From Octopus vulgaris (Eukaryota): a DNA stretch of 64,000 nt. Where the stretch lies: contig OX597815.1 of the NCBI GenBank assembly GCA_951406725.2, positions 205,034,001 to 205,098,000 of the forward strand. Reading direction: 5' to 3'. Numbering within the stretch: position 1 is the stretch's first letter; each line of letters starts with the position of its first letter. A program made the position numbers and the translations under genes. The notes below the pieces were generated by a model. It worked only from the letters and a program-made list of their open reading frames with translations, did not search any database and was not told the origin of the DNA. Positions 1 to 64,000 of the stretch are shown piece after piece.

Positions 1-122
1 CGACGCCGAAAGGAAGAAAGGCAAAGTCGACCTCGGCGGAATTTGAACTCAGAACGTAGCGACAGACGAAATACTGCTAAGCATTTCGCCCGGCGTGCTA
101 ACGTTTCTGCCAGCTCGCCGCC
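1..122 (-). mobile_element. tRNA-derived SINE, family A (Nin/Deu-like core), 5' part cut by the window edge
   Basis: Reverse complement reads GGCGGCGAGCTGGCAGAAACGTTAGC...GAGTTCAAATTCCGCCGAGGTCGACTTTGCCTTTC (A/B-box-like head). More than 12 similar copies occur in the window. Confidence 0.85.
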
Positions 123-642
123 TTTTACTCTTTTACCATACAGCCATGCCTGCGCCTAAGTGTCAGTAAAGAACTGGGGTCGATTTCCTCGGCCCTAGCC
201 GTCCCCTAACGCATGTGGCTTTTATGCCTATGTTAAACCATCGTTTATTTGTTTTTATGTTATAAATCTGACACAATTTTGCAGCATCACTAGGCATCGA
301 GTCAAGTAGCTCGCCTGGATACCGTAGCACCCCTGGTGAAAAAAACATGATATATGTTAGCTACAAACATATTTCATATAAGTACAGCCTCACTAGAGGT
401 GACATTTCAGTTAAGCACAGATGTTTTTATTTGTTTTGGGGTTTTTTGGGGGTTTTTCTTTGTTTTGTTTTGTTTTGCATAAAACATCGAAGAGGGTGGC
501 GGCGGCGGCGGCGGCGGCAGTGGTGGAGCGACGGCAATGGCGATGGTTCCTTCTTTGGTTGTTTTCTTTGCTTCATTCTTTCCTAATTTTGTTCTTCTTT
601 ATTCTTCGCCCTTTTTCTACAGTCTCCGTCTCACTTCGCTTG

Positions 643-1270
643 ATCATCATCATCATCATCATCACCACCACCACCACCAGCATCACCACCACCACCATCA
701 CCACCACCACCACCACCACCATCATCACCACCGCCATCACCACCACTATCACCACCACCATCACCACCACCATCACCACCACCATCATCATCATCACCAC
801 AACCACTATCACCACCACCATCACCACCACCACCACCACCACCACCACCACAATCGTCACAACCACCACCACCACCACCACCACCACCACCATCACCACC
901 ACCACCACCACCACCACCACCACCACCATCACCACCACCACCACCACCACCACCACCACCACCATCATCACCATCACCACCACCACCACCACCATCATCA
1001 TAATCACCACCACCACCACCATCACCACCACCACCATCATCATAATCACCACCACAACCATCACCACCAACATCACCACCACCACCACCACCACCATCAC
1101 CATCACCATCATCATAATCACCACCACAACCATCACCACCAACATCACCACCACCACCACCACCACCATCATCACCACCACCACCACCACCATCACCACC
1201 ACCACCATCACCACCACCATCACCACCACCATCACCACCACCACCGCCACCACCACCACCACCACCACTA
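643..1270. repeat. (CAC/CAT)n trinucleotide array
   Basis: Seen directly; it produces the poly-T/H/V ORFs. Confidence 0.97.
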
Positions 1271-1763
1271 TCTTATTCATATTCTTTAACTTTTGCGTCT
1301 TATTTTCTTTTTCCACCCATTCTCATCTCACCACTGTCATCATCTTCATCTTCACCTTCACTTTCATCTTCATCTTCGAATCGCTGGCGCGTCGGACAAA
1401 ATGCTTCACGGCAAATCTTCCGGGTCTCTTCTACGTCCTGAGTTCAAATTCCACCGAAGTCGAGTACGCCTTTCATCCTTTCGAGGTTGACAAAATAAAG
1501 TACCAGTCGAGTACTGAGTTGAAGTAATTAACTAAACCACCCCGCCAAAAAAAAATTTGAAACGCTTACCATTGTTATTGTTATTGTTGTTGTTGCTGTT
1601 GCTCTTGTTGTTGTCCCCTGCTCCTCCTTTCCTCCTCCTCCTCCTTCTTCTTCTTCAGTCTTAACTTCCCTTTTCTTCTTCTTTACCATCCCTTCTTCCC
1701 CCTCCGTTTCATCCTAATTCCCCTCCTAATTTTCACCGTCATTTGGTCATCATCATCATCATC

Positions 1764-1817
<54 letters not shown>

Positions 1818-1987
1818 GTCATCATCATCGGTTTCCTCCTCCTCCCCCACTTCAGTAACCATGACAACTTTGTAATAATTAATCAGCTGGGTTTCTCTTA
1901 CTTCGGTGCAAATGCCCTTAGAAATATCAAAGAAAGTCTAACTAGATAAGTTCTTAGCATTTGAAATCTGACTATAAGTTAACTATG

Positions 1988-2150
1988 GGCACAGGAGTGG
2001 CTGTGTGGTAAGAAGCTTGCTTCCCAACCACACGGTTCCAAGTTCAGTCCCACTGCATGGCACCTTGAGCAAGAGTCTTCTACTATAACTTTCGGGCCGG
2101 CCAAAGCCTTGTGAGTGGATCTGGTAGACAGAAACTGAAAGAAGCCCGTC
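1988..2150 (+). mobile_element. SINE family B 5' half, interrupted at its internal microsatellite position
   Basis: GGCACAGGAGTGGCTGTGTGGTAAG...CACCTTGAGCAAG...GAAAGAAGCCCGTC matches the full copies at 43163 and 57509; 3'-half sequence resumes near 2640-2790. Confidence 0.8.
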
Positions 2151-2337
2151 AGATCGTTAGCTCCTACACGCATTTTTTTTCTGTCCTTGTTTCTTTCTGT
2201 GTATCTTTCTGTCGAATAGCGTAGGCTCGAAACGTAAAAGACTTGTTCCATTTCTATTCCTGAGCGCTATACTACTACATTTGTTTGTTTGTACTCCACC
2301 TGCCTTCGTCTTTTGTTTATTTTCGTAAACCTTCCCG

Positions 2338-2339
<2 letters not shown>
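2151..2339 (+). mobile_element. Short Penelope-derived element H1 with minimal hammerhead (2204-2241)
   Basis: TCTTT-CTGTCGA-A-TAGC-GTAG-GCTC-GAAACGT-A-AAAGA; ends CTTCCCGTT at (TA)n; same family as 40473, 40788, 23769 and 61276. Confidence 0.8.
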
Positions 2340-2392
<53 letters not shown>

Positions 2393-2508
2393 GTTAGAAT
2401 TCAAAAAAAAAAACAGAGGACGAAGACGGGTGTGTAAACAACAAATAGATGTATTAGTTTAACGCTCGGGAAGTGAGAAAGTCTTTTACGTTTCGAGCCT
2501 CCGCTCTC

Positions 2509-2552
<44 letters not shown>

Positions 2553-3093
2553 CTACGGGGACGTAAACACGCTAACATCGGTTACCAATCGATGGTGGGG
2601 TAGGGTGGGGGCAAACACAGACACACAAATGCATGCAATTTTTACGTCCCCCGTTACTTAGCGACTCGGCAAAAGAGACGGACAGAATAAGTACTAGGCT
2701 TACAAAGAATAAGTCCTGGGGTCGATTTGTTCGACTAAAGGCAGTGCTCCAGCATGACCGCAGTCAAATGACTGAAATAAGTAAAAGAAATAAAAGAAAT
2801 AAGTGAAATGATGTGAAGTGAAATGATTCTAATCTGGAATCGAAACCTCGAATCGTCTTTTGCCATAAATAAATGACGAAATATATTTTATCTCTATTTT
2901 TTATCTTTTACTTGTTTCAGTCATTAGATTGTGGCCACGCTGGGGCACGGACTTGAAGATTTTTTTAGTTAAATGAATCGAACCCAGCACTTATTTTTTG
3001 AGCCTGGTACTTATACTATCGGTCTGTTTTGCCGAACCGCTAAGTTTCAGGGATGTAAACGCACCAACACTGGTTGTCAAGTGGTGGTGGGGT

Positions 3094-3145
<52 letters not shown>

Positions 3146-3305
3146 AGGTGGAGCAAGCTGTGATTATTGAAAAATGGACAGACAACTTGAGATTGCTTAA
3201 GAACATGGTAGCTTAGAATTTTTTAAACTGGTCCAATGCTATGGTAAAGAAAGAAGAATACGGATGCAAACTCTATTTTGACTTCTAATAAATGATAAAG
3301 AGGAG

Positions 3306-4546
3306 TGTAGTAAATTATATCCTCTAATATTTAGGGGCGAGGTAGTGGCTGGTATTCGTCAGTCTCAGAACCACTGATCGAGTGGACATTCGTAGTTGCC
3401 ATTCCAAAACTGTGATGGCGATGATTAAAGCAAATTTCTTAGCACCTTCACGAAGTTGTAGAAATTACAAAGATATTTCTAATCTCAAATCGTTTTCTTC
3501 AGGCTCGTAACGACCGGGCGATGCGAGATAACGAGAATGGCTCTTTAGTACATCACACGGTCGATAAATAAATATAATAGGAATAATGCATATATGGGCC
3601 AGAGGGGAAAGAGAGAGAGAGAGACACAACTGAGTAGAATGTTTAAGAGAAGATTTATTGATATGTTAGCGTGTGTCTGTGTGTGCGTCATATACACAGA
3701 ATATTAGAGAGACTGTCATGAGAACAAAATGTATGTGTGTATATGCATGGATGTATGCATGTGTATTAAGTACATATAAGAATAGCAATGCAGACGACAG
3801 TTAAAGAGTCTATAATGAGAAGTTAGAAGAATGTTCATAGACACAAGAAATGAGAACAGCAATTCGTAGTCAATTGTACACGGTAGTTGAAATACTGTAT
3901 CAAGACGCTGCGGCCATGATGCTGAGCCGGTTACCGTACATATCGTACGTGAAGTTGTGGCTGTAATGCTGCTGTCTGGGTCACTTGGTACAGGAGTTCT
4001 CGCTGTTTGTATATTTGATGTTGATCCCTGGTGAAGTAATTCACGAACAGTGGAAGTGAAACCTAGGCGAGTTGCTTATTGAGCTGTGTACGTAGAGCGA
4101 TGATGTTGACGATGTTAAGAAGATGATGGTGGTGACGAAGAAAGAGATTGCCGTAATGCTGTTGGACGGAGTTGGTAAGTCTCAACGTGGCTGCTGTAGT
4201 GTCGTCGTTGGAACTGGCTGTGTCTTGTGTGGTCAGTGGCTAGACCTTAAAAGGTCTGGAACCAAAGACGTCGAAACGAGAAGCTGGCTTTTTATAAGGA
4301 GCTGTAGGCTCAAAACTGGATTGAGAACAGGTTGTCTCACACGATTTTATTTAGAGGTTCCGATTTGTTATAAGCTGAAGAATGGCGCGACAGAGTAAGA
4401 GACACATAGCGCCAATACCAGCCAATCAGAGTAGTGGACACAACGGGGTCCAAATAGCGGCCAAAGGCTAGCTGTTACCTGCTACGTTCGAATGCACGTA
4501 TATATAATAAAGGGGAGAGAGGAATTTCACTCTAGTGTTCGCTACA
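3306..4546 (-). mobile_element. Possible solo LTR
   Basis: About 1.2 kb non-coding block with TGTAG...CTACA ends and TATA-like (~4330), CCAAT-like (~4423) and minus-strand AATAAA (~3654) signals. No TSD found. Confidence 0.35.
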
Positions 4547-6282
4547 GATTTTAAAGCCGGTACAATGTTATTTGAGGGAGATTTAGCTGGTATTTCTAAA
4601 AAGCTAGGTGACTGAGTAGAGGTTCCTTTGTAAGCTTAGGAGTAATGTTACTGCGCCGGACAAAATGCTTAGCTGCATTTCGTCCGTCTTTACATTTTGA
4701 ACCCAAGTTCCACCGAGGTCGACTTTGCCTTTCATCCTTTCGGGTTTGATAAAATAAGTACCAGTTGAGCACTGGGATCGTTGTAATCGACTTAACCCCT
4801 CCCTTGAAGTTGCTAGCATTCTGCCAAAATTTGAAACCAATATTTAGGTCGCTAGTCATTTGAGTGAACAATCATTAGATGACAAAGAAATTTCAAGCGT
4901 ATACTTCCCTGCGTTCATATATGCAGCGTACGTACATAGTTAAATGTAAGTATATCGTTGAGAGACCCTCATATTTGAAAGAGGATTAGCCTCGGATTAG
5001 GGGTGAGATCTTGTTGCCAAAATTGCTGAAATCCTTTTAAAGCACCACCCACAAATCATATAATTTCTGCTTTGACAACTTATTTTTCACTAGTATCAAG
5101 TTAATGAAAATGATGAAGGAAAGGTAAATCTAAACAAAAGGAATTAATAGTGCCAACAGATTTGATTCGAAAAGTTCCCATTGGCTAAATAAAGGGGATT
5201 TGGGGAAAAAAGAAAATGCCATTATTTGTTCTAGAACTAATTCGAGCAATGAAATTACAAAAATCCTATTGTTTAACCCTGGATCAAACCTATAAACAAA
5301 GGCTTTCCACCTGTGACCATCCCTACTTTCTTTGTTTTTGTGCATCAGTGACTGTCCAATGTGATCTTCCTTTTGTTAAGATAACGGTTTCAGATTTAAA
5401 TAATAGGCCAGAAAATTTGAGAGAAGGGATTAATCGAAACCATTGATCCAAGTGCTTGTTGGTACTTATTTTATCGAGCTTGAAAGAATGAAAGGCAAAA
5501 TTAAAAATCAGCCTCGGCTGGATTTGAACTCGGAACGTAAAAAGTCGAAACAAATGGCACAAGGCATTTTCTCCGACTTCCTAAACAATTATGCCAGTTC
5601 ACTCTTTTCGTTAAGATAGCAGGATGTGATTAAGGCGATGAATTGTTGAAGTCACCAAAGCATCGGCTAAAATATCTTATGGTATTTGTTCCAGTTTTCC
5701 TCATTTTAAATCCAAATACTGCTTAAGTCAACTTTTGGGATCGATAAATAAAGTATCGGCACAGAACGATTAGATTGATAGAACTGTTAGAGCATCGTAT
5801 AAGATGCTTTGCGGTATATCATCTAACTTATGTGATCTGAGGACAACGCCTGCAATAAGATTGATTCCCCCCTTGCCTTTATCGTGCGCAACATCGGTTG
5901 CGTTAGAGAAGGGAGATCTGCAGAGAAAGGTAATTGCTGGTTATCCATAAAAAAAATATTGTCTGTGAAGTGGAGAGAATTTACCAGGTGCTGGCCGATG
6001 GTCTCACGAGATTTACGAAAGCAATCGGCGGGTGGGACTTGAGAGAAATTTAGCTGCAATTGCTAACAGACCGAGCGATCATATAAAACATCAATTGCCA
6101 GCTTTTTGCTATTGTGATCCATTTAGGAAAATCAGTAACCTTCCGTAACCCACCCACCCACCCCTTTATTTTAAAAAAACATTTAAATAAAAAATAAATT
6201 ACACGATACTCTTAACATTTTATATTTTTTCATGGGAGAGAATTTTTCGGTATTTGCTTTCAATGAATGTTACGGTCTACAC

Positions 6283-6484
6283 CAGTGGTTTTTCAACCAG
6301 GGTTCCACCAGTACAGTGCAGGGGTTCCGCAAGAAGTTACAAAACAGCTAAAATCGGCAGTAATTTTTAAATCTCCTGTGCAGATATGTGTGCATAAGAC
6401 TATTAAATTATTGCACAGGGGTTCCTCAAGCCAGTGGAATGTTTCCTTGAGGTTCCACTCCAGCAAAATGTTTGAAAAGCACTG
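6283..6484. mobile_element. hAT-type MITE
   Basis: TIRs CAGTGGTTTTTCAA / TTGAAAAGCACTG with an exact 8-bp TSD GTCTACAC (6275-6282, 6485-6492). Confidence 0.85.
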
Positions 6485-6913
6485 GTCTACACGGATCTAG
6501 AGGCCCAATTCTGATTTATGTATGCTGTGGATTACTGTCAATAAATGAATACTATAAGGCCCGGTGTAAGGAATTGCCCAGCGGCCTATCATGTTGCTAC
6601 GATGGCCCTGATTCTCTATCTTGGCCAACACTACTAAGTTCTTTCTTTTATATATATATATCGGTAAGACGTAATATGAGGGAGATTTCGCGGCTATTTC
6701 GAGCAGACCTTTATTGATTCATAATAATTTTGGTTCAAATTATTTGGATTAGACTTCGAAGGGGAGACAGTATAGTTGATTGCATGGATACCAATCAATT
6801 ATTAGTTCGAGCTATATCGACCCGAGATGAAAACAAAAGTAGACTCTGGTGGGATTTGAACCCAGAATGTACAAAGAACTAAATATTGATTCCTTGCGTT
6901 GGAACAAGGCCAT

Positions 6914-7299
6914 GGATGGAAGCACTCAGTCGGTTACGACGACGAGGGTTCCGGTTGATCCGATCAACGGAACAGCCTACTCGTGAACTTAACGTGTAAG
7001 TGGCTGAGCACTCCACAGACACGTGCACCCTTAACGTAGTTCTCGGAGAGATTCAGCGTGACACAGAGAGTAACTAGGCCGGTCCTTTGAAATACAGGTA
7101 CAACAGAAACAGGAAGTAAGAGTGAGAGAAAGTTGTGGTGAAAGAGTACAGCAGGGATCACCACCATCCCCTGCCAGCCTCGTGGAGCTTTTAGGTGTTT
7201 TCGCTCAATAAACACTCACAATGCCCGGTCTGGGAATCGAAACCGCGATCCTACGACCGCGAGTCCGCTGCCCTAACCACTGGGCCATTGCTCCTCCAC
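6914..7299 (-). mobile_element. tRNA(Arg)-like SINE, family C, full length
   Basis: Head GTGGAGGAGCAATGGCCCAGTGGTTAGGGCAGCGGACTCGCGG...GGTTTCGATTCCC; 13-bp TSD GGAACAAGGCCAT (6901-6913, 7300-7312). Confidence 0.92.
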
Positions 7300-7426
7300 G
7301 GAACAAGGCCATAATTGTACTGGGACGAGTAAGAAACGCAGTGACTGATATTTGTTTTATCGTCATGAGAGTGATGAAAAGAAAGTTAACTCCGAAGGGA
7401 CGACAGTATTAATAAATATTAATAAA

Positions 7427-8207
7427 GGCGGCGAGCTGCCAGACACGTTAGCACGCCGGACGAAATGCTTAGCGGTATTTTGTCTGCGTTACGTTGTGAG
7501 TTCAAATTCCGCCGAGGTCGACTTTGCCTTTCATCCTTTCGGGGTCGATAAATTAAGTACCAGTTACGCACTGGGGTCGATGTAATCGACTTAATACCTA
7601 TGTCTGTCTTTGTTTGTCCCCTCTGTGTTTAGCCCCTTGTGGGTAATAAAGAAATAGGTATTTTGTCTGCCGTTACGTTCTGAGTTCAAATTCCGCCGAG
7701 GTCGACTTTGCCTTTCATCCTTTCGGGGTCGATAAATTAAGTACCAGTTACGCACTGGGGTCGATGTAATCGACTTAATACCTATGTCTGTCTTTGTTTG
7801 TCCCCTCTGTGTTTAGCCCCTTGTGGATAATAAAGAAATAGGGATTTTGTCTGCGTTACGTTGTGAGTTCAAATTCCGCCGAGGTCGACTTTGCCTTTCA
7901 TCCTTTCGGGGTCGATAAATTAAGTACCAGTTACGCACTGGGGTCGATGTAATCGACTTAATACCTATGTCTGTCCTTGTTTGTCCCCTCTGGGTTTAGC
8001 CCCTTGTGGGTAATAAAGAAATAGGTATTTTGTCTGCCGTTACGTTGTGAGTTCAAATTCCGCCGAGGTCGACTTTGCCTTTCATCCTTTCGGGGTCGAT
8101 AAATTAAGTACCAGTTACACACTGGGGTCGATGTAATCGACTTAATACCTATGTCTGTCCTTGTTTGTCCCCTCTGTGTTTAGCCCCTTGTGGGTAATAA
8201 AGAAATA
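7427..8207 (+). mobile_element. SINE family A with four tandem ~183-bp bodies
   Basis: One head at 7427; units start at 7474, 7657, 7841 and 8024; TATTAATAAA on both sides. Confidence 0.92.
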
Positions 8208-9164
8208 AGTATTAATAAATACCAAATAAGTACTCATAGAACATTGGAATGAGATGTTGTAACATTGATTCCTCTCCTAAAATACACTTCAACGTAAATG
8301 AATCGAAAATACAAAGCATACCAGTTGTTGCTGGTTTAACCTCTTTGCTCTGTTACGCTCGTAAAATATGAATGCAAAAGTACCGAGAATACCTTGCGAA
8401 CGGGGAATTGTTTCACTTCTGAAATATTTACAAAATAAGTATTTATAGAAGTGCTCACATGAGGCATTCAAAAACTAGGTGCGGATGAAAGTTGTTCAGA
8501 TCATATGAATATAACTTTAGGGGGAGGGGTTGAAATGTAGGTCCTGGATTTTGCGGTACACTCGGCGAGGCGGCATTTAAGGTTCAGTTTGGTTGGAGTG
8601 CAGAGAGTGGATTTGCTTAGTACCCTACCAGTCTCTTATTCCCATTTTATTTTCCTTTATGCATTCTTTTTTTTTTTTTTTGTTCCTTTCCATATTTGTC
8701 TTTGAAACCCTTTCGAAAATATTTCGACCTTAAAACTGGGTGGCGATGGGATTCTTTTATGCAGACGATCCTGTTTTTCTATATAGAGTCAATCAAGGGG
8801 CTGTTATAAAAAAGAAAAATATTTAAAAAATATGAAGCCTTGAAAAGAAGCCAGAAGGTGAACAGGTTCAGCAGAGAAATATCCGTGCGTTGTAAGAGGG
8901 GTAAGTAGGGGTTAGCTTTAACTCCCAATTGATTTAGAGAAAAATGACCTTGACATGCACTGACCTCGCATATACAGCAACGGACCTGAAAATTTTATTT
9001 ACTCTATGGCAGAGGCAATGTTTATGATATATATACGTGTGTGTGTGTGTAATATATAATGTATGTTTATCTTAGCATACACATATATATATATACATGT
9101 ACATATACATACATACATACACACATACAGATATATATATATATATACATATACACACACATAC

Positions 9165-9218
<54 letters not shown>

Positions 9219-10166
9219 ATACGTATATGTATATAAACATATACGTATTTATACATGCACATATATATATATATAAACACGTACACACATATATGTTACA
9301 TATATATACATGTCTATTCATACACACTCATATGTATTTGTATGTATGTATGTATATAATATATAACATATTAACCGTTGCATATATATATATATATATA
9401 TATATATACTCACACATACATACATACATACAGACAGACAGACAGACAAGTAGACAAAGAGGCAGACATACATACATATATATATGTGTGAGTGTTTGTG
9501 TGTATATATATATATATATATATATGCGTATGAACGTATACGTATTTATACATGCACATATATATAAACAAATGCACACATATGTCACATATGTAGATGT
9601 ATATAGACACACACACACACATACACACACATATATATATATATATACCGCACCCGGACCCCACAAAAGACGCATATTGCCAACAACAGACCCAAAAGTG
9701 ACCCCTTTACAAATGCCGCCCAGACGGACCGCCCCTACGCCCTCCCCTCCCCAGGCACGCCAGTGCATATTCATATACATATACATGTATGCATATTTGT
9801 ATATATGTATGTATATAGCTCTGTGTCAAGGAGTTTGCTTTCCTACCACACAGTTCCGGGTTCAGCCCCACTACGTGACACCTTGAACAAGTGCCCTCTA
9901 CTATAGCTCCGAGCCGACCACACTGAATTTGGTAGACGGAAACTGAAAGAAGCCCGTCGTATAATAGTGCGCGTGCGCGTGTCCTTTTGCCTGCATTTGT
10001 CCCGCACCACTGCTTGACAACAGGTGTTGGTTTATTTACTTCCGTTACTAAGCGTTTCGGTAAGAAGAGACCAAGAGGACAAGTACCAACCTTCTAAATA
10101 ATGCATGTATAAAATGTACTAAAACTAGTAAAAGATAAAGGGTAGAAACAAAAAGGACTTATGTCG

Positions 10167-10325
10167 AGGCTGTGTGGTAAGTAGCTTGCTTCCCAATCAC
10201 ATGGTTCCGGGTTCAGATCCACTGCGTGGCACCTAGGGCAAGTGACTTCTAGTATAGCCTCGGGCTGACCAAAGCCTTGTAAGCGGATTTGGTAGACGGA
10301 AACTGAATGAAGCTCGTCGTGTATG

Positions 10326-10358
<33 letters not shown>

Positions 10359-10590
10359 ATTTATGTGTGTGTGTATCATTGTGTCTGTGCTTGATCCCCA
10401 CCCCCCCATCACTTGACAACCGATGTTGATGTGTTTACGTCCCCGTAAATTAGCGGTTCGGCAAAAGAGACCGATAGGATGGGTACAGGACTTACCAAGA
10501 ATAAGTCCTGGGGTCGATTTCTTCGACTAAAACCCTTTAAGGCGGGGCTCCAGCATGGCCGAGGTCAAATGACTGAAACAAGTAAAAGAA
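10167..10590 (+). mobile_element. SINE family B
   Basis: Matches the full-length copies, including the internal (TA)n(TG)n tract and the CAAATGACTGAAACAAGTAAAAGA tail. Confidence 0.85.
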
Positions 10591-10620
10591 TATATGAATA
10601 TATATGCGCACGTGCACACG

Positions 10621-10719
<99 letters not shown>

Positions 10720-10820
10720 GGGTGTGTGTGTGTTTTCTGGACCTTTTTCTAGAATCGTCATGAGGAGGGAACAAGGTCTATAGGCATTGCAGGCCCTCTG
10801 AGAGTATATATATGTATACA

Positions 10821-10939
<119 letters not shown>

Positions 10940-10966
10940 GGTATGTATATATATGTATGTATGTAT

Positions 10967-10999
<33 letters not shown>

Positions 11000-11030
11000 G
11001 GTATGTATATATATGTGTGTATGTATGTAT

Positions 11031-11080
<50 letters not shown>

Positions 11081-11161
11081 GTATGTATATGTATGTATGT
11101 ATGTATATATATATATAAATCTATATTTATATTTATATTTATATGTATGTATGTATGTATG

Positions 11162-11257
<96 letters not shown>

Positions 11258-11690
11258 GTATGTATGTATGTATGTGTGTATAAGAGCATACCGTGCGTTT
11301 CTGTGGGTGGAGCGGGGGTGTATAGCATTAATCATAAGATTCTGACGCTCTGAATCTGATACACCGATTCAACGTACGTTTGTAAACATTTCTGTTATTA
11401 TTATTCTTGAGAAAAGTATGAACCGCGTAACTTCTATTCCCCCACGCACTCCCTACCCACCAAAACCCCGCACACACACACACACACAAAGTTGTAACGT
11501 TGAATTCATATGGCAAAAGGGCACCAATATATATCATTTATCTTTTACTTCAACCATCAGTCTGCGGCCATGTTGGGGCACCGGCTTGAATTTTTAGTCG
11601 AATGTATCGACTGCACTACTTATATATATATATATATGCATTGCCCCAGCATGGCCACAGCTCATTAGCTGAAACTAGAAAAATATATAA

Positions 11691-11825
<135 letters not shown>

Positions 11826-11913
11826 GTATGTATATATATATATGTGTCTGTGTGTATAAGTGTCCGGATGTTTTGTCGTATATATTTCGTTCTTCCATTT
11901 TTTGTTTGGTTTA

Positions 11914-11982
<69 letters not shown>

Positions 11983-12932
11983 TCATACATACACATGACC
12001 TGACGAGGCGGGCCCCTGCGAGTTTGCTGAAGCAAGCGAAGAACTCTGTACCTGATCCTTCGAACTATTTGCAAAATAATTTTAGACGTGATGCCGTGGT
12101 GGACTTAGTCTTTTTATCACACCGTGGTCGATAAAATAGATGCCGGCCGAGTAATGGGATTCGATTTAAACGGCTGCCTCTCCACTTAAAGGCATAGCAA
12201 GAACGGACGGGGTGGCGAGTGGGTAGATGCCTCCGGGTGCACCGGTAAAGAGACGCAAAATTTCCTCAGACCTACCCTGCTTGGTAGTTAAGTTGGACGC
12301 ACAGGAAGTGTCTTTGCCGTACCCTACCCCCCGAGTTGTAAGAACATCTTTTATACCATTGACCCACCCGCCCACCCAAATCTTTGGCCTTATGCCTAAG
12401 TTAAAAATCATTATTAGCATAGTTCAGTACAGGGGTAATTTTAAATTATTCTTTTGTGACACATTCTTGGCAGTGATATCTGCTAATCTGATAATTCTCC
12501 TCCAAGTTTCTCTTTATCTATAGTTAGGCCACCAGAAGAAGAAAAAAATTATCTGTATTTTCCTTTAATGCCAACGCATGAAGAAGAAGACAGGTGTCAA
12601 GCGTCTCGACTGACAAACGTTACAAAGATAAGATAGAGAATTTCGGCAAAATGAAGAACTTGAAGCTACTGTGTTATTATTTTTCGTCATTTTTTTTTTA
12701 TATTCATTCTATTTTATTTTAATTTCATGCTTATGGCTGCTGTTAGATAGTAAAAGAGTCAATAAATCATAGAATTCAATGTACCAAATCAATTACTTGG
12801 TCCATGTCTGTGATGCTGTGGTTCATTTTTTAATATTTTTTTAGTCTCTAAGTCAGTTCTGATCGAGTAGACAGACCTTTGCTCTAAAATTGTAAAACTA
12901 CGATAGTACAATTTCTGTCTACATTATCCAGT

Positions 12933-12984
<52 letters not shown>

Positions 12985-13070
12985 GAGGAATGTATGAAAC
13001 GTTTTGAGCCTTGAAGTCTTGTACCTTCATCAGAAGTCTTGTACTGTTTTGTTTTGTTTTTTTTTAGGCT

Positions 13071-13138
<68 letters not shown>

Positions 13139-13142
<4 letters not shown>

Positions 13143-13340
13143 CCAAAACAAAGACGAAGAACAAACAAACAAGAAACAACGCGAGGGCGTGGTACATGTA
13201 AAGTATTAGCAGACGCCCAGGGAAGGAAAGAAAGGTGGTTTTACGTTTCGAGCAAAGCTCTTCTTCAGGAACATAGGGAAGTCCGATAGAAAAGGAAGAC
13301 GGAGGAAAAAAATCGCCAGCGATTCACACGTGGACCATAT
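13139..13340 (-). mobile_element. H2-related Penelope-derived element with minimal hammerhead (13238-13272)
   Basis: Minus strand GTTC-CTGAAGA-A-GAGC-TTT-GCTC-GAAACGT-A-AAAC; 3' end abuts (TA)n. Confidence 0.75.
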
Positions 13341-13616
13341 ATGTAAGTGGACCATAGCCGGCTTTGAACACAGATTACAATGAGATTCATCGTTTCTATA
13401 CCTCTCATCGCTTGAATACTAAAAAGTTGAATGAGTTGGTAATTGGGGTTTACGAATAGCTGAAGCTCAGGGATTTTATTGGCTTGACCTGCCAGGTTTT
13501 AATCAGGAGGGTCCCTCACCATGGCTAAAGGGCATAGGTACCTGTTGGCCTATTTGGTTTCAACAGTCCTTTTGAGAGGTCTTGCTTTGTGCCCTGCTGG
13601 GTCTAATGAATGTGTG

Positions 13617-13670
<54 letters not shown>

Positions 13671-14154
13671 TATGTATGTATGAGAGAGAGAGGGTGTGGC
13701 TGGAAGAGGACAATAGCAAATGAAAAGGAGAATTAATAACTTAAATGAAAATGTTAAGTCGTTCTCTGGACGGCACGGGGCTTACTGATTAGGGCGTTCA
13801 GCTTAAGATTATAAGGTCGTAGGTTGGATTCCTGGACCGGGCAGCGCGTTGCAGCCTTTTGAGCATGGCACTTTATGTCACATTACTGCAACCTATTCAG
13901 TTGTAATGCGTGCAAATTGGATGTTGGTGCAGCAAACTCACCAGCTGTGAAATACCGAACGAAGAAGACAGAGGAGGCTACGAGCGTGTCCATGTCTGCT
14001 CGCGTTTACATAGGTAGCTAAAGCAATTAGCAAATGCACGGTACGGTGTTATTAAGCTATACTCTACTCATTTTCGAACGCCAGCTGGCTGGCTAGACGA
14101 TGATCCCCGTTATCAACTTTGAAGAACTGATCCAGATAAGCGAATTATGTGATA

Positions 14155-14551
14155 CTAGCAGTATCACCCGGCGTTGCTTGGGTTTGTAAGGGAAATAACT
14201 ATATAAGCATTTTTAGAGATGTAAAGTATAATAGCCATCTCAATATGGCTAACCACAAAGGGGGGGTGTTACTGTAGCTTTTTACGTTCTGAGATTTAAT
14301 AATAAATTTTTAGAGAGTTGCTTCCCTTATATATGCCAAAAATGCATTAAAAAATGGGAAAAATTTATGGTAATTTTTTTTTTTAATCATAGCCTCATCG
14401 TAGACGCGCGCTAATACCCAGAAGGGCTCGATATGAATCACGACTATAAGATACCCGGTTTTGGTTAAACTGCACCACAAAATGTAGGAGTAGTTAGGAA
14501 TCTAAATCGTAGGAGACAGACAGCACACAACCTCATTTTTATATATAAAGA
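14155..14551 (-). mobile_element. Non-autonomous Helitron
   Basis: Minus strand starts TC (TCTTTATATATAAAA), ends with hairpin CCCAAGCAACGCCGGG plus CTAG, and sits between A and T. Second copy at 36762. Confidence 0.85.
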
Positions 14552-14935
14552 TTACACCAGTAAATTGCTATCACAAATGTTTGAAACTGAGCTCAAAACA
14601 GATTCGATCAGCCAATAACTTATATCTCACAAAAAGAGATCCCCAATATTTTACTACTGTCGCCAAGGTCAACTTTGCCTTTCATCCTTTTGGGGTTGAT
14701 AAAATAAGTACCAGTTGAGCTCGGTTGGGAGGTCGATGTAATCGACTTACCCCTCCCCTGAAATTGCTGGCTTTGTGCAATATTTTACACGTGTTCTCAC
14801 TGTTGTATCACCGAATGTATGGTCTTTGGAACTGCTATTCTTGACAACAACGTCTGTTTATTTTTTCCCCCTCTTCAGAATTTCTATAACTGCCGTTGAT
14901 CTTCATATGGGAAGAATAATTAAAAACAAAGTACA

Positions 14936-15329
14936 GGCGCAGGAGTGGCTGTGTGGTAAGTAGCTTGTTTACCAACCACTCGGTTCCGGGTTCAGTCCCA
15001 CTGCGTGGCACCTTGGGCAAGTGTCTTCTACTATAGCCTTGTGAGTGGATTTGGTAGACGGAAACTGAAAAGAAGCCCGTCGTATATATGTATATATATA
15101 TATGCGTGTGTGTGTTTGTGTGTCTGTGTTTGTCCCCCTAGCATTGCTTGACAACCGATGCTGGTGTGTTTATGTCGCCGTTACTTAGCGGTTCGGCAAA
15201 AAGCGACCGATAGCATAAGTACTGGGCTTACAAAAGAATAAGTCCCGGGGTCGAGTTGCTCGATTAAAGGCGGTGCTCCAGCATGGCCGCAGTCAAATGA
15301 CTGAAACAAGTAAAAGAGTAAAAGAGTAA
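14936..15329 (+). mobile_element. SINE family B (CORE-like CACCTTGGGCAAG segment, internal microsatellite)
   Basis: Near-identical to the copies at 43163, 45059, 57509 and 63204. Confidence 0.92.
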
Positions 15330-15740
15330 TAGTTTCAGCGGTAGAAAACAAATAAGACCGGCATAGACAGACAGACAGACTTTGCGGGTGAGAGGTGTCA
15401 GCTCCCATAATATCACTCACTAATAAGTTCTTATGTCTGACACAAAGTCTTTGATTTATAGGGGAGCAGAAGGACGAGTGTTCTGAAAAATGTCACTGAA
15501 TAAAATATCACTAAGATATGTCATTGTTTTCGACTAGACAACAGATGTCGACACTTTGCCCTTCTGTCTATCACAGTGGAAGTAGGTTAAAAATTTGGGG
15601 GCCTGATAGTTGATTTTTTTTCCCCCTTTTATAACTGGGGAGTTAAAAGCTAGCGTAGAATGTTTGAGTGAAGGTTGGTAACTAGTGTTGATTGAAACTT
15701 TTAATTTTAACCATATATATATATATATATCTATTTGCAT

Positions 15741-15800
<60 letters not shown>

Positions 15801-16554
15801 ATATGTATGTATGTATTTATAGTTACAGCGAAGATACATATTTTAAAAACAATGTTATGCATCATACATAGAAAGGTTTCATTTTAAAACTGTTAGAAAT
15901 ATTTAAGATGCTTTCAAATCGTCTCGTGAACACCCAGAATGAAACAGGTCACATGTGTTCTTTGAAAGCCAACTGTATTTTCTCTTCAAAGTATTAAACG
16001 CTAAAGAAGTTTACAGTGTTTTTTGCTTCTTGTTGTTTTCGGTGCACATGTATTACATATTTCTGAAATCGCAATGGATAGCAGAAATTAGTGGTACAAT
16101 GCCGAACGTGTACTACATCGACTTGTTACGCTCATTTCAGTTCTGACTCTAAACTGCTCTTCTAATTCTTTCTGCCTTCGCCTAATTTTGTTGTCTTGCG
16201 TTTAATTCAAAAATAACAACAGATTTTTATTTTAAATTCTTTGATAGTAATTATTTCTTAAGATTGAATTTCGAACAATGACTTTTTTTGATATGGTTAT
16301 GCGATTAAATAGTTCACTTTCCAACCTCCTGGTTCCAAGTTCGATTCTACAGCGCGGCGCTTAGGCACGTATTTTATATATCATAGTCTTGGGTGAACAA
16401 TGTCGACTTTATGAGTCAAATTAAATTTGGTGGATAAAAACAATGTATATATATATGCGTCACACACATACATATGTGTATTATTATTATTTGTGTCAGC
16501 AAGAGATACTTAATAAATTATAGCATCATTTTGTGAACAATGGTCTCGTTGGTC

Positions 16555-16585
<31 letters not shown>

Positions 16586-16623
16586 TATATACATACATAC
16601 ACGTATATATGTATATATAAATG

Positions 16624-16690
<67 letters not shown>

Positions 16691-17563
16691 ATACATACAT
16701 ACACACATGAAAGGTAGAAAAAGTTGTGCCCTCCTCTGAAAGACCAAAAATGAACGACTTAACGATACAACATCTATAGTCAGATGACAATTATAGAATA
16801 AAAAATGTCAGATATGGAGAGGGCAAGGAATGAATACCTCAGAGGAGTAAAGAGAGTAAGGTGATCAGAACTCTCAGATTACAGATTACAATGTACATAT
16901 TGCCCACAACACATTTGTAGTGCATGTCCTTACGCCTACGTTTGGCCTTCTGAACTTGTCACTACAAGAACTCAATGAGAGGGATACAAACAGGCTGTAC
17001 TTTCTACACAACGACGGTGGTTGTGGTCTCAAATCTGTACTGATGTCATATGAAACACGTATTTTGTCCGTCGCTACGTTCTGAGTTCAAATTCCGCCGA
17101 GGTCGACTTTGCCTTTCATCCTTTCAGGGTCAAAAAATTAAGTACCAGTTGAACAGTGGTGGTGGGGGGTCGATGTATCTATCGATACATCTCTTCCCCC
17201 AAATTGGCTGCAGCAGAGAAAATAGACCAGTTACTATCTTGCCCAAGTCTGTGACCATGAAATCAACAACATAATTAGGACATCTAATGAACATCTAACG
17301 AAAGAAGAGACGTATAAAATAAAAGATGATACAGATTTCTCCCCAAGGAGCATCAGTAAAATCTACATACCAGAGTGAAATTAAGAATGGACCGAGTCAC
17401 TGAGAAGATAGTACATAGGTGCTTGGCACGAAAAACACAATCCATAGAAGGGACTGATCATGTCAAAATACTTGGCATGGAATACCGACAAGTTTATGAC
17501 ATCCCACTTCGGAGGTTACCTTATTCAAGAATAAGAGATCCCCACCAAATACTTACAGCATAA

Positions 17564-17953
17564 TGGATGGAAGCACTCCGTCGGTTACGACGACGAGGGT
17601 TCCGGTTGATCCGATCAACGGAACAGCCTCCTCGTGAAATTAACGTGTAAGTGGCTGAGCACTCCACAGACTCGTGTACCCTTAACGTAGTTCTCGGGGA
17701 TATTCAGCGTGACACAGAGAGTGACAAGGCCGGCCCTTTGAAATACAGGTACAACAGAAACAGGAAGTAAGAGTGAGAGAAAGTTGTGGTGAAAGAGTAC
17801 AGCAGGGATCACCACCATCCCCTGCCGGAGCCTCGTGGAGCTTTTAGGTGTTTTCGCTCAATAAACACTCACAACGCCCGGTCTGGGAATCGAAACCGCG
17901 ATCCTATGATCGCGAGTCCGCTGCCCTAACCACTGGGCCATTGCGCCTCCACA
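17564..17953 (-). mobile_element. tRNA(Arg)-like SINE, family C, full length
   Basis: Nearly identical to 6914-7299; 11-bp TSD TTACAGCATAA (17553-17563, 17954-17964). Confidence 0.92.
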
Positions 17954-18189
17954 TTACAGCATAAAAGACAGAAAATATTGACATACAGCAAATGTAGGCT
18001 ATGCAAGACTAAGACTGAAGACATCAACCACATTCTTGTACACTGCGGAGAAATGTTTTCCAGATATTGTCTTCCTATGATGTATGATGCAGAAGCCAGA
18101 TCAGTCTGGATCAGTATAAAAAAAAAAAGAAGGCACCTACAAACGAAGTTGACTATATTGAGACTGATTGGTTAAAAGAATATTCATAT

Positions 18190-18670
18190 TCATCATTGTT
18201 CGACCGTGGTCGAGACAATGGAATTTACCATGCTACCCCAGACTTCACAGTCCATCATGGCATTACGGAGGTCCTGTTGCTGGATGCCTGTATCCCTGGA
18301 GATTACATCAGGGTAGGAGAGTGTGCGCCCTCTGGTATTGCGAGTAGATGGCTTCCAGAGGAGAAGAGTAGAAATTACCTCTTTTTCAGCTCTACAACAA
18401 TGTCCAGCAAACTGGACTCTCTTACCTTTCACAAGAGATGACACTGGTGGTAGTTTCCCATATATTTGCATTTTGGTTGGATGGCGCCTCCACGAGAGAT
18501 TTTGAGCTCTCATAAGGAGGCGAGTGTAGGTTCCATCCAACCGCCTCTCAAGCTTCTTTGATAACGTCCAGGTTTCTAAGCCATATAGTAGAATTGGTTC
18601 GACTGTGGCTTTGAAGATTTCAAGTTTGAAGTCTCTACTTAGATTTGATGACCAGATCTTATGCATGTCA
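18190..18670 (-). pseudogene. 5'-truncated RTE-clade LINE (ORF C-terminus)
   Basis: KLEIFKATVEPILLYGLETWTL...RVQFAGHCCR...GRTLSY...AMMDCEVW is typical of the RTE post-RT region; stop followed by a short TGA tail. Confidence 0.88.
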
Positions 18671-19149
18671 TTACATATTGGTGGAACTTAAAAATTTAAA
18701 CAGCCACGAGGTTAAAACTCAGCTGGCCAGATATTGTTGTGTGGGACCACAAGGAAAAGATATGTTCTCATGTGGAAATCAGTTACCCTCTGGACACCAA
18801 TATGGTTAGAAAAATTCAAGAGAAAGAGGACATCTATGGACCATTGATAAGGAGTTTGCAAATCCAGTACCGAAGATACATTTTCACCTTCACACCTATT
18901 ATCATTGGGATAACAGGATACATACCAGCCAGTTCTGGAGCCAAGTATGGCTGAACTTGGGTTCTTGGGGAGATGATGCAAATCCTTAATTCATACACTT
19001 CAAAGATCACGATATCAGGGACTATGAAAATCTGCAAGACCTCAAGATTTAAAGGATGGAAAACAAAACAAGATGTTTTCCTTCACATCTTTGCTACCAG
19101 GAAGGTGGTTAGTCAAAATTTATTCTAAATTAAAAGAGAAAGAGATCAA

Positions 19150-19512
19150 ACATACATACATACATACATACATACATACATACATACATACATAAAGCAT
19201 ACATACATACATATATATACATACATACATACATACATACATGCATACATACATACATACATGCATACATACATACACACATACATACATACATACATAC
19301 ACACACATACATACATACACACACACACAAACATACATACACACACACATAAACACATACATACATACACACACACACACATACATACATACACACACAC
19401 ATACATACACACATACATAAATACATGCATTCATACATACATACATACACACACACATACATACATACACATACATACATACATACATACATACATACAC
19501 ACATACACACAT

Positions 19513-19543
<31 letters not shown>

Positions 19544-19852
19544 TACATACATACATACATACATACATACACACATACATACATACAGACACACATACAC
19601 ACACACATGCATACATACATACATACACACACACACATACACACATACATACATACAGACACACACACACATGCATACATACATAGATACATACATACAC
19701 ACACACACATACACACATACATACATACATACATACATAGATACATACATACACACATACACACACACATGCATACATACATACATACACACACACATAC
19801 ACACATACATACATACAGACACACACACACACATGCATACATACATACATAG

Positions 19853-19883
<31 letters not shown>

Positions 19884-19942
19884 TACATACATACATACAT
19901 ACACACACACACATACATACATACATACATACATACATACAT

Positions 19943-19975
<33 letters not shown>

Positions 19976-20024
19976 TACATACATACATACATACATACAT
20001 ACACACACACATACACACATACAT

Positions 20025-20055
<31 letters not shown>

Positions 20056-20140
20056 TACACACATACATACATACATACACACATACATACATACACTCAC
20101 ACACACATACACACACACACACATACATACATACATACAC
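19150..20140. repeat. (ATAC)n/(AC)n compound microsatellite
   Basis: Seen directly. Confidence 0.97.
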
Positions 20141-22339
20141 ATCTTCCTAAACGACTATATGAGGTTTGCTATATAATTTGCAAACCCTACCAAAATATTT
20201 TTTCGAGCAAATTAACGTTGCTGCTGCTGCTGCTGCTGCTGCTACTGCCTTCGCTGCTGTTGTTGTTTTAGACTCAGGTCCAACAGAACTACAAATGAAG
20301 ACGTTCCAACAATAACCATCTCGTCTTCTTTTTTTTTTATTATTTTATTTTATTTTTTCAAACATAATATTTTCAAGACAACATTATCTAATGTATCCTA
20401 CATTTTTTTAAAGAGACTACGATGACATGATACAAATTTTGCAACTATTTCGGTCATATTGAGCAATCAAATCGAGAGACCTCCCTCGTTGTCTTGACAA
20501 GTAGTAGTTACTAATGGTATAGGATACTGTTAGCAATTAACATCAAAGTATAATATTACATAAGAACCAGATGGTTAAAAGGAAACGTTAAATATTTTAT
20601 TTAAATTCAGAGGGAAACGTCCTTCAACAAGAGGTAAGTTAAACACTTCAGAAAATGATGTTTCACTTTACTTCTTACTTCAGGCTCTGTGCCATTTCTT
20701 ATCGTCTGGTGTTACTGAATCTCATTCCAGTTGAATTAGAGCTATTATAATGAATGCAGTGAGAGAAAAAGTATATCAATAGTAAAGACGAAAAACATTA
20801 GCTTAAGGATATTGTTTTAATCTGATCATGGCAAGTACGAATGACAACACCAGACATGTTTTGCTCTTATTAGATCTCCTCATCTATACTTATCCTTCTC
20901 TGTATTTGCCAAATACCAAATTAAAGGTATTACTGTATTGATATACGGTGTTGGTAAGAGGCCGGGTGCTTTAAGAAATCACAAGAAAACCTAAGAATTA
21001 ACAAGTACCTTTTAAAATTTGTTCAAATTATATTTTATCAAACTTACACATTAGAAAGTAATGAATTAATTTCTATTGGTTTTCTAACTCTTTTTTAATC
21101 CCGAAAAATAATAATCCTTTTTACTATGGGCACAACGCCTGAAATTTCGGTGGAGGGGGCGAGTCGATTAGATCGACCTCAGCATCCAAAAGGATGAAAA
21201 GTAATGTCGACCCAGGCAGAATTTGAATTCTGAACTCAGAAGAAATGCTGTTAAGAATTTTCGTCCGGATGGTTAACGATTCTAGCAACTGCCTTAATAG
21301 CAACAATAATAATAATGATTGCTTCTAATCTGGACAAAAAACCAATAATTTTGATGAGAAGGGGTTAGTTGATAGCATCGACTCCGTTTACTTGAATGGT
21401 ACTTATTTTGTCGACCCCGAAGGGATAAAAGTCGAAGCTGACCTCGGCAGGATTTGATCTCAGAACACAGAGTGAGAAAAAAAAAATCCGTGAAACACTT
21501 TGTCCTATGCCTTAACGATCTGCCAGGTCACCGACCATTTTATCCAGGCCAGCAGTTTCGAGCGAGATGGTTAGTCGATAAAATCAACTCTAATATCTGA
21601 CTAATATCTTATTTTATCCACCCCCAAAAGAATGAAAGGCAAGATTGACCCGGATAGGATTTCAAACCAGAAAATATAGAACAATTACCCCCACGGTACT
21701 TTTTTTCGATGCTCTAACGACTCTGCGAATTCACAACTCGAACAGCGCTTTACCACTACTCAATTGATATATAAGAATCTGTTTTATTATTGGCACAAGG
21801 CCTGAAATATGTGGGGGAGGAATCGGTCGATTACATCGGCCCCAGTACTTAACTGGTACTTATTTTATCGACACTGAAAGGTAATGTCGACTTCAGCGGC
21901 ATTTGAACCCAGAAGGCATAAAAAAAAATCCCAGCAAATGCCGCTGAACAGTTTGCCCGGTGCGCTACCGACTCTGCCAGCTCGCCACATCCAGTCAAAC
22001 CTAATAATCTACACTATAAAATGTTGAAAGTATCCACACCGCATAATTATTACTAATTAATTAATTGCCTTTTCCTTCGCTATATTAATTATGATAGCAC
22101 TTACTTGACTGTTGTTTTTCGTGCAGATCATTAACAAATTTTTCACTGACGTCATTAAGTACACCAACACTAACTGGATTCATTTTAATGCATGCCATTG
22201 GCTAATTTTAGTTTTGGCGAATATTAAGGAAATAGCTTCCGGTCAAAAATCTTAGTAACCTCTTCATATATATATATACATACATGCATACATACACAGA
22301 CACAGACACACACACACATATATAGGTGCGCGCGCGCGT

Positions 22340-22748
22340 GTATGTATGTATGGATGTATGGATGTATGGATGTATGTATGTATGTATGTATGTATGTATG
22401 TATGTATGTATGTATGTATGTATGTATGAGTATCTATGTATGTATGTATGTAGTATGTATGTATGTATGTATGTATGTATGTATGTATGTATGTATGTAT
22501 GTATGTATGTATGTATGTATGTAGTATGTATGTATGTATGTATGTATGTATGTATGTATGTATGTAGTATGTATGTATGTATGTATGTATGTATGTATGT
22601 ATGTATGTATGTATGTATGTATGTATGTATGTATGTATGTATGTTTGTATGTATGTATGTATGTATGAGTATCTATGTATGTATGTGTGTGTGTGTGTAG
22701 TATGTATGTATGTATGTTTGTATGTATGTATGTATGTGTGTGTGTGTG
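22340..22748. repeat. (ATGT)n microsatellite
   Basis: Seen directly. Confidence 0.97.
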
Positions 22749-22749
22749 T

Positions 22750-23218
<469 letters not shown>

Positions 23219-23223
23219 TCTGT

Positions 23224-23262
<39 letters not shown>

Positions 23263-23768
23263 TGTGTGTGTGTGTGTGTGTGTGTTGTGTGTGTGTAAAC
23301 CCTTATCCACAGATCAAACGGCTGACTTATACTGCGCTAACTTGTCCAGTAAGCACAAAATATGCCTATTGTTATTAGCGTTCTCGCTAACAAAGATGAG
23401 ATTTACTCACAAACATCAGAATCAAAGAATTTTACTAAGTTCTAATTTCTTGAAATTAACCCCGCCTTTTTTTTGTGAGTAACGATTGCTGCTTGGTTCT
23501 TATTTTCTTTCTCCAACCAAGAATGCTTCAATTAAAATATCTTTGCGTAAGCCAGTCAATACGCCAACACTTGCATTACCCGGAGTCATCTTCAAACCAC
23601 ATTCCATACCACTCGAGCGAATGACTGAGTCTCTATGCGGTCATTTGACCCACTAAAAATAATAGCCAAATTATCTTTAAATCACATCATGCAATTTTTT
23701 TAAAGTGGAGTGTGGGGTGGGGTTAGGGACTGGATAATGCAGTCTGATATAAACGGCCTTAAAATAAA

Positions 23769-23940
23769 TAACGGGAAGGTTTACGAAAATAAACAAAAGA
23801 CGAAGGCAGGTGGAGTACAAACAAACAAATGTATTAGTATGGCGCTCAGGAATAGAGATAGAAAAAGTCTTTTACGTTTCGAGCCTACGCTCTTCGACAG
23901 AAAGATACACAGAAAAAAACAAGGAGAGAAACAAGGAGAG
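23769..23940 (-). mobile_element. H1 element with minimal hammerhead (23868-23905)
   Basis: Minus strand TCTTT-CTGTCGA-A-GAGC-GTAG-GCTC-GAAACGT-A-AAAGA. Confidence 0.82.
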
Positions 23941-24844
23941 AAAAAAAAAAGGAGAGAAAAAAAAAAGGAGAGAAAAAAAGGAGGGAAAAAATAAGGAGAG
24001 AAAAAATAAATAATAAGATAGTAATAGCTAGAACGTTTCTGATCATAGGTCTAATCGATCATGGGTTCCCTCGTAGGAAGAAAGACAATGTCAAGTTGAG
24101 CAGTGTTTGAGCGTGAAATGCACAACGGCAAATTGAAATTTTCAATTATTGTCGTTGTCAACGCAATCGTCCGGCTACAATAACGAACGTCTGCAACCCT
24201 TTGATAATCAATTGTGACTTTGCGATAAGGTTACTGGCCCTAACCATTGGTGGGATTGGAATCTGTAAACGGGAATTGAACTCATAACGCAAAGAGCTGA
24301 AACAAACTGCAAAGCAGTTTATAATCATTCCGACGTTATAATAATTCCGCCAATCCACCACTTTGAAGTGGTACTTGATTTATCGATCCCGAAAAGAGGA
24401 AAGAGAAAGGTAACCTCGGCGGAATTTGAATTCGTAGCGCAAATAGCCTGAACAGATACTACAAACACTTTATCTGACACTCTAGCGACCCTGCCACTTT
24501 CGTTGCCTTAAATTCCATGTAATGTGATGGTGTTCAAGTGTTTACCGTCATTCACTGTTCTTAATAATGAGTCCAAAATTTGACACAAAGCTAATAATTT
24601 TAAGGGAGTGAGGTAAGTCGAATACATCGATCCCAGTGCTCAACAGATAGTTATTTTATCAACATCGAAAAGATGAAAATCAAAGTCGAATTTCGGCAAA
24701 ATTTGAACGCAGAACGTAAAGAAATGCCGCAAAATATCTTTATTCGACTCGCTAACGATTCTCCCAGCTCAATGCTCTTAATAATAAAAATATACAATAA
24801 ATATTTACAATTGATACGATAAATAGGTATGTACACTAATTATT

Positions 24845-25142
24845 GTGGAGGCACATGGCCTAGTGGTTAGAGCAGCGGACTCGCGGTCGAGGGATCGCGG
24901 ATTCGAATCTCAGACCGGGCGATGTGTGTGCTTATGAACGAAACACCTAAGCTCCACGCGGCTCCGGTAGAAAGTAATAGCGAACTTCTGCTGACTCTTT
25001 CGCCACAACTTTCTCTCACCCTTGCATATTGCAGCTTCCCTGCGACAGACCGGCGTCCCATCCAGGTGGGGAACCTATACGCCAAGGAAACCGGGAAGCC
25101 GACCCTTATGAGCCAGGCAAGGCTCGAGAAAGAACAAACAAC
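24845..25142 (+). mobile_element. tRNA(Arg)-headed SINE with a different 3' body (V/Meta-like segment)
   Basis: Head like family C, but the body contains CCCTGCGACAGACCGGCGTCCCATCCAGG...GGAAACCGG. Confidence 0.75.
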
Positions 25143-26453
25143 ACTAATTATTGAATTTCAAGTTGTACACCATTAATATTGATTCACGCAGGAGCGTGAA
25201 TCAATAGAAACGGTTGCTTTACCTTTCTGTGATCAGATGTATGCATAATCGAATGATCAGCTTTATTGGCTTCTGTTTGGGTCTGGGAGAAACATTCGAC
25301 ATCAAATCTCAGTTCATGAAACACGTTCGCGGCATAATTTGAACTCAGAACGGGAAATATGTAAGTAAGATACTGCAAGGTACTTCACTTATGCCCTACC
25401 AATTCTGCCGTCCACCAAGAATAGTAGTAGAGTCGTCAGAGCGTCCAGCAGAATGTCTTGTGCTTTTCGTCCCGGTTCTTTGGGCGCTGAGTTCAAATCA
25501 CGACGAGGTCAATTATTATAAAGATCTATAAATTTATCTTTTATTTATAGATCTTCATTTGTTAGTGTTTTCGATTATGTCTGTGGGGTTTTTTTTTTTG
25601 TGCTCAATTATTGAAAGTGTAACCCTCAGATTTGTTTGATTCTGTTAAGATTTCGTGTGTTTTCGATTTCATTCCATACTTATAGCATGTAAACCGTCTA
25701 AATCCGATCCAAATATTCCACCTGTTAAATATTCAAACAACCCGATCTGGCCTCTCACACCTACCCAGCCATGCCATTCTAAAAATAACCAATCACATCA
25801 TCGAAATCTCGAAGCTATGAGGTAATGTACGAATAATTCAAAACAATGTATATAAAAAAGCATTATATTTGACAGAGTAATCTGAATGCTAAAGGGTTAA
25901 AGTGAAACACTTGAACACATGAAATGACAAGCAGAATAATATTGTAATTGTTGGGTAGGATTTGAAGAAACATATATAAACTACCAACCTATCAACTCTA
26001 CCTCATGAAATCTTGAGGTAGCCAACATGGGAATGTCAACGTAGTTACTCTTCACGATTTGCCAGATCCCAACCAAATCTCCTTAAAATTACAGCCTAGT
26101 GTCTTAAAAAAGGAAGGACACATTGTAAAATGTAATCCTTTTATGCAGAACGATGGCATATTCAAGGTTAGGATGTCTGCTCGACCAAGGTTCGCTTCGA
26201 GTTAAACAACTGCAATAACAATATTACGATTTCAATTCACAGTTGAAGCCGATTCACTAAGTTTATCGACTTGGAAAGGACATGCCAATAATGTCGTTCA
26301 CTCTGCTAGAAATAGCAACCATGTCTCTTTCAAATCCCACTCTAACATCTTAAAACTAGAAACGTACATTTGACTGGATAATCTCTGATATGTAAATATA
26401 CGGGGTGGTCTTGGGTGGGACATCTTTGGGGTTCGATCAGCGATGACCTAGAA

Positions 26454-26794
26454 CAAAGGTTCTCAACCGGGGTCCATTTAGCCCTTCATGGTCAATATAA
26501 GATTTTTGGGAGTCCATGCAACAAAACAGTAAATCGGAGATCCAAAACAGTATTTTAAAGGCTCCTGAAAATATTTTGCTTTAGATGTATGTATTGGTTT
26601 GTATTGCAAGAAATAGCTGTTTCTTTCTCTAACATTTTACATAGTTCAACCTACACAAGTTAATGTATGAAAGACAAAACAAGAATTTTAGAAGTTTCTA
26701 TAAAAATTTTAAACATCGAGTGGCGATAGAAGTCTACCAGAATAAAATAGCAATCAAAGGTGACCATAGATTCTAAAATGGTCGAAAACCTTTG
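26454..26794. mobile_element. hAT-type MITE
   Basis: TIRs CAAAGGTTCTCAACC / GGTCGAAAACCTTTG; 8-bp TSD ACCTAGAA / ACCTAGAG. Confidence 0.75.
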
Positions 26795-27580
26795 ACCTAG
26801 AGCTTAAAATAACAGCAAGTGACTGAGGGCTATTTAAAGGCAGAAATGGGTCGGTCAAGCTAGATATTGCAAAGCATCATGCCTGTTACAGTGGAGGTTT
26901 AGTCAATTCATTCGCTTTGTTAAGAGTTTCAAATATATCTCACCCCTGCACGGGGCCGGGCAAAGAAGTTATCTTTCACTCAGCACTGCCTTTTATCGCA
27001 TATCAGATTTGTCATAGACTAAAGTATTGTTTCCTCTTTGGTAAATAATGGCAGACTGTCTGATAGGAGAAACAATCCGTTGTTTGATATCGCCAAAGAT
27101 TTTCTTAATCTTCAGACAATGGTATTGGTGTGTTGTTGTTGTTGTTGCTGCTGATCTTGCTGTTGTTGGTGGTGGTGGTCAGTGTTATTTTGGTAGTGAT
27201 ATACGAGTCGTGACTGTATTACGGTTGTCACAGTTGCTGGTGATGATGATGTTTGTCATCGCCGTGATGGTGATGATGATGATGATGATGACGATGACGA
27301 TGACGATGATGATGACGACGTCGATGATGATGACGATGATGATGATGATGAAAATGATGATGATGATGACGATGATGATGATGATGATGATGAAGATGAT
27401 GATGATGATAATGATGGAGATGATGATGATTATGTTCATGGCGGCGTCTGGTCTGATATTCTTGTGTGGGAGTATGAAGAAACTGATTAAAGCCGTTACT
27501 TGAGAAACTGGCAGGAAAGTGTGTGTGTATGTGTGTGTGCGTACGCGAACAAATATACATATATATATATATATATATTT

Positions 27581-27953
27581 GTGGCTGTGTGGTAAGAAGC
27601 TTGCTTCCCAACCACATGGTTCCGGGTTCAGTCCCACTGCGTATCACCTTGGGCATGAGTCTTCTACTATAGCCTCGAGCCATCCAAATCCTTGTGTGTG
27701 AATTTAGTAGACGGAAACAGAAATAAGGCCGATGAATATATAAGTATGTGTGTGTGTGTCTTTGTGTCTGTGTTTGACTCCCACCACTGCTTGACAACCG
27801 CTGTTGGTGTGTTTGTGTTCCCATAACTTAGCGATTCGGCAAAAGAGATTGATAGAATAAGTATCGGACTTTAAAATGAGGTACTGGGGTCGATTCATTC
27901 GAGTAAAAATTCAAGGCGGTGCCCCAACATGGCTGCAGCCTAATGACTGAAAC
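27581..27953 (+). mobile_element. SINE family B (diverged)
   Basis: Similar to the full-length copies. Confidence 0.8.
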
Positions 27954-27954
27954 A

Positions 27955-27996
<42 letters not shown>

Positions 27997-28005
27997 ACAT
28001 ACACA

Positions 28006-28065
<60 letters not shown>

Positions 28066-28275
28066 GTTCAATTCAAAGAACAAAGAATTAAGAAACAGAG
28101 AAAAAAGAAAAAAAACGAACGTGAGGACGTTCTCAAGAAACATATTAATTTGACGCTCGGTGAATGGAAAGAGTTGTTAAAGTTTCGAGCATAGTTCTTC
28201 ATCGGAAAGAGATAAGTCCAAGGAGAAAGAAGGAAGAACGAGGAAAAATCACCAACAATCCAAATGCGGTTACAT
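28066..28275 (-). mobile_element. Diverged H2 element with degenerate hammerhead
   Basis: Minus strand CCGATGA-A-GAAC-TAT-GCTC-GAAACTT; abuts (TA)n. Confidence 0.6.
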
Positions 28276-28862
28276 TTCTGAAGTGACCGGAAGTGGAAGG
28301 AAAAAAAAAATGGTGTCTGATATATATTTGACGGCGTATATAAAACGATAAAGTTCCGGTTCTTGGATCAAATGTTCTGGGGGTCATATCCCCACAAGTG
28401 ACACTGTATACCGATGTCCAGGTTTCGTATTTGTTTAACTGTCAGCGTAAGATCTGTGAGAGGGTGACATACGAAGAAACAATGCTTGTGTCAAAAACTA
28501 ACGTTTTACGCTCTAATAGCTGAGTTAAGGCGATTTCCTTATGGCTGTATAATAGCCGTACGGTCACCATAATCCAACTGTAACGATACTGTAACCTCTT
28601 ATGCGGTCGGTTGGTCTTCTAGAAATATCAGCTAAGCTCTCTTCAAATTATTTTAAACTAAAGATGTAAGACACGTTGGGAGGATGCTAACCTCTTTTCG
28701 AACTTTGACAACGAAAGATCGAGCAGCTTTCAGGAAGTGAACTATTTCTGTATCACTAGGGATGCACTTTTAAGGCAATCTGAAAAGTCAGGTAAAAATG
28801 AAAAGGTAGCATAAAATTAGAGTTCATGAAAGAGATATCCTCAAAAGTCTGACGCACCCTCT

Positions 28863-28921
<59 letters not shown>

Positions 28922-29408
28922 GCGCGCGCGAATATAAAAAATAACACTGATATAATATCAGGACCCTGACTGCTAAGAATCTTTTTTCCAAAGCACGGAC
29001 TCTATAGTTCGGTTAAGACAACAAGTCTAGGGGACGGTAAACTCTGCAATTTAAGACTGAACACCTGGAAGTTCTTGATCCAGTCATTCTATATGTCACA
29101 CCAATGAAATTTTCTACGGTCGTTCTGTGTAATTTATGTCCACTCAAAATATATTCAACTGCACGCGTACTTTTTTTTATACAGTACAAGCTTAGTTAAC
29201 AGGTGTGTGTGTGTGTGTGTGAGTGTGTGTGTGTGAGTGTATGTGCGTGTGTGTGCGTGTGTGTGGTCACTAGTGTATCGACTTATGTTTCTTGACTGTT
29301 TCCTTCTAATGATGGGTCTTTGTGCCTGAAATATATAAAGGTTATTAAACGTTGTAAGAAGCTCACCGTTTCCACTATTTTGGTATTTTACTTTTCACAC
29401 ACACGCAC

Positions 29409-29469
<61 letters not shown>

Positions 29470-30659
29470 CTCTATATATTCTCCTCATTCCCTTTGTTTC
29501 TTTCCCTCATCTTCATTAACGTCTCCTGTTTTTGCCTCTTTCCTTCTGTTTCCCTCGGCGCTCACTTCTCTGAGCATCTGATTCTTGATCTCTCCTGCTC
29601 CTGTCTCTTTCCCTCCGTTCCATCAGACGCACAGCCCTTGCTTTCCCAGTCTCATCGATCCTTCTATTCGCATGCCTGTCCCGATCTTCGATAAATACTT
29701 CGTAAAGGACCCGTTTGTAGTTCGGTGTGAAATAATTTTTTCCATGGGTTTTTGTCGAGTGCATTCAACGTATCTCACCTCCAAACCAACCGCAAGCCAC
29801 TTTCTTCCGGAAAATAAAGGGGGAAGGGATGTTGGGGACCTTGGAGTTTCCCGGGAAACTGAGTTTCTCATCAATGGAGTTTTTTGTTATGTGGGTTTTT
29901 TTTTTCTTTTCCAGGTTATTTTGCATGCTTTCAACGTGTGTGACATCGAAATCACGTATAAAAGGGTGCTTTTCCCGCATAAAGGAAAGATTTAGCTGCT
30001 ATTTCTTGCACACCCTGCTACCACGTAACAGCTATTTCGGGTCCTTTATCGCAAATAGTTGTTACGTAGTAGCAGAGTGTACTAGAAGTAGCTGCCAAAT
30101 CTTTGGAAGTGAGATACGTTGAATGTACTTGAAAAAATCTTAAGGAAAAATAAAACATTTCACACCGAGGTTACGAACGGGTCTTTTACGAAATATTTAC
30201 CATATTTTTAAAGTCATTTTCACTTTAAAATATTTTAAAATATGCCAGAAAAATTTTTCTAAAGGTATTCACTTGAAAATAGTTTTTAAAAAAATTAAAA
30301 TATTGTCTGTTTAAAGAAAGCTAAAATATAAATACTGTACAAACAACTTACATTTTTGAAATCACATTCACTTAAAAATATTCCTAAATGATTAAAGTAT
30401 TGTGTTTAATATCATAATGTGTCTTTTAGGGTTAAGTTATTTTCGAAGTACTTTTTCAATATTTTGGGGTATTTATATGTTTTGGGTATTTATACCCCAC
30501 TCCCAACCTCCGATATCCCAACAACGAGTAGTCCGATTTACACGAAACTTGTTTTATTCCGTTTGTATTCACATTTCAGGGGAACCTTAATTCATAATAT
30601 TTTCCCATTATGCGCCAGTTTGGTTGAGTAACATTGCAAGCATGCAAGATTGAAGTTCA

Positions 30660-30998
30660 TTACTCTTTTACTTGTTTCAGTCATTTGACTGTGGCCATGC
30701 TGGAGCACCGCCTTTAATCGAGCAACTCGACCCCGGGACTTATTCTTTGTAAGCCCAGTACTTATTCTATCGGTCTCTTTTGCCGAACCGCTAAGTAACG
30801 GGGACAAACACACACCAGCATCGGTTGCAAAGCAATGCTAGGGGGATAAACACAGACACACAAACACGCACATACATATACGCACATATATACGACGGGT
30901 TTCTTTCAGTTTCCGTCTACCAAATCCACTCGCAAGGCTTTGGTCGGCCCGAGGCTATAGAAGAAGACACTTGCCCAAGGTGCCACGCAGAGGGACTA
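30660..30998 (-). mobile_element. SINE family B, 5'-truncated
   Basis: Reverse complement of the family B body and tail. Confidence 0.85.
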
Positions 30999-32552
30999 AT
31001 ATAATATAAATATATACACACACAACCGGATTAAATAAATCCATATACAGTGCATTAAATTTATATTTACGTGTGTGTGTGTGTGATTGCTTTGGTGCAA
31101 AAGCAGTACCTGCGGGATGATGGAAACTGATAAAAATGCATATGCATTTGTAACGTCGCCCACAGCTACTTTCTAGAATGATCTTAGAAGGAAAAAAAGA
31201 AGGTATGCTGAGCGAAGTAGAATGCTTGATGGATTTTTGAAAATACTAAAACTGTGTTGCTACTAGGAAATCTATTTAGTCATAGATAGAAGACGCTCCG
31301 CGCGTGTCTTATTACAAAGCTATGCAGCTATGTAAATATTAAAGTGTGTTATGGAAAATTTCCTATGATTAGTCCTGTCTTTTTCGTGACTGTTATACCT
31401 TGTGCGTGTCTCAGAGTACTACGTTCCACAATGGCGCACAAGTTACGTGCACGTGACCTTCTCGCGAAGTTTCTAGACCAGTGTCTGTGAATCCACAGCA
31501 TTACACCATAACCAAAGTCGTGCATATAAAAATTTCTCTCTGTGGTGATTGACATATTTGTATTTCCCTATTTGGGCAGTTTAATTATTGATAAAGCCGT
31601 CCGAGCAGCGAGAGAAGCCTAAACACTACAATCCGTTGTTTTACTCTCCATTTTCATAAACTTCCCGTATAAGGGAGGAAAGCATGTTATAATTATATAT
31701 AATAGTTTATTTGTTTTCTTCCTTATCTCAAAAGTATTATTATAGGGTGACTGAAGATGTCATGTTTTCATTCATTTAATATTTAAAATATTTAGCATTT
31801 CCTACTTGAAATATATCTAAAATATTTAATCTTTTCTGCTTAAAATATACCTAAAATATTTAATATTTCCATGGGCCATCCATTTCTGTGCGTCGAATGT
31901 CTCCAACATGGAATAATAGAGCAGTTGATAGTAAGCTAAATAATCATGTTATTCAGGGAAATAATTTCATTTTGAATTTAGGAGATAAGAGGAAGAAGAA
32001 ACACAAACGAAATAGAAACAGAAATTCAAAAAAATAATAATAATTTACCACAGAATCATAAATTTCTTGACTGCATAAGTGATGTAGATAAATTATTTAA
32101 TGACTCCTTCAGGGAATCAAAACGGGTCCGTTGTTTGGGCTCCTTATGAAATACTACTCGCCCGCTTTTTGCCTCTTATCTTTGTTCTATAAATCTCTAA
32201 TAAAATCTACTTCTTGGAACTAGGTACTAGAATAATTTTGACAATGGAATACGGTAACCTGTTTCGGAAACTTATTTTGCTGGTACTTCATTTACAGACT
32301 TCCGAGAGGAGAGATCGTTTCATGTAAAGTTACTCTCACACAAGACTAAATACATTGAAATATTGGTTTCAAATTTTGGTCCAAGGCCATCAATTTCGGT
32401 TGAGGAGTAAGTCGATTACATCGACCCCAGTGATCAATTGGTATACATTTTATCTACCTCGAAAGGACGCAAGGCAAAGTCGAATTTGAGCTCAGAACAT
32501 AAAGACGGACTAAACGCCGCTAAGCATTTTGCACGACGTGCTTAACGATTCT

Positions 32553-33030
32553 TATTTCTTTACTGCCCACAAGGGGCTAAGCATAGAGGGGACAAACAAG
32601 GACAGACAAAGGGATAAAGTTAATTAGATCGACCCCAGTGCATAACTGGTAATTTATTTATCGACCCCGAAAGGATGAAAGACAAAGTCAACCTCGACGG
32701 AATTTGAACTCAGAACGTAGCGACAGACGAAATACTGCTAAGCATTTCGCCCGGCGCGCTAACGTGTCTGCCAGCTCGCCGCCTTGTTAAATATTGTAAT
32801 ATATTAAGTGCTGTAAGGCGACGAGCTGGCAGAAACGTTAGCACGCCGGGCGAAATGCTTAGTGTTATTTCGTCTCCCTTTACGTTCTGAGTTTCAAATT
32901 CCGCCGAGGTCGAGTTTGTCTTTCATCTTTTCGGGGTCGGTAAATTAAGTACAAGTTGCGTACTGGAGTCGTTCAAGTCGACAGTCCCTCTCCCCCAAAA
33001 TTTCGGGCCTTGTGCTCTAGAGTAGAAAAG
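32553..33030. mobile_element. Two family A SINEs head-to-head (32553-32783 minus; 32817-33030 plus)
   Basis: CTGCCAGCTCGCCGCC...GGCGACGAGCTGGCAG separated by ~33 bp. Confidence 0.85.
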
Positions 33031-33308
33031 TATATATTAGGTACTCTGTTCTACAGTATGTATCATCAGATTAGTACACTGCTTATACCTCCTCAATTAT
33101 TATGCTCCACAGTCGAAATATATAGCTGGTATATGCCATTTGAAACACATGACGTTATCGAATGTACGATAGAGTGCTCTCTTGACGTGTTTGTTTTTAT
33201 ATAAATAATGCTAAGTCAACGAGGGAACCTCTACGTAGTCGCTCGGTCTGTGAAAGATAACAGTTAATCTTCCTCAAATCATTACTCACGCACATTAAGC
33301 AGAGGTTC

Positions 33309-33359
<51 letters not shown>

Positions 33360-33559
33360 ACAGATGACAATCGCTAAGACCCCTTTTATCATAGATCTGA
33401 CTGATCAGGGTAACATGGGATTAGATAACAGAAACGTACACAATGCGACAGGTGTGCCAACAAAATATGCATTGTACCCATGCAGTATGTCTGTACATAT
33501 AGAAAACCAAAAACATCAGGATGTAAACAAAAATGAAATTTTTAAAATGATTCTCCGTC

Positions 33560-33858
33560 AGCTACGACGATGAGAGTTTCAGTTGATCCGACCAACAGAA
33601 CAGCCTGCTCGTGAAATTAACGTGCAAATAGCTGAACACACCACAGACACGCTTACCCTTAACGTAGTTCTCAGGGGGATTCAGCATGATACAGAAAGGT
33701 TGGCCCTTTTGAAATACGGGTACAACTCATTTTTCAGCTGAGTGGACGGGAGCAACGTGAAATAAAGTGTCTTGCTCAAGGACACAACGCGTCACCAGGA
33801 ATTGAACTCACGTTCTTGCGCTCATGAGATGATTACCCTAACCACCAAGCCACACGCT
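33560..33858 (-). mobile_element. SINE sharing the family C tail but with a different head/core
   Basis: Tail CAGCCTGCTCGTGAAATTAACGTG matches family C; core GAAATAAAGTGTCTTGCTCAAG is shared with 59141-59420. Confidence 0.7.
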
Positions 33859-34089
33859 TTTATGAAATTTTAAAATACTAATTTAATTATTCCTGTGTAG
33901 CTGTTGTAGCCAGCAAAAGTCTAATTCTTGCTGCGGTATGGGGGGGGGCTCATGTGCTTCAAAGACCCCGAGAACTAGGCCAGTGAAGTCTACAGGTAAA
34001 AATGGTTTTGCGTAGGGTCATCTACCTAGTAAAAAGCAAAGTTACAGAAGGCTCGATGACAATTCAAAAACCAACAAGACCTGGGAGAA

Positions 34090-34275
34090 GAAAGCCTTGC
34101 CCTCAGGAAGACAAATAAACCGTCAAGGGAGGCAGAAGTGGAGGTGCATAAAAATAGGTGGAGACGGAATGCTGGAGCAGAACTGAAAGAGCACGGGTCC
34201 AACCGGAGAGAAGCTGGAAGGGCAGCCCTGAGTAGAGAGCATTGGAGAAAAGTCGTGGGTGATCTGTGTTCTATA
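34090..34275 (+). pseudogene. RTE-clade LINE extreme 3' remnant
   Basis: KNRWRRNAGAELKEHG...AALSREHWRKVVGDLCS resembles the RTE C-terminal W....A.DR..WR..V..LC pattern. Confidence 0.65.
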
Positions 34276-35249
34276 GTAATGGTTCCCAAACCTTTTCGGG
34301 CGGCCACCCACTTGGTACCCAAACCACATTCCTAGCGTCACCCTCCTCATTCACCACCACAAACATAGACCACTTTCAGCATCAAATTCAAAACAATTGT
34401 TTTTTCACAAATAAAACTTAACCTAAAAACCTCATTATTTTGTTGCTTTTACATCCATCACCTGCCCTCTTTGGCCACCCTGTTACCGCCCCCACTGTTC
34501 TTCAGCACCCACTGGATCTTTTCACCGCCACCAGAGGGGCGAGAAGGACTAACGTAAATACATGAATTGTTACATATGAGCATACTTGCCAGAGGGTTGC
34601 ACCAAAGCTGACTGAGTTGTACATGCATCTCGTGTTAAATAGTATAATAATAGAGGAAATATAGAAGTAAAAAGGTAAATAAAAGGAAAAACTGTATTCA
34701 TAATTCTTAATGTTGTCTGAGTTCGAATTACACCGAGGGTGATTAAAGTTTCATAGTTTCGAATTCATAAAGTGTCGATCAAATACTGGAGTTTATTATA
34801 ATTAACTTAATCCGCTCACTAAATACGTTGTGTTATGATGAATTCTCATTCGATTTCGACCAAGTACGCTGAATCGTTCGATCAGCTGAATGTCGGACTC
34901 ATTAAAATAACGTTTAAATGGTTGAGTATTCCGCGCTCATGTGTATCCTAAACGCAATTCCCAAACCGATATCAGTATGATATAAATATATGACCAAACA
35001 AGTCCTTTCAGTTACATATACAGTCTGTCCGAGACAGAGTTTCCTACAGCTTTCATCCAATTGTTTCACTCACAAAGCTTATGTCGACCTGCGGCTCTTG
35101 TAAAGATATTTTCCCCAAGATGCTCTTGCAGAGGGATCGAACGCAGAATCTCATCGCAAAGCGAACATCCGAACTACTCCGCCATCACCGAGTACTGACA
35201 TGGCAGTACATATCTAAGAAATTGCAATTTGATTGCTACTAATCATTTG

Positions 35250-35625
35250 CTTAGCGGTATTTCGTCTGCGTTACGTTGTGAGTTCAAATTCCGCCGAGGT
35301 CGACTTTGCCTTTCATCCTTTCGGGGTCGATAAATTAAGTACCAGTTACGCACTGGGGTCGATGTAATCGACTTAATACCTATGTCTGTCCTTGTTTGTC
35401 CCCTCTGTGTTTAGCCCTTGTGGGTAATAAAGAAATAGGTATTTCGTCTGCCGTTACGTTCTGATTTCAAATTCCACCGAGGTTGACTTTGCATTTCATC
35501 TTTTCGGGGTCGATAACTTAAGTACCAGCTACGCACTGGGGTCGATGTAATCAACTTAATCCCTTTGTCTGTTCTTGTCTGTCCCCTCTATGTATGTTTG
35601 GCCCCTTTTGGGCAGTAAAGAAATA
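35250..35625 (+). mobile_element. Family A SINE tandem dimer
   Basis: Two bodies with the same junction as the 7427 array; 12-bp TSD ACTAATCATTTG (35238-35249, 35626-35637). Confidence 0.9.
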
Positions 35626-36076
35626 ACTAATCATTTGTGTTAATTAATGATTGACAGTATTTAGACATATACATTTTCTCTTTCAATTAAAAAATATACA
35701 GCCATTCACATTAGATTTATTTGTCATCCCACGCCATGACTAAATGCACCACGTGCGTTTTAAACGACTCACATTACAGATTATTTGGCTCAGGCGAGGA
35801 TTTGGTTGTTATCGTTACCACGTGAGTAGAGACTAAGGTTTTTAAGGTATTTTGGACAGATCAGATAGTCTGCTTCCTTGTTTATGTATTGGGGAAGATC
35901 AAAAAGATATGATACACACACACACACATACAACACACACACACACAACACACGCACAAAACAAACACACACATAAATACACGCGCACGCACACACACAT
36001 ACATGCATAATTACATATACACACATGCATATATATATACGTATGTATGTATATATATATATATATATATGTGTGG

Positions 36077-36120
<44 letters not shown>

Positions 36121-36121
36121 C

Positions 36122-36204
<83 letters not shown>

Positions 36205-36327
36205 TAATATATATATATATATACACACACACATATATATATATATATACATATATAAATACATATACATATATATATGTATATATATATATATGTATGC
36301 ATATATATATGTATGTATATATATATA

Positions 36328-36392
<65 letters not shown>

Positions 36393-36540
36393 CCCTTTCA
36401 TTGCAATGCTTCCCTTACTATACACTCGTTACTCCCCTTCCCGCATTATTTATCCGACGAGAGAGGAAGAGCTTAGCAAGATAATCTATTGAGGTTTTTC
36501 TGTAGAATTAAAAAATCACTTTTAAATCAGTGAATGCCCT

Positions 36541-36579
<39 letters not shown>

Positions 36580-36761
36580 TAAATGATAGGTATGTGTGTA
36601 TGTATGTCTTTATGTATAGTGTATTTGTGCATATGTGTGTGTGTGTGTGTGTTTGTGTGCGTGTATATAAAATGAAGAGACGAAGACAAAAAAATTTCTC
36701 ATATTTCCTTGAGACAGAAAGCAGCTGATAGTTGTGTAATGATTAATATTTCATGATAGTA

Positions 36762-37159
36762 CTAGCATTATCGCCCGGCGTTGCTCGGGTTTGTAAGGGA
36801 AATAACTATATAAGCATTTTTAGAGAGTTATAGCCAAAATATAGCCAAAAAATGCATTAAAATGGAAAAAAAATTATGGTAAATTTTTTTTAATCGTTGA
36901 CTCATCGTAGACATTTTTAGAGAGTTACTTCCCTTATATAATAGCGAAAAAAATGCATTAAAATGGAAAAAAATGATGGTAAATTTTTTTTAAATCGTAG
37001 ACTCATCGTAGACGCGCGCTAATACCCAGAAGGGCTCGATATGACTCACGACTATAAGATACCCGGTTTTGGTTAAACTGCACCGCAAAATGTGGGAGTA
37101 GTTAGGAATCTAAATCGTAGGGGACAGAGAGCACACAACCTTACTTTTATATATAAAGA
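36762..37159 (-). mobile_element. Non-autonomous Helitron (same family as 14155)
   Basis: TC start, CCCGAGCAACGCCGGG hairpin plus CTAG end, A|T target. Confidence 0.85.
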
Positions 37160-38187
37160 TATATATTTCTTTACTACCCACAAGGGGCTAAACACAGAGA
37201 GGACAAACAAACGGATTAAGTCGATAATATCGACCCCAGTGTGTAACTGGTACTTATTTAATCGACCCCGAAAGGATGAAAGGTAAAGTCGACCTCGGCG
37301 GAATTTGAACTCACAACGTAGCGGCAGACGAAATACGGCTAAGCATTTCGCCCGGCATGCTAAAGTCTCTGCCAGCTCGCCGCCTTATATAGATATAGAT
37401 TTCCCAGTCGATTTGAAATAAAGTTCTGGACATAATGATAAATAACCAAAGTTGTAACTTTTGGTTTTTCCAAAATACTTATTCTAAAATTAAGACAAAT
37501 GTAGAGCGATCACGAGCCAATTGTTGAACAATTGCTCTTCCTTTACTTAGACATCCGACCTTGACAACAACTTACCACTTTTCTAACAATACACAAACCA
37601 GAGAGACTAAAATAAGGAAGGACTCGAGATCGCCCGCATTGAGCCGAAGACCGTTCCCAAACCACCACCCCCTCACGAAAATAACAATAAATTAGTGAAA
37701 ATTATCTGCCCCCACCCCCAGCCACCCAACCACATATCAAATATAAGATATTGCCCATCTTCCTCTTCATAAATTGATAAGACAACACAGTTTGTATCCA
37801 TATCATTTTTCTTTCGACAAATGTAAAAGATTAACACTATCTTAATGGTGGCAGTTTATCCGCTCCCTTTTCAGTCATCACGAGCCTTCCTTTCCCGCTC
37901 CTCCACCCCACCACCCCGCTTCAGAAGAAACATTGCTCTAGTTCAATGGTTCTCAACAGGGATCCATATGGCCCTTTGTGGTGGTAGTGGGGAGGCATAT
38001 AAGATCTTGTTGTTAAAATTTATCTCCGCAGGAGAGGCTGTGTGGTAAGTAACTTGCTTACCAACCACATGGTTCCAGATTCAGTCCAACCGCGTGGAAC
38101 CTTGGGCAAGTGTCTTCTTCTATAGCCTCGGACCGACCAAAGCCTTGTGAGTGGACTTGGTAGACGGAAACTGAAAATAAGTCCATC

Positions 38188-38218
<31 letters not shown>

Positions 38219-38224
<6 letters not shown>

Positions 38225-38552
38225 CAAAGAGGGTCTTTGCAACACGTTGCTAGACCACATACCGAAAGTATTAGAAATAGCAGCCAGAGGACTGCTATTT
38301 CCTTTACTACAAAAATATGTCTCCACAGACAACAGCATTTATGTAACTCATTATGTGGCAAAAAACGAAGAAAAGCAACGAAATCAAACAGTCCACGTTT
38401 TTCTTCGTTTTTTGCCACATAATGAGTTACAAATACTGTTGTCTGTGGAGACATATTTTTGTAGTAAAAGAAATAACAGTCCTCTGGCTGCTATTTCTAA
38501 TACTTTCGGTACGTGGTCTAGCAACTTGTTGCAAAGACCCTCTTTGTTATAA
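38219..38552. mobile_element. Foldback element / MITE, near-perfect palindrome
   Basis: Arms of ~156 bp (TTATAACAAAGAGGGTCTTTGC...GCAAAGACCCTCTTTGTTATAA) around a ~23-bp spacer. Confidence 0.9.
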
Positions 38553-38648
38553 TTATATAAACTTTTACCTAAATATGGTCCTTTTCATACCGAAATACTA
38601 CTTGGGAAATTTGTTGATTTTATTAAATTAATTATATTTCACCCTTTA

Positions 38649-38700
<52 letters not shown>

Positions 38701-38703
<3 letters not shown>

Positions 38704-39493
38704 GTACAGGACGTCACCAGATGTGTAAACAAACTGAAGTACGAAAACAAACAAGTTAAAATACGCAAACGACGAGAGAAAATAGAAAACAGGACACGTA
38801 AACGGGGAACGACCCTTCATCAGTTGTCGGCTGTCTATCTACTCCTCATTTCGAGCATTCATCGACAATATGAGTCTTCAAAAACAGTTCCTCCCATAAA
38901 TTCCAAAAACAAATTTTGGATTTATGGAGGGTCAGTGTTGGGAACAAAAACAGGACAGTGGAGAAATACAAGGAAACCGAATGAAAACAAGCATGGAGGG
39001 TCGTTAGACCAGAACGAGACGAAAATAGTGAATGCTGGGAGAAATATTTTCTTTAAAAAGAGAAAAGATAGAAGAGAGAGAAAGAAAACCTCCAGTCCTT
39101 AGAACGTCGTGCAGGAAAGAAAGATGGTCACGTGAGGAAAAGAAAGATGGACGATGGCCACATGTGAGCAAGAGAGAGAGAAAAAGAGAAAGAGGGGGAT
39201 AGAGAGAGAGACAGACAGACAGATAGAAAACGGTGAAGGAAAGAAAAAGAGAATTAGAGAGCGATAGGGGAAGTAAACAGTATAGAGTAGAGTCGCATCA
39301 ATAAGGTTGAGATAAAGTTACTAGGAAATGGATGCGTGGCGTTCGAGGAGTCGATAGACAGACGACAACTGATGAAGGGTCGTTCTCTGTTTACTTGTCC
39401 TGTTTTCCATTTTTCTCTCTCGTTGTTTGCGTATTTAACTCGTTTGTTTTCGTATTTCATATTGTTTACACAGTTGGTGACGTCCTGTACCCA
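38701..39493. mobile_element. Penelope-like non-coding element with inverted terminal repeats (38701-38847 / 39345-39493), flanked by (TA)n
   Basis: TGGGTACAGGACGTCACC...GGTGACGTCCTGTACCCA; diverged ~147-bp inverted arms; hammerhead motif overlapping the left arm. Confidence 0.75.
38807..38874 (-). ncRNA. Hammerhead ribozyme, non-circularly permuted
   Basis: CUCAU-A-UUGUCG-au-GAAUGCUC-GAA-AUGAG-(15 nt)-CGACAA-CUGAUGA-A-GGGUCGUUC. Stem III CUCAU/AUGAG and stem I UUGUCG/CGACAA are perfect. Confidence 0.8.
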
Positions 39494-39497
39494 TATA

Positions 39498-39588
<91 letters not shown>

Positions 39589-39592
<4 letters not shown>

Positions 39593-40406
39593 TTTTTATA
39601 TATAAAGAACGTGAAATACAGGAAGTGACAAACACGGAACACAGACAAATCATTCGAAGCCTTCAATCTTCAGTCAGACACCGAATCATCATAGCAAATT
39701 TCGGCTGTTCAATTCTGATATTTGCTCCAACTCGGCCAGCCCCAAGAAAAAAAACTAAGCTGTAAGCATTAGATTTCTTGGTAGAAGACAAGAATGTAAA
39801 CGCACGAGACGGATGTAAATACGAGAGACGAAAACGAAATTGAAAACGGTAATGGTTAAACAAAATATAACGGTGGTTGTCTTACGACTTTAGACCAAAT
39901 GAGACAAAAACAACAACAACATGGCAGCAGGCGTAGAAATAATTACCTTTTCGGTAGAGGGGACACATACACATGTTGGCGAGATACGATCGCCAACGGA
40001 ATGGTTGAGAAGCAGCAGGTTGCAGGGGAGAGAGAGAAAGAGAGACAGAGAGAGAGGGAATCAAAGAGGGTGGAAGGCAGGGGATAGAATCAGTCAGTGA
40101 CCAAGAGAAAAAGAGAAAGAAGGGATTGAGGAGGATGGGAGGAAGAGGGGGAAGAAACGAGGGCGCCAAAATAGTTTGGTCAAGAAGCAATGATGGATAG
40201 GAAAGTATAGATGTCGTGCAGAGTTTAAAATTGTGATAAACAAACGGGGGGGGGGTGCACGTAACGCCGCAATAATATAGGGATAAATTTTTTATATGTA
40301 AAGAACGTGAAATACAGGAAGGGACAAACACGGAACACAGACAAATCATTCGAAGCCTTCAATCTTCAGTCAGACACCGAATCATCATAGCAAATTTCGG
40401 CTGTTC
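39589..40406 (-). mobile_element. Penelope-like non-coding element with partial direct terminal repeats (39589-39710 / 40285-40406)
   Basis: Near-identical ~122-bp direct repeat at offset 696; the left copy continues into a complete hammerhead. Confidence 0.75.
39658..39726 (-). ncRNA. Hammerhead ribozyme, non-circularly permuted, 5-nt insert after A9
   Basis: AGCAAAU-A-UCAGA-(7)-AGCC-GAA-AUUUGCU-(14)-UCUGA-CUGAAGA-uugaa-GGCU. Stems III (7 bp), I (5 bp) and II (4 bp) are all Watson-Crick. Confidence 0.75.
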
Positions 40407-40472
40407 GTATGTATGTATGTATGTATGTATGTATGTATGTATGTATGTATGTATGTGTATATGACGCCATGA

Positions 40473-40661
40473 TAGATCGTTAGCTCCTACACGCATTTTT
40501 CTCTCCTTGTTTCTTTTCTGTGTATCTTTCTGTCGAAGAGCGTAGGCTCGAAACGTAAAAGACTTGTTCTATTTCTATTCCTGAGCGCCATACTAATACA
40601 ATTGTTTGTTTGTACTCCACCTGCCTTCGTCTTTTGTTTATTTTCGTAAACCTTCCCGTTA

Positions 40662-40700
<39 letters not shown>

Positions 40701-40738
40701 CGGGAAGGTTTTGTTTATTTTCGTAAACCTTCCCGTTA

Positions 40739-40789
<51 letters not shown>

Positions 40790-40977
40790 CGGGAAGGTTT
40801 ACGAAAATAAACAAAAGACGAAGGCAGGTGGAGTACAAACAAACAAATGTATTAGTATGGCGCTCAGGAATAGAAATAGAACAAGTCTTTTACGTTTCGA
40901 GCCTACGCTCTTCGACAGAAAGATACACAGAAAAGAAACAAGGAGAGAAAAAAATGCGTGTAGGAGCTAACGATCTA
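40473..40977. mobile_element. Two H1 elements tail-to-tail (40473-40660 plus; 40788-40977 minus), each with a minimal hammerhead (40525-40562; 40886-40923)
   Basis: Near-perfect inverted ~190-bp arms converging on (TA)n with a small internal foldback at 40698-40738. Confidence 0.88.
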
Positions 40978-41160
40978 TCATACATACATACATACATACA
41001 TACATACATACATACATACATACATACATACATACATACATACATACATACATACATACATACATACATACATACATACATACATACATACATACATACG
41101 TATGTATGTATGTATGTATGTATGTATGTATGTATGTATGTATGTATGTATGTATGTATG

Positions 41161-41191
<31 letters not shown>

Positions 41192-41462
41192 TGGACACAA
41201 GTCCTTCTGTCGAACAAAACTAATGATTAAAGAAAAACAATATAATGTCTCAAAGCAGAAAATATACTTTAGACAATGCAGATCTTGATAAAGGAAAATG
41301 TGCGATAGCCACTGTTGGAACGTATCTAACTGTATATATGACCGTTCAGAAATAACTTGAGCGCTACACTAGTGGTACACTAACAGCTGTGCTGTAGTGG
41401 CATTGACGAAATATACCAACTCCAACATCTGAAGAAAGTCGCTCACTATCACTAACTGAAGG

Positions 41463-64000: not shown

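Follow-up and report, generated by a model that had tools for sequence, protein, structure and literature searches.

Element A and its direct repeat

The window, by which we mean the whole stretch of 64,000 nucleotides of Octopus vulgaris DNA that was analysed, contains on its minus strand a 696-nt element preceded by a partial copy of itself, in a cluster of similar insertions. Self-alignment of the window shows that 39589-39710 and 40285-40406 are identical at 120 of 122 nucleotides with an offset of 696, as the original prediction held, and self-BLAST gives the pair E = 6e-57. Both mismatches (39602/40298 and 39626/40322) are in the tail located 3' of the predicted ribozyme. Similarity ends sharply at 39589/40285 and at 39710/40406, where a (GTAT)n tract starts, and no third copy of the 122-nt repeat was detected in the 64-kb window by self-BLAST. 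The parts of this insertion, here called element A, are as follows.

39589..40406, minus strand: element A, a probable Penelope-like partial tandem insertion (122-nt 5'-truncated copy plus 696-nt main copy)
40285..40406, minus strand: upstream 5'-truncated partial copy (pseudo-LTR), starting 8 nt after the predicted cut (cut+8)
39790..40284, minus strand: pyrimidine-rich body
39659..39789, minus strand: predicted split-core, non-circularly permuted hammerhead of 131 nt with six helices
39589..39658, minus strand: 3' tail, ending 130 nt from the predicted cut
39493..39589, no strand: (TA)n and then (GA)n microsatellite flank at the 3' end
40407..40456, no strand: (GTAT)n flank at the 5' end, also the left flank of an inverted pair of family X copies

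C and U together make up 67% of the element A unit, whose body has no other copy in the window. Partial tandem copies are well established for Penelope-like elements, and the partial repeat by itself is ordinary Penelope anatomy. This hallmark, a pseudo-LTR made by a partial copy that is either in tandem or inverted and 5'-truncated, is present in direct form in A and in inverted form in a second element, B, and is absent from a third, C (both described below). A microsatellite target without a clear target-site duplication is a further Penelope hallmark, and at element A no such duplication is seen between the (TA)n(GA)n and (GTAT)n flanks. The proposal that A is a retrotransposed, Penelope-like partial tandem, inserted in microsatellites and with a hammerhead-type cut site at the expected base, is supported.

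A reverse transcriptase plus GIY-YIG frame was not found: neither the longest frame of A or C nor a frame overlapping B has a Pfam match, as expected of a non-autonomous or truncated copy. The idea that the cut-site strand is the end of a GIY-YIG or reverse transcriptase frame was rejected, as the frames are short, stop-ridden and without Pfam match.

Predicted ribozyme

Cleavage at UH is established hammerhead chemistry. The RNA of element A would fold with its parts in the 5'-to-3' order helix IV 5' strand, hairpin V, stem II 5' strand, helix T 5' strand, stem III 5' strand, UH and cut, stem I 5' strand, stem II 3' strand, GAAA, stem III 3' strand, helix T 3' strand, stem I 3' strand, CUGANGA, helix IV 3' strand. 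These predicted parts have the following positions.

39782..39789, minus strand: helix IV 5' strand; partner 39666-39659, directly after the core
39742..39781, minus strand: hairpin V with an 8-bp stem, adjoining the 5' strands of helix IV and stem II without a spacer
39737..39741, minus strand: stem II 5' strand, starting with G10.1; partner 39707-39703, just before GAAA
39728..39736, minus strand: helix T 5' strand; partner 39688-39680
39714..39726, minus strand: cut-site block
39693..39707, minus strand: GAAA block
39688..39693, minus strand: kink-turn-like junction leading from stem III to helix T
39667..39678, minus strand: stem I 3' strand and core block

The cut-site block comprises the stem III 5' strand (39726-39720), H17, which is A at 39719, and the stem I 5' strand (39718-39714), so that the predicted cut falls between 39719 and 39718. 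The GAAA block is made up of the stem II 3' strand (39707-39703), GAAA (39702-39699) and the stem III 3' strand (39699-39693), and the last block of the stem I 3' strand (39678-39674) and the core CUGAAGA (39673-39667). Next to the core, stems I, II and III have 5, 5 and 7 Watson-Crick pairs when the upstream strand is used for stem II. Helix IV has 7 of 8 pairs and one U.U, and helix T, the equivalent of the stem I-II interaction helix, has 9 pairs, 4 of them G-U. A9 (39667) and G10.1 (39741) are thus on separate strands bridged by helix IV and hairpin V, and not joined within 1-2 bases.

The upstream partial copy lacks the cut-site strand, as had been claimed, and only the (GTAT)n microsatellite lies 5' of it; it is also without the 5' strands of stem II, helix T and helix IV and without hairpin V. 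It keeps the 3' strands of II, III, T, I and IV together with GAAA and CUGAAGA, all lacking their partners.

At the junction of stem III and helix T in A, a 3-nt bulge (39693-39691) is followed by GA (39690-39689) opposite GA (39727-39726). A kink-turn consists of a 3-nt bulge and then tandem G.A and A.G pairs between two helices, and we take the junction in A to fit this definition, as the Naiad_Obim and Naiad_Ovul sequences discussed below presumably do too, by eye. Read in this manner, stem III of A is trimmed to 6 bp. Elements B and C do not fit the definition; by eye, their III/T junction is presumably an AGUA/GAA-type loop.

Two further loci and controls

A search of the window on either strand, covering each of the six possible orders of the three hammerhead blocks with as many as 6 bases permitted between core and stem II, gave three loci. 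Each lies on the minus strand and has the order cut site-GAAA-CUGANGA, with predicted 3' products beginning at 39718 (A), 38868 (B) and 51547 (C). The first of these, obtained here by a separate search, is the very base at which the original prediction had the 3' product start. No circular hammerhead of types I-III emerged from this search at the site in A. The two further loci have these features.

38808..38936, minus strand: element B, predicted six-helix ribozyme, cut before 38868, core CUGAUGA
39345..39492, plus strand: element B, inverted 5'-truncated partial copy, starting at cut+21
51492..51622, minus strand: element C, predicted six-helix ribozyme, cut before 51547, core CUGAAGA

No partial copy was found beside element C. 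A 69-nt inverted duplication (51291-51359 and 52111-52179, 98.6%) surrounds this element and is apparently captured flank, not element sequence.

The hammerhead core (C3 U4 G5 A6 N7 G8 A9, G12-A15 and U16 H17, following the consensus given in PMC3088659) is complete in all three loci, which span 131 (A), 129 (B) and 131 nt (C). Helix IV, hairpin V and the upstream strand of stem II adjoin without a spacer in each of them, and the helix IV strand directly follows CUGANGA. The bodies of A, B and C have nothing in common beyond pyrimidine runs. The sequence itself shows the core bases, the six helices and, with changed pairs, the repetition of both in three elements that differ in sequence.

Both descriptors, for the six orders and for the six helices, were written after the sequence had been seen. 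Among 200 block-shuffled windows the order cut-GAAA-CUGANGA was matched 0.05 times on average, and none had two or more matches; the 16 pairs of A were reached by none of 5000 shuffles of its unit. The six-helix descriptor has 3 matches in the real window versus 6 in 500 shuffled ones. When the upstream 110 nt alone were shuffled, the observed number of pairs was regained in 1, 10 and 6 of 2000 trials for A, B and C respectively, and the loose six-helix minima were passed in 166, 389 and 245 of 2000. Relaxing the core by one mismatch gave no fourth locus in the window, and 60 shuffled windows contain about 7 matches of this relaxed kind. Bacterial and archaeal genomes, scanned for an exact 27-nt match, gave none.

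In helices I-V of A-C, counted outwards starting at the core, 82 of 84 pair cells are standard and 20 of 28 helix columns change on both sides, in a table that leans towards the model because three sequences are aligned by helix position. Weak points are the U.U in helix IV of A, one G.G in stem II of B, and a helix T that is weaker in B and C and has two possible registers. Nested folding, which cannot represent pseudoknots, assigns the helices of A mean pair probabilities of 0.85 (IV), 0.91 (V), 0.24 (T), 0.27 (III) and 0.00 (I), and the constrained model lies above the minimum by 4.8 (A), 11.3 (B) and 1.4 kcal/mol (C).

The structure might have no catalytic role, being a product of chance or a dead relic. 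This is what a post hoc descriptor, the disfavouring of the active fold by nested folding, and the mismatches in A and B could be taken to suggest; the shuffle controls, the two-sided changes just described and the intact cores in distantly related Naiad records from the consulted parts of PMC8557442 speak against it, and we regard it as improbable, with the proviso that single copies may still be dead.

At gathering score, Rfam has no hammerhead match in the whole window, and at E values up to 10 no hammerhead family is among its 111 matches in 38000-41500. An Rfam match of box C/D type at 39716-39669 (E 0.84) was set aside as weak, reflecting only the bulge and the GA motif.

Comparison with Naiads

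Naiads lack canonical hammerheads, and some carry cores or half-cores that fit no descriptor, according to the sections of Craig et al. 2021 (PMC8557442) used here. We compared the elements by eye with Naiad consensus sequences, non-systematically, in three of the about 20 parts of File S5 (54 consensus sequences) and in motif matches: matches 15-47 of 62 for one core spelling, 1-24 and 31-43 of 43 for a second, and all 23 for a third. Within this portion of the file, the six-helix layout with an intact core is seen in 7 consensus 3' regions, 5 of them independent. Numbers of pairs, by eye, are as follows.

Naiad_Amil: IV 8, V 6, II 6, T 9, III 13, I 6
Naiad_Anas: six-helix layout with intact core
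Naiad_Plae: IV 5, V 8, II 6, T 9, III 6, I 5
Naiad_EuTe: IV 5, V 8, II 6, T 5, III 10, I 5
Naiad_Obim and Naiad_Ovul, two octopus families: IV 7, V 7, II 6, T 5, III 5, I 6, with a kink-turn-like junction
Record preceding Naiad_Plae (Naiad-2_Movir by list order): IV 5, V 9, II 6, T 7, III 6, I 4

In the same portion, and likewise by eye, the motifs of Naiad_Aacu and Naiad_Esco are damaged, none was seen in the Ppla, Dcar and Omin Naiads, and the Bfor Naiad and two records near parts 16-17 look like other variants. Five places near parts 13-16, apparently in nematode Naiad records, show by eye an intact core in type CSG order (core-cut-GAAA) and carry a long I-II interaction helix. Type CSG was earlier known from two metagenomic sequences, as reported in PMC10085705.

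The elements in the window are probably linked to Naiads by this shared RNA architecture, as read by eye; no homology of reading frames in A, B or C to Naiads was found, and the starts of the A-C bodies have a faint likeness to Naiad C-termini that is too weak to use. Naiads form partial tandems and inverted 5'-truncated copies and have a (TA)n insertion bias, as is also true of the elements described here. Unlike Naiads, which consist of an N-terminal endonuclease, a CxC linker and a C-terminal reverse transcriptase, A-C have no ORF and no shown sequence match. Their bodies are C/U-rich, in contrast to the octopus Naiad 3' UTRs in PMC8557442, and the consulted sections of that report describe no Naiad ribozyme fold.

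Proposed split core and alternative folds

Elements A-C have in common with hammerhead types SGC and CSG the sequences CUGANGA, GAAA and UH, the pairs G10.1-C11.1 and A15.1-U16.1, and pseudoknotted stems I-III, and in both sets a helix connects stems I and II at their outer ends (helix T in A-C). The order cut site-GAAA-CUGANGA is that of type SGC (all as described in PMC10085705). The difference is that block C, which comprises the stem I strand, the core and the stem II strand, is uninterrupted in type SGC and split in A-C, in which the stem II 5' strand is located 5' of the cut and A9 leads into helix IV. In the sections of Eckert et al. 2023 (PMC10085705) drawn on here, the three hammerhead blocks are taken as indivisible, block C not being interruptible, and non-circular hammerheads come from environmental sequence data only, apart from one weak bacterial candidate. 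Like element A, the minimal type I hammerheads of Penelope elements have their ribozyme in the terminal repeat region, but they are circularly permuted and nearly lack stem III (Cervera and de la Pena 2014, PMC4209133), whereas the present elements are non-circular with a stem III of 5-7 pairs. Those type I hammerheads carry an unpaired base at the 5' start of stem II, which shows that the step from A9 to 10.1 tolerates an insertion (PMC4209133).

We consider it probable (about 0.7) that the RNA of element A is a split-core hammerhead of a Penelope-like element, probably a Naiad, cut between 39719 and 39718, and, jointly with this, that element A, lying in an octopus microsatellite tract, represents the 3' part of such an element or a non-autonomous derivative. 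The fold would be a non-circular hammerhead (SGC/CSG) opened between A9 and G10.1, and would fall outside the six defined block orders. Its stem II 5' strand would lie upstream of the cut, with two extra helices bridging the gap, and helix IV stacked on hairpin V would hold the two halves of the core block together. Such an opened core is likely to be active in the family as a whole, and less so in copy A with the U.U in its helix IV. A literature search that covered few subscription papers found no prior account of the split-core topology or of permuted Naiad hammerheads, nor, in the literature searched, any test of a core interrupted at the A9/G10.1 step. The literal core patterns used in the earlier hammerhead search, as given in PMC10085705, match none of the three loci, and this may be why the topology was missed.

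An ordinary type SGC hammerhead could be drawn for the same RNA by taking stem II from the downstream strand (39661-39658 in A) after a 5-nt insertion, with IV and V as alternative or inhibitory structures. Type SGC is an experimentally proven fold (PMC10085705), and a downstream stem II of 4 pairs can be formed in all three loci, with insertions of 5, 1 and 1 nt. However, the insertion of 5 nt that it demands in A compares with at most 1-2 nt in the known alignments shown in the consulted part of PMC10085705, and a stem II whose 5' strand comes from the region ahead of the cut removes this anomaly. Half of the pairs in the downstream stems of B and C are G-U, and all three loci use that strand for helix IV. 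By eye, the downstream strand in Naiad_Amil, Naiad_Plae and Naiad_EuTe cannot pair beside GAAA, and the upstream strand forms 6 Watson-Crick pairs in these File S5 records. We regard the ordinary SGC fold as improbable.

The split-core ribozyme might act as a monomer or together with a second RNA. In the monomer, the kink-turn at the III/T junction would provide the sharp bend that is needed, turning helix T back along stem III so that a single molecule could fold. Alternatively, the same ribozyme would work as a dimer or in trans, with the core module at the base of the T+III helix of one RNA docking on the cut-site loop of another; a lone copy would then be slow, leaving uncut RNA to serve as template. 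Helices T and III are joined on both strands, and in the File S5 record of Naiad_EuTe they are, by eye, just one bulged base apart, an arrangement not easily explained by a monomer. Dimer action is reported for Penelope and retrozyme hammerheads (PMC4209133; PMC7229834), and a dimer fits a main copy of element A made from uncut RNA. Against this are signs of a monomer that bends back at the III/T junction, kink-turn-like in A, Naiad_Obim and Naiad_Ovul and a 7-nt bulge in Naiad_Amil (File S5 records). We think action as a dimer or in trans rather unlikely.

A wider scenario for the split-core ribozyme can be put forward tentatively, its four parts being held jointly and at clearly less than even odds. 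First, an active hammerhead with a core discontinuous at A9/G10.1, a seventh natural arrangement, would be carried by Naiads and derived elements of no fewer than four animal groups (cnidarians, an acanthocephalan, a crustacean and octopuses). Second, nematode Naiads would have the intact CSG form, from which the split core is derivable by one circular permutation. Third, the short 3' cleavage product would be the template of the pseudo-LTR. Fourth, the octopus kink-turn, possibly bound by a host protein of the L7Ae family, would gate cleavage.

Retrozyme model

The suggestion that element A is a retrozyme processed into unit-length RNAs of about 700 nt is not supported. The insertion runs through an intact cut site, and a linear 696-nt monomer extending from cut to cut therefore cannot be its template; there are about 1.2 copies of the unit, and as a circle it folds like shuffled sequence (z = -0.16). 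The free energy of the circular 696-nt unit is -106.6 kcal/mol versus -105.5 +/- 6.9 in shuffles, of which 28 of 60 are as good, and 46% of the unit is paired, as in shuffles.

A modified version has the 696-nt cut-to-cut monomer circularising and being reverse-transcribed more than once round. A circle would account for a copy that runs through the cut site with a period of 696 nt, but it is no more stable than shuffles, it has no 5' end and so leaves the start at +8 unexplained, and B and C have no direct repeat. The metazoan retrozymes described in PMC7229834 are tandem repeats of 170-400 nt that are highly self-paired and have type I ribozymes. Like non-LTR retrozymes, element A is apparently non-coding, hammerhead-bearing and Penelope-related, and its GC content of 0.428 compares with less than 45% (PMC7229834; bioRxiv 10.64898/2026.07.22.740005, in the parts used). 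Unlike those short, head-to-tail, self-paired type I units, it is 696 nt long, is present in about 1.2 copies and is not of type I. This circular retrozyme model seems implausible.

5' ends of the partial copies

The partial copy of A was predicted to start 8 nt downstream of the cut, and it does. That self-cleavage set this 5' end is a further claim, for which the evidence is suggestive only: the partial copies of A (+8) and B (+21) both start 3' of the cut, but these are only two cases and neither begins at the cut itself. If starts are modelled as uniform, the chance of one falling within 0-8 nt is 0.013-0.045, and that of two falling within 0-21 nt, a range chosen afterwards, is jointly about 0.001-0.01. 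In the type I family of the same window (family X, below), all five copies examined start 44-108 nt upstream of their own cut, and none stops at 0-21 nt.

These boundaries could also have arisen by ordinary 5' truncation, by a stall of reverse transcriptase at the pseudoknot, or as a later junction produced by the neighbouring inverted insertion or by slippage of the microsatellite. Penelope-like insertions are commonly 5'-truncated (PMC8557442, in the sections used), the boundaries are off the cut by 8 nt in A and 21 nt in B, and the chance given above for a single start is itself compatible with truncation. Moreover, the +8 junction of A adjoins a microsatellite common to the neighbouring inverted insertion, the (GTAT)n flank being mirrored on the far side of that inverted pair. 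The closeness of both partial copies to the cut on its 3' side and the different behaviour of the type I family argue in the other direction. We put an origin unrelated to cleavage a little short of an even chance, and regard cleavage-set 5' ends as an evenly balanced proposition.

If cleavage did set the ends, the partial copy would be reverse-transcribed from an RNA with its 5' end at the cut, with the loss of 8 nt, a step that has less support than the fold. The template might be the upstream part of a tandem transcript cut at its first ribozyme and at no other, or else a free 3' product of 130 nt acquired by template switching, which would also cover the inverted copy of B. The main copy would come from RNA that was uncut at that site, or circular.

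Precedents in other elements point both ways. The HDV-like ribozyme of R2 is a case in which the self-cleavage site fixes the 5' junction of the inserted copy; in Drosophila the cut coincides exactly with the junction, and this ribozyme occupies the 5' end of the element (PMC3774820, in the part used). Element A differs in both respects, with 8 nt separating the junction from the predicted cut and a ribozyme close to its 3' end. In the Poseidon elements of Anolis, insertion did not require hammerhead cleavage, and none of the reads had its end at the cut (PMC11167929).

Other elements in the window

Family X consists of Penelope pseudo-LTR copies with a minimal type I hammerhead.

40472-40659, plus strand: family X copy
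40789-40978, minus strand: family X copy
23771-23916, minus strand: family X copy
61277-61487, minus strand: family X copy
2151-2338, plus strand: family X copy

Two of these copies form a tail-to-tail inverted pair beside element A. The four copies returned by the search have U at core position 6, an unusual deviation. An endonuclease remnant at about 62250-62600 on the minus strand, which we take to be GIY-YIG-like, is followed by a C/U-rich tail leading to the family X copy at 61487. The remnant has no Pfam match, and its region near 62360-62560 matches an Octopus bimaculoides UniRef protein with an Ig-domain name at 64-66% identity. No other remnant of a Penelope protein was found in the window; this one belongs to the C-terminal endonuclease type and leads into the type I family.

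A second family of minimal type I hammerheads is located at 44382 (plus), 50350 (minus) and 59754 (minus), with C at core position 4 in all three. By eye, 50430-50577 and 50989-51134 are an inverted pair of repeats that contain CUGAAGA, a long stem II and GAAA and may be a Hydra-type pseudo-LTR. An interspersed repeat of 184 nt, presumably an octopus SINE-like repeat, forms head-to-tail arrays at 7474-8213 and 35256-35629 and has many dispersed copies. Fragments resembling the C-terminal regions of non-LTR retrotransposons are at 18193-18687 (minus), which has a weak DUF6451 match below the cut-off (E 0.0013), and at 42391-42747 (plus).

Implications

If the split-core reading is true, a natural core open at A9/G10.1 would break the assumption that hammerhead blocks are indivisible, and it would place non-circular hammerheads in animal genomes. 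A split core could also explain why Naiads, an abundant group, seemed to lack hammerheads, which is the puzzle of cores and half-cores noted by Craig et al. 2021. Finally, the predicted cut site makes it testable, from existing genomes, whether ribozyme cleavage shapes the pseudo-LTRs of Penelope elements.
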